A stretch of 64,000 nt of DNA from Chthonomonas calidirosea (GTDB lineage: Bacteria > Armatimonadota > Fimbriimonadia > Fimbriimonadales > Fimbriimonadaceae): NCBI GenBank assembly GCA_945859975.1, contig CAMAPH010000001.1, forward strand, positions 1 through 64,000. Direction: 5' to 3'. This document shows, in pieces, positions 1 to 64,000 of the stretch. The first letter of the stretch is position 1, and each line of letters begins with the position of its first letter. The position numbers and the translations under genes were made by a program. The notes below the pieces were generated by a model, which made no database searches, was not told the origin of the DNA, and saw nothing but the letters and a program-made list of their open reading frames with translations.

Positions 1-107
1 AAACCCAAGCGTTTCACCGCTTCAACGATCAGCTCCCCTTTCGGAACCTGAATCGCCACGTCATTGACGGTGATGTTGACCATTGGAATCTCGGAGATCG
101 CAGCCAT
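1..107 (-). CDS. nuoG: NADH-quinone oxidoreductase subunit G-like protein, 5' end only (runs off window)
   Basis: Reverse strand reads MAAISEIPMVNITVNDVAIQVPKGELIVEAVKRLG, typical of the N-terminal 2Fe-2S domain of NuoG and related molybdopterin-family subunits; an in-frame ATG also exists at 116. Confidence 0.7.
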   Translation of the reverse strand, partial: MAAISEIPMVNITVNDVAIQVPKGELIVEAVKRLG

Positions 108-164
108 AAGAGACATTCCTATTCTAGCTTCTATCGCCTCCCGCCGACGTGCGTTCGCGTTCCG

Positions 165-490
165 GCAGCCGAAATCTCAGAGCCCCTTCTCCGTTCCGAC
201 GGAGAAGGGGACGGGGGATGAGGAAACGCGCAGCCGAAACATACAAGTTCGAGCCCCCTCCTTTCGCTTCCAGCGAGAGGAGGGGGGTGGGGGTGGAGAG
301 CCGTCCAGCAGAAATCTCCGCCCGAGTCCAAAAACAATCCCGATCGCCCGGAACGCAGCCGAAACCCTCGTGAGCCCCTTCTCCATTCCGATGGAGAAGG
401 GGTCGGGGGATGAGGATACGAACAGCCGAAACTTTCGATCTCGAGCCCTCTCCTCTCGCTTCCGAGCGAGAGGCAGGGGGTGGAGAGCCG
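165..490. repeat. Tandem array of paired GC-rich hairpin repeats (A-B-A-B, ~190 bp period)
   Basis: Unit A GAGCCCCTTCTCC(G/A)TTCCGA(C/T)GGAGAAGGGG..GGGGGATGAGG at 180-223 and 372-415; unit B GAGCCCCCTCCTTTCGC..GCGAGAGGAGGGGG at 251-300 and a degenerate copy at 443-487; each unit is preceded by CAGCCGAAA. Confidence 0.9.
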
Positions 491-533
491 CCGAGCAAAA
501 ACCCTCGCCTCAATCCCAATCTATCGCCTAGCT

Positions 534-770
534 TCAGTTAACCGAAGACTTTTTCACATTGCGCGCTCTCATAGCCCGAATTAACTGGACTATAGTGAAG
601 ATTAGCGATAGGGATAAGCCACCAACGGCGATCATCCCTAAGGTCCGCTCCGTTAGTTTCTTATTGTCGTTAACATGAACAACAAAGACAAAGACTGACC
701 AAGCAAAAATTGAGACTAGGTTATATAACAAAGTCTCTATTCGTAGCCTTATCGCTTCCTTTTCAATCAT
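534..770 (-). CDS. Small two-TM membrane protein, candidate orphan immunity protein
   Basis: 78 aa, two hydrophobic segments, visibly AT-rich; its ATG overlaps (ATGA) the stop of an upstream toxin-tail remnant. Confidence 0.65.
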   Translation of the reverse strand: MIEKEAIRLRIETLLYNLVSIFAWSVFVFVVHVNDNKKLTERTLGMIAVGGLSLSLIFTIVQLIRAMRARNVKKSSVN

Positions 771-965
771 AGGTTAGCGTCCTGCACAAGAAGTTCACCC
801 AGCACCATCGACGAGTCCCCGGTCTCAGCATCGCCCCCAAAGGGTCATAGGCCCGGCGAGAGGTCAAAGTAAACCCACCCGCACCATCACGCAACAAACA
901 TGCCGTCATGTTCCCGTGACTATCGTACACTGGAAACCGCACCGAAGTCGCCGATCCGGTCTTAA
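767..965 (-). pseudogene. RHS core fragment fused to a remnant toxin C-terminus (internally deleted orphan module)
   Basis: ~830-965 is a near-identical copy of ~1985-2120 (KTGSATSVRFPVYDxHGNMTACLLRDGAGGFTLTSRRAYDPxG); a short tail DAETGDSSMVLGELLVQDANL* in another frame ends at 767-769. Confidence 0.8.
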
Positions 966-1066
966 TGCCCACCTTGTCAAAAGAAGACTACTACAGTTTG
1001 TTTCCGAACTACTATCGTCACTTATCCTTATCTTATAACCACAAAAGAACACACAACCTAACGTTT

Positions 1067-1396
1067 CTAAATTTGTTTTTGTAAATCCATTAACGTATGC
1101 TCTGCAATTTGCAGCTCAACTTGTGCCTCCTCGAACAAGAGTTCAAGCGTGCAACTATCTCGTTCTTTGCCAATCTGGGCTCTTTTCATCGCGAGGGCGG
1201 CGCGATCGGTACCAAGTGGGCGCGGTAAAGTCACTGTTGACGCCGCAACCATAAGCCTTGCTCGCATCCCTGCGAGCGGAATCAAAACTTCACGGGCTAA
1301 AACACTGGCAAATGCGGGATTATCTCCAATAAATTCACAAGTTCTTCTTATCAGAAGATCAATATCCCCAACGTGCTTCCAACTCTCTTCTGACAT
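1067..1396 (-). CDS. Helical hypothetical protein, candidate cognate immunity protein of the upstream RHS-CT
   Basis: 109 aa, AT-richer than the flanks; ATG lies 2 nt after the TAA (1399-1401) of the reconstructed toxin frame. Confidence 0.65.
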   Translation of the reverse strand: MSEESWKHVGDIDLLIRRTCEFIGDNPAFASVLAREVLIPLAGMRARLMVAASTVTLPRPLGTDRAALAMKRAQIGKERDSCTLELLFEEAQVELQIAEHTLMDLQKQI

Positions 1397-1398
1397 GG

Positions 1399-2205
1399 TT
1401 ATAGTCCGCGTCCTAGAATATTGATAATTATTCCGAGTTCCATCTGCGCATTGTAAATTCGGCCCACAATCACGTCCACCTTGCTCATTCCTTGAGCACC
1501 TCTCTCACCTTGGATCATTTCAATTCTCTGACGATTTCGCTCAGCGTCCGGGTCTTTGATCATCTCGCCTTAAAAAAAAAGCAATGTTTACTTCTAGCCG
1601 AATTATCTCAGATTGTGCAAGTCCAACATATGTTTGAAGCGCAGCTATTAACTGCCTTATGCGGTAGATTGCAGCCGGTCCACTAGACATCACCATCACT
1701 TGATGAAACTCGACCATGAGATTATTCATCTCTGCGAAGAACGAAGTTTTACCGTTTCGATCAAATCGGTTTACTGGATCATTCCCGCAATAAGCGAACC
1801 AGTTTCCCCCATCCATAGCCGGATCCTCGCTAATAAACCTCCCACTCCCCGGCTCGTAATACCTCGCCCGCATGTAGTACAGGCCCGAGTCGTCATCCTG
1901 CTGGTGACCCAACGATCCTACGTAACGGTTAGAAGGCGCGCCCTGGTAAGCCGAAGCCCCGCTCGGATGAGTGCCCCACTGGCGCCTCGCCCCCCAAGGG
2001 TCGTACGCCCGGCGAGAGGTCAAAGTAAACCCACCCGCTCCATCACGCAACAAACATGCCGTCATGTTCCCGTGACCATCGTACACCGGAAACCGAACCG
2101 AAGTCGCCGATCCGGTCTTAAAGACCTCCACATAATCAATCCCCCGAGCCCCAAGCCCGTTTCGAACGATCTCTGTATAAGCACCCCGCGTCGGACCGTT
2201 CGAGA
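1399..2205 (-). pseudogene. Orphan RHS repeat-associated core plus variable C-terminal (toxin) domain, frameshifted
   Basis: Core motif GLYYMRARYYEPGSGRFISEDP...NWFAYCGNDPVNRFDRNG; no credible start codon; frame broken at the T9 run (A9 at 1572-1580), after which another frame continues GEMIKDPDAER...ILGRGL* to 1399. Confidence 0.85.
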
Positions 2206-2221
2206 AAGTCGCCAAATTCCT

Positions 2222-2251
2222 TTGGAGTGCGGCGGCTCTGCCGCCGCTTTT
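2222..2251. repeat. REP-like palindrome TTGGAGTGCGGCGGC-TCT-GCCGCCGCTTTT
   Basis: Perfect 8-bp stem (2229-2236/2240-2247) with a GGAGT lead-in, resembling REP elements of RAYT-associated families. Confidence 0.6.
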
Positions 2252-2301
2252 GGCGGTCGGAGCCACTAACCAACCTGCAGTTCACAAACCCAATCCGAAT
2301 A

Positions 2302-2526
2302 CAGCCAAAACCCGCGTGAGCCCCTTCTCCATTCCGATGGAGAAGGGGACGGGGGATGAGGACCCGCATAGCCAAAACAAGCGAGCTCGAGCCCCCTTCT
2401 TTCGCCTCCAGCGAGAGAAGGGGGTTGGGGGAAGAGAGACGACCAGCAGAAATCCCCGCCTAAACCCTCAACAAATACGAACTTCCGAACAAACCCGAAC
2501 GCAGCCGAAAACCGCGCGAGCCCCTT
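2302..2526. repeat. Third copy of the A-B hairpin repeat unit plus a truncated fourth A unit
   Basis: Unit A at 2318-2361, unit B at 2389-2438, truncated GAGCCCCTT ending ~2526. Confidence 0.85.
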
Positions 2527-2536
2527 GCAATTCAGG

Positions 2537-2584
2537 GCCATACAAGGCAACACAAAGCCACGCAAGGCGCGATGCTCAAAGCGC
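2537..2584. repeat. 10-bp-period repeat array with conserved tail (copy 1)
   Basis: GCCATACAAG-GCAACACAAA-GCCACGCAAG-GCGCGATGCTCAAAGCGC; matches 4290-4337. Confidence 0.8.
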
Positions 2585-2593
2585 CGCACCCAA

Positions 2594-2971
2594 TCACGTC
2601 TTCCCAACGTAAACCTCCACAACCTTATCCTCCTCAACATAAACCAACACCATCGTCAGCATCCGGCTGTAAGACCAAACCGAACCCCGAGCCACCGAAA
2701 TCTCCTTAGGAACAAACGACACCCGAACATCCGATCGAACCGACCGATTGAACACCGCGGCCGGATGAACCTCATCCGGCGCTCCCAACTTGCTTCGAAC
2801 TTCCTGGCTCCGCTTCCCCACCAACCCCTTCGCCGTCCGCTCGAAATCCGAAGTGTCGTAATGCTTGAGAAACCAAAAGCACACCGCTCCACCCACGGCA
2901 ATGACAATGAGCCCAGAAACGAAGTTCCCGAACTGAGAACGCTTGAGCTTGTCCGATGGTATAGCTTTCAT
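2594..2971 (-). CDS. Membrane-anchored protein with SmpA/OmlA (BamE/BLIP-like) domain
   Basis: Start re-called at MKAIPSDK; one TM segment, then G...EVRSKLGAPD...WSY...VLVYVEEDKVV pattern. Confidence 0.6.
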   Translation of the reverse strand: MKAIPSDKLKRSQFGNFVSGLIVIAVGGAVCFWFLKHYDTSDFERTAKGLVGKRSQEVRSKLGAPDEVHPAAVFNRSVRSDVRVSFVPKEISVARGSVWSYSRMLTMVLVYVEEDKVVEVYVGKT

Positions 2972-2999
2972 TCTCGCCTTCTTTGTCCCCCAAATCGAC

Positions 3000-3569
3000 T
3001 CACTCAAGTCCCAATATGCAGCGCTTTGCCACATTCGCACGTGAGGAAACTGTATCCCCGAACGGCCAAGTAACTCGGTGATCATCGTAAAGCGGCTTGA
3101 GTAAGGCAAGATCCCGCTTGTGGCCAAAGAAGCAGAGCCAGTCAGACGCAAAGAACCGAACATTCGGATCGCTCGACCGAAGCATTCTCCGAATGAACGG
3201 CCGAGCCCGAAGCACCCGGCAGTCAAAGAGCACCTCAAGCAACGCCAGCGCGGGCTCTTGTTCGAGCGCGTCGAATCGCTCCGTCAAACGCAACAGAAAC
3301 CGCTTGACGATTCTTGACCGATTTCCAGGTACCCAACGAAGGTCAAAGAGGAAGGTCGCCTGATCCTCAGCGGAGCGCTTGAGAAATGCCGAAACGTTCA
3401 ACTGTGATCGGAGTGTCGTCGAAACGCCTTGTGCCATGTCCATCCTGCCCGCAAACTAAGACACGATTACCAACAGCCCGGCCGAATGTCCTGAGATCGG
3501 CTTCGGATTCCAGTTGGGCCGCTCCGATTGCGAAGCAAGTGTTAGCATTAACAAGCCGGATGTCATCAT
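3000..3569 (-). pseudogene. Exported HEAT-repeat-like protein interrupted by an in-frame TAG
   Basis: AAGGAGAG RBS 8 nt before ATG 3569, signal-like MMTSGLLMLTLASQ, in-frame TAG at 3456-3458, then the 147-aa ORF with a HEAT-like segment (IRRMLRSSDPNVRFFASDWLCFFG). Confidence 0.6.
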
Positions 3570-3634
3570 GGCATCAACTCTCCTTGGTCATAACACCTAA
3601 TCAGCTTGCGGCTCCGTATTTTCAACTGGCCTCA

Positions 3635-3931
3635 TTAGGTACGCGCCGACAATGAAGAGAACGCAATAACTGACGAATCCTCTGGCCGCAGGAACATCAC
3701 CGCTAAACATCCGTAAACAAAAACTGGCCAAAGAACGTCCCGACCAAAGTGTTTCACCAACTCGTCTTGTCCAGGGCGGCGATCGCCTCTAAAGCTTGAG
3801 GCGCTAATCAAGCACAGAACGGTCGGAACCGAGGAACTGGACACGATGCCCTCTGTCAACCGGAGCCAATAAACGGTGGAAAGCACTGTAACGTGCAGCA
3901 CTGCTCCAATCCAGTAATGTAACGAGGTCAT
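3635..3931 (-). CDS. Small membrane hypothetical protein
   Basis: 98 aa with 2-3 hydrophobic segments, same orientation as neighbouring orphans. Confidence 0.45.
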   Translation of the reverse strand: MTSLHYWIGAVLHVTVLSTVYWLRLTEGIVSSSSVPTVLCLISASSFRGDRRPGQDELVKHFGRDVLWPVFVYGCLAVMFLRPEDSSVIAFSSLSART

Positions 3932-4182
3932 GATGCCGTTGCTCCCACGTGCGTAGGCTTATTCTAATCCGAGAACAGCCTGATTCGGAACCTTTTCTCG
4001 TCAGTCTGCTTCCTCACCCCAACTCTATCTCGAGTCCGACGCGCGGCGCATCACTAGGGACACCAGACTGGCCGAGAAACCACGACCACAACGACCGCCC
4101 GCTCCCGGCCACCAGAATACAAAATCCGAAAATCATTGGTTGACTTTCCGCCATCAAGAACCCAATAGACTGGGACGGCCCC

Positions 4183-4337
4183 GCCACGCAAAGCCACTCA
4201 AGGCCATGCAGAGCCACCAAAGCGCCCCCTAAAACGGCGTAATTAATTAATCCGGCTAGGGGGGAGCATTAATTACACCGACCACCCAGGCCACGCAAAG
4301 CCAAGCAAGGCCACCCAAAGCGCGAAGCTCAAAGCGC
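4183..4337. repeat. Composite site: 10-bp array / 13-bp inverted repeat / 10-bp array
   Basis: GCCAnnCAAR-type units at 4183-4225 and 4290-4319 plus tail to 4337; CGGCGTAATTAAT (4235-4247) and ATTAATTACACCG (4268-4280) are 12/13 complementary. Confidence 0.8.
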
Positions 4338-4355
4338 ACGCCATCATGAGAAGTC

Positions 4356-4931
4356 ATGGCGGGCCGCACGACGATGAATCCGAGAACCATTCTCTGGTCG
4401 TCCGTCATCGTCCTCTCCGTCGCCGGGACCATCTTCGCCGGATTCTTGCTCAGCCGAAGCCAGGCCCAGCAGTCCGAGGTCGGAAAGCTCCGCCGAATCT
4501 TCGTCGCTTGGCAGCTCTATCGGGAGGATCACGACGGCGTCATGTCGCCGAACCTCAACGTGCTCCGCTACCGACTCGCCGACGACGCCGACCTGATCGC
4601 CAACGACGACCCGGACCGAAAAGGGCAATCGCCCTTCCCGATGGACCCGGCCCTCGGAGCCGCATCGGGCAGCTCCGAAGTCCGGATCAGCTACCCGTAC
4701 GTCGGAGCCTTCGCCATGGCCGGAAAGCTGTCCGATCGAATTGAGCAAATCTTCGAAAAGCCGAAACTCGGCCTTATCACCAATCCTTGGATCGGAGCCG
4801 TCGACCCAAAGGCCAAAACCTTCGACGGCCCGTTCCTCAGGCTAAACGCCTTCGGCTCGGTGCGAACGGTCCCTGCCAAAGGCAAGCAAAGACCGTTCGC
4901 CGACCCGAAGCGGCACTTCTTCGAACCTTAA
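4356..4931 (+). CDS. Pilin-like (DUF1559-related) membrane-anchored protein without canonical prepilin motif
   Basis: N-terminal TM, then KLRRIFVAWQLYREDHDG, similar to [19 protein letters not shown] of the 51326 pilin; the start may be the second ATG (MNPRT). Confidence 0.55.
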   Translation: MAGRTTMNPRTILWSSVIVLSVAGTIFAGFLLSRSQAQQSEVGKLRRIFVAWQLYREDHDGVMSPNLNVLRYRLADDADLIANDDPDRKGQSPFPMDPALGAASGSSEVRISYPYVGAFAMAGKLSDRIEQIFEKPKLGLITNPWIGAVDPKAKTFDGPFLRLNAFGSVRTVPAKGKQRPFADPKRHFFEP

Positions 4932-5938
4932 CCGCGCCGCTTCTTTCGAACCGTCCGCTTTGTTGGCTTCTTCGCCACCGGCGCCGCAACCGCGGGCTGC
5001 GAAGGTGAAACGGAATGCACCACCAGGCTGCCGCCAACGTTCGTGCTCAAGAAGAACGCACCGTCGCCGGAGAAGCAAATCGGCGACCCGACCGAGTTCT
5101 GATCGTTCAAAACCGCCACCTTCTGGAAGGTCGTCGAATTCCAAACGATCACGCTGCGATCTGTCGAGCTCGTGGCAATAAATCGCCCACTCGGCGACCA
5201 AGTCGCATTCGTGACCCAGTCCTTGTGCCCCATCAACCGGGCCAGTCGAACGCGAGACTTAGCATCCCAAACCATGCTAACTCCGTCCCGACCGGTGGTC
5301 ACAAACCGCGTACCGTTCTTGTTGTACGAAACGTCGAAGGTCCCTTCATTCGCGGGCTGACTCAAAATGCCAACCACCGCCCCGGTCTTCGCATCATAAA
5401 CCCGACCGACGTCGCCCAGAATCCCGGTCGCAATCAGGTTCGCCGAAGCCGGATTGAACTCGCCGCCATAAAGGTTGGAGCCCTTCCCAAGGATCTCCCG
5501 CTCTTCCTTCGGCGTATTCAGCCCCAGGTCCTGAATGTCAATCGCGTCGTCTTTGCCAACGCTCGCAAGCAGCGTCCGACCGACGTTAAAGCTCACCTTC
5601 TGAATCCCGCGCGTATGGCTTCGGTACTCCTGCACCTTCGCGCCCGTCCGTGCATCTTCAATGAAGACTCGCCCCGTCTCGTCGCCGGTCGCAATCCAAA
5701 CGCCGTCCCGACTCCAAGCCGCCGCATAAGCCGGCCCCGGATGCTTCGCCAACTTCCGCACCGTCTGCCGAGTCTTGGCATCGATAATCTGCACCGAGCC
5801 ATCCTCCAAGCACAGCACCACCTGCGTCCCCTGCGGCGCCGGAGCCATCGCCACCGGCCGCACCCCTTCCGAAACCTTCACCACCGAAATAGAAACACTC
5901 GGCGCCTGGCCCACTAGCATCATTGCTGAAAAAATCAT
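4928..5938 (-). CDS. Exported WD40-repeat beta-propeller protein
   Basis: Multiple GH...W-S-P-x-G...WD/WN repeats; short signal peptide; GGAGG RBS; basic C-terminal tail. Confidence 0.9.
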   Translation of the reverse strand: MIFSAMMLVGQAPSVSISVVKVSEGVRPVAMAPAPQGTQVVLCLEDGSVQIIDAKTRQTVRKLAKHPGPAYAAAWSRDGVWIATGDETGRVFIEDARTGAKVQEYRSHTRGIQKVSFNVGRTLLASVGKDDAIDIQDLGLNTPKEEREILGKGSNLYGGEFNPASANLIATGILGDVGRVYDAKTGAVVGILSQPANEGTFDVSYNKNGTRFVTTGRDGVSMVWDAKSRVRLARLMGHKDWVTNATWSPSGRFIATSSTDRSVIVWNSTTFQKVAVLNDQNSVGSPICFSGDGAFFLSTNVGGSLVVHSVSPSQPAVAAPVAKKPTKRTVRKKRRG

Positions 5939-6003
5939 CGTTCCTCCATGACAATGGATATAGACGCTTGTAAGATTCGCAAGTTAGCGGTCTAATACGC
6001 TGT

Positions 6004-8247
6004 ATGAGCGCACAACCGCTTCTCTCGGGCTGGACCGTGGACTATGGCGACGGCCCGCAGGCCATCACCATCCCGCATGCATGGAACGAAGACCTGCCCG
6101 TGTTCGATGAAGGCCCGGTTGTGTACGAGCTCGAGCTGACCATTCCGCCGGACGCCCAAGTCCTCCGCTTCCACGGCGTCAGCTACGCCGCGGACGTCCT
6201 CATCAACCGCGAAGTCGTCACCCGCCACCGCGGCATCTGGGACGCCTGGGAAGTGCCGATCGAGAAGTACCAAGGCCAAAGCGTTCTCCTAAGCGTCCGC
6301 GTCACCAAAAACGGCGGTCTCAACTACCCGGTCGAAGAAGCCGCCAGCGGCTTCCTGCCCTACGTCTTCCACACCTTCGGCGGCATCTTCCGCGAAGTCG
6401 AAATCGACACCGAGCCCGCCACCGCCTACGCCGTGCCCACCAGCCGAGCATCCGTAGACGGCCCGCACATCCTCGTCGACGGAGCCCCCTTCTACATGCG
6501 CGGCATCCTCCATTGGGGTTGGTATCCCGAACTCGGCCATCCAAACCCGCCCGAAGCCACCATCCGCGCCGAGCTTGAGCAAATCCGCTCCTTCGGCTTC
6601 AACACCGTCAAGTTCTGCCTCTGGGCCCCGCCCCACCGCTACCTCGACCTGCTCGCCGAATACGGCCTCGTCGGCTGGCTCGAACTCCCGCTCTGGAACC
6701 CATCCAGCCAACCCGAGCGCCTCGGCCAAATCCGAACGGAACTCGAAGCCATCGTCCGCCAATACGCCCCCCACTCGTCCATCATCGCCTGGACCATCGG
6801 CTGCGAACTCGGCGAAGGCATCCCGGTCGAGTTCCGCCAAGAGCTGGTCGAACTCGTCCAGAAAACCACCGGCTGCCCCCTCGTCCGCGACAACTCCGGC
6901 GGCGCCGAAATGTACGGCGGCGACCTCCGCGAGTTCGGAACTTTCGACGACTTCCACCCCTACTGCGACGCCCAGTTCTTCCCAAGCGTGCTCGACTGCC
7001 TGAACACCGGAAACCACGGCGAACGCCCAACCCTCCTCGGCGAAACCAACGACACCGACGTCCACCGCAATCTAGAAGCCCTCCGAAAAGTGGACCCATT
7101 CTGGGCCAGCGGCGACGTCAACCGAAACGCAAAAGGCGTCCGCTGGCAATACGACCTACCGCACTTCCTCACCAAAAACCGTTTCGCCACCGCCCCCACC
7201 GAAAACCGCCACTTCCGGCTCATGGAATCCAGCCGCCAAAAGGCGCTGTTCGTGCGAAAAGCCGTCACCGAACACGTCCGCGCCCGGCCGGACTTTTCAG
7301 GCTACGTCATCACTGGGCTGCGAGACACCCCAATTTCGACGGCTGGCTTCATGGATGACTGGAACGCCGCCAGATTCGATCCGGGCGAAATCGAGACCTG
7401 GAACTCGACCGATGTCTTCTACCAAATCCCCGTCCGTCGTCCAAGCTGGAAGCACGGCGGAAATCGCCCCGGCTACGCCGATTCTCGAAACCACTTTGTC
7501 GGGCGAATCCTTCTGAAGGTCGGCCTGGCCGTTGAGCAGGGCAAAACCGTCGAAATCCGCTGGAGCATCGTGAGCTCCGAAGGCATCATCGTGGCGGAAG
7601 GGCGCGGCGAAACGGTATCCATTCCAAGGCTCTCTGCGCGAAAGGTCGCCGAAATCCACTGGCAATGCGATCAGCCCGGCGAGTTCACGTTGGTCGTCGA
7701 AGCCCCAGGCATCCGCAATGCCTGGCCCATCTGGGTCCTCACTCGACCCAACTTCGAAGGCTGGACGATCCACGACCCGGCAGAAGTCCTCACCGATCTG
7801 ACCGGAACGCCAGACGGCGTGGGTCGAATCTCCACCCGGTTCCGCCCGGAAAGCCGTCCCTCGATCCAGTTCCTCCTGGACGACGCCAGCCTTCCCGCGC
7901 CGTTCTGGCGAGAATCGGCCTACGAGTTCTTCGATGCCGAGTTTTGGCAAGATCTCGGGTTTGCGGAACGATGGGAGCGCCTGATGCCCATCTCATGCGA
8001 TCGGGTGATCGACATTGACTACATCGCAAAATTCTGGGGTCGTGATTACCAGGTTCTCATGAACCGAGTGGACGTTCGAACCTACGAAGAAGCCCCCGTT
8101 CTCGTGCGCTATCCGCACGGCTACGTTACGACTTTGCGCCCATTTGGCGGACTAGGCAAACAACCGCAAGGCGTCACCAACAACCCGGCCGGCTCTCGTT
8201 TCTTGAGCCGACTAATGCACTTGCGCTACTTAGGCGCAACACCGTAG
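6004..8247 (+). CDS. Glycoside hydrolase family 2-like protein
   Basis: GH2 sugar-binding N-domain (LRFHGVSYAADVLIN), GFNTVKF, DLLAEYGLVGWLE, HSSIIAWTIGCE catalytic region. Confidence 0.85.
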   Translation: MSAQPLLSGWTVDYGDGPQAITIPHAWNEDLPVFDEGPVVYELELTIPPDAQVLRFHGVSYAADVLINREVVTRHRGIWDAWEVPIEKYQGQSVLLSVRVTKNGGLNYPVEEAASGFLPYVFHTFGGIFREVEIDTEPATAYAVPTSRASVDGPHILVDGAPFYMRGILHWGWYPELGHPNPPEATIRAELEQIRSFGFNTVKFCLWAPPHRYLDLLAEYGLVGWLELPLWNPSSQPERLGQIRTELEAIVRQYAPHSSIIAWTIGCELGEGIPVEFRQELVELVQKTTGCPLVRDNSGGAEMYGGDLREFGTFDDFHPYCDAQFFPSVLDCLNTGNHGERPTLLGETNDTDVHRNLEALRKVDPFWASGDVNRNAKGVRWQYDLPHFLTKNRFATAPTENRHFRLMESSRQKALFVRKAVTEHVRARPDFSGYVITGLRDTPISTAGFMDDWNAARFDPGEIETWNSTDVFYQIPVRRPSWKHGGNRPGYADSRNHFVGRILLKVGLAVEQGKTVEIRWSIVSSEGIIVAEGRGETVSIPRLSARKVAEIHWQCDQPGEFTLVVEAPGIRNAWPIWVLTRPNFEGWTIHDPAEVLTDLTGTPDGVGRISTRFRPESRPSIQFLLDDASLPAPFWRESAYEFFDAEFWQDLGFAERWERLMPISCDRVIDIDYIAKFWGRDYQVLMNRVDVRTYEEAPVLVRYPHGYVTTLRPFGGLGKQPQGVTNNPAGSRFLSRLMHLRYLGATP

Positions 8248-8687
8248 CCGCGCTTCGCCACATAAACGCCCCTAAACTCAACGCAAACCCGGCCGTGGGC
8301 AATTACCGCGACGTCTACGGCCGTCCATGCCAATCCTGCTCTCCGATACCGGCTCACGAATTCCGCGAAACGGTCTTCAGTAACGCGTGCCACGACGGTG
8401 AAATCCTCTGAGATCGGCGCTCGGTACTTCAGCCGGCTGCGCTGCACCACCAACGGGGCATCGGAAAGCCCATTCACCGCTAGTTCGTGGCTCACCAAAA
8501 CCCAACCGGCAAGGGTGGCAAGTGAGGCGAGACTTCCTCCAAAGGCTGTCCCATGATGGTTAATGTTAGGCGTGAGCGGGCACTGAATCTCAATCTGATG
8601 CCCACCGATGACTGCGACCTTCGCTCCCATCTCGGAGGTGATCGGCAAATGTTGGTGCAGAAACTTGGTCCACTCAGCCGGAGTCAC
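8226..8687 (-). CDS. Hot-dog fold thioesterase (YiiD C-terminal domain family)
   Basis: LPITSEMG...PLTPNINHHGTAFGGSLASLATLAGW motif. Confidence 0.85.
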   Translation of the reverse strand: MTPAEWTKFLHQHLPITSEMGAKVAVIGGHQIEIQCPLTPNINHHGTAFGGSLASLATLAGWVLVSHELAVNGLSDAPLVVQRSRLKYRAPISEDFTVVARVTEDRFAEFVSRYRRAGLAWTAVDVAVIAHGRVCVEFRGVYVAKRGYGVAPK

Positions 8688-8767
8688 GTTCGCTGGTTTA
8701 CCGTATCAAACGCCCACAAAATTATGGGGTTGGCTCGAACCGAAAGTTGGCGTACATTGGTTATAGG

Positions 8768-9871
8768 ATGGCAACCGCAGGGATCGCGCTCGCAATGATT
8801 TCGGTCTTCGTACAGTCCGAAGTTAAGCTTCCCCGCTACGTCTTGCTGAGCATGGCACTCAACGATCAGGCGGCTCTGGAAGACCTGCGCCTGACCCCAG
8901 CCCAACGATTGCGGCTTGAGCAAGCTCAGTCGAGCACCAGCGACATCACGCCCTCGGAGCGATATCAGCTCACCGGTGTTTGGCGATTCCAGCGACAAGG
9001 GGCGCTCGCGGTCGTCCGCTGGTTTCCATCGCTTTCTCCGGCGCAACAGAAGCGCTTTTCTGAGCTGAGCCTTCGAACAGCCGGCCTCATGCCTTGGCTG
9101 GACGATCGAGCCAAAGAGACCTTTTCTCTATCTGACGAAAGCATGTCGAAAGTCGCCGAGCTTCTTGAGAAGTACAACCCATACCGACTGATTCCCGAGC
9201 CAAAATTTGTAGCCCCAAAAAAGAACGCCCCAAGAGCAACTCTCTACGAGTACTGGGAAGATCGCCGCCGAAGGGAAGGAGAGCATCGTCAGCGGATGGC
9301 ATTTGAGTCGCAAAAGCTCGTGTATTCGATTGTGCAAAATTTGTCGGAGCCCGATCGAAGTCGAGTCCAGGAGATGTATGGTCGCCCCTATGCTTCGCGC
9401 TACATCAGCCCAGCCGGTTCTGTTCGTGCGGTAATGCTACGGGACGTCAGTGATCCAGAACGGCTTCGGGAGATCGGTACTGATCCAAAGTTTGTTCGAC
9501 AAGCAGAAGCGGTCCGCGCTGTCCAGCGTAAGTCTCCGATCTACACGCAGAGGGCAATGCAACGCCTAACCGAGAGACGGCTCCAGAAACTCAGCAGTGA
9601 AAATGTGGATCGTCTGTTTCAGTCTGCCGTTCAACATGCCGGTCCAAGCGCGCTCCTTCTGCCTGAAGTCGTGGAGGCGCTTAACCTCGTGCCACAACAG
9701 TCTGAAAGTATCTATATGGTTCTACTTTCGTGCGCAGGCGCTACGAGTCCAGCAGATAACGCACGCATCGAGAGCGTTCTAACCCCTGCGCAGTTGCAGA
9801 GATGGCAACAACTAGCCCAAACCCATTTGAACGTCTCGACCAACCCAACCCGCGCTATAGCTTCGCTCTAA
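8768..9871 (+). CDS. Exported helical hypothetical protein with LTxxQ-like (Spy/CpxP-type) motifs
   Basis: Signal-like N-terminus; repeated LRLTPAQ, LSPAQQ, LNLVPQQ, VLTPAQ. Confidence 0.6.
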   Translation: MATAGIALAMISVFVQSEVKLPRYVLLSMALNDQAALEDLRLTPAQRLRLEQAQSSTSDITPSERYQLTGVWRFQRQGALAVVRWFPSLSPAQQKRFSELSLRTAGLMPWLDDRAKETFSLSDESMSKVAELLEKYNPYRLIPEPKFVAPKKNAPRATLYEYWEDRRRREGEHRQRMAFESQKLVYSIVQNLSEPDRSRVQEMYGRPYASRYISPAGSVRAVMLRDVSDPERLREIGTDPKFVRQAEAVRAVQRKSPIYTQRAMQRLTERRLQKLSSENVDRLFQSAVQHAGPSALLLPEVVEALNLVPQQSESIYMVLLSCAGATSPADNARIESVLTPAQLQRWQQLAQTHLNVSTNPTRAIASL

Positions 9872-12042
9872 CGCGTGGCCGCGAACAGAGAAGACTGCGC
9901 GTTTTCCTTTCCTTCTTCTCGATACACCGACTCGTACTTCTTGGCGTTTGCGGAGAGCTCACTTGCGGGGAACTCCGTATAAACGCGCTTTAGTAGATCT
10001 GCCGCCCCGTTGTAGTAGGTTGCTGAAGTTTCGTATCGCCACCAGCTGTTGAAGTCGGCGAGTCGGCGGGTGGCCGTCGCAGCGCGATAAAGCGCCTTGG
10101 CCGTGGTCGCTTCCTTAGGATGCTCGCTCGCAATCTCCAGACATATTCTCCGAGCTTGCGCCAGTGCCTCATGTTCGAAACAGTGTTCGCTTACCGCGCT
10201 CTTATCGGATTGGTCCGTGATTCCCGTGTTCAGTCCGACCAATACGCCGCGTCCGCCTTGCCACAACGAAGCATTGTAGAGCAGTAGGTTTCGGCGATTG
10301 TAGAAATAGCTTGCAAGTTCATACTTGGCCGATGCTTTCGCGCTACCCGACGATCGCGCAATTTTCTCTTCAAGCGCCTTTAGGTCGCGAGTCGTCTGCA
10401 ACGGATCAGGAATAGTGTCCAGAAGGCCAGACTCGTCTTGGAGCCAGGCATAGTTACGTTCGCCAACCTCTGCGAGCTTCTTTCTTCGCGCCTCGGGAAT
10501 CGAACTAAAGGCCGCTTCCGCCTCTGCATATCCACCTTTGCGAAGTAGTCGATACCCGTACGCGAGCCGGTATTTGTCGGCATCAGGCTGAGCCTTCCTC
10601 TCGGTTGCCACGAGGTTAATCTCTTCGGGACTCATGCGAACATCCAGCAAATACGCCACATCCATGCGGTACTCAAGCTTTTCGAAATCTGCCAGAGCCA
10701 GCACAAGTTCCTTGTTCCGAATGTGCAAAGAAGCCCGATACTCAATCGCCGGATTCTTCAGGTAGCTCTTGGCGTACCTCGACTCGAATTGCTCAAGGAT
10801 TTTCAGGGTCTCGGCTTGCTTGCCTTGCTTTTCGTAGGCGGCAGCAAGCACATACGACGCTAAGTCAGCGCCTTTTGCCGTTGAAGGAATGTTCTTTGAA
10901 AGCACGACAGCTCGCGGATAGTCCTTTGCCAAGAAAGCGATCTCGGCAACTCTTGCCGCAAGTTCCGGTCGAAGCTGTGGGTATCGGTCCGTCACTTCTT
11001 TGGCCAGAGCACTAAGCGCTTTTAGGTCTGCTTTGGGATTCTCGTCTTCCCAGCTACGATAGAAGTGATAAAGCCTAAACGCTAGATACTCTTCGGCGAG
11101 CGTCTGGTCCGCGAGGATTCCGGCTCGGAAGGATTTCGCTTGGGCGGGCGAAAGTCGCAGGTACGCCTTCCTAAAACTACTAAGCGCACTCAGCTCATCG
11201 CTCTCTTGCGTCGCGCTGCCGACGAGCCGAAGGTATCTGAGCGCAGCTTGATCGTATTGCTTGTTTGCAAACAACGGTCGCGCGAGCCAATGCTGAGCAT
11301 TCCAGCGAAATCGAGTGGCCGAAGGATCCTGAGTAATCGCCTGGAACCGAGTGACTGCCGCCAAACCCAGCGATCGATTTTTTGGTACCGGACTGCCCTC
11401 AAATGGGTAAGCCGCGTCCATTCCCTTCCTCGCTGCCATCACGGTTGCGGGCAACTTTCGTGGACCGTTTAGCCGAGCCGCCTGCCCAAACAGAGCCGCC
11501 GCCTTGGCCGAGTCCTGCTCGGCATCCGCTCGAACGTACAAGGCAAAAGGCAACACGACGGGACTTGTGATCGAAGTGAGGTCCGTAACGCCAGAACCCG
11601 CCTTGCTGCCTTCCTTCCGATACGCAGCAAAGAACCGTCCCCAATCGGCCGAGGGCTTGGCGGCGGCGAGTTGAGTGGCCTCTCGCAGCAGCCGATACCG
11701 CTCAATCTTCCCCTGGGTGAAATCAAACTGAGCCTTTGCCGTGATGCTGGCCGCGCGGTAGTTCTGCTTTGCTAGCTCCGCGGCAAGTCGCCCGTCGAGC
11801 TTGGTCGCCTTTTCTTCTCGCGTGTAGATATCGTTCTCAGACTGGTAGCGGTTGTTGTAGAAAGGGTTCGATCTCGGAGACCGCTCGTCCCAGCTAGATA
11901 TCACCATTGGCGAAGGCGGTACGCCCCAGTCGACATCCGGGGAGTTGAAATAGACCGTATCGTAGAATTCGCCGGTACAGGCCAGGACCAAGGCGCTTGC
12001 CGCGATGCTTCCAATCACAAAACCCACCCGTCGTGTCGACAT
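9868..12042 (-). CDS. Large exported TPR-like protein, partner of the upstream DUF3142-like gene
   Basis: Signal peptide ending LAC; helical TPR-like repeats (ALYRAA, YPxS-type motifs); 1-nt overlap with the upstream gene. Confidence 0.75.
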   Translation of the reverse strand: MSTRRVGFVIGSIAASALVLACTGEFYDTVYFNSPDVDWGVPPSPMVISSWDERSPRSNPFYNNRYQSENDIYTREEKATKLDGRLAAELAKQNYRAASITAKAQFDFTQGKIERYRLLREATQLAAAKPSADWGRFFAAYRKEGSKAGSGVTDLTSITSPVVLPFALYVRADAEQDSAKAAALFGQAARLNGPRKLPATVMAARKGMDAAYPFEGSPVPKNRSLGLAAVTRFQAITQDPSATRFRWNAQHWLARPLFANKQYDQAALRYLRLVGSATQESDELSALSSFRKAYLRLSPAQAKSFRAGILADQTLAEEYLAFRLYHFYRSWEDENPKADLKALSALAKEVTDRYPQLRPELAARVAEIAFLAKDYPRAVVLSKNIPSTAKGADLASYVLAAAYEKQGKQAETLKILEQFESRYAKSYLKNPAIEYRASLHIRNKELVLALADFEKLEYRMDVAYLLDVRMSPEEINLVATERKAQPDADKYRLAYGYRLLRKGGYAEAEAAFSSIPEARRKKLAEVGERNYAWLQDESGLLDTIPDPLQTTRDLKALEEKIARSSGSAKASAKYELASYFYNRRNLLLYNASLWQGGRGVLVGLNTGITDQSDKSAVSEHCFEHEALAQARRICLEIASEHPKEATTAKALYRAATATRRLADFNSWWRYETSATYYNGAADLLKRVYTEFPASELSANAKKYESVYREEGKENAQSSLFAATR

Positions 12043-13496
12043 TATTTCAATTCTAACCGAACGGGTCTGTAAGTGACAGTCTTGCCCGAGATTGATTTCC
12101 CGGTCACCGTAACGACTAGCTCTCCAATTCCTTCTGCCATCAAGTAAACGACTGTCTTTTGCCCGGCCTCCAACCCTGGCCCGAGCAGGGTCATCTTTGA
12201 AACCAGCTCCGGAGTTGTGCCGGAGGATTTAAGCCGACGAGATCTGACTTGAGAAATGGTCACCCCACGCCATTCAAGATCGACCCGCATCCCTCTAGGG
12301 TCGAGGCTCATGGTCGTAAGGTCACCTTCCAGCTTGATTGCCACCTCGTTCCTCAACTTGCCATTCGCATCCACAAGCGCCGCAACGTCGCGTCGAACTT
12401 CGGTCTCTATGTTCAGCCCGACGTCAAACCCTGGTTTTAGCCCGGTCCAGATTTGCGGCGTCTCATCCCCGGTCCAACGATACAGGATGACCCCCTGCCG
12501 CTTTCCGCCCGGAAGTTTGCCGAGGGCTTCCAGAAACTCGCGAACCGTTTCCGGTCCCGTGAGCGCGTACACCAATCGGTACCCCTTGCCCCGCCCATCC
12601 GCTCCCGCTTTCGTCGCCCGGAACCGCACGAGTTGCTCTCCATGGTTCGATGTGTGCTTCTCGAATTCCATTGCGGGATGCTTAAATGCTTGTTCCAGCG
12701 TGAGGCCGCGGTGCACCGTCACAAACCGCCCTCGCTCATCGAACAGGTAAGCCTGACTATATGCCGGAATCCCGATTCGGTACCAGTGGCCGGATTCGTT
12801 GAGCTTTTCAACCGTGCGCTTCAGTTGTCCAAAATCGCTCAGGTGCATCTTCTCAGGTCCCTCGCGGAGGTACCCCTCATACAGCTGCGGCACGGTCCAG
12901 CTTGTCGCTTCCTGAAGCTCCTTAAATTCCGGCGTTCCGACCCAGGATTGAAGTGCGGTGACCGAGACTTCACGATTCGCTAACTGTTCACGAATCTTGC
13001 GCACCAACTTCGCGTAATCTCGTAGCCGACTCTGCGGCAAGTCGAAGTCCAGTTGAATCCCTATGACGGTTAGCCCGACGTCTTCGGCCAGTGTTTCGTC
13101 GGCATTGTAAGCATTGCCTATCTCGTCGGCAATCTGTCGAATCAGAAGTTCTTTCTTCTCGGAGCTTTCAGTTGAATTCGACGAATCGCCCAGCGCGGAA
13201 GCGATGTGCCGAAGTGCGCCTGCGTCTGCGTTGTAAACGAGCCGGACGCCAAACTTCTCGCTTTGCTCCCACTCTTGCCGAAGGTGAACTAGGTACCGCT
13301 CGCCGTCGTAGGTTAGGGTCCCGGCTCGTACATAGAGCTCATCTAGCCCGGCGCTCTTTGCCTTGCTCGCCTGGGCCAGCGTCACTTCGACCGGGCTGTG
13401 CCAGTACCAAGCTCCAACCTTTGGTCTGTCGGGTGGACCTTCAATTCGGCAGCCAAAAAGCAGTAGGCAAACCGCAAACAAACTAAGAACGCGCAT
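12042..13496 (-). CDS. DUF3142-like lipoprotein (GH18-like TIM barrel)
   Basis: Lipobox LLFGC; AWYWH, GIQLDFDLPQSRLRDY, SVTALQSW, YRIGIPAY motifs. Confidence 0.75.
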   Translation of the reverse strand: MRVLSLFAVCLLLFGCRIEGPPDRPKVGAWYWHSPVEVTLAQASKAKSAGLDELYVRAGTLTYDGERYLVHLRQEWEQSEKFGVRLVYNADAGALRHIASALGDSSNSTESSEKKELLIRQIADEIGNAYNADETLAEDVGLTVIGIQLDFDLPQSRLRDYAKLVRKIREQLANREVSVTALQSWVGTPEFKELQEATSWTVPQLYEGYLREGPEKMHLSDFGQLKRTVEKLNESGHWYRIGIPAYSQAYLFDERGRFVTVHRGLTLEQAFKHPAMEFEKHTSNHGEQLVRFRATKAGADGRGKGYRLVYALTGPETVREFLEALGKLPGGKRQGVILYRWTGDETPQIWTGLKPGFDVGLNIETEVRRDVAALVDANGKLRNEVAIKLEGDLTTMSLDPRGMRVDLEWRGVTISQVRSRRLKSSGTTPELVSKMTLLGPGLEAGQKTVVYLMAEGIGELVVTVTGKSISGKTVTYRPVRLELK

Positions 13497-14982
13497 TTCG
13501 GAAGCCATCGAGCATGGACCATGCCGGTTGATCATTCTGGATAGCAGGTCCAGTTGTGGGGCCAGGCGTTAGGGGCTGAGTCGCTCTAGCCGCAACGAGC
13601 GCCAGCTCCGGCCCGGGTTCCGGAACACTCCAAGTCTCCAAAAACGTTGCGAGCGTCCCCGTGTGAATGTGGCCGGACTGGAACGTTTCATCGGCCAGCA
13701 AATCGATAATTAATCCTGCATTGGTGTCGACCCCTAGGATGTGAAGGTCCAACAACGCGGCACGCAGCCTATGAACTGCCGTCACCCGATCGGGTCCATG
13801 CGCAATGATCTTGGCCAACATCGAGTCATAAAATCGGCTCACTTCATCGCCAACTTCGAAGCCAGAATCCACCCGAATGTGAGGATTTCGCGGAGTAAGC
13901 CAAGCTCGAATTTTGCCCAACGACGGCACGAAGCCTTTGCCTGGATTCTCGGCAACAATTCGGGCCTCAATAGCGTGGCCAAAGATCTCACTTCGTTCCC
14001 CATCAATCAGTCCTTGCGGGAATGAGAGCGGCAGCCCTGACGCCACTCGAATCTGCTCCGCGACCAAATCGACGCCCGTAATCGCCTCGGTGACCGGATG
14101 CTCAACCTGCAATCGTGCATTCACTTCGAGGAAATAGAACGCGTCGGTCTCGGGATCGACGATAAACTCTGCCGTCCCGGCGTTCTCATACTCCGCCGCC
14201 AAAACCAGCTTGCGCGTTGCATCTCGCATGGCTTCCCATGGCACTTCGCGGGCAGCCGGGGCCTCTTCGATGAGCTTCTGGTGTCGGCGTTGGATGCTGC
14301 ATTCTCGCTCAAAGAGCGTGGCCACATTCCCGTGACCGTCCGCGATGAACTGAACCTCCACGTGCCTTGGGTTTCGAACATACTTCTCGACCAACATTGT
14401 TCCGTCGCCGAATGACTTGAGTGCTTCGTCAGAGGCAAGGTGGAATTCGTCGGCAAAGGCGCTTGGGTCATGGACGATGCGCATTCCCCGCCCGCCGCCG
14501 CCACTGGATGCTTTCAGCATTACCGGGTAGCCGATGCCTACCGCTGCGGCCTGCAGTTCTTCGAGGCGTCCCTGCCCTTCGAACCCTGGCACGGAAGGAA
14601 CTTCAGCGAGGCGTGCAAGTGCTTTTGCGTCGGCTTTTGTTCCCAGCTTCCGCATCGCTGCTCCGCTTGGCCCAACAAACCGGATGCCCGCGGCGATACA
14701 TGCTTCCGCGAACTCGGCTCGTTCGCTCAGAAATCCGTAACCAGGATGGATAGCGTCTGCCCCGTGTTCGATTGCCGCCGCCAAAATCAGATCTGCACGA
14801 AGGTAACTCTCAGAGGCCGGACCCGGGCCGAGACGAATTGAGACGTCTGCCTCACGCACAAAGCGCAAACCCGCGTCGGCGTCGCTATAGACCGCAATCG
14901 TTCGAATCCCCAATTCACGGCACGTTTGAAAAATCCGGCAGGCAATCTCGCCTCGGTTCGCAACAAGTAGAGACTTAATCAT
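13483..14982 (-). CDS. Biotin carboxylase subunit of an acyl-CoA (methylcrotonyl-CoA-like) carboxylase
   Basis: LLVANRGEIA, HPGYGFLSE, GGGGRGMR, ERECSIQRRHQK, EVNARLQVEHPVTE; no C-terminal biotin-carrier domain. Confidence 0.92.
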   Translation of the reverse strand: MIKSLLVANRGEIACRIFQTCRELGIRTIAVYSDADAGLRFVREADVSIRLGPGPASESYLRADLILAAAIEHGADAIHPGYGFLSERAEFAEACIAAGIRFVGPSGAAMRKLGTKADAKALARLAEVPSVPGFEGQGRLEELQAAAVGIGYPVMLKASSGGGGRGMRIVHDPSAFADEFHLASDEALKSFGDGTMLVEKYVRNPRHVEVQFIADGHGNVATLFERECSIQRRHQKLIEEAPAAREVPWEAMRDATRKLVLAAEYENAGTAEFIVDPETDAFYFLEVNARLQVEHPVTEAITGVDLVAEQIRVASGLPLSFPQGLIDGERSEIFGHAIEARIVAENPGKGFVPSLGKIRAWLTPRNPHIRVDSGFEVGDEVSRFYDSMLAKIIAHGPDRVTAVHRLRAALLDLHILGVDTNAGLIIDLLADETFQSGHIHTGTLATFLETWSVPEPGPELALVAARATQPLTPGPTTGPAIQNDQPAWSMLDGFRNARS

Positions 14983-15728
14983 TTGCCACCCCAATTCGCT
15001 TTCCGCTTCTCTAGAAATGCGGTGATCCCTTCCTTCGCTTCTTCACCCGCTCGTGTTTTCGCAAGTAACCCCGCGGCCTCGGGTCCATCGAGTGGTGCGG
15101 AAATGGCCAGTTGCTTGCTGGCTCGAACGGCAAGGGGGCCGTTTGACAGAATCGCCTTGAGCAACCTTTCCACCGCGCCCACTAACTCCGTCTCGTCCAC
15201 CACCGAACTCACAAGTCCGATCTCCTTGCCTCGCGCAGCATCAAACGGCTGGGCGGTGACAAAGAGCTCTCGCGAATAGCTTCCGATCTTTCTTAAAACA
15301 AAAGGTGAGATAGTCGCCGGAATCAGTCCGAGCTTCGCTTCACTAAAAGCGAAGAGAGCCGTTGAACTAGCGACCACGATATCCGCGGCCGCAACAATTC
15401 CGCACCCACCACCGAAACACGGGCCATGAACCTGAGCAATTACAGGCACCGGACATCGATAGACCGCATCGAACATCTCGTACAGTTTTAAGGCATCGGC
15501 AGCGTTTTCTGCCTCGGACTGAGTGGCTTGCTCCCGCATCCAGTTGAGGTCTCCACCGGCGCAAAAGGCTTCCCCTTCGCCTCGAATCACAACGGCGCGA
15601 TCACTTTCGGTGATACCGGAGAGTGCCGTAGTCAGCGCTTGGATGAGCGAAGCGTTGAACGCGTTTCGAACCTCGGGACGGTTGAGCCCCAAGTGCAGAA
15701 CGCCGTTTTTTCGCTCTTCGATGAGCAT
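14979..15728 (-). CDS. Enoyl-CoA hydratase family (methylglutaconyl-CoA hydratase-like)
   Basis: LNRPEVRNAF, FCAGGDL, FSEAKLGLIPATISP; ATGA overlap with the carboxylase gene. Confidence 0.9.
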   Translation of the reverse strand: MLIEERKNGVLHLGLNRPEVRNAFNASLIQALTTALSGITESDRAVVIRGEGEAFCAGGDLNWMREQATQSEAENAADALKLYEMFDAVYRCPVPVIAQVHGPCFGGGCGIVAAADIVVASSTALFAFSEAKLGLIPATISPFVLRKIGSYSRELFVTAQPFDAARGKEIGLVSSVVDETELVGAVERLLKAILSNGPLAVRASKQLAISAPLDGPEAAGLLAKTRAGEEAKEGITAFLEKRKANWGGK

Positions 15729-15777
15729 GGCCAAGTATGGCTCAGATACCCATCAGGCGGCATGTCACAATGACCAA

Positions 15778-16263
15778 GTGCCACCTGAGGTTCGCTTCAC
15801 CTCTGACCGTTTCACCGTTTCCCGGTTCGATCTGGCAAAGGTCGGCGCGATCACCTACTTCAAATCGTTCTGGTGGTTTGCGCTCACGATCCCGCTATTC
15901 GGGATTTTCGCTTTCGCATTTGGAACAGGAATCCTTCGGGCGATCGGAGCGATGGCGATCCTGTGGCCGCTCACCATTCCAGGACGAGCATTTCTTGCAT
16001 CTAGCAAGTCGAGTCGCTTGTTCACTCGAGGATGCAAAGTGCTAGGCGATGAAACCGCGCTCTACTTCCAGGGCGACAACAACGACGGGATGAAGCTGGT
16101 GCGCGAATCTTTCCGGAGAATCGAATCGCAAGGCGACCTCGACCTCGTTCACACGCGGCGTCTTGGCGTCATTCCAATACCAAAAGCCGCCTGGTCCGAA
16201 GCGGACTACGCGGCTTTTCGAGCGGAATTAACCGAGTGGCAGAATGATTTATCGCGAGCTTAA
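15778..16263 (+). CDS. YcxB-like membrane protein
   Basis: Two TM helices then a beta-rich domain ending IPIPKAAW; GTG start 6 nt after CACAAT. Confidence 0.6.
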   Translation: MPPEVRFTSDRFTVSRFDLAKVGAITYFKSFWWFALTIPLFGIFAFAFGTGILRAIGAMAILWPLTIPGRAFLASSKSSRLFTRGCKVLGDETALYFQGDNNDGMKLVRESFRRIESQGDLDLVHTRRLGVIPIPKAAWSEADYAAFRAELTEWQNDLSRA

Positions 16264-17706
16264 GAACTGCGTCAAGGGTGAGTAGAACACCATCGCAGCA
16301 ATCACCGCGACTGCGCACAGCACACACGTGTTCTGGATTGCCGGTCGGAAGCGCGCGAAGCTGATCTCCTCGGTAGGGCCGTCAGTAAGCGCCACAAGTC
16401 GAGCAATGTTGAGATAGTAAGCCGCGCTCACGATACTGGAGACCGCCAGCACGACTGCGAGCGGCAGCAGGTCTGCGTTTAAGGCATCTTGGAAAATCAA
16501 TAGCTTTCCGAAGAATCCGCTGGTTGGCGGAAGCCCCATTAGCGAGACCATGAACACCACCATGCAAGCCGCGGCTACGCGGGATCGTTGCCAAAGTCCT
16601 CGAAGGTCATCGAGCCCGGTGGACTCTTTGCCGTCGTGGGCAAGCAGCGAGATCACGGCAAAGGAGCCGATCGTCATCAAGGTGTAGCTGAGAACGTAAT
16701 AGATCACCGTCTCGGGCCCGATTCGACCCGGGTTCTTTCCGTGTGCAATTAGCGCAACCAAGATGTATCCGGCGTGAGAGATCGAGCTATAGCCGAGCAC
16801 ACGCTTCACGTCCTTCTGCATCAGCGCGACGATGTTTCCGTAGAGCATCGTAAGCACCGCGATCAAACCCAGCGCCGGTGCCCAGATGGCTTGCATTGCG
16901 GTTGCTGACTCAAGCAACCGAAAAAGGAAAGCAAAGGCGGCCGTCTTTCCAACCGTCGCCATGAAGGCAGTAACGTTGGTCGGCGCACCTTGGTAAACGT
17001 CCGGCGTCCACTGGTGGAATGGGAAGAAGCTTGCTTTGAAGCCAAGTCCGATGAGAAGCAATGCGAGACCGAAGGCGAGCAATGCCTGCACGTTAGGATC
17101 CTTCGATGCCCAAGCCAGACCAATCCCTTCGATGCCGAGCCCGCCGGTTGCGCCATATACGTTTGCAATTCCGTAAAGGAGGAATCCACTGGCAAAAGCC
17201 CCCAACAGGAAGTATTTCAGCGCGCTTTCTTCGCCCTTCTCTTCAACGCGGCTGATACCGGCCAAAACGTAGAGCGCGATGCTGAGGATTTCTAGGCCGA
17301 CGAACATGACCAGCAAGTTTTCGGTGCAGCACATCATCATGGCGCCGACCGTGCTCCAGAGCATCAGCGGATAGAACTCACCGAACGGAATCTTCTTTTC
17401 GCGAAGATAGCCCTCAGAAAAAGCGATTGTAGCGGAAGCCCCAATGACGCAGACCAATTGCATGGCCAGTCCAAACTGGTCACGGATGATCGTTCCGGCA
17501 AAGCTCGTCTCAGTTTCAAGTCCAAACTGCCGAATCAGCATCGCGGCCGCCATGAGGAGACCAATTTGGGATGCCCAAACGATTAGATTGTTGTCTCGCT
17601 TTGGAAACAGCATTTCCAAAATGAGGGCAAAAATCCCTGCCACCGCAACCATTGCAATGGGGAGCACCATGCTCCAGTTTGTATTCGGCATCAGTGTCTG
17701 AATCAT
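16249..17706 (-). CDS. nuoN: NADH-quinone oxidoreductase subunit N
   Basis: ESALKYFLLG, FKASFFPFHQWTPDVYQGAPT, KRVLGYSSISHAGY. Confidence 0.95.
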   Translation of the reverse strand: MIQTLMPNTNWSMVLPIAMVAVAGIFALILEMLFPKRDNNLIVWASQIGLLMAAAMLIRQFGLETETSFAGTIIRDQFGLAMQLVCVIGASATIAFSEGYLREKKIPFGEFYPLMLWSTVGAMMMCCTENLLVMFVGLEILSIALYVLAGISRVEEKGEESALKYFLLGAFASGFLLYGIANVYGATGGLGIEGIGLAWASKDPNVQALLAFGLALLLIGLGFKASFFPFHQWTPDVYQGAPTNVTAFMATVGKTAAFAFLFRLLESATAMQAIWAPALGLIAVLTMLYGNIVALMQKDVKRVLGYSSISHAGYILVALIAHGKNPGRIGPETVIYYVLSYTLMTIGSFAVISLLAHDGKESTGLDDLRGLWQRSRVAAACMVVFMVSLMGLPPTSGFFGKLLIFQDALNADLLPLAVVLAVSSIVSAAYYLNIARLVALTDGPTEEISFARFRPAIQNTCVLCAVAVIAAMVFYSPLTQFLSSR

Positions 17707-19385
17707 CGAATCTCCCGTTTCTCGTCCACGTTCCCGTGAAGGCGAGCAGATGAAATTAGTCTTTCGGATCCCGCTCGGATGTATTGGCCCTGCATTGGAT
17801 CTTCAAGGGCAACTCGGATCGTCACTTCTTCGGGCTTGTCCTTCCACGATGGTCGTTTCGTGGCTTCGCTGATCGCCATCAGTCGCGTCGCCTGCGTACT
17901 AGCTTCCATCGGACCAAAGAATAGGTTCGGATACAACCCGCCAACGAACACAAAGAAGACTAGGACAAAAGCGGGCAGCGCTTTGCTGACCGGAATATCC
18001 TGCCAGTCTGGCCCTTCCGTAACCTTCACCGGTCCGTAGAAGACTTTCTGGAACATCACGAAGAGATACACCGCACCGAGAACCACGCCTAAACCGCTGG
18101 CAATCGCGAAGCCGGGGGAAAGTCCGAAGAGACCCCGCGCGCCGGTTTCATAGGCGCCCATCAAGGCGAGGAACTCACCGATGAATCCGTTCGTTGTCGG
18201 AAGACCAACGCTTCCGAGCATGCCGAGCAGGAATAGTCCCGCAAAGAGCGGCATCTTGGCCTTTAGGCCGCCGAAGGCATTCATGTCCGCCGTTCCGTGC
18301 TTCTCGACGAGATATCCGACCAGAATCACAAGCAAGCCAGTGGTGATTCCATGGCTGAATTGCTGGAACGAGCCGCCAATCATGCCCTTGTAGGAAAGGC
18401 TGAAGATCCCAAGCAGAACAAACCCCATGTGCGAAAGCGAAGAGTAAGCGATCATCCGCCGCATGTCAGTTTGCGCAATTGCGACCAACGCGCCGTAAAG
18501 AATGCCGATGGTGGCGATCGCCATAAACACCGGTGCTTGGGACTGGACGGCTTCTGGGAAGAGCGGTAGGCAGAACCGTAGGAATCCGTAGCTTCCCATC
18601 TTCACCATCACGCTCGACAGAATTGGACCGGCAGTCGGCGATTCAGCGTATGTGTCCCCGATCCACGAGTGGAACGGGAAGGCTGGGGTTTTGACCATGA
18701 ACCCAAGCGCTAGTGCCCAGAAGATAAAGGTCTGGGCCTGAAGGGCGTTCGCCCAAAACTTTCCGCTAGCGACCGAAGTTTGAATGTTGATGATGCTGAA
18801 GTCGAGCTGTCCGGTGACCTTCTGGTGTTGAATAGCCAGGGCAACGATGCCAACCAGCATAAAGATCGAACCGGCGAAGGTGTAGACGACGAACTTCGCT
18901 GCCGCCTTGTTTCTATTCGGTCCGCCCCAAAGGCTGACCAAGAAGAACATTGGGATCAACGTGAGTTCGAAGAAGCTGAAGAACAGAACGAGGTCCAGCG
19001 CGCAGAACGAGCCAAGCATCGCCGTTTCGAGAAGCAGCACCAGCCCAAAGAATCCACGAAGGTTCTTCGTGGTGTCCGGGGTTGCCACCACGATGATCAA
19101 CGTCATTAGCGTGGTGAGCACGGTGAGCCAGAACGAGATGCCGTCGTACCCAACCAAGTAGCGAATGCCCAGATTTTCGATCCAAGAAACTGATTCGACC
19201 GCTTGGAACAAGTAGGTTCCAGAATTGGATTTGCTCAGAACCGCGAGGTTAAGACCAAGCGCGACCGTGGTGAAAAGGACTGCGATGCTCTTGATGTCCT
19301 TCTCCTTCTTCACGAAGCCGAGGAGTTGCAGAAGCAAAGCGCCGATAGCCGGGAACCAGATGAGAGCGCTTAAAGGGACGTTCAT
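17703..19385 (-). CDS. nuoM: NADH-quinone oxidoreductase subunit M
   Basis: FFELTLIPMF, KTPAFPFHSW, KMGSYGFLRF, GLPTTNGFIGEF. Confidence 0.95.
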   Translation of the reverse strand: MNVPLSALIWFPAIGALLLQLLGFVKKEKDIKSIAVLFTTVALGLNLAVLSKSNSGTYLFQAVESVSWIENLGIRYLVGYDGISFWLTVLTTLMTLIIVVATPDTTKNLRGFFGLVLLLETAMLGSFCALDLVLFFSFFELTLIPMFFLVSLWGGPNRNKAAAKFVVYTFAGSIFMLVGIVALAIQHQKVTGQLDFSIINIQTSVASGKFWANALQAQTFIFWALALGFMVKTPAFPFHSWIGDTYAESPTAGPILSSVMVKMGSYGFLRFCLPLFPEAVQSQAPVFMAIATIGILYGALVAIAQTDMRRMIAYSSLSHMGFVLLGIFSLSYKGMIGGSFQQFSHGITTGLLVILVGYLVEKHGTADMNAFGGLKAKMPLFAGLFLLGMLGSVGLPTTNGFIGEFLALMGAYETGARGLFGLSPGFAIASGLGVVLGAVYLFVMFQKVFYGPVKVTEGPDWQDIPVSKALPAFVLVFFVFVGGLYPNLFFGPMEASTQATRLMAISEATKRPSWKDKPEEVTIRVALEDPMQGQYIRAGSERLISSARLHGNVDEKREIR

Positions 19386-21409
19386 TTTCCACCTCGATTC
19401 ACGACGAACAGGAAGTAGCCCACAAAGCCAACTCCACCCAGCAGCATCAGCATCGCGTAAAGTCGAACCGCACCGGTCTGAATCTGTTGGAGCCAGCCGC
19501 CAAAGTTTCGCGTTCCCGATGCTGATCCTTCGACCGCTCCGTCGATGACCTGGTCCTCAAGGAATGCACTGGTTCCGATGGCAACGTCTCGTCCGCCTTC
19601 GGCGAAAAGATTTGTTAGGAGGGCATCAAAGCCGAACTGGTTTGCCGCAGAGCGACGCCATCGAGCCCACTTCGTTTCGTCCAAACCTTCTTTTGCGGGC
19701 AGCCCACCGATGTAAACCAACACGCCAGCGAAGAGGCCAAGGCCCGCCGCAATGTAGCTGTAGATTTCCAAATTCGGCACCTCGTGCTTCAGCTCGCCGA
19801 GCTGCGAAAGTCCGGATGGATAAAGCCAATGCTCAAATCGCTTCCCTTGATTGAGGATGAAGCCTGCTCCCGCGCTGAGCAATGCTAAAACGACCAACGG
19901 TAGCCACATGGCGACGGGAACTTCCTTTGGCTTGTGGTCTCCGGTCAAAGCGTGGCTATGATCGTCATCGTGCCCATCCTCGTGATCGTGATGGTCTGCA
20001 ACCGGTAGCTTTCGCCAACGCTCCTCCTTTCCGAAGAACGTCAGCATGGCAAGGCGGCCCATGTACATCGCGGTCAAAGCTGCGACACCAAGCCCGACCC
20101 AGCCGGAAATCGCGCTCAACTGCCCCGCGTGCGAGTTTGCAATCGCGGATCCAAGGATGGCTTCTTTACTGTAGTAGCCCGAAAGACCGGGCACGCCCGC
20201 AATTGCGAGAGTTCCAATCATCATCGTTGCGAAAGTGATCGGCAAGTACTTTGCGAGCTTGCCGTAGTGCCGCATGTCCTGCTCGTGCGACATCGCGTGG
20301 ATAACTGCGCCAGCGCCCAAGAACAGAAGAGCTTTGAAGAACGCGTGGGTAGTGACGTGGAACATGCCCGCCCAGTAAGCGCCGGCTCCGCAGGCAATGA
20401 ACATGAAGCCGAGCTGCGAAACCGTCGAATAGGCCAGAACCTTCTTGATGTCCGTCTGACCGAAGGCGATGATCGCCGCGAACAGTGCCGTGAATGCTCC
20501 GACGGCGCAAACAATTGCGCTCGCCGTTGGAGAGAGTTGGAACACGATGTTCATCCGGTTCAGAAGAACGACCCCGGAGGTGACCATCGTGGCCGCGTGG
20601 ATGAGGGCAGAAACGGGGGTTGGACCGGCCATTGCATCAGGCAGCCAAACGTAGAGCGGGAACTGAGCCGACTTTCCAGCCGCGCCGCCAAAGAGGAGCA
20701 GCGCGATCGCCGTCGCCATTGCTGGATTCGCCTTGAGCGCCGTTGTCAGGGCCGGAAGCATCGCGTCGTAGCTCAGGTAGCGATTGTCCTCCACCGGAAT
20801 GTTCGCTCCGCTGATTACAACAACGATCAGGAACAGACCCAGCATCAACGACCAGTCGCCAACTCGGTTAACGATGAACGCCTTGTTCGCGGCCTTTGTA
20901 TTTGTGGTGTCGGTGTACCAAAAGCCGATCAAAAGGTAGGAGCAGAGGCCAACGCCTTCCCAACCGATGAAGAGAAGCGGCAGGTTGTTTCCGAGAACGA
21001 GAACCAACATCGCCGCAACGAACAGGTTCAAGTAGGCAAAGAAGCGGGAGAAATCTTTGTCTTCCGCCATGTAAGCGGTCGAATAGAGATGGATTAGCGC
21101 TCCAACTCCTGTGATGATCAGCACCATCGTCATCGAAAGCGGATCGACCACCCATTCGAATGGGATGTTGAGCCCCATGATGTTGATCCAACTTCCACCG
21201 GTGACGATCACCGCCTCGGCGTGCTCCTGGCTCGCCAGTCCTTGAGTCAGCATTAAGCCGAGAACGAAAGAAGCTGCGATCGGCAGGACGGCCAAGACGC
21301 CCAGTGCCTTCTTGCCGATCCTTTTTTGAAGCGAAGGGCCAGCGAGGCCTTGGATGAGGAACCCAAGCACCGGAAGCAAAATGATGAGCCAGACTGCGTT
21401 ATTATCCAT
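19382..21409 (-). CDS. nuoL: NADH-quinone oxidoreductase subunit L
   Basis: GKSAQFPLYVWLPDAMAGPTPVSALIHAATMV, KKVLAYSTVSQLG, HAFFKALLFL. Confidence 0.97.
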   Translation of the reverse strand: MDNNAVWLIILLPVLGFLIQGLAGPSLQKRIGKKALGVLAVLPIAASFVLGLMLTQGLASQEHAEAVIVTGGSWINIMGLNIPFEWVVDPLSMTMVLIITGVGALIHLYSTAYMAEDKDFSRFFAYLNLFVAAMLVLVLGNNLPLLFIGWEGVGLCSYLLIGFWYTDTTNTKAANKAFIVNRVGDWSLMLGLFLIVVVISGANIPVEDNRYLSYDAMLPALTTALKANPAMATAIALLLFGGAAGKSAQFPLYVWLPDAMAGPTPVSALIHAATMVTSGVVLLNRMNIVFQLSPTASAIVCAVGAFTALFAAIIAFGQTDIKKVLAYSTVSQLGFMFIACGAGAYWAGMFHVTTHAFFKALLFLGAGAVIHAMSHEQDMRHYGKLAKYLPITFATMMIGTLAIAGVPGLSGYYSKEAILGSAIANSHAGQLSAISGWVGLGVAALTAMYMGRLAMLTFFGKEERWRKLPVADHHDHEDGHDDDHSHALTGDHKPKEVPVAMWLPLVVLALLSAGAGFILNQGKRFEHWLYPSGLSQLGELKHEVPNLEIYSYIAAGLGLFAGVLVYIGGLPAKEGLDETKWARWRRSAANQFGFDALLTNLFAEGGRDVAIGTSAFLEDQVIDGAVEGSASGTRNFGGWLQQIQTGAVRLYAMLMLLGGVGFVGYFLFVVNRGGK

Positions 21410-21760
21410 TTAGCCCTTCAGCAAGTTCATCTCATCGATGTCGATGTTGTCACGTAGTCGGAAGATCGCCATGATGATTCCGAGTCCGACCGCGACTTCC
21501 GCGGCCGCAACCGCCATAACGAAGATCACCATCATCTGGCCTGCCATCGCGCTCTGTCCTTCTTTGAAGCTGTTCCCGGCAACCATGGGAGAAAACTGGT
21601 AGCGAGCAAAAGCGAGGAAGGTGAGGTTGACCGCATTCAGCATCAACTCAATGCACATGAAAATCACGATGGGACTTCGGCGGATAACCACGCCAACAAC
21701 TCCAGTCATGAACATGAACAGTCCAAGCGCCAGATAGGCGGCGAGTGGTACTCCGCTCAT
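21410..21760 (-). CDS. nuoK: NADH-quinone oxidoreductase subunit K
   Basis: [20 protein letters not shown]. Confidence 0.96.
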
Positions 21761-21812
21761 TTCTTGCCGCCTTCAACAAATGTTGTGTGTCGCATAAGAA
21801 TCAACAAATCTC

Positions 21813-22367
21813 CTAAAAGCGGCGCTTGGCCAGCAGAATTGAACCGACGATGCCGATGAGTAGCAAAATGCTGACCGCTTCGAACGGGATGACAAACCCG
21901 GTGAATAGCGCACGGCCGACGTTGACAGGTGAACCGTAGCCATCAACCGCTCCAGGTTCCGTCTTCGACATCAAGCCAGGAAGCACCTGAAGCGCCACCA
22001 AGGTGAACATCACCATTCCGAGCGTCATGCCGACGGCAGTTTTCGGATCGTTCTTATCCTGAAGCAAGGCCGGAGCACTTAGGTTCAGCAGCATGATCAC
22101 GAAGAGGAACAAAACCATGATCGCGCCGGTGTAAACAACCACCTGCGTGATGCCCATCATTTCGGCGTTGAGCGTGAAATAGATTCCGGCCAGAACGAAG
22201 AAGTTCAGAACCAGGCAGAGCGCGCTGCGCACCGCATTGTTGAACGCGACAACACCCACGGCGGAGAGCATCGCAAGCCCGGCGAGAGCCGCAAAGAACG
22301 GCAGTTCGCCGGTGATTGCAAATCCGGCCATTTTGGGGGCTGCGGCCGCAGCAAACAGATTAAGCAA
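21813..22367 (-). CDS. nuoJ: NADH-quinone oxidoreductase subunit J
   Basis: QVVVYTGAIMVLFLFVIMLL, PFEAVSILLL; start may instead be ATG 22331. Confidence 0.95.
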   Translation of the reverse strand: MLNLFAAAAAPKMAGFAITGELPFFAALAGLAMLSAVGVVAFNNAVRSALCLVLNFFVLAGIYFTLNAEMMGITQVVVYTGAIMVLFLFVIMLLNLSAPALLQDKNDPKTAVGMTLGMVMFTLVALQVLPGLMSKTEPGAVDGYGSPVNVGRALFTGFVIPFEAVSILLLIGIVGSILLAKRRF

Positions 22368-23700
22368 CTGCTGCCTCCGGCGCTTCCGGCTTCTCGGCTG
22401 GTTTCACTTCGACCATCGAAATTTCACGGTTTGGCAAGAAGTTTTCCTTCGCGGGCTCCAGCCGGGTCACGGCGCGGAAGATAATCCAGAGCGCAGCGAA
22501 TGTACAAACCGAAAGAGCGAGCGCTGGTCCAGGACCGGCAACCTCTTGGAGCAATAGCCAAGTCGCTACAACGATCAGGTTAACCGTAGCAATCGGCAAA
22601 AGAGTCTTCCAACCGAGCGACATCAACTGGTCGTAGCGCAGTCGCGGCATCGTCGCCCGGAGCCAAACGAATCCGAAGATGATGATCCAGACCTTCAGCA
22701 AGAACCAAGCCGGCGCCATCCAGAAGTCCGCCCACTGGAAGTAGCTAACAACGCCGGAAAGCATCGGCTGCGATTCCGCGATGTAATCCCATCGGACCGG
22801 AATCGGCATGTGCCAGCCGCCCAAGAAGACGGTGGCGAAGATTCCGCCATAGACCGCCATTGCGGCGTACTCACCCATGAAGAAGACCGCGAACTTCATC
22901 GAGCTGTATTCGGTGTGATAGCCCGCGACTAGTTCGTTTTCTGCTTCTGGCAGGTCAAAAGGTGCTCGATTCGTTTCGGCGACCATACAGATCGCGAAAA
23001 CGACCGCGGCAATTGCGCCGTGCGGAGTCAGGATGTTCCAGTTCGATACTGCCGGAACCACTCCCCAAAGCGGGCCTTCCTGCGCGGTCACCATGTCGGT
23101 GAGCTTCAAGGAGCCAGTGGAAAGCGCGATGCAAGCGAGCGAAACGCCCATGCCGAGTTCGTAGCTGATCAGCTGAGCGGAAGATCGCAGACCGCCGAGC
23201 AACGAATACTTGTTATTGGAAGCGTAACCGCTCAGAACGACGCCGTAGACGCCAAGCGAGCTGATCGCCATGATCCAAAGAACGCCAATGTTTACGTCGG
23301 CTACGGGCGTCAGACCTTTGAACGGTCCCCAAGGCAAGGTCGCTCCAAGGGCAAAGGCTGGAAACAGGGCCAAAGCCGGCGCCAAGAAATAGATGACCTT
23401 GTCAACAGAGCTTGGCGTGATGTCTTCCTTCAAGAAGAGCTTGATGCCATCAGCAATCGGTTGAATAAGTCCAAAGAGGCGAATCTTTTTGCCTCGAAGG
23501 AACTCCGGTACCCACTTGTCCTTCTTTTGGAAGGTGATGTTTCCAACTCGGTTTGGACCGATTCGGTCTTGGAACCAGCCCAAAACTCGGCGCTCAAACC
23601 AGATCAGTGCTGGAACCATTGTGAGCAGGGGTCCAACAAAGAGCAAGACGCGAATCAGCGCTTGCCAAACGGGATGGAGGTTGTCGTACCACTCTGCCAT
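22360..23700 (-). CDS. nuoH: NADH-quinone oxidoreductase subunit H
   Basis: QDRIGPNRVG, QPIADGIKLFLKE, AETNRAPFDLPEAE, PRLRYDQLM; start re-called at MAEWYD. Confidence 0.96.
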   Translation of the reverse strand: MAEWYDNLHPVWQALIRVLLFVGPLLTMVPALIWFERRVLGWFQDRIGPNRVGNITFQKKDKWVPEFLRGKKIRLFGLIQPIADGIKLFLKEDITPSSVDKVIYFLAPALALFPAFALGATLPWGPFKGLTPVADVNIGVLWIMAISSLGVYGVVLSGYASNNKYSLLGGLRSSAQLISYELGMGVSLACIALSTGSLKLTDMVTAQEGPLWGVVPAVSNWNILTPHGAIAAVVFAICMVAETNRAPFDLPEAENELVAGYHTEYSSMKFAVFFMGEYAAMAVYGGIFATVFLGGWHMPIPVRWDYIAESQPMLSGVVSYFQWADFWMAPAWFLLKVWIIIFGFVWLRATMPRLRYDQLMSLGWKTLLPIATVNLIVVATWLLLQEVAGPGPALALSVCTFAALWIIFRAVTRLEPAKENFLPNREISMVEVKPAEKPEAPEAAVA

Positions 23701-23751
23701 AGGCCGAATCGAATGTACCTGAGCGTAGGTCCTTTGGTTGGCGTAAGGCGG

Positions 23752-23795
23752 ACAAAGAACGACGGCTGGCTCCAAAAAAGGAGCCAGCCGTCGTT
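23752..23795 (-). terminator. Intrinsic terminator after pnp
   Basis: 16-bp perfect inverted repeat 23758-23773/23780-23795. Confidence 0.8.
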
Positions 23796-23811
23796 TTGCT
23801 TCAGCTTAGAA

Positions 23812-26043
23812 TCAGCGTCGGCCGCGGAATCGGTCTCCGCCGCCACCGCCACCACGTCGATCTCCACCGCCGCCACCGCGTCGGTCTCGATCTCCGCCCT
23901 GCGGCTTCTGAACTGCGTTTGGATCTGCATCCTCGTTGTCATCCAACGTTGGAAGCGTCTGCGCCAAGCCAAGCGCCGTAAAGTTAGTTCGGCCCATGCC
24001 GTCCACTTCGTGGACCTTGACGTTCAGTTCGTCGCCGATGTTGACCACATCTTCGATTCGGCTGATCTGCTTGGTCGTGAGGTGCTCCTTCGGCACCATG
24101 CCTTCCTTACCTGGGATGAACTCGATGAACACGCCGCGTCCGATGATTCGGGTGACAGTTCCTCGGAATTCCGTGCCGACCGCGATTTCGTCGGTCAGTG
24201 CGCGAATCATGGCGATTGCATCGCGAACCTGCGTTCCGCCGCTTCCGCCAACCAGAACTCGTCCGTCCTGCTGAACATCCACGCTGGCACCAGAGGTTGC
24301 AACGATCTTCTTGATCGTCGCGCCGCCAGGTCCGATCAACGCGCCGATCTTCTCGGTGCTGATCTGGATCGTGGTGACCTGAGGAGCAGTGTCGCCGACG
24401 GTTGCTCGAGGAGCCGAGATTTCGGCTTCGATCACGTCAAGGATTTCGAAACGAGCGTCCTTTGCCTGTTTCAGCGCCTGCGCCAAAACATCGTCTGGAA
24501 TTCCGTCCAGCTTGGTGTCGAGCTGCAATGCTGTGATTCCGTCTCGGGTACCAGCGACCTTGAAGTCCATGTCGCCGCAGAAGTCTTCCATGCCCTGAAT
24601 GTCGGTAAGGACCTTAAAGACCTTGCCGTCGGACATCAAGCCCATCGCGATGCCAGCAACTGGTGCCTTGATCTGGATGCCTGCATCCATCAGAGCGAGG
24701 GTCGATCCGCAAACCGATGCCATCGAAGTCGAACCGTTCGATTCAAGAACTTCGGAGATCAGCAACAGGGTGTATGGGAACTCGGGGTCTTCGATTGGAA
24801 CGACCGATCGAAGCGCTCGCTCTGCCAATGCGCCGTGTCCGATTTCTCGTCGACCAGGTCCGCGCATAGGTCGAACTTCGCCGACCGAGTAGGCCGGGAA
24901 GTTATAGAAGTGCATGTAGCGCTTCGGACCTTCGTCCTCAAGTCCGTCCATCGTCTGCGCGTCGCCCGGCAAGCCGAGAGTGCAGATTGTCATAACCTGA
25001 GTCTGGCCGCGGGTGAACAGGCCTGAGCCGTGTACTCGCGGCAAGATGCCTGCGACGGCTTCGAGCGGTCGGATTTCGTCAAGCTTTCGTCCGTCTGGTC
25101 GGCTGTCCTTCTTGATGATCAGCTCTCGAACGACACCCTTAACCACGCCATCAGCGGCTTCGAAAAGCTGCTTCTGAAGGTCTGGCTCGTTCTCGTACTC
25201 CGGCTTCAGCTTAGCGACGATGTCCTTGATGATTTCATCGAGGGCGCTTTCTCGCATGGCCTTGTCCTTCGATCCCAATAGGGCCTTCTGGATGTCCTTG
25301 CCAAACTTCTTATCGATCGCCTTCTTCAGACCTTCGTCAATCGTGTGAAGGTTGACTTCGCGCTTAGGCTTTCCGGCCGTCTTCGCGAATGCTGCGATTT
25401 CTGCGCAGATGACCTTGATCGCGTCGTGCGCAAACTTCAGCGCAACGATCATGTCTTCTTCAGTTACTTCGGTGGCACCGGCTTCGACCATCGAAATGGC
25501 GCCTTCGTGACCGGCAACTACGAGGTCAAGATCGCCAGCCTGAATTTCGGCTTGGCTTGGGAAGAGGATCAGTTCGCCATCAACTCGGCCAACTCGAACT
25601 CCCGCAACTGGATACTTGAACGGAATGTCGCTGACAGCAAGCGCTGCACCAGCAGCGGTGATCGCGAGCACGTCAGGTGGATTCTCTTGGTCAACCGAGA
25701 AAGGCATAGCGATGACTTGAACGTCATTTCGCAGTCCCTTCGGGAAGAGCGGTCGAAGCGGTCGGTCGATGAGTCGGCTGACCAAAACGGCCTTTTCGGA
25801 AGGTCGTCCGCCGCGCTTCATGAAGCCGCCGGGGATCTTTCCGACGGAGTACTTTCGCTCTTCGTAGTCGCAAACGAGCGGCAAGAAGTCTAGGTCGCGG
25901 GGGTTTTCGGACATCGTTGCGACGCCCAGGACGACGGTTTCGCCCATGCCGAGGAGAATGGAGCCGCCAGCTTGCTTAGCAACGCGCCCCGTCTCGAGGG
26001 AGAGCGACTTTCCGCCCACCTCAAATTCGTGGTTGTGAATCAT
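23812..26043 (-). CDS. pnp: Polyribonucleotide nucleotidyltransferase (PNPase)
   Basis: Two RNase PH domains (RREIGHGALAERAL, SNGSTSMAS, GDMDFKVAG), KH and S1 domains, Gly/Arg-rich tail; start at MIHNHEF. Confidence 0.98.
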   Translation of the reverse strand: MIHNHEFEVGGKSLSLETGRVAKQAGGSILLGMGETVVLGVATMSENPRDLDFLPLVCDYEERKYSVGKIPGGFMKRGGRPSEKAVLVSRLIDRPLRPLFPKGLRNDVQVIAMPFSVDQENPPDVLAITAAGAALAVSDIPFKYPVAGVRVGRVDGELILFPSQAEIQAGDLDLVVAGHEGAISMVEAGATEVTEEDMIVALKFAHDAIKVICAEIAAFAKTAGKPKREVNLHTIDEGLKKAIDKKFGKDIQKALLGSKDKAMRESALDEIIKDIVAKLKPEYENEPDLQKQLFEAADGVVKGVVRELIIKKDSRPDGRKLDEIRPLEAVAGILPRVHGSGLFTRGQTQVMTICTLGLPGDAQTMDGLEDEGPKRYMHFYNFPAYSVGEVRPMRGPGRREIGHGALAERALRSVVPIEDPEFPYTLLLISEVLESNGSTSMASVCGSTLALMDAGIQIKAPVAGIAMGLMSDGKVFKVLTDIQGMEDFCGDMDFKVAGTRDGITALQLDTKLDGIPDDVLAQALKQAKDARFEILDVIEAEISAPRATVGDTAPQVTTIQISTEKIGALIGPGGATIKKIVATSGASVDVQQDGRVLVGGSGGTQVRDAIAMIRALTDEIAVGTEFRGTVTRIIGRGVFIEFIPGKEGMVPKEHLTTKQISRIEDVVNIGDELNVKVHEVDGMGRTNFTALGLAQTLPTLDDNEDADPNAVQKPQGGDRDRRGGGGGDRRGGGGGGDRFRGRR

Positions 26044-26170
26044 TTTTCGGTCTCTTGCGCCGCACAAAACCGCGCCGCAGTGCGCAACCCAACGGTGCTG
26101 ACCGCTCAATGCCGAGTTCCGCAGAACCAAGCAGTCAACGGACAACGGTCCGGGGAGTCACGTACCGGCA

Positions 26171-26179
26171 GTATAGCAG
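26171..26179 (-). promoter_or_regulatory. Extended -10 promoter for pnp
   Basis: TGCTATACT on the minus strand, ~130 nt upstream of the pnp ATG and downstream of the rpsO terminator. Confidence 0.55.
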
Positions 26180-26254
26180 ACGAAAACCGTCAGTCCGGGC
26201 ACAATCAACGTTCTGGCGCACGGCAGGTCCGGAACGGTTCCCCGGTCCAAACGC

Positions 26255-26299
26255 AAAAAGGGCTCATCCAATGCGACTGAGCGCACGGGACAAGCCCTG
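26255..26299 (-). terminator. Intrinsic terminator after rpsO
   Basis: Minus strand AGGGCTTGTCC...GGATGAGCCC followed by TTTTT. Confidence 0.7.
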
Positions 26300-26311
26300 A
26301 TCAAAATGAAA

Positions 26312-26593
26312 TTATCGCGGCTTGACTTCGCGGATTCCGAGCTTCTTGATGAGTTCTCGGTACTTCACGACGTCCTTGTTTCGCAGATAAGCTTCGAGTC
26401 GTCGTCGCTTTCCAACGAGAAGAAGCAGACCGCGTCGACCGTGGTTGTCCTTCTTGTGCGTTCGCAAGTGGTCCGTAATCTGTGCGATTCGGGCCTGCAT
26501 GACCGCAATCTGGACCTCGGTGGAACCGGTGTCGCCTTCTTTCGTCGCGTAATTCGCGATCGTGCTCGATTTCAATTCTGGATTCAACGGCAT
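26312..26593 (-). CDS. rpsO: 30S ribosomal protein S15
   Basis: [31 protein letters not shown]; upstream of pnp. Confidence 0.98.
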
Positions 26594-26774
26594 CTGTGAA
26601 GTGTTAGCCTCTGGGTTCTTCGGCCAAGGTCCAGTTTCCGCTCATTACATCGCCCTAGAAAAGGACATTACAATCAACGGGCAACCAGACGCGCTAGGCC
26701 CAAGCGCATATAGTACCAGACACTTCCCGGGCATTTTCAACGGTTTCGCAAGGTTTCGCCCGTATACTTTGGAT

Positions 26775-27141
26775 ATGTGGGAAAAATCGATCGAGGAGCT
26801 ACTTGATACGATACAGCCTTGGCTTGAACGTGCAGGGCTGAAGTTTGTCCGTTCTGAAGGCCCAATCCTCGCCGGAGAAATTTGTGCGCGAGCGGTTTCT
26901 GCGACCACCGAAGTGCTCTTCGAACCAGCCGAATTTACGGCCAACAAGACACCTACGATTGTTCATCTCTACGGTATTCCGTATCTTCGACAAGTTTTCC
27001 TGGTTGGACCGGTAGCCGGCGTTTGGGAGGTTACAACCACGTCTCACGTTCCTTTTCGAATGAAATGGAATGAATCAGAATTCCTGGCCCTGATTTCCGA
27101 CATCCTCACTGAACCCGTTTCAAAGCGCATTCCAGCGACTA

Positions 27142-27152
<11 letters not shown>
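26775..27152 (+). CDS. Hypothetical protein (possibly the 5' part of a frameshifted gene ending at 27522)
   Basis: ATG 6 nt after TATACT; ORF ends where an overlapping +1 frame is already open. Confidence 0.55.
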
Positions 27153-30067
<2,915 letters not shown>

Positions 30068-30136
30068 GGTGCTTTCGAGAGCGACGCTGCTCCGCTCAGA
30101 AAGTACCCGTTCATCTACCGGCTATAGTTTTGGCAT

Positions 30137-31111
30137 ATGCAGATCGCCGTTCTGGGTTCCGGAAGTTGGGGAACCGCGCTTTCGATCCTGCTTGCTCGCA
30201 ATGGGCATCAGGTTCAACTGCTCGGAAGGAACCAAGCCGAAATTGTTGAAATGCAGTCTCACCGAGAAAATCGGCACTACTTGCCGGGCTTCCAGTTCCC
30301 CAGCAATCTCGTTTGTCTCTCGCTGCAAGAGGGCATTCCACAAGCCGAAATGGCGGTCATCGCCGTTCCCTCCGATGCTGTGCGCGAAATGGCGCGAGAG
30401 ATTCCGCCGGAGACTCGGCTCGTTGTTGTGGCCGCAAAGGGCCTTGAGGCAGGATCAGCCAAGTTACTCGTCGACGTTGTAGCCGAGGAGCGCTCCGGGA
30501 GCGAACTATCCGTCTTGAGCGGTCCTAATCTCGCCGTCGAGATCGCGCGACAAATTCCAACCGTCGCGGTCGCCGCGAGCAAAGGTGCAACGAGCGCGGG
30601 CGAAGTTGCATCTGCGTTTCTCACGCCCATGTTTCGCGTATCGCCATCTGCCGATGTCATTGGGGTGGAAATTGCTGGCGCACTAAAAAACGTGCTCGCC
30701 ATCGGCGCCGGAATGTCAGACGGCCTCGGCTACGGGGACAACACCAAAGGCGCCTTCCTTTCCCGTGGACTAGTGGATCTCGCCAAACTTGGCGTTGCCA
30801 TGGGCGGAAAGATGGAGACCTTCCTTGGGCCAGCCGGAGTTGGAGACCTCTTCGCCACGGCGGTGAGTCGCCTCTCCCGAAATTACCGATTCGGTCGATC
30901 CATCGGAGAAGGAAAACTGTTCGCGGACGCCCTCGCGGAAATTGGGCAAGTCGTCGAGGGAATTTCTTCTTGCGAGTCGGCCATCGTTCTGGGAGATCGG
31001 CACGGTCTTGAACTTCCCGTGCTCCGAACCATCCACCAAGTCATGCATCACCACATGACTCCAAGCGAGGCCGTCGGTCAGCTTATGGCCCGCCCGGTCC
31101 GTTCGGTTTAG
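30137..31111 (+). CDS. gpsA: NAD(P)H-dependent glycerol-3-phosphate dehydrogenase
   Basis: GSGSWGTAL, SGPNLAVE, GALKNVLAI, GDLFAT..SRLSRN. Confidence 0.96.
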   Translation: MQIAVLGSGSWGTALSILLARNGHQVQLLGRNQAEIVEMQSHRENRHYLPGFQFPSNLVCLSLQEGIPQAEMAVIAVPSDAVREMAREIPPETRLVVVAAKGLEAGSAKLLVDVVAEERSGSELSVLSGPNLAVEIARQIPTVAVAASKGATSAGEVASAFLTPMFRVSPSADVIGVEIAGALKNVLAIGAGMSDGLGYGDNTKGAFLSRGLVDLAKLGVAMGGKMETFLGPAGVGDLFATAVSRLSRNYRFGRSIGEGKLFADALAEIGQVVEGISSCESAIVLGDRHGLELPVLRTIHQVMHHHMTPSEAVGQLMARPVRSV

Positions 31112-31118
31112 ACAAGAC

Positions 31119-31148
31119 GCGGGGGTTGAATCTCTGTTCAACCCCCGC
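31119..31148. terminator. Hairpin between convergent transcripts
   Basis: 12-bp perfect stem GCGGGGGTTGAA/TTCAACCCCCGC. Confidence 0.7.
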
Positions 31149-31219
31149 TGAAGCCCTAATGGCTTTTCCCTACCGGGAAATTTTTGGGTCTCGAATTGCC
31201 ACCAAAAATGGTGACCAAC

Positions 31220-31285
31220 TCAATCGCCGTTCTTCTCCCTTGCAATGCAGGTGGCGGCCATGTTTCGCGTCATATGTCGTCTCAT
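31220..31285 (-). CDS. Candidate 21-aa small protein MRRHMTRNMAATCIAREKNGD
   Basis: AAGGAGG SD (31291-31297) 5 nt before the ATG; hairpins on both sides. Confidence 0.4.
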   Translation of the reverse strand: MRRHMTRNMAATCIAREKNGD

Positions 31286-31321
31286 GTGTTCCTCCTTTCG
31301 GCCCGGTTTTTCGGGTCCGAT

Positions 31322-32140
31322 TTACCTTGTCGTGAATCGTTTTTCATCGACATATGTTAAGACGCCATTAAAGTCAACGGGTTTCAAAGTTTTTTTCGAT
31401 TTTCTAAAATCCGTTGGCCGTTGACCGGTCAACCTCAGAAATCGCTCGCTAAAGTGAAAAGGATCGCTGAAACCAACCTGCTCTGCGATGCTTTGCACCT
31501 TGGAGTCCGTCAGGGTGAGCAACGTTTGAGCGCGCTCCATCCGCTGGCGCTCCACGTAGTCACGTAAGCTCGATTTCATAGAATCTCGAAAGAGGTGCGC
31601 AAGTCGCGAAGGTGACAATCCCACAACTTTGCTGAGATGATTCACGTCCAGATTCCCGGGCAGATTGGCGCCAATGTACTCAACCACGGTCTGAATACGG
31701 GGGTCGAGTAAGACAGCATTACCGTCTTCACCGGTGAGCAAAAAGACTCGTTCCAAAGAATTCATCCCGAGTTCCTCCTTTCGAGCGAGCCCGCTAAGCC
31801 CATCGTTCACCGCTTGGAAGAATGCGGCAATCGCGGGTTCCGGGGCTTCGTCAAGCAAGAAAATGGAACTCCCATGCGACGGCCAGCGGTTCCATTCCCC
31901 CCAACGAATTGGCGGATGAAAGTGCGCCCAAAGAAACTCCCACTCGCCGCTAGCCGGAACTCCGTAATCGTGGTACTCCCCCGGCACGAGCAGCGCCGCT
32001 TGATGTCTTGTCAGGCTGATCTCAAAGTCACGCCCCCGCACAAAGCCTTGTCCGCGCAAAGTCATCATCATCAGCCAACTTGTTGCGCCGGTTGAGCGCA
32101 CGGTCCGGTAACCGGGCCCCTCGCGAAAGTGGCCTGTCAC
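31322..32140 (-). CDS. AraC family transcriptional regulator
   Basis: AraC-like N-domain plus HTH (LSPSRLAHLF, VGFSDPFHFSERF); divergent from the PhyH gene. Confidence 0.92.
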   Translation of the reverse strand: MTGHFREGPGYRTVRSTGATSWLMMMTLRGQGFVRGRDFEISLTRHQAALLVPGEYHDYGVPASGEWEFLWAHFHPPIRWGEWNRWPSHGSSIFLLDEAPEPAIAAFFQAVNDGLSGLARKEELGMNSLERVFLLTGEDGNAVLLDPRIQTVVEYIGANLPGNLDVNHLSKVVGLSPSRLAHLFRDSMKSSLRDYVERQRMERAQTLLTLTDSKVQSIAEQVGFSDPFHFSERFLRLTGQRPTDFRKSKKTLKPVDFNGVLTYVDEKRFTTR

Positions 32141-32240
32141 AAGCTGAGCAACGATTGGATCATCGTAAATAGCAGATTCTTTAATGCCTATAGCATATCC
32201 TTCTATTCGACCTAGCCGAGGTTGCAGTCAAAATATTAAT

Positions 32241-33092
32241 ATGTCGATTCAAGATTCACCGCTGAAATTACAGTTCGATTCCGATGGATATGCGATTGCG
32301 AGGGGACGATTCTCATCCGATGAGTGCGACGCATATTCCAAGTACTTCACGGACATGATTGAACGCGGAGGAGATGGCTATGCAGAAATTTGGGGTTCCG
32401 CCAACCTCAACGACCCTTTGGTCAGATATCCCCGATTGATGCAGCCTCATCGGTCTGATTCCGTCGCGTTCAGTTTTATGATCGATCCACGAATTGCCGA
32501 CGACCTAACGACGCTTTGTGAGACTCCGCCGTTGGCCGTTCAAACCATGGTCTATTACAAGCCCGCCGGAGCACGTGGCCAAGCGCTCCACCAAGACCAG
32601 CGCTATCTCAACGTTCAGCCTGGAACCTGCATTGCGGCATGGCTCGCGCTTGACGATTGCGACGATGAAAACGGCTGCCTAACCGTGGTTCCGGGCACCC
32701 ACAATATTCCGGTCCTGTGCCCCATCGCGAGTGACCCTGAGCAGTCATGGACCGGAGAGACTGTGCCAGTTCCGCCCGGCATGACCGTGAAGCCGATTCA
32801 CATGAAGCGAGGAGATGTCCTTTACTTCAATGGCCAACTGATTCACGGCTCTGGCAAAAATATTTCGAAAGATCGATTCCGACGAACGCTGATCGCGCAC
32901 TACATCGATGGTGCCGCGGAATCGGTGAGTAAGCACTACTTCCCGGTTTGGAATCTAGCGGGCGAAATCGTGTCCCAAGTTCAGCCAGGCATCGACGGCG
33001 AAGGTGGCCCCTGCGGCGTCCCACGCGAGGATGAAGGGGAGATTCGTTACGAGATCGTAGGTTCGGTTAGCGCGGCCTTAGCCGCGCACTGA
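32241..33092 (+). CDS. Phytanoyl-CoA dioxygenase (PhyH) family 2OG-Fe(II) oxygenase
   Basis: HQD iron motif, WLALDD..ENGCL.VVPGTH, HGSGKN...RR. Confidence 0.92.
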   Translation: MSIQDSPLKLQFDSDGYAIARGRFSSDECDAYSKYFTDMIERGGDGYAEIWGSANLNDPLVRYPRLMQPHRSDSVAFSFMIDPRIADDLTTLCETPPLAVQTMVYYKPAGARGQALHQDQRYLNVQPGTCIAAWLALDDCDDENGCLTVVPGTHNIPVLCPIASDPEQSWTGETVPVPPGMTVKPIHMKRGDVLYFNGQLIHGSGKNISKDRFRRTLIAHYIDGAAESVSKHYFPVWNLAGEIVSQVQPGIDGEGGPCGVPREDEGEIRYEIVGSVSAALAAH

Positions 33093-34057
33093 GCTTCTTT
33101 GAGTCGCTCCTTCCGCCTGGCCCGATAGGCCTGGCGGCGGAGCTTGATTCGCTCCGAGCGCAATTCGATCGCGAGTTTGCCGTTCTCTTCTCGCCGACGC
33201 TCAGAGTGAATGCACGCCTCTGAACACGAGCGGAAGAACTTCTCCTCGCATTCCTCGCAACAAGTGAACTGCTTGTTGCAATCCACACTGGCGCAGTTGA
33301 TAAACCTTGCAATTTCAACGCCGCAATGTAGGCATCGCGTAACCGGGGTCACGTTAGGACCGATCGGTACGGTGACGCGGTCGTCGAAGACGTAGCACAC
33401 GCCCTCCCAATGCTCTCCCTGGGTCTGCTCGTCCTTGCCGTAGGTAACGATGCCGCCGTGGAGTTGAAAGACGTTCTCGATCCCCTGATCGACCAAGTAA
33501 GCCGTCAGCTTCTCGCACCGAATTCCGCCGGTGCAGTAGGTCAAGATCGGACGCTCCTCGCCGGGCTCGATCACCGTGCGCAGCCAGTCCGGGAACTCCT
33601 TGAAAGTCTTCACGTCCGGTCGGACCGCACCCTTGAATCGCCCCACTTCGAACTCGTAGTCGTTCCGAATATCTAGAATCAGCGGATTCTCGGTCTCCAT
33701 CATCGCCTTGAATTCGGCAGGTTCCAGATGCTTTCCGGTCTTTTCCCAAGGCTCACATTCATGGCCAAGCGTGACGATTTCCGCGCGGGCTTTTACGCTC
33801 AGTCTGCCAAAAGCGTGGCCCTCGAACGGGTCGATCTTGTACTCGGTCTCCGCAAAAAGCGGATGCGCCTCCATCCATGCCCGGTACGCGTCACACTCGG
33901 CTACGAGCCCGGAAACCGTGCCGTTGATTCCTTCCGGCGCGACGATGATCCTGCCCTTCAAGTTGAGCCGCATGCAAATTTCAAGTAAAGCGTCCCGCTC
34001 GCTAACGGCGTCAGCGACCGGGACAAACTTATAGAAGAGCAAGATTTGGTAATCCAT
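33047..34057 (-). CDS. trhO: Oxygen-dependent tRNA uridine(34) hydroxylase (YceA/UPF0176 rhodanese family)
   Basis: LLFYKF, EGINGT, DIRNDYE...GRF, YCTGGIRCEK, CYVFDDR, C-terminal Cys cluster. Confidence 0.92.
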   Translation of the reverse strand: MDYQILLFYKFVPVADAVSERDALLEICMRLNLKGRIIVAPEGINGTVSGLVAECDAYRAWMEAHPLFAETEYKIDPFEGHAFGRLSVKARAEIVTLGHECEPWEKTGKHLEPAEFKAMMETENPLILDIRNDYEFEVGRFKGAVRPDVKTFKEFPDWLRTVIEPGEERPILTYCTGGIRCEKLTAYLVDQGIENVFQLHGGIVTYGKDEQTQGEHWEGVCYVFDDRVTVPIGPNVTPVTRCLHCGVEIARFINCASVDCNKQFTCCEECEEKFFRSCSEACIHSERRREENGKLAIELRSERIKLRRQAYRARRKERLKEAQCAAKAALTEPTIS

Positions 34058-34084
34058 CACGAAGCCCTGTAGGCTCCCTATAGA

Positions 34085-34657
34085 TTACTTGCTCGCTTTG
34101 AAGGTGAGCGCATCGGAGTTGATGCAGAACCGAAGGCCGCCCTTGTCGGATGGGCCGTCGTCAAAGACGTGACCCAAGTGACCGTCACATCGGGCGCACA
34201 AAACTTCGTCGCGAATCATTCCGTACGAACTGTCCCGCTTGGTCCAGGTGTTTGCCTTGCTCACCGGTTGGAAGAAGCTTGGCCAGCCCGTACCGGAATC
34301 AAACTTCGCGTTACTCGCGAAGAGCGGCAGTTCGCAACCTGCGCAGTGGTACACGCCCGTCTTCTTGTTATCGTGGAATCGACCGCAGAACGCAGCTTCC
34401 GTTCCCTTAACTCGCAGAATCTTGTATTGCTCCGGAGTTAGGCGCTTCTTCCACTCGGCGTCCGTGCGTACAACTTTGTCCTTTCGCTTTGGGCTTCCGG
34501 GCTCAACCCCCGACATGCCACCAACCTCGTCTTTGGGCTTCGAAACCGCCCCGTTCGATTGCATCGATGCGGTCGCGAACGCTCCTAGCACAACGAGTCC
34601 AACCACACTTACGGCGAGTAATCCAATCTGCATATTCGTCACAACGTTTTGTTTCAT
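34085..34657 (-). CDS. msrB: Peptide-methionine (R)-S-oxide reductase with N-terminal signal/anchor
   Basis: KFDSGTGWPSF, HLGHVFDDGP, RFCINS, two CxxC. Confidence 0.95.
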   Translation of the reverse strand: MKQNVVTNMQIGLLAVSVVGLVVLGAFATASMQSNGAVSKPKDEVGGMSGVEPGSPKRKDKVVRTDAEWKKRLTPEQYKILRVKGTEAAFCGRFHDNKKTGVYHCAGCELPLFASNAKFDSGTGWPSFFQPVSKANTWTKRDSSYGMIRDEVLCARCDGHLGHVFDDGPSDKGGLRFCINSDALTFKASK

Positions 34658-34688
34658 CTTTTTGCTCCCAAGACCACAATTTCTGGGC

Positions 34689-35042
34689 CTACGGTCGCTG
34701 AAGCGAATTCGGATCTTCGCCACAAAGCAGTCCGATCCGCGCTCCTTCTTTCCCAAGCCCTAGCAACTCGAACAAGTTCCGCATTCGCTGACCGATCCGA
34801 TCTGATTTCACCCCTTCCAGCTGAATATCGGCAACTAGCAGCCTTGCTTCGGCACTTGCGGAAAGGCAAATTTCCTCTTCTGTCCCGGGACCTTGCAAGA
34901 TTTCTTCGAGCCGTCCGAGTCGCGCAAGGCTGAGGTGCGGCGCGGAATCACCAACCACCCCTTGCAATAAAATGTACTGGACTCGACCGACAACGGTGAG
35001 CGCGTGCTCAATATCTATCGGAACGTTGAAAAAGCGGTCCAT
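34689..35042 (-). CDS. Hypothetical protein
   Basis: 117-aa ORF filling the msrB-sufC gap; TAAAGT 5 nt before the ATG. Confidence 0.45.
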   Translation of the reverse strand: MDRFFNVPIDIEHALTVVGRVQYILLQGVVGDSAPHLSLARLGRLEEILQGPGTEEEICLSASAEARLLVADIQLEGVKSDRIGQRMRNLFELLGLGKEGARIGLLCGEDPNSLQRP

Positions 35043-35163
35043 CAGTAACTTTATCTACGGGTCAAGCGCGCGAAAAAAACCTGCATTGCATGATTGCTTG
35101 AAAGATTATCGATATCAGCGATGCGAGCCTGGAACAACGTGACCAGCGGATGCGGACCGGAAA

Positions 35164-35180
35164 CTGTACGAAAGTGTCAA
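35164..35180. promoter_or_regulatory. Candidate Rrf2-family operator upstream of sufC
   Basis: Minus strand TTGAC-ACTTTC-GTACAG, same motif as 40038-40054. Confidence 0.55.
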
Positions 35181-35218
35181 CTTTCATGTCACAATTTCCG
35201 TAGATCGCAATGCCGTCC

Positions 35219-35977
35219 ATGTTAGTTATTCAGAACCTCCAAGCCCGCGTTGAAGAGAAAGAAATTCTCCGCGGTATCAGCCTCACCGTCAACGCTGGCG
35301 AAGTCCACGCGATCATGGGCCCGAACGGATCGGGCAAGTCCACCCTCGCCTCAATCTTGGCAGGCAAGCAGGACTATGAAGTGACCGGCGGATCGGTGGA
35401 TTTTGATGGAGAGGACCTTCTTGAACTTGATCCCGAAGAGCGGGCGGCCGCAGGACTCTTCCTCGCATTCCAATATCCAATCGAGATCCCAGGTGTCACG
35501 AACACCTACTTCCTCCGCGCTGCCTTGAACAACGTTCGCAAAGCTCGCGGCGAAGCTGAGCTCACGATGACGGAGTTCATGAAGCACATTCGCAGCAAGG
35601 TCGAAATGATGGAACTGGATCCATCCCTCCTCAGCCGATCTGTCAACGAAGGCTTCTCGGGCGGAGAAAAGAAGCGGAACGAAATCTTCCAGATGGCCGT
35701 TCTCGAACCAAAGCTGTGTGTGCTCGACGAGACCGACTCTGGCCTCGACATTGATGCGCTCAAGATCGTCGCGAATGGCGTGAACCACCTCAGGGGCGAG
35801 GGCCGCGGAATCATCGTCGTGACCCACTACCAGCGCTTGCTGGACTACATCGTTCCCGACTTCGTACATGTTCTCATGGAAGGTCGCATCGTGAAAAGCG
35901 GCGGCAAAGAACTTGCTCATGAGCTTGAAGCCAAGGGTTATAGCTTCATCGAAGAGGAGCTGGCGGCCGCCCGATGA
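35219..35977 (+). CDS. sufC: Fe-S cluster assembly ATPase
   Basis: GPNGSGKST, FLAFQYPIEIPGV, NEGFSGGEKKRNE, LDETDSGLDIDAL. Confidence 0.97.
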   Translation: MLVIQNLQARVEEKEILRGISLTVNAGEVHAIMGPNGSGKSTLASILAGKQDYEVTGGSVDFDGEDLLELDPEERAAAGLFLAFQYPIEIPGVTNTYFLRAALNNVRKARGEAELTMTEFMKHIRSKVEMMELDPSLLSRSVNEGFSGGEKKRNEIFQMAVLEPKLCVLDETDSGLDIDALKIVANGVNHLRGEGRGIIVVTHYQRLLDYIVPDFVHVLMEGRIVKSGGKELAHELEAKGYSFIEEELAAAR

Positions 35978-37308
35978 CCACCGACTTACGCGCGAAAGAG
36001 GATACGTTCACAGAGATATTCAATGCCGCTCATGCGGTTCTGAACACCTTAGCCGACGGTCGCTTTGCCGACGTCCGAGAGCGTGGGATTCACAAGTTCC
36101 GGGAGTACGGCGTCCCTACCCATCGAGACGAGGAGTTCAAGTACCTCAGTCTCCGGAATCTGAACGAGACCGCCTTCCAAATCGCTTATGGCGCGACCGT
36201 GTCGCGAGGCGACCTGACTCACCCCATCGTCTCGATCGATGCCATCACCTTGGCGTTCGTGAATGGGCAGTACGCGCCAGAACTAAGCACGGCCGACACG
36301 CTTCCTGATGGCGTGTATGTCGGTCCTTTTGAGGAACTTCCATTCGAAGTCGACCAAGCGTTCGAAAAGCAATTCGGTCGCGTGGCAAACCTTGTCGGGA
36401 AACTTGGCACCACAAACGACGAACGGTTTACCTACCTCAACCAAGCCTTCTTCGCCGACATCGCCGTGATTTACGTTCCGGAAAACGTCGTAGTCGAGCG
36501 ACCGATCCACATTCTCAATCTCAGCACTGCAAATCGCGGTTCGCTGATCTCCGCACCGCGCGCTTACGCTTACTTCAGCACCAATTCTCAGGCCAAGCTG
36601 ATCGAGTCGTTCATCGGTTTGGAAGGGAATTACCTAAACGTTCCGGTCACCGAGGTCGTGCTGGAATCCGGCGCGATCGTGGTGCACGTTCGGGTTCAAG
36701 ACGAAACGCTAGCCGCGACTCACATCGGCACCCACGCCGTCCACCAGGATGCCTCCTCGAATTACACCGCGTTTAACGTGAACTTCGGAGGGCAGATCTA
36801 CCGAAACGATCTGAACGTTTGGCTCAATGGTTCCGGAACCGAAACTCGCTTGGACGGCGTGAACGTTGGCACAGCCAACCAGGTGATGGACAATCACACT
36901 CGAATCGACCACGCGTTCCCTCATTGCAACAGCTTTGAGGTCTACAAGTCGGTTCTGCGCGACAATGCCCAGGGAATCTTCAACGGCAAAATTTTCGTCT
37001 ACGAAGACGCGCAGAAAACCGATGCCAAGCAGACCAACCAAGCGCTGCTCCTATCTGCGACCGCGCAGATGAACTCCAAACCACAGTTGGAGATCTTTGC
37101 TGACGACGTCAAGTGCACCCACGGCGCCACCATTGGCCAGCTTCAGAAGGACGCTCTGTTCTATCTCCAAGCTCGAGGCATTCCCAAAGCCCAGGCCGAA
37201 TCTTTGCTCGTGTACGCCTTCGCTAATGACGTGCTTTCTCGCATATCGAGTGAAGCCGTTCGGCAAGCACTTGAGAATCGACTCTTCGACAAGTTAGAAG
37301 TCGCGTAA
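35974..37308 (+). CDS. sufD: Fe-S cluster assembly protein SufD
   Basis: FNGKIFV..DAQKTDAKQTN, KPQLEIFADDVKCTHGATIG, FYLQARGI. Confidence 0.95.
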   Translation: MTTDLRAKEDTFTEIFNAAHAVLNTLADGRFADVRERGIHKFREYGVPTHRDEEFKYLSLRNLNETAFQIAYGATVSRGDLTHPIVSIDAITLAFVNGQYAPELSTADTLPDGVYVGPFEELPFEVDQAFEKQFGRVANLVGKLGTTNDERFTYLNQAFFADIAVIYVPENVVVERPIHILNLSTANRGSLISAPRAYAYFSTNSQAKLIESFIGLEGNYLNVPVTEVVLESGAIVVHVRVQDETLAATHIGTHAVHQDASSNYTAFNVNFGGQIYRNDLNVWLNGSGTETRLDGVNVGTANQVMDNHTRIDHAFPHCNSFEVYKSVLRDNAQGIFNGKIFVYEDAQKTDAKQTNQALLLSATAQMNSKPQLEIFADDVKCTHGATIGQLQKDALFYLQARGIPKAQAESLLVYAFANDVLSRISSEAVRQALENRLFDKLEVA

Positions 37309-37310
37309 CC

Positions 37311-37628
37311 ATGGATCATCGCACCGCGCTCGCAGAGGCAGTCCGGCTCTACAAAGCTGGCGAAGACGATGCGGCTCACGAGATCGTTCAGGACATCGAC
37401 TCGCCGGCCGGTTCGTACCTCCACGGAATCTTGCACCGGGCAGAAGGTGATTACTCAAACGCGCGGTATTGGTTCATTCGTAGTAATGGATTACCGAAGC
37501 AACTCGGCATCGATGCGGATGCGCTCACCCGCGAGCTTCAGTCCCAAGCAGGAACCCCGACGCCGGAGTTGCAGAACCGGCTCAACGAAGAGCTAGATGC
37601 CGTTCTACGCTTCAGCCAAGAAGTTTGA
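37311..37628 (+). CDS. Conserved-looking hypothetical protein (AHEIVQD...HGILHRAEGD.SNA.YWF motif)
   Basis: 105 aa, tightly packed between sufD and sufS. Confidence 0.8.
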   Translation: MDHRTALAEAVRLYKAGEDDAAHEIVQDIDSPAGSYLHGILHRAEGDYSNARYWFIRSNGLPKQLGIDADALTRELQSQAGTPTPELQNRLNEELDAVLRFSQEV

Positions 37629-37629
37629 A

Positions 37630-38895
37630 ATGATTCAAGAACTCCCCAAGATTTCTACATCACTGTTCCCGAAGTCAGACTTTCCAAACCTGCTGACCGA
37701 AGTGAACGGACAGGCGCTCGCCTATCTCGATAGCGCGGCGAGCGCACAAAAACCACACGCCGCAACCGAAGCTACCGCCGCGTTCGTCGAGCACCAATAC
37801 GCAAACGTTCATCGCGGCGTACACACGCTCAGCCAACTAGCGACCGACGCTTACGAGCTCGTCCGGGGCCAAGTGAAAGTTGTCCTAAACGCTGCCGACC
37901 GAAACGAGATCATCTTCACCAAGGGTTGCACCGAGTCGATCAATCTTGTCGCCCAGAGCTTTGCGCGTCCGCTCCTTCAGCCAGGAGATGAGATTCTTCT
38001 TACCGAGCTCGAGCATCACTCCAATATCGTTCCTTGGCAATTGGCCGCTGAGGCGTCGGGTGCAAAGGTCATAGCGGCGAGAATCCACGATAACGGCGAG
38101 TTGGACATCGACGACTTTAAAGCCAAGCTGAACTCACGAACAAAGATCGTCGCCTTCACTCATATCAGCAATGCACTCGGGACAATCTTGCCCGCAAAGG
38201 TAATGACCCAGATGGCGCACGAGGTTGGTGCAACGGTGCTGATCGACGGCGCTCAGTCCGGACCGCACGCGGCGATCGATGTTCAAGAAATTGGCGCGGA
38301 CTTTTACGTTCTCAGCATCCACAAAATGTACGGCCCAACCGGAGTCGGGGTGCTGTACGGAAAGCTGAATCTCCTTGAGGCCATGCCTCCGTATCAAGGT
38401 GGTGGCAGCATGATCCGTTCGGTTAGCTTTGAAGAAACAACTTTCGCCGAGCTTCCCGCAAAATTCGAAGCGGGGACGCCGAACATTGCCGGCGTCGTGG
38501 GCCTAGGAGCCACCCTCGACTATATCGCCGGGCCAAACTGGAATCGAGACAGCTGGGTCCGTCGCGTTACGGAAATCGGAAACTATGAAGCGGTAGTCAG
38601 AGAATACGGCGTGAGCCAGTTAGCAGAAATCGAAGGATTGAGCGTGTACGGCGATGCGGAAGAAATTGCCGGAATCATTTCCTTCACCCTGAAGAATGTT
38701 CACCCGCACGACCTTGGCACGATCTTGGATAAGCACGGCGTTGCGGTGCGCGCCGGACACCACTGTTGCCAGCCCCTGATGAAACGGCTTGGCGTTCCTG
38801 CCACCGCACGGGCCAGCATCGCCGCCTATAACGACCTCGAAGACATGGATCGGCTAGCGTCAGCGGTTATTGCCGCAAAGGAGATTTTTGCATGA
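37630..38895 (+). CDS. sufS: Cysteine desulfurase
   Basis: YLDSAAS, ANVHRGVH, HKMYGPTG, RAGHHC (group II). Confidence 0.96.
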   Translation: MIQELPKISTSLFPKSDFPNLLTEVNGQALAYLDSAASAQKPHAATEATAAFVEHQYANVHRGVHTLSQLATDAYELVRGQVKVVLNAADRNEIIFTKGCTESINLVAQSFARPLLQPGDEILLTELEHHSNIVPWQLAAEASGAKVIAARIHDNGELDIDDFKAKLNSRTKIVAFTHISNALGTILPAKVMTQMAHEVGATVLIDGAQSGPHAAIDVQEIGADFYVLSIHKMYGPTGVGVLYGKLNLLEAMPPYQGGGSMIRSVSFEETTFAELPAKFEAGTPNIAGVVGLGATLDYIAGPNWNRDSWVRRVTEIGNYEAVVREYGVSQLAEIEGLSVYGDAEEIAGIISFTLKNVHPHDLGTILDKHGVAVRAGHHCCQPLMKRLGVPATARASIAAYNDLEDMDRLASAVIAAKEIFA

Positions 38896-39350
38896 GTTGG
38901 GACCTACGCGACCTTTACCAAGAAACAATCTTGGATCACCAGAAACACCCTCGTGGCAAGGGCGCATTGGAAAATGCGACTCACACCGCCACCGGTTACA
39001 ACCCGCTGTGTGGCGACAAAGTCACCATCCAGCTGGCGGTTAACGACGGCAAGATTGACGAAATCCGGTTCGACGGCGAAGGCTGCGCGATCTGTATGAG
39101 CAGCGCAAGCATGATGACCGTAAGCCTCCAGGGCCAGCCGGTCTCGGACGCGGAAGAACTTTTTCAGCGTATCCAGAAATTTTTGACCGCCAACGACGAG
39201 TCGGCCGCGATGGAAGATATCGACACTCTCGGCGACCTTGCCGCTCTCGGCGGCGTCCGCCGCTTGCCCGTGCGAATCAAGTGCGCGAATTTGCCGTGGC
39301 ACACCTTCAAGTCCGCGATCCAAGGAGAGCAAAGTGCAAAGACAGAATAG
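38892..39350 (+). CDS. sufU: SUF-system NifU-family sulfur-transfer/scaffold protein
   Basis: NPLCGD, GCAI, RIKCA with the SufU-type insertion. Confidence 0.94.
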   Translation: MSWDLRDLYQETILDHQKHPRGKGALENATHTATGYNPLCGDKVTIQLAVNDGKIDEIRFDGEGCAICMSSASMMTVSLQGQPVSDAEELFQRIQKFLTANDESAAMEDIDTLGDLAALGGVRRLPVRIKCANLPWHTFKSAIQGEQSAKTE

Positions 39351-39418
39351 GCCCTTTGACGGCGATTTAAACAATGTTTGCAAAAATTGCGATTTTTGGA
39401 GTATTTTAGTGATTAATC

Positions 39419-39652
39419 GTGGTACGAAATCCATTCCAGTCGAAACGCAAGGGGCCAGGAGAGTTGGCCAGAAGGCGAGCGGTGCTCCGCAACGTCGATC
39501 GCGTCTTACTTTCGGCCCTCACGGTGATGGGAATTCTCACCCTGATTTACGCTCGGCAAAACGCGCACCTCGATGCCTTCCCGACCCTCATTTGTGCGTT
39601 GGCGCTCGTAGGGTGGGGGGTAATCAGTTTGTTTATCTACCGGAAGCCTTGA
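39419..39652 (+). CDS. Small two-TM membrane protein
   Basis: 77 aa, basic N-terminus then two hydrophobic helices. Confidence 0.6.
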   Translation: MVRNPFQSKRKGPGELARRRAVLRNVDRVLLSALTVMGILTLIYARQNAHLDAFPTLICALALVGWGVISLFIYRKP

Positions 39653-39667
39653 GCTTAGGAGGCAAAG

Positions 39668-40030
39668 TTGCCTGAGCGCATCGCCGTAGATCGACCCGAG
39701 CAGCCGGGTCTTTCCCCCATTGCACGTTCTTTGTTCGCTAACGAAGTTGCGGAGCAAATCCGGACGGTTTACGACCCTGAACTTCCAGTCAACGTCTATG
39801 ACCTTGGGCTGATTTACGATATTCAGGTGGCTGACAACCGTGACGTGCATATCATGATGACCCTCACGAGCCCAGCGTGCCCGGTAGCAGGCACGTTGCC
39901 AGGTGAGGTTCAAATGGCGGCCCGGCAAACCCCTGGAATCGGCACCGTGACCCTCGAACTGACCTGGGATCCACCATTCACCATCGACTCGATGAGTGAG
40001 GAAGTCCGGCTCATGCTCGGACTCATGTAA
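39668..40030 (+). CDS. sufT: DUF59/SufT Fe-S assembly protein
   Basis: DPELPVNVYDLGLIY, MTLTSPACP, WDPP. Confidence 0.88.
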   Translation: MPERIAVDRPEQPGLSPIARSLFANEVAEQIRTVYDPELPVNVYDLGLIYDIQVADNRDVHIMMTLTSPACPVAGTLPGEVQMAARQTPGIGTVTLELTWDPPFTIDSMSEEVRLMLGLM

Positions 40031-40037
40031 ACTAATC

Positions 40038-40054
40038 TTGACGGAAAAGTACAG
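40038..40054. promoter_or_regulatory. Candidate Rrf2 autoregulatory operator
   Basis: TTGAC-GGAAAA-GTACAG between a TAAACT (40028-40033) and the rrf2 ATG. Confidence 0.55.
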
Positions 40055-40057
40055 ATA

Positions 40058-40534
40058 ATGAAATTCTCGTCGCAGGAAGAATACGGACTCCGTTGTCTGC
40101 TCCAAATCGCACGATTAGGAACGGAAGGCAGCCTCACGATTCCTGAGATCAGCCGCATCGAAGGCCTCAGTCAAACGCATGTGGCCAAACTGCTCATGAT
40201 CCTCCGAAAGGATGGAATTATCACGAGCACGCGCGGCCAAAGCGGCGGCTACTCGATTGCTCGCAAGCCGTCCGAAATCTCCGTCAAAGAGGTTCTCGAA
40301 GCCCTTGGCGGAAGACTTTACGACGCCGAATTCTGCGAGCGCCACACGGGCCAGCTTGACGTTTGCAAACACTCCGTCGATTGCGGACTCAAAAGCCTAT
40401 GGCAAGTAATCCAGGTTGCAGTCGATGATGTCGTTGGGAGCATTTCTCTCGCCGATCTGATCGCCGAGTCACAACCCGGACCCAACGTCTCCTTCTTCGC
40501 GGCTCCTGCCCGCCCTACGGTGCCAATCCGATAA
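40058..40534 (+). CDS. Rrf2 family transcriptional regulator with three Cys (Fe-S sensing, IscR-like)
   Basis: YGLR, STRGQSGGY, C-x9-C-x5-C. Confidence 0.92.
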   Translation: MKFSSQEEYGLRCLLQIARLGTEGSLTIPEISRIEGLSQTHVAKLLMILRKDGIITSTRGQSGGYSIARKPSEISVKEVLEALGGRLYDAEFCERHTGQLDVCKHSVDCGLKSLWQVIQVAVDDVVGSISLADLIAESQPGPNVSFFAAPARPTVPIR

Positions 40535-40893
40535 TGTCGAACCCATCCGAACTCGCCTTCCCCATCATCATCACCGACCGCGCCATTGCGCAGCTGCGGA
40601 GACTTTTGGAGCGAGACGGCCGGCCGGAAGCATTCTTGCGTGTCGGAGTGAAAGGCGGCGGTTGTTCTGGATTTGAGTACGTCACGCGAATCGACACGCA
40701 ATTGAAGCAAATCGACTTGGAACAAACCTTTGAGGGTGTGAAAGTGGTTTGTGACGCCAAGTCGGCCGTTTTCTTGCGGGGAGCCACGTTCGATTACACC
40801 GGCAACTTGATCGGCGGCGGATTCAAGTTCGAAAATCCAAACGTGGCCAAGAGTTGCGGTTGCGGTACAAGCTTCACTCCCAAAAAGGCTTAG
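40534..40893 (+). CDS. A-type Fe-S carrier (HesB/IscA/SufA family)
   Basis: GGGCSG, NPN...CGCGTSF. Confidence 0.94.
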   Translation: MSNPSELAFPIIITDRAIAQLRRLLERDGRPEAFLRVGVKGGGCSGFEYVTRIDTQLKQIDLEQTFEGVKVVCDAKSAVFLRGATFDYTGNLIGGGFKFENPNVAKSCGCGTSFTPKKA

Positions 40894-41219
40894 TAAAGCC
40901 GAGAGCCGTTGGTCACCGGGAAATCTGGCCGGACAAGAACGACGTTGCCATCGGCATCGTTTACGCCGCACACCAATACTTCGGATACAAATCCCGCGAT
41001 TCGCTTTGCGGGAAAGTTTGTGACCGCCATCACTTGTGTCCCAACAAGTTCTTCCGCCAGGTAAAGGGTCGTAATCTGCGCACTCGACTTTCGAATCCCA
41101 AACTCTCCGAAGTCAATCGTCAATTGGTATGCCGGCTTTCGAGCTTCCGGAAACGGAGCAACCTCGACGATAGTTCCCGCCCGTAACTCAATCGCCAAAA
41201 ACTCATCGAACGATGCCAT
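40890..41219 (-). CDS. csaA: CsaA/Trbp111-type tRNA-binding chaperone
   Basis: FPEARKPAY, SSAQIT, NFPAKRIAGFVSEVL. Confidence 0.9.
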   Translation of the reverse strand: MASFDEFLAIELRAGTIVEVAPFPEARKPAYQLTIDFGEFGIRKSSAQITTLYLAEELVGTQVMAVTNFPAKRIAGFVSEVLVCGVNDADGNVVLVRPDFPVTNGSRLY

Positions 41220-41255
41220 CACCAAAGTATGTTCCGGCGGTAATCTCCCGCCGAA

Positions 41256-42248
41256 ATGTCTGAACGCGTTCGATGGGGAATCATGGCAACCGGCGGAATT
41301 GCTCGCCAGTTTGCAAACGGGCTCAAAGAGTCCAAAACGGGAGAGTTGGTAGCGGTCGGTTCGCGGTCCGATGAGGGCGCGAAGAAGTTCACCGACCAGT
41401 TCGGCGGAAAACCATACGGGTCATATGACGACTTGCTCGGCGATCCAAATGTGGATGCGGTCTATATTGCAACGCCGCATCACCTTCACATGCAAAACAC
41501 GATCGACGCGGCGCGAGCCGGAAAGGCGATCCTGTGTGAAAAGCCGTTCACGCTCAACGCCCTAGAGGCCGAAACCGCCCTCAAAGTCGTTGACGAAATG
41601 GGTGTTTTCTTCATGGAAGCATTCATGTATCGGTGCGCTCCGCAAACGATCGAAATCAAGAAAATCTTGCGGGATGGCGAAATTGGCCAGGTGCTCCAGG
41701 TGAATTCTGAATTCGGCTTCCAAGCTGGCAAGGACTGGACCAACTTCCGCGCCGACGGCGCGCTGGGCGGCGGCGGACTGATGGACGTCGGTTCCTATTG
41801 CGTTTCCTTCTCTCGACTCGCCGTGGGTGAAGAGCCAAGTACGCACAGTTTCTCTGGCCTCTTTTCCGACAAAGGCTATGACGAATCCTCAGCTGGACTG
41901 CTAGGGTTCCCCAGCGGCGCTGTAGCGCACTTTGGCACCGGAATTCACGTTAGCCTGCGCAACGACGCCCGCGTCTACGGAGAAACCGGACGGCTCTTCG
42001 TCGACGAACCCTGGAAGTGCAGCAGCGGCAAACTCCGCCTAGAACGACACGGCAAGGACCCAATCGAGCAAGAGTTCGTTCTCACGAACAACGAACTGTA
42101 CGCTCTCGAAGCCGACGCTGTCGCTGCCTTCCTTGCTGAAAAAGAGTGCCCGCACATGACTAAAGCGGACACCCTCGGCAATATGCGAACCCTCGATGCT
42201 CTTCGCGCAAGCGCAGGCTTCACCTTTGCGAACGAACTCAAATCATGA
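41256..42248 (+). CDS. Gfo/Idh/MocA family oxidoreductase
   Basis: WGIMATGGIA, VYIATPH, CEKP, GGGLMDVGSY. Confidence 0.93.
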   Translation: MSERVRWGIMATGGIARQFANGLKESKTGELVAVGSRSDEGAKKFTDQFGGKPYGSYDDLLGDPNVDAVYIATPHHLHMQNTIDAARAGKAILCEKPFTLNALEAETALKVVDEMGVFFMEAFMYRCAPQTIEIKKILRDGEIGQVLQVNSEFGFQAGKDWTNFRADGALGGGGLMDVGSYCVSFSRLAVGEEPSTHSFSGLFSDKGYDESSAGLLGFPSGAVAHFGTGIHVSLRNDARVYGETGRLFVDEPWKCSSGKLRLERHGKDPIEQEFVLTNNELYALEADAVAAFLAEKECPHMTKADTLGNMRTLDALRASAGFTFANELKS

Positions 42249-43168
42249 AATACGGAACCGTTCCTCACTTCGATAAGCAAATCTCCCGGCTCGTCATGGG
42301 CGTGATCCCTCTGCCGCAGAACGACAACGAAAAGGCGTTCGCCCTTTTGGATACGTACCGCGCGGCGGGTGGAAACATCATCGACAACAGCTACCACTAC
42401 GGCCCAGGATTCTCCGTCGTGATGAAAGCCTATTACGAAGCACGCGGCGAAGACGCACTGATTCGATTTGATAAAGGCAGCCACCACTACTACGGCCGAG
42501 AGAATTGGAATCGGACGACCCGAGAGGCGATGGACGAAGAGATTCGCGGCAACCTGGAGCGACAGGGCGTTAGCTACAGCGATTTCTATGTTCTCCACCG
42601 TGACAACGAGGCCGTTCCGGCAGGCGAAGTTGTCGAATGGCTGAACGAGCACAAGGATGCAGGTCGAATCAAAGCGTTCGGCGGTAGCAACTGGTCTGCG
42701 GCCCGAATCGCCGAAGCCAACGAGTATGCGGAGAAGCATGGCCTGCAAGGGTTCAGCGCATCGTCTCCAAACCTCAGCTTGGCCCTGGCGAATGAGCCAA
42801 TGTGGACTGGATGCTCGCAGCCAACTCGCGAAGAGCGAGCCTGGTATGCCACTCAACCCGTTGGCCTCTTCTCCTGGTCGAGCGGCGGTGGCGGCTTCTT
42901 CGCTCACCTCGACGAAGTTCCAGACATCATTCGCGTTTATCACAACGAGATCAACTTCGCCCGACGCGAACGCGTTGGACAAATGGCCGCCGAGAAGGGT
43001 GTCACCGGAACCCAGCTTGCGCTCGCTTGGACCCTCAACCAGCCGATCAATGTGTTCGGATTGATCGGCCCTCGAACCGTTGAACAGCTTGAAGACAACC
43101 TGAAGGCGGTTGACATTGAGCTAACGCCCGAAGAGCTGACATGGCTCGAAGACGGCCCAGTCGCCTGA
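42245..43168 (+). CDS. Aldo/keto reductase
   Basis: GGNIID, YVLHRD, FGGSNW, QLALAW, GPRTVEQL. Confidence 0.92.
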   Translation: MKYGTVPHFDKQISRLVMGVIPLPQNDNEKAFALLDTYRAAGGNIIDNSYHYGPGFSVVMKAYYEARGEDALIRFDKGSHHYYGRENWNRTTREAMDEEIRGNLERQGVSYSDFYVLHRDNEAVPAGEVVEWLNEHKDAGRIKAFGGSNWSAARIAEANEYAEKHGLQGFSASSPNLSLALANEPMWTGCSQPTREERAWYATQPVGLFSWSSGGGGFFAHLDEVPDIIRVYHNEINFARRERVGQMAAEKGVTGTQLALAWTLNQPINVFGLIGPRTVEQLEDNLKAVDIELTPEELTWLEDGPVA

Positions 43169-43187
43169 TCCGACTAACCCATCGAAG

Positions 43188-43225
43188 CTGCCGTCACGGA
43201 AATCCGTTGACGGCAGTTTTTGTTT
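43188..43225 (+). terminator. Intrinsic terminator
   Basis: CTGCCGTCA...TGACGGCAG followed by TTTTTGTTT. Confidence 0.8.
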
Positions 43226-43259
43226 GTAATTCGAGGCAATCCAACGTATCCTATGCCTC

Positions 43260-45017
43260 ATGCCCACCTCGTGGCTTTTCGCCGCATCGTTATTGTTCCA
43301 ACCGCAATCGGCACCCACATTTCTAGAAGCCGATGCGAGAAGTATCGTTACCGAGTTAGCCGACCCGAAATACAAGGGCCGCAATTCGATGACCGAGGAC
43401 TTTGCCAACGCGTCCAAGTACTGCGTTGACTGGCTCAAAGCAGCAGGCATTCCACCCGCGGCCAAGAACGGCGAATACGAGCAGCGGTTCACCTTGCAGC
43501 GGGTTGGAGTCGACCCAACCGCATCATCGATCTCTACCAAAGATAAGAAAATTTCTCTCGTGTACGGGACGGATTTCGTTCTGAGCGCTTTCCACACGTT
43601 TTTACGCGAAGTGGAAGCTGTGTTCGTTTGGGTTCCTGCCGGAAAGTCCCTCACCGACGCCCAGCGCCGGAGCTTGCGCGACAAGTTGGTCATCGTCCAT
43701 CCCAGCCAGCAACGCGATAATGCGGCTTTCTTACTAAGCCTTGCCCCGAACACTCCGAACCCGCCGCTTTCAGTTGTTCGATACGCCGAAACCCTCGGCA
43801 ACACCAGCTTGACCGAGCTTGTGATCAAAGACTCGCCACTCAATGCTCCAGGGTTCCGAAACTTTCGGTTGACTAAGGCAGCCGCCGAAAAGCTCGCAAG
43901 CACATACACCTTGCCCGAGTTCTTCGCCCAATCGCCGAACGCAGCAAGCGTTGAAACGATCCCTACCAAGCTCGTTCTCCTAGCAAATTCAAAGATCATC
44001 ACCGAGTTTCCGATGCACAACGTGGTGGCGAAGATTGAGGGATCGGATCCGAAGCTGAAGAATCAAGCGGTTCTGTTCGGCTCGCACCTTGACCATCTCG
44101 GCCTCAGCACGGACGGAAAGGTCCACTTCCCCGGTGCCGACGACAACGCGAGCGGCGTTGCCGCTAGCCTGCTCATTGCGCGCGCATTTAAGAACGCGAC
44201 GATCAAGCCGAAACGAACGATCATCTTTTCGCTCTGGACAGGAGAGGAAACCGGCACGTTTGGCTCGCTTTACTACAGCCGAAATCCGATCGTCAACCTC
44301 AAGGACACCGTTGCTTATCTCAACCTCGACATGGTCGGTCGCGACAGCGACAACCGTCCATTGAACGATGCCGCCGATGACAACCGGGATTCGGTTTATG
44401 CCGGGATCGCCCGACTGAACTCCCCCGATCTCTACAAACTGGTTAAGGAAACCAGCCAAGGCACAAACCTCAACCTGCGAGACGACAAAGACGACCGAAC
44501 TGCCCGCAGCGACACCCGGAACTTCGTGCCGTACGGCGTGCCCTCGCTCAAGGTCTGGACCGGGGAGCACCCCGACTATCACCGTCCCGGCGACACCGCG
44601 GACAAGCTGAACTACGCGAAGATGGTCCGCATCACGCAATGGCTGTATAAGACCGCCGACCGGCTGGCAAACCAGTCCGGGCGACCGGCTTTCTCTGAAG
44701 GGGCCGAGTATCTGCAAGGCCGGTGGACGGCAGCCGCGAACACTGTGGTTCCCGCAACGGCGACGGCGACTTTCACTTTGTTCGAAGTGAATGGAGCGCG
44801 TGAGACGGTGGTTGACCAGATCACCGCTGTCCGCCCAGGCGCATTCCCGATTCGATTCGCCCTGCGCACCGACCCCAAAAAGCTCCGTAAGGATCGAAGC
44901 TACCGAGTCGACGCCATGATGATGGATGGCGCAACCAAGCTGTTCTCCGGAACGGCCGCCAGCTTGACCGGCGACAATGGCCGCCTCACGGCCGTCGAGA
45001 TCGTCGTTCCGGGCTAA
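43260..45017 (+). CDS. Exported M28 family peptidase with C-terminal YbaY-like domain
   Basis: SHLDHLG, GADDNASG, GEE.G..GS, NLDMVGR, DYHRPGD; C-terminal beta domain (FPIRFAL..DP...SYRVDA). Confidence 0.88.
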   Translation: MPTSWLFAASLLFQPQSAPTFLEADARSIVTELADPKYKGRNSMTEDFANASKYCVDWLKAAGIPPAAKNGEYEQRFTLQRVGVDPTASSISTKDKKISLVYGTDFVLSAFHTFLREVEAVFVWVPAGKSLTDAQRRSLRDKLVIVHPSQQRDNAAFLLSLAPNTPNPPLSVVRYAETLGNTSLTELVIKDSPLNAPGFRNFRLTKAAAEKLASTYTLPEFFAQSPNAASVETIPTKLVLLANSKIITEFPMHNVVAKIEGSDPKLKNQAVLFGSHLDHLGLSTDGKVHFPGADDNASGVAASLLIARAFKNATIKPKRTIIFSLWTGEETGTFGSLYYSRNPIVNLKDTVAYLNLDMVGRDSDNRPLNDAADDNRDSVYAGIARLNSPDLYKLVKETSQGTNLNLRDDKDDRTARSDTRNFVPYGVPSLKVWTGEHPDYHRPGDTADKLNYAKMVRITQWLYKTADRLANQSGRPAFSEGAEYLQGRWTAAANTVVPATATATFTLFEVNGARETVVDQITAVRPGAFPIRFALRTDPKKLRKDRSYRVDAMMMDGATKLFSGTAASLTGDNGRLTAVEIVVPG

Positions 45018-45019
45018 GA

Positions 45020-46195
45020 CTATCTACCGGGTCGCTTCGATTGGTTTCGCGAGCGGCCCCGCCGTCCGCCTGGCTTGGGCGGACCGGTGCGGGGCTTGAA
45101 CTTCGGCTTCGCCGGACGCGGGTTCGGGCGGTTTTTCGGAGGCTTTTCTTTTTCTGCTTCTTCTTCTGGTGCCGGAGCTTTTGGCGTGAACGGCAAAGCA
45201 TCGCCGTAAGCCCAAAACGGCGGTAGGGTGCTCAGATCCACCGGCTCGGATGTCGCAACGTCCGTTCGGCGCAGGAGGCATGTAAACGCGCCGGCACCCA
45301 TGCCCTGCTGCGGGAACAGTCGGTAGCACGGAAACTGCGTGTACTCGGATTGGTACGCCGCCAAGTGCGGAACGGGGACGGCTTCCATAAACGGATACTC
45401 ATCTAGCATCCACTCCAGAATCTTTTCGTTCTCTTTGTAGGAGTAGGTGCAAGTCATGTAGAGCAAGTGCCCGCCCGGCTTGAGGGCGTTAATCGCGTTT
45501 CCGGTGATCCGCCGCTGGCGGCTGTGGTTCATGTCCACCATCGAGTTCGTGAACGCCCCGACCGCCTTGTCTCCTTTGGCGATCATCGACTGCCCCGAGC
45601 AGGGCGCGTCCACGATGATGAAGTCAAAGGTCGCCGGGAACTTCTTCGCGTAAACCCGAGGGTCGGCGACCCAAACCTGTGACCGCTCGATTTTGCATCG
45701 GTGCAAGTTGTTGATCAGTGACTCCGTGCGGTTCCGCATCGTCTCGTTGCAGATCAACGCCTCTGGCTGAAACATCCGCCAGGCGAAGATCCCTTTTCCT
45801 CCGGGCGAGGAGCACAGGTCCAAAATCGTCTTAGGCGCTTCCGGGATCGCCATCATGGCCGAAGCCGCGAAGACCGACGAAAAGTCCAGCGAGTAGTAGC
45901 TGCCGCGAGCGTAGAGCGGGTGTTGGGCGGGCTTGAAGGTCTCCTGTAGCCGAATGACAAAGTCTGGCTGCCATGCGGCGGCGCTGACGCGCGGGAAGGT
46001 TCGGATTTCTGGCCGTTCTTCGATCACCAAGATCGCCTTCTCTCGGCTCTGGCCCTCTAGAATCGCCTCGATAAACAGCTCGCGCTCCGCTTCATCCGGG
46101 AAAAGCATGGTTGCAAGCTTCACCATCGGCGGCGTGGCGGTCTTTTTGAGCTTGCCGCCCTTCTTTTTCAGCTTCTCCGTTTTGCGTTGCATCAT
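45020..46195 (-). CDS. RsmB/NOP (RsmF-like) RNA m5C methyltransferase
   Basis: LDLCSSPGGK, VDAPCSG, YMTCT; Lys/Arg/Pro-rich termini. Confidence 0.9.
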   Translation of the reverse strand: MMQRKTEKLKKKGGKLKKTATPPMVKLATMLFPDEAERELFIEAILEGQSREKAILVIEERPEIRTFPRVSAAAWQPDFVIRLQETFKPAQHPLYARGSYYSLDFSSVFAASAMMAIPEAPKTILDLCSSPGGKGIFAWRMFQPEALICNETMRNRTESLINNLHRCKIERSQVWVADPRVYAKKFPATFDFIIVDAPCSGQSMIAKGDKAVGAFTNSMVDMNHSRQRRITGNAINALKPGGHLLYMTCTYSYKENEKILEWMLDEYPFMEAVPVPHLAAYQSEYTQFPCYRLFPQQGMGAGAFTCLLRRTDVATSEPVDLSTLPPFWAYGDALPFTPKAPAPEEEAEKEKPPKNRPNPRPAKPKFKPRTGPPKPGGRRGRSRNQSKRPGR

Positions 46196-46272
46196 CTCGT
46201 TGCCACCATTTCCCCAGGTTCATGATGGCAGGACGATGACACCGAGGAATGCGCGCGGTAACCTGCCGAGCC

Positions 46273-47352
46273 ATGGCTGCTTGGAAAGGGATCATTCACG
46301 CCTACGGCGACCGGATGAACATCAGCAAATCGGTAGCTCCCGTTACGCTTTGCGAAGGCAATACGCCGTTGATTCCGTTGCCGAAGCTTGCTGCCCAAAT
46401 CGCCCCTGGGGCTGAACTCTATGCCAAGTTCGAAGGGCTCAACCCCACCGGTAGCTTCAAAGATCGCGGCATGACGACCGCGATCACGCAGTCCGTGGCC
46501 GATGGCGCTCAAACCGTGATCTGCGCCAGCACGGGCAATACCGCCGCCGCGGCAGCCGCCTACGCCGCCCGAGCGGGGCAAACCTGCGTCGTTCTGATTC
46601 CCGACGGCAAGATCGCCCTGGGCAAGCTGGCCGGGGCGATTGCCTACGGAGCCCGCGTGATTGCGATTGATGGCTCGTTCGACGCTGCGTTGCGGATGGT
46701 TCGGGAAGTGAGCGATCGTGCACCCATCGCTCTCGTGAACTCGGTTAACCCTGCCCGATTAGAAGGGCAGAAGACCGCGGCTTGGGAAGTTTGTGAACAG
46801 CTTGGTGGCTTTCCGGATTGGCTTTGTCTTCCGGTGGGCAATGCGGGCAACATCTCGAGCTACTGGATGGGCTTTTCGGAATGCCCCGGGCCGTGCCGAT
46901 GCGAAGTCTGCCCTCGGCCCAATCGCAAGCCGCAATTGCTCGGTGCCCAGGCCGCAGGTGCCGCGCCGCTGGTCACCGGTCTTCCCTGCCCGAACCCGGA
47001 GACCCGCGCAACCGCTATCCGCATCGGCGCCCCCGCCCGGGCTGAACAGGCTCTGACCGCCATTCGCGAATCGAACGGACAAATGCTCGCCGTCACCGAC
47101 GAGGAGATTTTCCGCGCTTATCACCTCGTCGCGGAGACCGAAGGGGTGTTCTGCGAGCCTTCTTCCGCGGCCGGGCTTGCTGGCCTAAATCAAGCGGTGC
47201 AGAATGGCACTTTAAATCCCGAAGGCAAACGCATTGTCTGCGTCCTCACCGGGCACGGCCTCAAAGACCCCGATTCGGCCGTGGCTGAGGGCGCAGATAT
47301 ACAGAAGGTGGAAGCCAACGTCGATGCACTGCTGAGAGGACTCAACCTATGA
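46273..47352 (+). CDS. thrC: Threonine synthase
   Basis: NPTGSFKDRG, CASTGNT, PVGNAGN, LTGHGLKDP; adjacent to thrB. Confidence 0.96.
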   Translation: MAAWKGIIHAYGDRMNISKSVAPVTLCEGNTPLIPLPKLAAQIAPGAELYAKFEGLNPTGSFKDRGMTTAITQSVADGAQTVICASTGNTAAAAAAYAARAGQTCVVLIPDGKIALGKLAGAIAYGARVIAIDGSFDAALRMVREVSDRAPIALVNSVNPARLEGQKTAAWEVCEQLGGFPDWLCLPVGNAGNISSYWMGFSECPGPCRCEVCPRPNRKPQLLGAQAAGAAPLVTGLPCPNPETRATAIRIGAPARAEQALTAIRESNGQMLAVTDEEIFRAYHLVAETEGVFCEPSSAAGLAGLNQAVQNGTLNPEGKRIVCVLTGHGLKDPDSAVAEGADIQKVEANVDALLRGLNL

Positions 47353-48281
47353 TCCGCGTCCGAATCCCCGCCACCACCGCGAACATCGGCCCTGGCTTTG
47401 ACTGCATGGGCTTGGCGCTGGACCTTTGGAACTCTTTCGAGTTGCACCTTTCCGGCGAAGGTTCGGGCTTCTCTGTGGAGAACCACGGTGAGGGAGCCAG
47501 CGTTCTTGCGACCGACCACACCAACCTGACCGCGACCATTCTGCGAGAAGAACTTGAGCGTTCCGGGGTCGAGCTCAGCGGCCATGCGAAGATCGTTTGC
47601 CACAACGCCATTCCTTGCGCTTCTGGGCTTGGATCAAGTTCCACTGCCACCCTCGCCGGGGTGTTGTTCTCGCAAGCCGTTCTTCGCGCCCAGGCCGGCG
47701 AGGACCCAGCCGAGCTTGACCGAACTCTCGTTTTGGAACGCGCGGTCGAACTCGAGGGGCACGGAGATAACGTCGCCCCGGCCCTGCTCGGAGGGTTTGT
47801 GATCGTGGTTCCAGATGGCGGGCGGGTGCTGACCAAACGCATTCCGCACGTGCCAATCAAAGCGGTGGTCTGCGTGCCGGAGTTCAAATACTTCACCAGC
47901 GAGGCCCGCGCCGCACTGCCGAGCCAGTACAGCAAAGCCGACGCGATTTACAACATCGGCCGCGCCATGCTCGTCGCCGAAGCCCTCCGCGCCGGAGACG
48001 ACACCCTTTTGGCGCAGTCGCTGAACGACCGGATTCACGAGCCCTACCGCCTCCCCGCCATCCCCGGCGCGGTCGCGGCGAAAGAGGCGGCAATGCAAGA
48101 AGGCGCGGTCGCGGTTGCCCTCTCCGGCGCCGGCCCTGGCACCATCGCCTTCGCCCGCCACGGCTTCGACCGAATCGGCCGCGCGATGAACCAAGCCTTC
48201 GCAGCGGCGGGTCTTAAAAGCCGCTACTGGATACTAGACGCCACCGACCAAGGCACCCACATCGGCCGCCTGCCGGTGTGA
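47349..48281 (+). CDS. thrB: Homoserine kinase
   Basis: [32 protein letters not shown]. Confidence 0.96.
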
Positions 48282-48333
48282 GAGTTTCCGGTCGCCGAAT
48301 ACGCCTCCCATCCGGGTAACTTCCCGGACGTCA

Positions 48334-50103
48334 ATGAAGATCAATCCGCCGCAGAATCGACTCGTCACTCCGCTTCCTAAGCTCGGAATTCGGCCGACCA
48401 TTGATGGTCGTTACGGCGGGGTTCGGGAGTCGTTGGAAGAGATCACGATGGCGATGGCGCGTTCGGTGGCCAGCCTAATAAGCGAGACCCTGAAACACAG
48501 CACGGGCGAGCCGGTGGAGTGCGTGATTGCCGACACTTGCATTGGCGGATTTTCTGAGGCGGCGGCTTGCGCGGATAAGTTCCGTCGCGAGGGCGTCGGG
48601 CTGACGCTCACCGTCACGCCTTGCTGGTGCTATGGGTCGGAAACGATGGACGACGACCCGACGATGCCGAAAGCGATTTGGGGCTTTAACGGGACGGACC
48701 GGCCTGGCGCGGTCTATCTTGCGGCAACCCTGAGCGGGCATGCGCAGTTCGGCGTCCCGAGTTTTGGCATTTACGGCCAAGACGTACAAGACCTCGGCGA
48801 TGAGAACGTCCCGACCGACGTGCGCGAACGGCTGTTCCAGTTCGTCCGCGCGGGAGTGGCCGCCTCTACCATGCGGAACACCGCTTATCTCGCCATGGGC
48901 GGCACCAGCATGGGCATCGCTGGAAGCGTGGTAGACGGCGATTTCTTCCGCCGCTACCTGGGCATGCGGGTGGAATCGGTCGACATGAGCGAGTTCACCG
49001 GGCGAATCCAGAACGGCATCTTCGACCACGAAGAGTACGAAAGAGCCCTCACCTGGTGCAAAGAGAACCTGCACGAGGGCGAAGACTTCAACTCGCCCGA
49101 GAAGACCCGCACCCGCGAGCACCTGGATTCCGAGTGGGAAACCAGCATCAAGATGACCCTTATCGCGCGGGACCTAATGATCGGCAACCCGCGCCTGGCC
49201 GAGTTGGGCTACCCCGAACAAGCGCGCGGCCACAACGCCATCGCCGGCGGATTTCAGGGCCAACGGCAATGGACGGACTACAACCCGAATGGCGACTTCC
49301 TGGAAGCGATGCTGTGCAGCAGCTTCGATTGGAACGGCATTCGCCAACCGTTCCTCGTTGCGACCGAGAACGACGCGCTGAACGGTGCCTCGATGCTCTT
49401 TGGCCACCTCCTCACCGGCACCGCGCAGATGTTCAGCGACGTCCGCACCTACTGGTCCCCCGACGCGGTGGAGCGAGTCACCGGATGGCGGCCCGAAAGC
49501 GGCTTCCTGCACCTAATCAACTCCGGCCCGAGCGCCCTGGACTGGACCGGCGAGGGTGGGCTTCAGCCTTGGTGGGAAATGAACGCCGATGACGCGAAGC
49601 GCTGCATCGATTCCACCCGCTTCTGCCCGAGCATCACCGAGTACTTCCCTGGCGGCGGCTGGTCGACCGACTTCACCACTCGCGGCGGATATCCGGTGAC
49701 GATGTTCCGCATCAATCTGGTCCACGGGCTCGGCCCGGTGCTCCAGATTGCGGAAGGCGAAACGATCGAGCTTCCAGAAGAGGTTCACAACGCCCTTGAC
49801 GCTCGCACGAACCCAAGCTGGCCGACGACCTGGTTCCGCCCGCGCGTCACCGGACAAGGGGCGTTTGCCGACGAGTACCAGGTGATGGCGCATTGGGGAG
49901 CGAACCACGGCGCGATCTCGGTCGGCCACATTGGCGCCGACCTCATCACGTTGGCGGCCATGCTCCGAATCCCGGTGGACATGCACAATGTCGAGTCCGC
50001 GCAGGTGTTCCGTCCGGCGGCGTGGCACCGGTTTGGTTCGGGAATGGAGAGCGTCGGCGCAGATTTCCGCGCCTGCGCCAACTACGGCCCTCTCTACGGA
50101 TAA
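48334..50103 (+). CDS. fucI: L-fucose isomerase
   Basis: [14 protein letters not shown] N-terminus, [30 protein letters not shown]. Confidence 0.96.
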
Positions 50104-50111
50104 GGACTTAT

Positions 50112-50142
50112 GGTCCGGGGTCGGAAACCCTAGCCCCGGACC
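50112..50142 (+). terminator. GC-rich hairpin after fucI (no U-tract)
   Basis: GGTCCGGGG/CCCCGGACC 9-bp stem. Confidence 0.45.
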
Positions 50143-50157
50143 GACGGTCTCAGTTGC

Positions 50158-50385
50158 ATGCTCAAGGCATTCCGAGAGAAAAATGGCTTCTCCCTTCTTC
50201 CGCTGATCGTTGGCGTGCTCTACGGCGCGTCACCCCTGGATCTCATTCCAGACCTGATTCCACTCATCGGCTTTGTGGATGACGGAATCATTGTCGGATT
50301 TCTCGGTCTCATCATGGCTTGGCAATGGCTGGGTCGCGGACGACGAGCCCGCACTGCTCAATTGCAGCCCATTCGAGTCCGTTAG
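50158..50385 (+). CDS. YkvA/DUF1232 family membrane protein
   Basis: Y..SPLDLIPDLIPLIGFVDD. Confidence 0.92.
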   Translation: MLKAFREKNGFSLLPLIVGVLYGASPLDLIPDLIPLIGFVDDGIIVGFLGLIMAWQWLGRGRRARTAQLQPIRVR

Positions 50386-50398
50386 GTAAACCTTGCGG

Positions 50399-51088
50399 GT
50401 GAAGCTTAAGTTCGTACTGCCGTGTCTTTTCCTGGTTCAGATGGCCACGGCACAAACCGTCTGCATTGACGCCGGACACCCGAGCGAGGTCGGCATGGGA
50501 ACCAAGGGCAAGGTTCATACCGAAGTCAGCCTCGCTTGGAAGATTGCCAAGGGCCTGCAGAAAGCACTTGAGGCGGAAGGCGTAACGGTCGTTCTGACGA
50601 AATCAGAGGAACTCGAAAAAGTCCTGAATCGACGGCGAGCCGAGATCGCCAACGACGCGAAGGCGGACCTTTTAATTCGACTCCACTGCGACGCCGCATC
50701 TGGCACCGGCTTCGCGGTGTACTACCCCGACCGCACCGGAACCACCAAAGACGGCATCACTGGCCCTAGCAAGGACGTGCTGGCGAAAACCGCGATCGCC
50801 GCGAAGAAGTTTCACGCCGTCTATGCAGCCGCTTTGAAAGGCGCGCAGAAGGATAACGGTCTGAAATCTGATCTTAAGACTGCCATCGGCGCGAAGCAAG
50901 GCGCGCTCACCGGTTCGATTTTCTCCAAAGTCCCGGTTTTGCTCGTCGAGATGTGCGTGCTCACGAACCCCGCAGACGAAGCATTCATTGGTTCCGGTGA
51001 CGGCCAGCAAAAGATCATTTCGGCAATGACGAAAGCAACCCTTGCCGTGGTCAAACCTGCCACCGCGAGCCAAAAAGCCCGGTTATAA
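50399..51088 (+). CDS. N-acetylmuramoyl-L-alanine amidase (Amidase_3)
   Basis: CIDAGH, E, RAEIAN...LHCD, VLLVE; signal peptide. Confidence 0.92.
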   Translation: MKLKFVLPCLFLVQMATAQTVCIDAGHPSEVGMGTKGKVHTEVSLAWKIAKGLQKALEAEGVTVVLTKSEELEKVLNRRRAEIANDAKADLLIRLHCDAASGTGFAVYYPDRTGTTKDGITGPSKDVLAKTAIAAKKFHAVYAAALKGAQKDNGLKSDLKTAIGAKQGALTGSIFSKVPVLLVEMCVLTNPADEAFIGSGDGQQKIISAMTKATLAVVKPATASQKARL

Positions 51089-51098
51089 TAACAGTCAT

Positions 51099-51270
51099 TG
51101 CGAAGGGTGCCCTGTCGTGGGGCATCTGTAAATTGGGGAAAGTCCGGTGAAATTCCGGCACTGTGCCGCAACGGTAGATCGACCTTGGTCGAAAGTCCGA
51201 ATGCCCGCTTCGCAGAAAAGAACAGCGAGTGCTGTCACCTACGAGCATGGGTCCCCGGAGCGGCGCAACG
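51099..51270 (+). ncRNA. Cobalamin (B12) riboswitch, short form
   Basis: GGGAAAGTCCGGTGAAATTCCGGCACTGTGCCGCAACGGTA core and B12-box-like AAGTCCGAA; P1 TGCGAAG/CTTCGCA; L5 GCCGC (51165-51169) complementary to GCGGC (51260-51264); TATAAT at 51084-51089. Confidence 0.9.
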
Positions 51271-51325
51271 TCGCCTCCCTGTCCATTTCTCCGCAACTGA
51301 CGGCCTTACCCGTGTGAGGTTCAGC

Positions 51326-52090
51326 ATGAAAAATCGAGCGTTTACTCTCATCGAGCTTCTCGTCGTCATCGCCATCATCGCGATTCTCGCCGCCATCCTC
51401 TTCCCAGTCTTCGCCCAAGCCAAGGCCGCCGCCAAAAAGACCCAGTCGCTGAGCAACCTCAAGCAGATCGGGCTCGCCTGGCTGCTTTACGGCAACGACT
51501 ACGACGACACCATGATGCGCGTCGCTACCGGCTCCGCCGCTTCAGGCAAGGTGTTTTACTGGTGGGGCAGCTTCGACGGAGCTACCCTTAGAGAAAACGA
51601 GGGGCTGCTCTTTCCGTACACCAAGAACAAAGGAATTCAAACCGACCCGGCATTCCCGGAAACTCTGCGGACCACCGTAGGGCTGACCGGATATGGCTAC
51701 AACTACAACTATCTCAGCCCGACAGATTACGTTCCGCCGACCTACAACGAGGTGGCAAAGCCCGTGAACTATGGCGCGGTGGGATCGGTTGCCGACACCG
51801 TTGCTTTTGGTACATCTGCGCGGATGAGCTTTGGCCTGCCGCATCAGCTTGAGGGCAATACATACCTGGAGCCCCCGTCCAGCGAGTACCCAACCTTCCA
51901 CGGGCGGCATTTGAGCACCGGGTTAGTGGCATGGGCCGATGGGCACGCAACAGCATTCCGCCCGAAGCTACGACGCGGAACGTTCGGTTATGGTGGAGCC
52001 TACAACGAGTCCGAGTTCAACCCGGTCCAGCTCGGTGAGCTAGACCGAGACGGAGACTTTTCGACCGACGAACTGTTCGATCTCGAATAG
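51326..52090 (+). CDS. Prepilin-type N-terminal cleavage/methylation protein (DUF1559 / H-X9-DG)
   Basis: [58 protein letters not shown]. Confidence 0.93.
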
Positions 52091-52092
52091 GA

Positions 52093-52515
52093 TCAGCGTC
52101 GCTCGACCGTGTCGATTCCGAGCTCCCAGAACCACACGGTCGAGTTTGCCGGCACTACCTTTTGGTAGGTTTCGTTCGTGCCCTTGCGGGTGACGCGAAT
52201 GCTGCAAACTCGATCGTTCGGAGAAGTGTTCACCACGTACGCCCGGTAAAGCGTGAATGAGGGCTGGACATCGAATCGAAGCTCTTGGATGCTCGGGTTG
52301 GAGCACCACTCAGGTTGGGAAGACAAAGTGCATTCCTGACCGGCACCTGGAACGCGATTGCTACGCGTGACGACGATTTGCGTGTTTGCCGAATCCGTGG
52401 TCGCGAAGTTGAGGGTCGTAGGGACGGCCTGAACAAACGAAGTGCCACCGCACCCAGATAGGGCCGAGACGGCAATAACTACTGACGTGAGCCAAAGAGG
52501 GTGAATGTTCTTCAT
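52093..52515 (-). CDS. Hypothetical lipoprotein
   Basis: Lipobox LSGC; beta-rich, three further Cys. Confidence 0.75.
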   Translation of the reverse strand: MKNIHPLWLTSVVIAVSALSGCGGTSFVQAVPTTLNFATTDSANTQIVVTRSNRVPGAGQECTLSSQPEWCSNPSIQELRFDVQPSFTLYRAYVVNTSPNDRVCSIRVTRKGTNETYQKVVPANSTVWFWELGIDTVERR

Positions 52516-52619
52516 GTTTTCTCGATTGCGAATGGTACCAATGCGGATTATCTCCCATAGGACGTTGGCACCAGCTTTGCGCTACGTTCAAACCGTCCCC
52601 GAGGGTTCACAATCATTGA

Positions 52620-53951
52620 ATGTCCTCCGTTTTCCCTGGCCCGATCTCGCAACGCATGCTCACCGAGCTTTCCGAGTTTGTGATCGCCGAGCCATATCCC
52701 TTCGTCCTTGACATTTCGAAGGGGGACGGGATGTACTTGGAAACGGTGGACGGGCAGCGCCTGTTCGACTGGGCCGGATATTACGGCAGCAAGCTCATTG
52801 GCCACAACCACCCCGGCTTGTACGAGCCGGAGTACACCAAACGTCTTGTGGTGGCCGCCAACAATAAAGTCGCCAACCCAGACTTTCTAACGAAAGAATG
52901 CCTGGACTACTACCAGCTCCTCTACCGAATCGCGCCGGAGATCATGAAGAGCGACACGCTCGAAGTCTACGCGGTGAACTCCGGCGCAGAAGCGGTCGAA
53001 AACATGATGAAATATCTGGTTGCCAAGTTCAACCAGAAGCGAGCAAAGAAAGGTGGGCCGAGCGGACATCGCCGATTCCTCTACTTCGATAAAGCCTTTC
53101 ATGGCCGAACGGTTTTTGCTCTTGGTGTGACTCAAACCATTGACCCGGTTGCAACGAAAGACTTCCTTGGACTTACAACCACTGGCAACATTAAGTTGCC
53201 GTTCCCTTCGTACAGCAGCGATTTATCAGAAGAAGAGAACCTTCGCGCCGCCGAACATTCGCTTCAGCAAGTTGAAAGCGCACTATCGCTCATGAGCGAT
53301 GAAATCGTTGGAATCATCGTTGAGCCAATTCAAGGTGCGGGAGGTCACCGAGTAGCAATCCCTCAGTTCTTCCAGGGCCTCTCCGAACTCGCCCACAAGT
53401 ACGACGTGTACCTAGGCTTCGACGAGGTCCAAACTGGGCTTGGGGCAACCGGAAAGATGTGGGCGATAGATCACTTTGATCTTCCATACCCTCCCATGGC
53501 CATCGCGACCGGAAAGAAGTTCGGCAACGGCGTGGTTTATATGGTTGAACCACTCGAAGATGTCGGCGTTCTGGATTCAACCTGGGGAGGCTCCTTGGCT
53601 GATATGGTGCGTGTTGTTCGTGAATTCGAGATCCTTGAACAGGAAGACTTGATTTCTAAAGCGGCAATCAAAGGCGAGCTACTTGCCAAGGGATTAAGAG
53701 AACTTGTAAGCAAATACTTCCCAATGGTTCGGAACGTTCGTGGACTTGGCTTATATCAAGGGATATCTTTAGATTCAACGTCCCGAAAAGCGCGACTAAT
53801 CGACGTTGCACTGACCGAATATCAGACAATTTTACTAGGTGCAGGCTCAAGATCGATCCGTACCCGGCCAAATATGTCGGTCACGGAAGATGAAATTGCG
53901 CACTTCATCACAATTCTTGGCCAATCCATCGCAACGGTTCAGGACAACTAA
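52620..53951 (+). CDS. Class III PLP aminotransferase (L-lysine 6-transaminase-like)
   Basis: NSGAEAVEN, FHGRT, EPIQGAGG, FDEVQTG, STWGG. Confidence 0.88.
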   Translation: MSSVFPGPISQRMLTELSEFVIAEPYPFVLDISKGDGMYLETVDGQRLFDWAGYYGSKLIGHNHPGLYEPEYTKRLVVAANNKVANPDFLTKECLDYYQLLYRIAPEIMKSDTLEVYAVNSGAEAVENMMKYLVAKFNQKRAKKGGPSGHRRFLYFDKAFHGRTVFALGVTQTIDPVATKDFLGLTTTGNIKLPFPSYSSDLSEEENLRAAEHSLQQVESALSLMSDEIVGIIVEPIQGAGGHRVAIPQFFQGLSELAHKYDVYLGFDEVQTGLGATGKMWAIDHFDLPYPPMAIATGKKFGNGVVYMVEPLEDVGVLDSTWGGSLADMVRVVREFEILEQEDLISKAAIKGELLAKGLRELVSKYFPMVRNVRGLGLYQGISLDSTSRKARLIDVALTEYQTILLGAGSRSIRTRPNMSVTEDEIAHFITILGQSIATVQDN

Positions 53952-54020
53952 CCTGCAAAAAATACCGTGTTTTGATACAGTCACAGAACCTTGGGCATTT
54001 TCTGACGATTATGCCAATGT

Positions 54021-55418
54021 ATGGTTAGAGAGCTTCTCGCCGCAGCAGTTTGCTGTACACCACTTTTTGCTTTTGCGCAACCGTCTGTTGTATTCCAAGT
54101 TGATGCGGAGGTTAGGGCCAACGCAGTAACGAGGACGTTACCGGTTACGACCAGTGATGCGGTTTCTTGGAGCCAGAGGGCGCAAGCATCCGTTTCGTAT
54201 AATTCAGGTAACGCTTACCTGGACCACGCAGTTCAGATCCTGAGTGCGGACGGCACGCTCTCGATCAAGCGATCCGCCCAAAACGTTTACAATCACGAGC
54301 TTCTTGCTCCGAACGTATCCAATACGACCAGCGATGTAGTCCGGGTTAAGGCCTTTGTGCGCGGCGCACCAGGAACGCCTTACTCGTTCTTCATCTCGAC
54401 AAACTCGTTTGCAACTCCCTCTACTTCCGCTGGTACCAGCACCGCTTCTACCACGGAATCGGCAACCGGAGCTTCCTCGTTCTCCTTCAATGCTGGTCGG
54501 AATTCGAGCTACGCACAAGGCGTGTCGACCTCCGAGACAATCACTCACATGGGTGAAACGTACTCGGCCGTTGATCTTTCTTGCAGCAGTGCCAGCAACA
54601 CCGCCTACAACTTCTCCAGCATCAATACGGTTTCCCCGTTCTATGCCAACAGTCGAGTGAGCGGAACCACTACGATCAAGCTGAAGAACTTGGCGTTCGA
54701 CGACATCATCCTCAACCTGGCGAGAGTTCAAGACACGAACAACCCTGATCGACCCAGCGTCGTCGTTGTGCCCGACATCAACTTGGATGAAATCCAGTAC
54801 ACGATCAACGGCATCACGTACACCCAACCTGGACCGTTCGCCGCGAACGTCGGACAAAAGGTCTTGATGCCAAACCTCAACGGCATCGCTCCTGGCGCTT
54901 ACACCGTTCAGTTCACCGGAACTCAAGGCGCTTTGACAACTGAAATCGCCTCCACGACGCTCGATACATCGGCCTTCAGCCAAACTCTGAATGCCACGCT
55001 TCAGCCTGTTTCTGGCTCTGCCGGGCCAGGGCAGCAAGGCGGAGGCGTTAACTCCTTCGCGGTGACGATCAGCGGATTCCGCCGAGCCTGGGGCCTACCG
55101 GGCACCATGGTCGATCGAAAGATCACCTCCTACTCTGCAGCCCTAAGTTCCAACTTCTTCGTTGGGCCAACTTTCTCGAGTAACTTGCAAGGAATCATCT
55201 CCGGTGCGACGTTTGGGGCACCAGCCACCTTTAATGCCGCAGGAACCGGCGGGAACAGTGGCGGACTGCTGACGATGACCTATGGCAGCCTGTACACCGT
55301 ATACGCAAAGTCTGGCAACGCAATTGAGTTCCGGTTGAGCGGAACCCGTAATGGCACCCCCTGGCTCTGGAATCCAGGCTCTACCTCGTACGGATCTGTA
55401 TCCGCTAACATCAACTAA
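54021..55418 (+). CDS. Exported Ser/Thr-rich beta-strand protein of unknown function
   Basis: Signal peptide ending AFA; few charged residues; no recognised motif. Confidence 0.75.
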   Translation: MVRELLAAAVCCTPLFAFAQPSVVFQVDAEVRANAVTRTLPVTTSDAVSWSQRAQASVSYNSGNAYLDHAVQILSADGTLSIKRSAQNVYNHELLAPNVSNTTSDVVRVKAFVRGAPGTPYSFFISTNSFATPSTSAGTSTASTTESATGASSFSFNAGRNSSYAQGVSTSETITHMGETYSAVDLSCSSASNTAYNFSSINTVSPFYANSRVSGTTTIKLKNLAFDDIILNLARVQDTNNPDRPSVVVVPDINLDEIQYTINGITYTQPGPFAANVGQKVLMPNLNGIAPGAYTVQFTGTQGALTTEIASTTLDTSAFSQTLNATLQPVSGSAGPGQQGGGVNSFAVTISGFRRAWGLPGTMVDRKITSYSAALSSNFFVGPTFSSNLQGIISGATFGAPATFNAAGTGGNSGGLLTMTYGSLYTVYAKSGNAIEFRLSGTRNGTPWLWNPGSTSYGSVSANIN

Positions 55419-55426
55419 TCCACTCA

Positions 55427-55465
55427 CCTCCTTCGTTGCCTATGCAACGAAGGAGGATTTTCTTT
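55427..55465 (+). terminator. Intrinsic terminator
   Basis: 13-bp perfect stem CCTCCTTCGTTGC/GCAACGAAGGAGG then ATTTTCTTT. Confidence 0.8.
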
Positions 55466-55497
55466 GCGGCAGCCTCCAACTGGGTACCGTACTTGCC

Positions 55498-56604
55498 ATG
55501 AGCCCATTGAAGATTGGAATCGTCGGGTGCGGGAACATCAGCGGCATTTACTTCGAGAACCTTGGAAAGTACACCGCGACTTCGATTGTTGCAGTGGCAG
55601 ATTTGGACCTCGAGCGAGCCAAGCAAGCGGCAGAAAAGAACGGCATTCCGCTTGCCCTGAGCCCCGACGAGCTGATTGCCCATCCAGACGTGGACTTGGT
55701 GCTGAACCTCACGATTCCAAAGGCGCACGCCTCCGTTGCCCAAGCCGCCGTCGAAAACGGCAAGCATGTCTACAACGAAAAGCCGCTGACGGTAGACCTT
55801 GCTGAAGCGCAGCAGCTTCTTCAAACTGCCAAAGAAAAGGGCGTGCGAGTTGGCGGAGCTCCCGACACGTTCCTTGGCGGCGGACATCAAACCGCACGAG
55901 CCGCCATTGATCGCGGCGACATCGGCGAGCCGATTGGCTCCCACGCCTTCATGCTTTGCCATGGTCACGAGTCTTGGCACCCGTCGCCGGAGTTCTATTA
56001 CGAGCGCGGCGGTGGACCAATGCTAGACATGGGCCCGTACTATCTCACCGCTCTCGCCAACATGATCGGCTCGGTCAAGCGGGTCACCGGTTCAACGCGA
56101 ATCACGTTCCCCACCCGCACAATCACCAGCCAGCCAAAGCACGGCAAGGTCATCGAAGTCGAAACCCCGACCCATATCGCCGGAATCATGGACTTCCAAA
56201 ACGGCGCTGTCGGCGAAATCACCACCAGCTTTGATGTTTGGTACAGCAAGGTTCCTAGCATCATCGTTTACGGCACGGAGGGCTCACTCTTGGTTCCAGA
56301 CCCGAACGGTTTTGGTGGAGAGGTTCAGATTCGCCAGCGCGGCCAAGCCGAGTGGGAAGTTGTGCCTAACCTACATGGGTTCAACGGCAACTCTCGCGGA
56401 GTTGGCGTTCTTGATATGGCTATCGCGATCCGTGATGGTCGCCCTCACCGAGCCAGCGGCGAACTTGCCGGGCACGTGCTTGAGGTGATGCATGCCTTTG
56501 AACAAAGCAGCACGACATCTCAGCACATTTCTTTGAGTTCTGAGCTGGTTCGACCGGCGGCGCTTGGCGAAACCGAGCTTCACGAATTCCTTCCCGTTGG
56601 ATGA
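55498..56604 (+). CDS. Gfo/Idh/MocA family oxidoreductase
   Basis: IGIVGCGNIS, NEKP, GGGPMLDMGPYY; start re-called at MSPLKIG. Confidence 0.93.
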   Translation: MSPLKIGIVGCGNISGIYFENLGKYTATSIVAVADLDLERAKQAAEKNGIPLALSPDELIAHPDVDLVLNLTIPKAHASVAQAAVENGKHVYNEKPLTVDLAEAQQLLQTAKEKGVRVGGAPDTFLGGGHQTARAAIDRGDIGEPIGSHAFMLCHGHESWHPSPEFYYERGGGPMLDMGPYYLTALANMIGSVKRVTGSTRITFPTRTITSQPKHGKVIEVETPTHIAGIMDFQNGAVGEITTSFDVWYSKVPSIIVYGTEGSLLVPDPNGFGGEVQIRQRGQAEWEVVPNLHGFNGNSRGVGVLDMAIAIRDGRPHRASGELAGHVLEVMHAFEQSSTTSQHISLSSELVRPAALGETELHEFLPVG

Positions 56605-56622
56605 ATGTAAACTGCCACTACT

Positions 56623-57747
56623 TTGGCTAGCGCATACACCCCGGGACTAACCGTAAGCGGTGACATCTTTGTACGTCGCCTTCGACGCCTTCCGATCAAA
56701 GGCGACGTACTCGTGAAAGTTGGTGACCACGTGGAACCCGATTCCGTGGTCGCCGTGGCCATGCTTCCGGGCGTGCTGCAAACCATGAAGATGGCCGACA
56801 AACTCGGCATCGAAGCCCGCGACGTCCCGTCCGTCTTCCCGCTGAAGCCCGGTGCGAAGGTCGCGAAAGGCGATGTCATCGCCGAAACCAAAGGCATGAT
56901 GGGCTTCTTCAAGACTAAGGTGGAAGCCGACTTTACCGGCACGATCGAATCCGTCTCCGAAGTCACCGGAAACGTGCTCATTCGAGAGCCATCGATCCCG
57001 GTCGAAATCAATGCATACATCAAGGGGCGGATCGTTGATGTGCTCCCAGATGAAGGCGCGATTGTCGAGACCCGAGCCGCCATGGTCCAGGGCATCTTCG
57101 GTGTTGGCGGCGAGCGCGTTGGAACCATCCGCGTTGCGGCGAACTCTCCTGAAAGCGTTCTAGAGGCCGATCACATCCACGAAAGCGACCGAGGCAAGAT
57201 TCTCATCGGCGGCGCGGGAATGGCGCTGAGCGCAATCAAGAAAGCCGCCAGCGTTGGTGTTATCGCCCTCGTTGCCGGCGGATTGCGAGACGAGGATCTG
57301 ATCAATTTCCTTGGCTACGACATCGGCGTAGCGATTACCGGCTCGGAAAACATTCCGCTCACCCTCGTCGTCACCGAAGGATTTGGCTACCTCAACATGG
57401 CGCAGCGCACCTTCGACCTCTTCCGATCTTTGGAAGGAAAGGAAGCCAGTGTCAATGGCGCCACTCAGATTCGTGCCGGCGTTATTCGACCGGAGGTCAT
57501 TGTCCCACTCCCGCTAGATCAGGCGGAGTCGGTCCGCGCCGCGGATGTCTTCGAACTGACGGTCGGAACCCCGATTCGAATGATCCGCGAACCGTACTTT
57601 GGCGAACTGGGAACGGTTACCGGACTTCCGGCGACTCTTCAGGTCCTCGAGTCAGGCACCGAAGTCCGTGTTCTCACCGCGAAGCTGCCTTCTGGCGAAG
57701 AAGTCACCGTTCCGCGAGCGAACGTCGAAATCATCGCCAGCAACTAA
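56623..57747 (+). CDS. Conserved hypothetical protein with barrel-sandwich-hybrid motifs and a KOW-like C-terminus
   Basis: GDVLVKVGDHV, KPGAKVAKGDVIA, VGTPIRMIREPYFGELGTV; TTG start. Confidence 0.8.
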   Translation: MASAYTPGLTVSGDIFVRRLRRLPIKGDVLVKVGDHVEPDSVVAVAMLPGVLQTMKMADKLGIEARDVPSVFPLKPGAKVAKGDVIAETKGMMGFFKTKVEADFTGTIESVSEVTGNVLIREPSIPVEINAYIKGRIVDVLPDEGAIVETRAAMVQGIFGVGGERVGTIRVAANSPESVLEADHIHESDRGKILIGGAGMALSAIKKAASVGVIALVAGGLRDEDLINFLGYDIGVAITGSENIPLTLVVTEGFGYLNMAQRTFDLFRSLEGKEASVNGATQIRAGVIRPEVIVPLPLDQAESVRAADVFELTVGTPIRMIREPYFGELGTVTGLPATLQVLESGTEVRVLTAKLPSGEEVTVPRANVEIIASN

Positions 57748-57749
57748 GG

Positions 57750-59924
57750 CTAGTTTCGGAGCGCCGTCTTGTGCTCTATCATGTGGCGCAATCTGACTTG
57801 GCTCAGGTTGCGCTGACATAGATCGAGGAACTCGGACCGCTCCATCCGTAATGCGTTTTCGTACGAGTTCGTTTTTGCAAAAATCGCCTTCAGCCGATCC
57901 CCGATGACCTCGTCATATTCGGTCAGGTCACCCTTCGCCATTTTCTCTTTCTGCAGTCGGTCAATCATTCCGACCGTCGGGCCAACGACGTCCTTCCATT
58001 CGGGTCGCTGCGAAACCGTAACCTCGAGCGCCACTTGTTTCGCCTGCCACAGCAACCGATCTGGGTGGTAGCACGTCACGTCATCTGGGCCAAGGTAACC
58101 GAATGACCGGGCCTGATCCGCGTTGATGCTCGTCTTCCCTTCCGTTAAGGTTAAGCAAGCATCGGCGAGAGTTGCCGAGGTGGCTTGATGTCTCAGCCGC
58201 ATGAGAGTAACGCCACGTCCGCCTGGCAACAGCCCGACTTTCGATTCGGGTAGCCCGATCTGCGCATCCGCCGCCGCGACAATTCGACTGCAGGATCGAG
58301 CGAGTTCAAAGCCCGCGCCAAGACCATAGCCATGAATCGCCGCTACCGTTCGCCGCGCTTCAAGAAGCTCACCGAGGGTCTGCAAATCCTGCAGCGCGAC
58401 ATCGATGCTCGCCCAGTCTTCTTTCTGAATCGCGTCGTGGAAAAAGTTGAGATCAAAACCGACGCTGTACGCCTTTCCGGGCGTGGTGAGCACAAGCGGA
58501 GCGTCCGATTGGCTCGTGAGCCATCGCGACAGGCCCTCCACCAGGGCGGGGGTGATCAGCCCAAGCTTGGTTTTCAGGACAACCGCTCGAACGCCATCTC
58601 CCAAGTCTTGAACTCGGAAGGTCTCAAGCTCTTCGAGAACCGGCAAATCGGCGAGAGTCACGTATTCTGGTTGCGCAGCCGGTTCGACATATTCCCCGGT
58701 GAAGCTCCGAATCTTGCCTTCGGAATAGAACCTGACCGGCTCGACGCCAACCTGCTCTGCCCCGATGGCGTCGATCATCTCGAACGGCCCCATCTCCCAG
58801 CCAAAGCCCCACTTCATCACTTGGTCGAAGTCTTGCACTCCGTACGAGACCTCTTCTTTCACCACGTTGGCGTATCGCAGAATCGGTAGCAGGTACATCC
58901 GCAGGTACTCGCCGACTTCATCTTTCGCGGCGAGTCCAGATCGAAGTCGTTCGGCAAGAGGCAGTTTGCCGAACTCCGAGATGGATGGCAGTTCGGGCTC
59001 CATCCGCTCGCGATAGGTGTTCGTCACGAGATCGAATGAAAGCAGTTGCTTTCCGTCGCGTCGATAGTAACCCTGTCCGGACTTTTCGCCCAGGAATCCA
59101 CGAGCCATCAGTGAGTTGATCGATTCCGGTCGGTGCAAAACGCCTACGTGCGCATCGTTAACGCATCGCTGAATCAAGTTGCTCGCGATGTCCTCCATCA
59201 CGTCCAGCCCGACGAGGTCATTCAAACGGAACGTCCCGCTCTTGGGCCGGCCAATGAATGGTCCGGTAATGGCATCGACCTGCTCAACGGTCAGCCGAAG
59301 CTTTTCTGCGACATGGGTCGCAAGATACATGCACCACATTCCGTAGCGATTGGCAATAAAGCCAGGGGTGTCTTTGGCTGGCACAACCCTTCGCCCGACG
59401 GAATCTTCTAGGAACGCGGTCAAAGTCTGAACAACCGCAGGATCGGTCTCGGCGGTCGGAATCAGTTCAAGGAGCTTGAGATATCGTGGCGGATTAAAAA
59501 AATGTGTTCCAACAAATCGACGCCGAAAAGAGTCGGATCGGCCTTCGGCGAGGTGGGCGATCTCAAGGCCGCTTGTGTTCGTGGAAATGAATGCATCGTC
59601 CCGCAGATAGGGCTCGATCGATGCGTACAACTCCCGCTTGATCTCAAGCTTTTCGGCCACCGCCTCGACCACCCAATCCGCTTCAAGGATCCAGTTCGAG
59701 TTAAGGTCAACGCCGCCCAATCGAACCTGATTCGCTCGTTCGGGCAAGAAAAAGTGGGGAGGCTTCGCCATCTTGGCACGATCAAAGCCGACAACGGCGC
59801 GCTCCATGGTTTGGTCGAGCAAAGTGACCTTCAATCCCAGGTTGACCAAGTGGGCTGCAATCCCGCTTCCCATGGTTCCCGCACCAATGACGCACACGTT
59901 TCGGATGGAGTTGGGTTGGCTCAT
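57750..59924 (-). CDS. 3-hydroxyacyl-CoA dehydrogenase / enoyl-CoA hydratase fusion (FadN-like)
   Basis: GAGTMGSGIA, STNTSG, HFFNPPRY, DTPGFIANR; C-terminal crotonase domain. Confidence 0.93.
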   Translation of the reverse strand: MSQPNSIRNVCVIGAGTMGSGIAAHLVNLGLKVTLLDQTMERAVVGFDRAKMAKPPHFFLPERANQVRLGGVDLNSNWILEADWVVEAVAEKLEIKRELYASIEPYLRDDAFISTNTSGLEIAHLAEGRSDSFRRRFVGTHFFNPPRYLKLLELIPTAETDPAVVQTLTAFLEDSVGRRVVPAKDTPGFIANRYGMWCMYLATHVAEKLRLTVEQVDAITGPFIGRPKSGTFRLNDLVGLDVMEDIASNLIQRCVNDAHVGVLHRPESINSLMARGFLGEKSGQGYYRRDGKQLLSFDLVTNTYRERMEPELPSISEFGKLPLAERLRSGLAAKDEVGEYLRMYLLPILRYANVVKEEVSYGVQDFDQVMKWGFGWEMGPFEMIDAIGAEQVGVEPVRFYSEGKIRSFTGEYVEPAAQPEYVTLADLPVLEELETFRVQDLGDGVRAVVLKTKLGLITPALVEGLSRWLTSQSDAPLVLTTPGKAYSVGFDLNFFHDAIQKEDWASIDVALQDLQTLGELLEARRTVAAIHGYGLGAGFELARSCSRIVAAADAQIGLPESKVGLLPGGRGVTLMRLRHQATSATLADACLTLTEGKTSINADQARSFGYLGPDDVTCYHPDRLLWQAKQVALEVTVSQRPEWKDVVGPTVGMIDRLQKEKMAKGDLTEYDEVIGDRLKAIFAKTNSYENALRMERSEFLDLCQRNLSQVRLRHMIEHKTALRN

Positions 59925-60025
59925 GCTTCTCTCGATTGTCCTACGTAAGAAGGGCTTTTAGTTGACGAGCCCTCGGGGGCCAGATATACTCGATTCCTGC
60001 CGACAATTGGCACGAGGTTACGAAC

Positions 60026-60715
60026 ATCCAGAGATTTAGAAGAGACAATCGACCCGATCCGGGTCCTCCCGTCAACGAGCGTGTGCTCCGGTTCCGCGAA
60101 ATTCGTGTGGTTGATGCTGATAACAAGCAGCTTGGCATCATGCAAAGCCGAGCCGCGCTCACATTGGCCAGAGAACAAGGCCTCGACCTTGTGATGGTTT
60201 CCCCAAATGCTGATCCTCCCGTATGCCGAATCATCGACTACGGCAAGCATAAATACTTGGAATCGAAACTGGGAAATAACAAAAAGAAGCCCCAGCAAGA
60301 AGTAAAGGGTATAAAGATTAGTCCGCGTATTGCGGAAAACGATATCCAGACGAACGTCACTAAAGCAAGGAAGTTCATTGCTGAAGGCGACAAAGTCAAG
60401 GTGACGTGTATGTTCCGGGCCCGTGAGGTCACTCACCCTGAACTCGGGCGGCAAAAGTTGGACAGGTTCGCAGAACTTGTGGCAGATATCGCGATCGTCG
60501 AACGCGCTCCTCAAATGGAAGGACGAATGATGACCATGATTCTGCTCGCTAAGCCTTCCACCGGAGGACAGAAGAAGAAAGATGCCAAAGATCAAAACAA
60601 ACAAGACGGCGGCAAAGCGGTTCAAGATAACGGGAACCGGGAAGATCACCCGGCGGAAGACCCACAACAACCACCAGTTCCAACACAAGCGGAAGTCGGC
60701 GAGACGACGGCTTGA
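60026..60715 (+). CDS. infC: Translation initiation factor IF-3 (probable ATC start)
   Basis: VNER...[29 protein letters not shown]...FRARE; in-frame ATC at 60026 lies 8 nt after GAGG. Confidence 0.95.
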
Positions 60716-60875
60716 GTCGGAACCGGAAGTGTTCCAGGGCGAGCAGAAGCGCATGCGCAGACTGCTCGTTTTGGGTCTGACCAAGAAGTCAAACCGCATT
60801 GCGAAAGCCCCCGTCGACAAGGTTGCTCAGTCTAACGAAGCCCGAGCAACTCTCTTGTCGATGCTTTCAGCGTAA
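60582..60875 (+). CDS. rpmI: 50S ribosomal protein L35 with C-terminal extension
   Basis: [21 protein letters not shown]; position between infC and rplT. Confidence 0.95.
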
Positions 60876-60973
60876 TTGACCGAGGAAACTCGGTCCACGA
60901 TCTCTACCACTACCTCCCGGCCTTAGGCTGCAGGATGGGACCCGGTACGCAAACAAAGGAGAAACATTAATAT

Positions 60974-61336
60974 ATGGCACGTGTAAAACGCGGCCTTATG
61001 CGCCACAAACGGCACAAGAAGGTCATCGAAGCAGCATCCGGCTATTGGGGACGTAAGAAGAACGTCTTCAAGCGCGCTCACGAACAGGTGATGAAGGCGG
61101 GGCAATATGCCTTCCGCGACCGTCGCCGCCGTAAGCGAGATTTCCGACGACTCTGGATCGTTCGAATCACCGCCGCCTGCACCCACTGCGACATCAAATA
61201 CAGCGAATTCATCCACGGACTTACCGTTGGTGGCATTCAAGTCAACCGAAAGATGCTCAGTGAACTGGCGATTGCCGACATGGACGCTTTCAAAGCCGTC
61301 GTCGCCCAAGCCAAAGCCGCCCGCGCAAAGGCTTAA
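60974..61336 (+). CDS. rplT: 50S ribosomal protein L20
   Basis: MARVKRG, YAFRDRRRRKRDFRRLWIVRI, NRKMLSELA. Confidence 0.98.
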   Translation: MARVKRGLMRHKRHKKVIEAASGYWGRKKNVFKRAHEQVMKAGQYAFRDRRRRKRDFRRLWIVRITAACTHCDIKYSEFIHGLTVGGIQVNRKMLSELAIADMDAFKAVVAQAKAARAKA

Positions 61337-61345
61337 TTCAAACGT

Positions 61346-61384
61346 AAAATCGTCCTGCCGCTATCGCGGCAGGACGATTTTTTT
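61346..61384. terminator. Bidirectional intrinsic terminator
   Basis: AAAATCGTCCTGCCGC/GCGGCAGGACGATTTT stem with T7 run. Confidence 0.88.
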
Positions 61385-61404
61385 GTGCGTCAGGTTTTTT
61401 CCGT

Positions 61405-64000: not shown

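Follow-up and report, generated by a model that had tools for sequence, protein, structure and literature searches.

A cobalamin riboswitch dedicated to one group of pilin-like genes in Armatimonadota

Analysis of a 64,000-nucleotide stretch of the Chthonomonas calidirosea genome (referred to as the window in the rest of the text) revealed a gene coding for a 254-aa pilin-like protein whose leader carries a cobalamin aptamer. Comparison with related genomes supports a cobalamin switch dedicated to a single orthologue group of pilin-like genes, both in the family and across the phylum. On balance, we think it probable that the pilin-like protein is a B12-repressed, dedicated component of corrinoid acquisition, for which ligand binding and assembly are predicted. 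The locus contains the following features.

51084-51089, + strand: TATAAT, a possible -10 element (read directly)
51099-51214 (about), + strand: cobalamin riboswitch aptamer (RF01689 and RF00174 matches; P1 and P2 by eye)
51237-51252, + strand: expression-platform hairpin with a 5-bp covarying stem and the loop CGAGCA at 51242-51247 (RNAalifold)
51257-51278, + strand: variable hairpin containing GCGGC at 51260-51264 (minimum-free-energy fold)
51302-51321, + strand: hairpin GGCCUUAC-CCGU-GUGAGGUU with the Shine-Dalgarno sequence GAGG sequestered in it (minimum-free-energy fold)
51326-52090, + strand: prepilin-type H-X9-DG gene, 254 aa, ATG to stop (Pfam, NCBIfam and direct reading)
52093-52515, - strand: convergent putative ORF of 140 aa with a lipoprotein-like signal sequence (ORF list)
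52155-52168, + strand: predicted terminator-like stem-loop with a T-rich tail, 65 nt past the stop codon (consensus scan)

The first-pass annotation of this DNA had described a short cobalamin aptamer upstream of the gene, and the aptamer was recovered by a sensitive scan with covariance models. RF01689 (AdoCbl-II) matched positions 51125-51214 (+) with 36.2 bits (E = 6.4e-7 on 601 nt, E = 8.1e-7 for the whole genome) and RF00174, the other model of the cobalamin riboswitch clan CL00101 considered here, matched positions 51086-51226 with 27.8 bits (E = 4.4e-5); the alignment to RF01689 extends over all 81 positions. Direct reading places a 7-bp P1 helix between UGCGAAG (51099-51105) and CUUCGCA (51208-51214), a P2 hairpin at 51106-51125 and the L5 sequence GCCGC at 51165-51169. 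The P1 helix closes a conserved core at 51125-51214 that contains GGGAA, GGUGAAAUUCC and the B12-box-like AGUCCGAAUGCC, and the core columns are invariant across 34 aligned leaders. In the Infernal check against Rfam that had been proposed, both models remained under their gathering scores (36.5 bits for RF01689, a shortfall of 0.3 bits, and 31.5 bits for RF00174). Because of this small shortfall, a whole-window Rfam scan at gathering scores returned no match. Orthologous aptamers of relatives reach 54.4 bits, and those located directly before pilin orthologues 52.2 bits, so we see in the missing 0.3 bits no ground for doubt. The minimum-free-energy fold of the whole leader is unremarkable (z = -1.18), and no second B12 riboswitch turned up in the 3.1-Mb source genome. 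On these matches and helices, the leader of 51326-52090 is assigned a cobalamin aptamer, with corrinoid binding predicted.

The TATAAT reported earlier at 51084-51089 is present on direct reading and overlaps the TAA stop codon (51086-51088) of the preceding gene, which codes for an Amidase_3 protein (50393-51088); transcription would be expected to start just 5′ of P1. A consensus promoter scan detected no sigma-70-type site within 50900-52700 because a -35 element is absent. TATAAT is therefore a plausible candidate promoter that lacks the full sigma-70 consensus.

The pairing of riboswitch and pilin-like gene was surveyed in 100 other genomes of the family and in 150 further genomes of the phylum. 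RF01689 matched 73 times in the family, in 67 of the 100 genomes, and a prepilin homologue follows on the same strand at 65 of these 73 matches (64 detected by tblastn and one, at locus L030, by its motif), with a median of 130.5 nt separating the end of the aptamer from the prepilin motif. Upon rescanning, all seven close-orthologue loci negative for RF01689 proved to contain an RF00174 aptamer, five of them above the gathering score, which brings the pair to 71 of the 100 genomes. When only the relatives' matches above gathering score are counted, 23 of 30 are pilin-linked. Outside the family, a prepilin homologue follows 24 of the 36 matches found in the 150 phylum genomes, in ten other families. 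The coupling that the first-pass annotation had wanted surveyed across Armatimonadota is thus kept at both levels, with 8 family matches and 12 phylum matches not linked to a pilin-like gene.

The linked genes form a single group. Orthologues of the 254-aa protein, sharing 47-70% identity with it, occur in 51 of the 100 family genomes, and the closest full-length paralogue within the source genome shares 42% identity. A culturable relative, Fimbriimonas ginsengisoli, encodes an orthologue (P0046) with 66% identity. In a tree including 50 paralogues of the source genome, a single branch (SH-like support 97) sets all 86 riboswitch-linked proteins apart from these paralogues. No Rfam match lies within 350 nt upstream of any of the 60 other prepilin ORFs of the source genome. 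These comparisons bear on the trivial explanation, according to which a fortuitous match, or the remnant of a former aptamer, precedes an ordinary pilin paralogue. A score just below the gathering score and a blank window scan speak for such an explanation, but it has to contend with the E-value for the whole genome, with higher-scoring aptamers at the same position before the pilin orthologues of relatives, with the frequency of the pairing in the family (71/100) and with its absence from the control paralogues (0/60). We regard it as extremely improbable, and the comparative data already contradict it.

The gene product has the hallmarks of a prepilin. Pfam and NCBIfam searches identified N_methyl (PF07963, E = 1.6e-8) and TIGR02532 (E = 7.6e-8), respectively, and the N-terminus consists of the leader MKNRA followed by a mature start at F6 and a glutamate at +5 (E10), in agreement with the class III signal motif. 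The H-X9-DG motif was read directly as H195-x9-D205-G206 (51908-51943). The earlier description of a single gene under the switch, with a prepilin leader and an H-X9-DG motif, is therefore accurate, as is that of the next ORF as convergent: the putative ORF 52093-52515 (-), which belongs to no Pfam or NCBIfam family, bounds the transcription unit. The family label DUF1559/H-X9-DG fared less evenly. The strict H-X9-DG motif is found in 45 of the 86 riboswitch-linked proteins compared to 7 of the 50 source-genome paralogues, but DUF1559 itself (PF07596, SBP_bac_10) scored 16.4 bits in the 254-aa protein, below its cut-off of 23.3, and over residues 31-60 alone. The NCBIfam model of the H-X9-DG prepilin-associated domain, TIGR04294, is absent from the 14 NCBIfam matches of the protein at E ≤ 0.01. 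Many close orthologues have a precomputed PF07596 match (P0003, P0005, P0006 and P0007, for example), and several are named 'prepilin-type processing...' by JGI. A longer reading frame starting from TTG at 51098 (330 aa) was rejected: it crosses the aptamer, a Shine-Dalgarno sequence lies at 51316-51319, and homologues begin at the prepilin leader. We also rejected the identification of the protein as a B12-independent isoenzyme; it has no enzyme-like domain, whereas at other aptamers in relatives that part is played by MetE and the small subunit of RNR.

The AlphaFold2 model of the 254-aa protein (pLDDT 90.9) consists of an alpha-1 helix spanning residues 8-58 and of an enlarged, beta-rich head. 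Its structural matches are pilins and pseudopilins alone, and they are weak (Z from 5.4 to 3; the best match has an rmsd of 3.5 over 119 residues). In the PDB, Foldseek matched no further than the N-terminal helix of the pilin model (E ≥ 0.25), and a profile of the orthologues matched PDB sequences only along alpha-1 of pilins. Neither Foldseek, VIA nor the PDB-sequence search matched the protein to BtuF, BtuG, DUF4465/BtuH/BtuJ or the transcobalamin beta domain, a negative that is compatible with a binding site. Only three positions (G93, G122 and S185) distinguish the clade from the paralogues, none of which suggests contact with cobalt or a corrin ring.

How the aptamer would act on the gene was examined in the segment separating it from the start codon. 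The first-pass annotation had proposed that L5 forms a kissing interaction between GCCGC (51165-51169) and GCGGC (51260-51264). Both sequences are present, but GCGGC occurs in 12 of 65 family leaders compared to 13.3 expected from shuffles, and the sequence of the hairpin that contains it differs among relatives. Since GCGGC is no commoner than in shuffles, this proposal is unsupported. The hairpin at 51237-51252 offers an alternative: its CGAGCA loop motif is near-invariant (62 of 65 family leaders versus 5.2 expected) and is closed by 4 base pairs in 54 of 65, while RNAalifold on 34 leaders detected eight double changes at pair 149/157 and four at pair 148/158. The CGAGCA loop is a candidate for the L13 that would kiss L5 (UGCCG against CG(A)GCA); its covariation with L5 across families is at the expected level (6 of 15 versus about 6.4).

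Further downstream, the Shine-Dalgarno sequence GAGG (51316-51319) is located 6 nt 5′ of the ATG and is paired with a probability of 0.99 in the window leader. Comparable CCUC...GAGG hairpins occur in many relatives, and from the aptamer to the ATG the consensus scan detected nothing resembling a terminator on the + strand. Sequestration of the Shine-Dalgarno sequence has a median of 0.80 in the leaders (n = 68 of 88 with a Shine-Dalgarno sequence found) compared to 0.69 in control genes (n = 26 of 61), a modest excess (P = 0.004 when relatedness is ignored). Most likely, when corrinoid is plentiful, the ribosome-binding site would be held in the hairpin and translation would be off. From this architecture we infer that B12 represses the pilin-like gene.

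The source genome is a draft assembly (GCA_945859975.1, 3.1 Mb, 95.8% complete), and we therefore read its absences as 'not found'. The organism is a soil-type Armatimonadota bacterium. It appears to need B12, since MetH is present (B12-binding and activation half) and MetE was not found by genome search. It also appears unable to finish B12 synthesis, and hence to be a B12 auxotroph, because CobS was not found by the same means. Machinery for processing and assembling prepilins is encoded, with a single prepilin peptidase (Peptidase_A24, C13:38196-38519), three secretins and eight T2SSE ATPases above the cut-off; 62 ORFs bear a prepilin motif. For passage across the inner membrane, there is one BtuF-type Peripla_BP_2 protein and one FecCD permease.

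In relatives, the pilin-like gene is joined in operons to known or probable B12-binding, -transport and -salvage genes. An ORF follows on the same strand at 72 of the 86 riboswitch-linked loci. At 15 of the 86, the next gene codes for a PEP-CTERM protein whose predicted structure (pLDDT 80) was matched to transcobalamin, haptocorrin and intrinsic factor in their B12-binding beta domain (E = 2.6e-4, probability 1.0, TM 0.62-0.72 to the isolated-domain chains 5no0, 5np4 and 3u7z); a sequence search of the partner proteins against the PDB returned no match. Four other loci have a DUF4465 protein directly after the pilin-like gene (E = 1e-39 to 1e-51), and the remaining identified partners are three BtuF-type Peripla_BP_2 proteins, one BtuR/CobA and one CobU. 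The source genome has no homologue of the relatives' operon partners. For one relative (L009), a predicted complex of the pilin head with the transcobalamin-beta-like protein encoded beside it scored 0.01, which weighs neither way.

Because many of these operons hold a separate probable binder, the pilin-like protein might do without binding B12. It could instead be a ligand-free structural or adaptor pseudopilin, made only under B12 shortage, that adapts the general pilus or type II machinery for exporting, displaying or docking the real binders. The neighboring binders (15 transcobalamin-beta-like and 4 DUF4465 proteins among the 86 loci) and the paucity of clade-specific residues fit such a role. 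However, the gene stands alone under its switch in the source genome, which lacks the partners, and in many relatives, and it is in the head that the clade differs from its TPP-linked counterpart (see below), as expected of a ligand-specific part. We judge an adaptor role unlikely.

Alternatively, the protein might work outside any fibre, as an inner-membrane-anchored periplasmic corrinoid binder feeding an ABC importer, in the manner of the Sulfolobus bindosome. The comparative evidence for a role in B12 metabolism fits this arrangement equally well, and the single FecCD permease of the source genome has no adjacent binding protein. Nevertheless, a BtuF-type Peripla_BP_2 protein is already encoded there, and the pilin-like gene of three relatives has a BtuF-type gene as its immediate downstream neighbor; occurring side by side, the two proteins are not substitutes for each other. 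The fold appears to be that of a pilin rather than of a periplasmic binding protein, and passage of a 1.3-kDa ligand through the outer membrane would be left unexplained, a TonB receptor not having been found. For these reasons we consider a free periplasmic binder fairly unlikely, and we retain a dedicated component of corrinoid acquisition as the preferred reading.

A second vitamin provides a parallel. A different stand-alone prepilin gene (C2:18389-19156) is found 75 nt downstream of the sole TPP riboswitch of the source genome (68.1 bits), and a TPP riboswitch precedes a pilin-like gene at 30 of 30 family loci examined. The B12-linked and TPP-linked clades differ in the head and not in the stalk. 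The earlier suggestion that these proteins act as interchangeable, substrate-specific receptors gains from this an independent case of coupling, while the receptor role itself is still a prediction from gene arrangement. The parallel also bears on whether B12 starvation induces a pilus or adhesin that mediates contact with B12 producers, or otherwise alters surface behavior, without any part in uptake. Type IV pili often mediate adhesion, and what the leader of the gene predicts is regulation by B12 only. Yet a parallel TPP-linked clade is hard to account for by adhesion, and co-transcription in relatives with genes for BtuF-type, BtuR, CobU, DUF4465 and transcobalamin-like proteins suggests that the molecule itself is handled. 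An adhesin thus seems very improbable to us.

Porins do not admit a molecule of the size of B12 (1.3 kDa) and, to our knowledge, all well-described routes for B12 across the outer membrane of Gram-negative bacteria proceed via a TonB-dependent receptor. The first-pass annotation had envisaged pilins acting instead of such receptors. No TonB-receptor barrel was found in the source genome by genome search, in keeping with that proposal, but as a general statement it is too strong: the riboswitch-pilin pair occurs in 16 of 23 family genomes with a barrel and in 56 of 78 without. The pair is present irrespective of the absence of TonB receptors. Among the genes identified 3′ of aptamer matches, which include those of only part of the 12 non-pilin phylum loci, none codes for a TonB receptor.

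According to our working model, prepilin peptidase would cleave after MKNRA to yield a product whose stalk helix is conserved and whose head is particular to the clade, and the secretin, ATPase and peptidase machinery would build this protein into a short pseudopilus or pilus. The assembled protein would then capture corrinoid, or take it over from accessory binders where relatives have them, carry it across the outer membrane and pass it on to a BtuF/BtuC-type importer. Fibre assembly, ligand binding and hand-over by the pilin-like protein are each inferred steps of this model. More tentatively, vitamin import in Armatimonadota might possibly rely on a TonB-independent machine made of a secretin and a pseudopilus, in which pilin-like subunits would act as ligand-specific receptors, the riboswitch for each vitamin (B12 or TPP) would switch on its own receptor pilin, and the ~60 prepilin-type paralogues per genome would constitute a receptor repertoire.

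Several known systems resemble the one proposed here in part. In E. coli-type uptake, the btuB riboswitch (RF00174) controls the TonB-dependent receptor BtuB, which works with BtuFCD. There, as predicted here, the gene for the first envelope component of B12 uptake is repressed through a cobalamin riboswitch, and a BtuF/BtuC-type inner-membrane route is also found in the source genome; however, that component is a 22-strand barrel in one case and a 254-aa pilin-like protein in the other. In Clostridioides difficile, the type IV pilin gene pilA1 is preceded by a c-di-GMP riboswitch. This pilin gene is likewise directly under a riboswitch, but the latter responds to a second messenger, turns expression on and serves a pilus of motility and adhesion; it senses no vitamin and has no tie to genes for acquiring one. 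In the Sulfolobus bindosome, sugars are bound by proteins whose signal peptides resemble those of type IV prepilins. Solute binding would similarly be entrusted here to proteins with pilin signals and a dedicated assembly machinery, whereas the bindosome is archaeal, involves neither an outer membrane nor a riboswitch, and its proteins have the head folds of classical binding proteins. For DNA uptake, type IV pili and competence pseudopili use a ligand-binding minor pilin, ComP, and the Neisseria protein (PDB 5hz7 and 2nba) is among the fold matches of the pilin-like protein. In both ComP-type uptake and our working model, a pilin-fold protein gives ligand specificity to a secretin and ATPase machine, which takes a large ligand across the outer membrane; here that ligand would be a vitamin whose own riboswitch governs the gene, with a fibre and its retraction both hypothetical.

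BtuG, BtuH and BtuJ (DUF4465), surface B12-capture proteins of Bacteroides, are reported to be encoded in riboswitch-regulated loci (PMC8941943, PMC10404256, PMC13398666). They too are riboswitch-regulated accessory envelope proteins, and DUF4465 follows the pilin-like gene at four relatives' loci. Unlike the present loci, whose constant member is a prepilin-type protein, the Bacteroides systems consist of lipoproteins and are centred on BtuB and TonB, and the source genome has neither a DUF4465 nor a transcobalamin-like partner. Large families combining a prepilin N-terminus with a C-terminal H-X9-DG occur in Planctomycetota as they do here (62 ORFs), with 68 DUF1559/H-X9-DG paralogues of unknown function in P. 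limnophila, two of them essential (PMC10632474), and 74 in R. baltica (PMC2754498), according to the portions of these papers at hand, in which no ligand is assigned. The window protein differs from these in scoring below the PF07596 cut-off and in belonging to a clade with a defined regulatory input.

Because the riboswitch names the ligand, the B12- and TPP-linked clades are the first members of the prepilin-like, H-X9-DG or DUF1559 proteins with a defined, testable substrate, and a role in uptake, if true, would provide a first function for the large DUF1559/H-X9-DG families. We found no published report, as judged on titles and abstract openings, of a vitamin riboswitch controlling a pilin-like gene. 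The recurrence of the pair across the phylum points to an undescribed, pilin-based route of vitamin uptake. If the model holds, it would represent a new class of nutrient uptake machine and would explain the expansions of paralogues in Armatimonadota and PVC bacteria, and it would bear on how the cross-feeding of vitamins is predicted for communities of soil and water.

We located a short cobalamin aptamer between an amidase gene and a prepilin-type gene, and the layout of the locus (window coordinates) is as follows.

50393-51088: upstream neighbour, Amidase_3 gene (Amidase_3, E = 1.1e-26)
51084-51089: TATAAT, putative promoter
about 51099-51214: B12 aptamer
51237-51252, forward strand: expression-platform hairpin with covarying stem and loop CGAGCA, strongly conserved within Fimbriimonadaceae
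51302-51321: hairpin enclosing the Shine-Dalgarno sequence (SD) GAGG (51316-51319)
51326-52090: pilin-like gene, starting with ATG, 254 aa, prepilin N-terminus
52093-52515: convergent ORF, 3' neighbour of the pilin-like gene, no family match
52155-52168: terminator-like site 3' of the pilin-like gene

No Rfam family matched anywhere in the window at gathering scores. A sensitive scan of 50900-51500 placed AdoCbl-II (RF01689) at 51125-51214 (36.2 bits, gathering score 36.5, E = 6.4e-7), and in a genome-wide search this site was the sole match in G000, the genome holding the window (E = 8.1e-7), as was likewise the case for RF00174 (51086-51226, 27.8 bits). By direct reading, P1 pairs UGCGAAG (51099-51105) with CUUCGCA (51208-51214) and P2 is a hairpin at 51106-51125, from which we took the extent of the aptamer. 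The TAA stop of the amidase gene falls within TATAAT, and transcription from there would begin immediately 5' of P1; no complete sigma-70 site turned up in a promoter scan, and TATAAT is therefore a putative promoter only. The folding energy of the whole leader is ordinary (z = -1.18). The aptamer reported by the first-pass annotation thus stands, and its observation is confirmed except for the proposed kissing partner of L5: GCGGC, supposed to pair with GCCGC, belongs to a hairpin that varies between relatives and shows no enrichment among the family leaders. The CGAGCA loop could instead pair with L5 (UGCCG), given one bulged A. The motif occurs in 62 of 65 family leaders versus 5.2 expected (3 of 24 outside the family versus 2.4 by chance), and two pairs of its stem show 8 and 4 double changes. 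Both L5 and the CGAGCA loop are invariant within the family, and this loop is a candidate partner, unconfirmed by cross-family comparison.

No terminator-like site was found on the forward strand between the aptamer and the ATG. The SD is paired within its hairpin with a probability of 0.99, and the best reading, which like the direction of regulation by B12 we infer, is that SD sequestration would repress translation. CCUC...GAGG hairpins of a similar kind were seen in many relatives' leaders, with a modest excess of SD pairing in riboswitch leaders (median 0.80 versus 0.69 in control prepilin genes).

Since the next ORF is convergent and a terminator-like site lies 3' of the pilin-like gene, the switch controls the pilin-like gene alone. 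The single controlled prepilin gene, the convergent neighbour and the H-X9-DG motif (H195...D205-G206 by direct reading) were all as first described. The N-terminus of the protein is prepilin-type (PF07963, E = 1.6e-8), while its match to DUF1559, a large family of unknown function according to two papers (PMC10632474, PMC2754498), fell below threshold (16.4 versus 23.3 bits). A confident AlphaFold2 model (pLDDT 90.9, 56 sequences) folds residues 8-58 into one long helix, followed by a beta-rich head. With Foldseek, matches were limited to the helix of type IV pilins, and in an independent structure search the top matches were all pilins or pseudopilins, albeit weak, the best being Thermus PilA4 (Z 5.4, rmsd 3.5 over 119 residues), with ComP, EpsG and PulG also among them. 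The protein may assemble into a fibre and merit the label 'minor pilin'. Its head did not match known B12 binders.

To what extent the aptamer and the pilin-like gene form a conserved pair was surveyed within Armatimonadota. RF01689 gave 73 matches in 67 of the 100 other Fimbriimonadaceae genomes, one per genome in most. A same-strand homologue of the window protein followed the aptamer at 64 of the 73 by tblastn, and one truncated contig (L030) added a pairing by motif, for a total of 65 in 64 genomes (median distance from aptamer end to prepilin motif 130.5 nt). The eight unpaired aptamers are listed here.

L066: 2 nt of contig remaining
L003, L015: MetE downstream
L006: RNR small subunit downstream
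L010 (1160-1420, reverse strand), L013 (1169-1459, reverse strand): small uncharacterised protein, 87-97 aa
L012, L021: secreted proteins downstream

L010 and L013 come from two genomes of one genus; their aptamers are high-scoring, and each genome has a second, pilin-linked aptamer. By protein search, 51 of the 100 genomes encode a close orthologue (E <= 1e-40, 46-70% identity), always as one copy apart from G030, whose second, weaker copy has no RF00174 aptamer on rescan. Seven orthologue loci had escaped RF01689 through stricter filters in the family scan; on rescan, all seven carried an RF00174 aptamer directly upstream (45.4-29.3 bits), five of them exceeding the gathering score. The pair is therefore present in 71 of 100 family genomes. 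Outside the family, among 150 genomes sampled across the phylum, a prepilin homologue followed 24 of 36 aptamer matches, in ten other families. Judging by titles and abstract openings, we found no paper in which a pilin-like gene is tied to a vitamin riboswitch.

G000 has 62 prepilin-motif ORFs, and none of the 60 that remain after leaving out the B12-linked and TPP-linked ones has an Rfam match within 350 nt upstream (E <= 0.01). A FastTree phylogeny was computed for 136 prepilin-type proteins, of which 86 are riboswitch-linked and 50 are further paralogues from G000; 4 linked loci without a complete 150-aa ORF and 11 short G000 ORFs were omitted. In it the linked proteins all lie on one side of a single branch (SH-like support 97), and one label change is enough; with paralogues from G000 alone and a quick method, the tree shows clustering, not rooted history. 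The closest full-length G000 paralogue is 42% identical to the window protein, and just three positions distinguish the clade from the paralogues.

In relatives, a same-strand ORF comes next after the pilin-like gene at 72 of the 86 loci where that gene is complete. A scan of 34 of the 72 assigned the following families.

15 loci: PEP-CTERM proteins of one family
14 loci: second secreted family, signal peptide, no Pfam match
4 loci: DUF4465 proteins (E = 1e-39 to 1e-51)
3 loci: BtuF-type Peripla_BP_2
1 locus each: BtuR/CobA, CobU, DUF6580

Two papers describe DUF4465 as a domain that binds B12 with high affinity in BtuH and BtuJ of Bacteroides (PMC13398666; PMC8941943). With a model of the PEP-CTERM protein (21 sequences, pLDDT 80), Foldseek ranked transcobalamin, haptocorrin and intrinsic factor first (E from 2.6e-4, probability 1.0); ranks 1-19 of the matches listed were all such B12 binders bar 3u7z, an uncharacterised putative metal-binding protein, and the isolated-domain chains 5no0, 5np4 and 3u7z gave TM-scores of 0.62-0.72. 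At L060 the order is aptamer, PEP-CTERM gene, pilin-like gene. With such partners alongside, the window protein might be an adaptor pseudopilin, a model we consider improbable; tblastn (E <= 1e-3) found no homologues of the partner proteins in G000, and G089, of the same genus, has one 2 nt after its pilin-like gene.

The secreted family without Pfam match (L016, L019, L023-L025, L029, L034, L038, L043, L044, L057, L058, L064, L075) also has a member directly behind a B12 aptamer (L021, 1601-2434) and may be another protein for capturing B12. At L012 (1606-2607), L092, L093, L096 and L108, in several families of the phylum, the gene immediately after the B12 aptamer encodes a different secreted protein, about 330 aa long and again lacking a Pfam match; it is followed by a second conserved ORF at L012, L092, L096 and L108. 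In a family other than Fimbriimonadaceae, a DUF6580 protein (L103, 2576-3097, forward strand, E = 1.8e-46) overlaps the end of the riboswitch-linked pilin-like gene by 4 nt; this uncharacterised family may act in B12 import.

The genes of G000 (3.12 Mb, 95.8% complete) that bear on B12 and pili include the following.

Window 61670-62623, reverse strand: ArsR-type HTH, B12-binding_2 and B12-binding domains, 317 aa
C4:114536-115243: sole Peripla_BP_2 (BtuF-type) gene, orphan
C4:28142-29098: sole FecCD permease gene, orphan

The ArsR-type protein may regulate transcription in a cobalamin-dependent and possibly light-responsive way, through an unusual DNA-binding domain. The two C4 genes are 86 kb apart, neither with adjoining ABC partners or a riboswitch. 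Of MetH, G000 has the half for B12 binding and activation, and neither CobS, MetE nor a TonB-receptor barrel was found in this draft; the cell therefore appears to depend on B12 from outside. Three secretins, eight T2SSE ATPases over the cut-off and a prepilin peptidase make up its pilus machinery. On contig C6, nine tandem prepilin-motif ORFs (C6:53273-57653) between a secretin (C6:48518-48991) and a T2SSE ATPase (C6:58669-59826) are probably the core gene cluster for pilus assembly or type II secretion. G000 has an inner-membrane B12 route and pilus machinery, while none of the known outer-membrane routes turned up. The window protein might also be a binding protein anchored in the inner membrane, a model that we likewise consider improbable, its top fold matches being pilins and pseudopilins. 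The idea that such pilins act instead of TonB-dependent receptors agrees with the G000 inventory, but 16 of the 23 barrel-bearing family genomes also have the pair, as do 56 of the 78 (of 101) in which no barrel was seen. The pair being equally common in both, the pilin-like protein is no simple replacement for lost TonB receptors.

A second vitamin riboswitch of G000 precedes another such gene.

C2:19231-19337, reverse strand: sole TPP riboswitch of G000 (68.1 bits, above gathering score)
C2:18389-19156: stand-alone prepilin gene, 255 aa (N_methyl, E = 2.6e-6); C2:18389-19337 with the riboswitch corresponds to L205 4890-5838

The two are separated by 75 nt, and convergent uppS follows. The B12-linked and TPP-linked proteins are closely alike over their first ~60 residues (58% identity in a gapped alignment reaching residue ~108) and have unrelated heads. 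A TPP match occurs in 94 of 101 family genomes, and a prepilin motif lies within 202 nt of the riboswitch at all 30 best-scoring family loci; at 29 of these 30 the gene encodes an orthologue that matches the TPP-linked protein over its full length (median identity 59%), and only 2 give long alignments to the B12-linked protein. The earlier interpretation as a whole is partly supported. Comparative genomics gives good support to a role of the window protein in B12 acquisition; the protein may bind the ligand itself and may work by a pilus-based mechanism. The B12 and TPP riboswitches thus each have a pilin-like clade of their own, the two clades differing in their heads, and this is the strongest support found for the earlier idea that the family provides receptors specific to each substrate.
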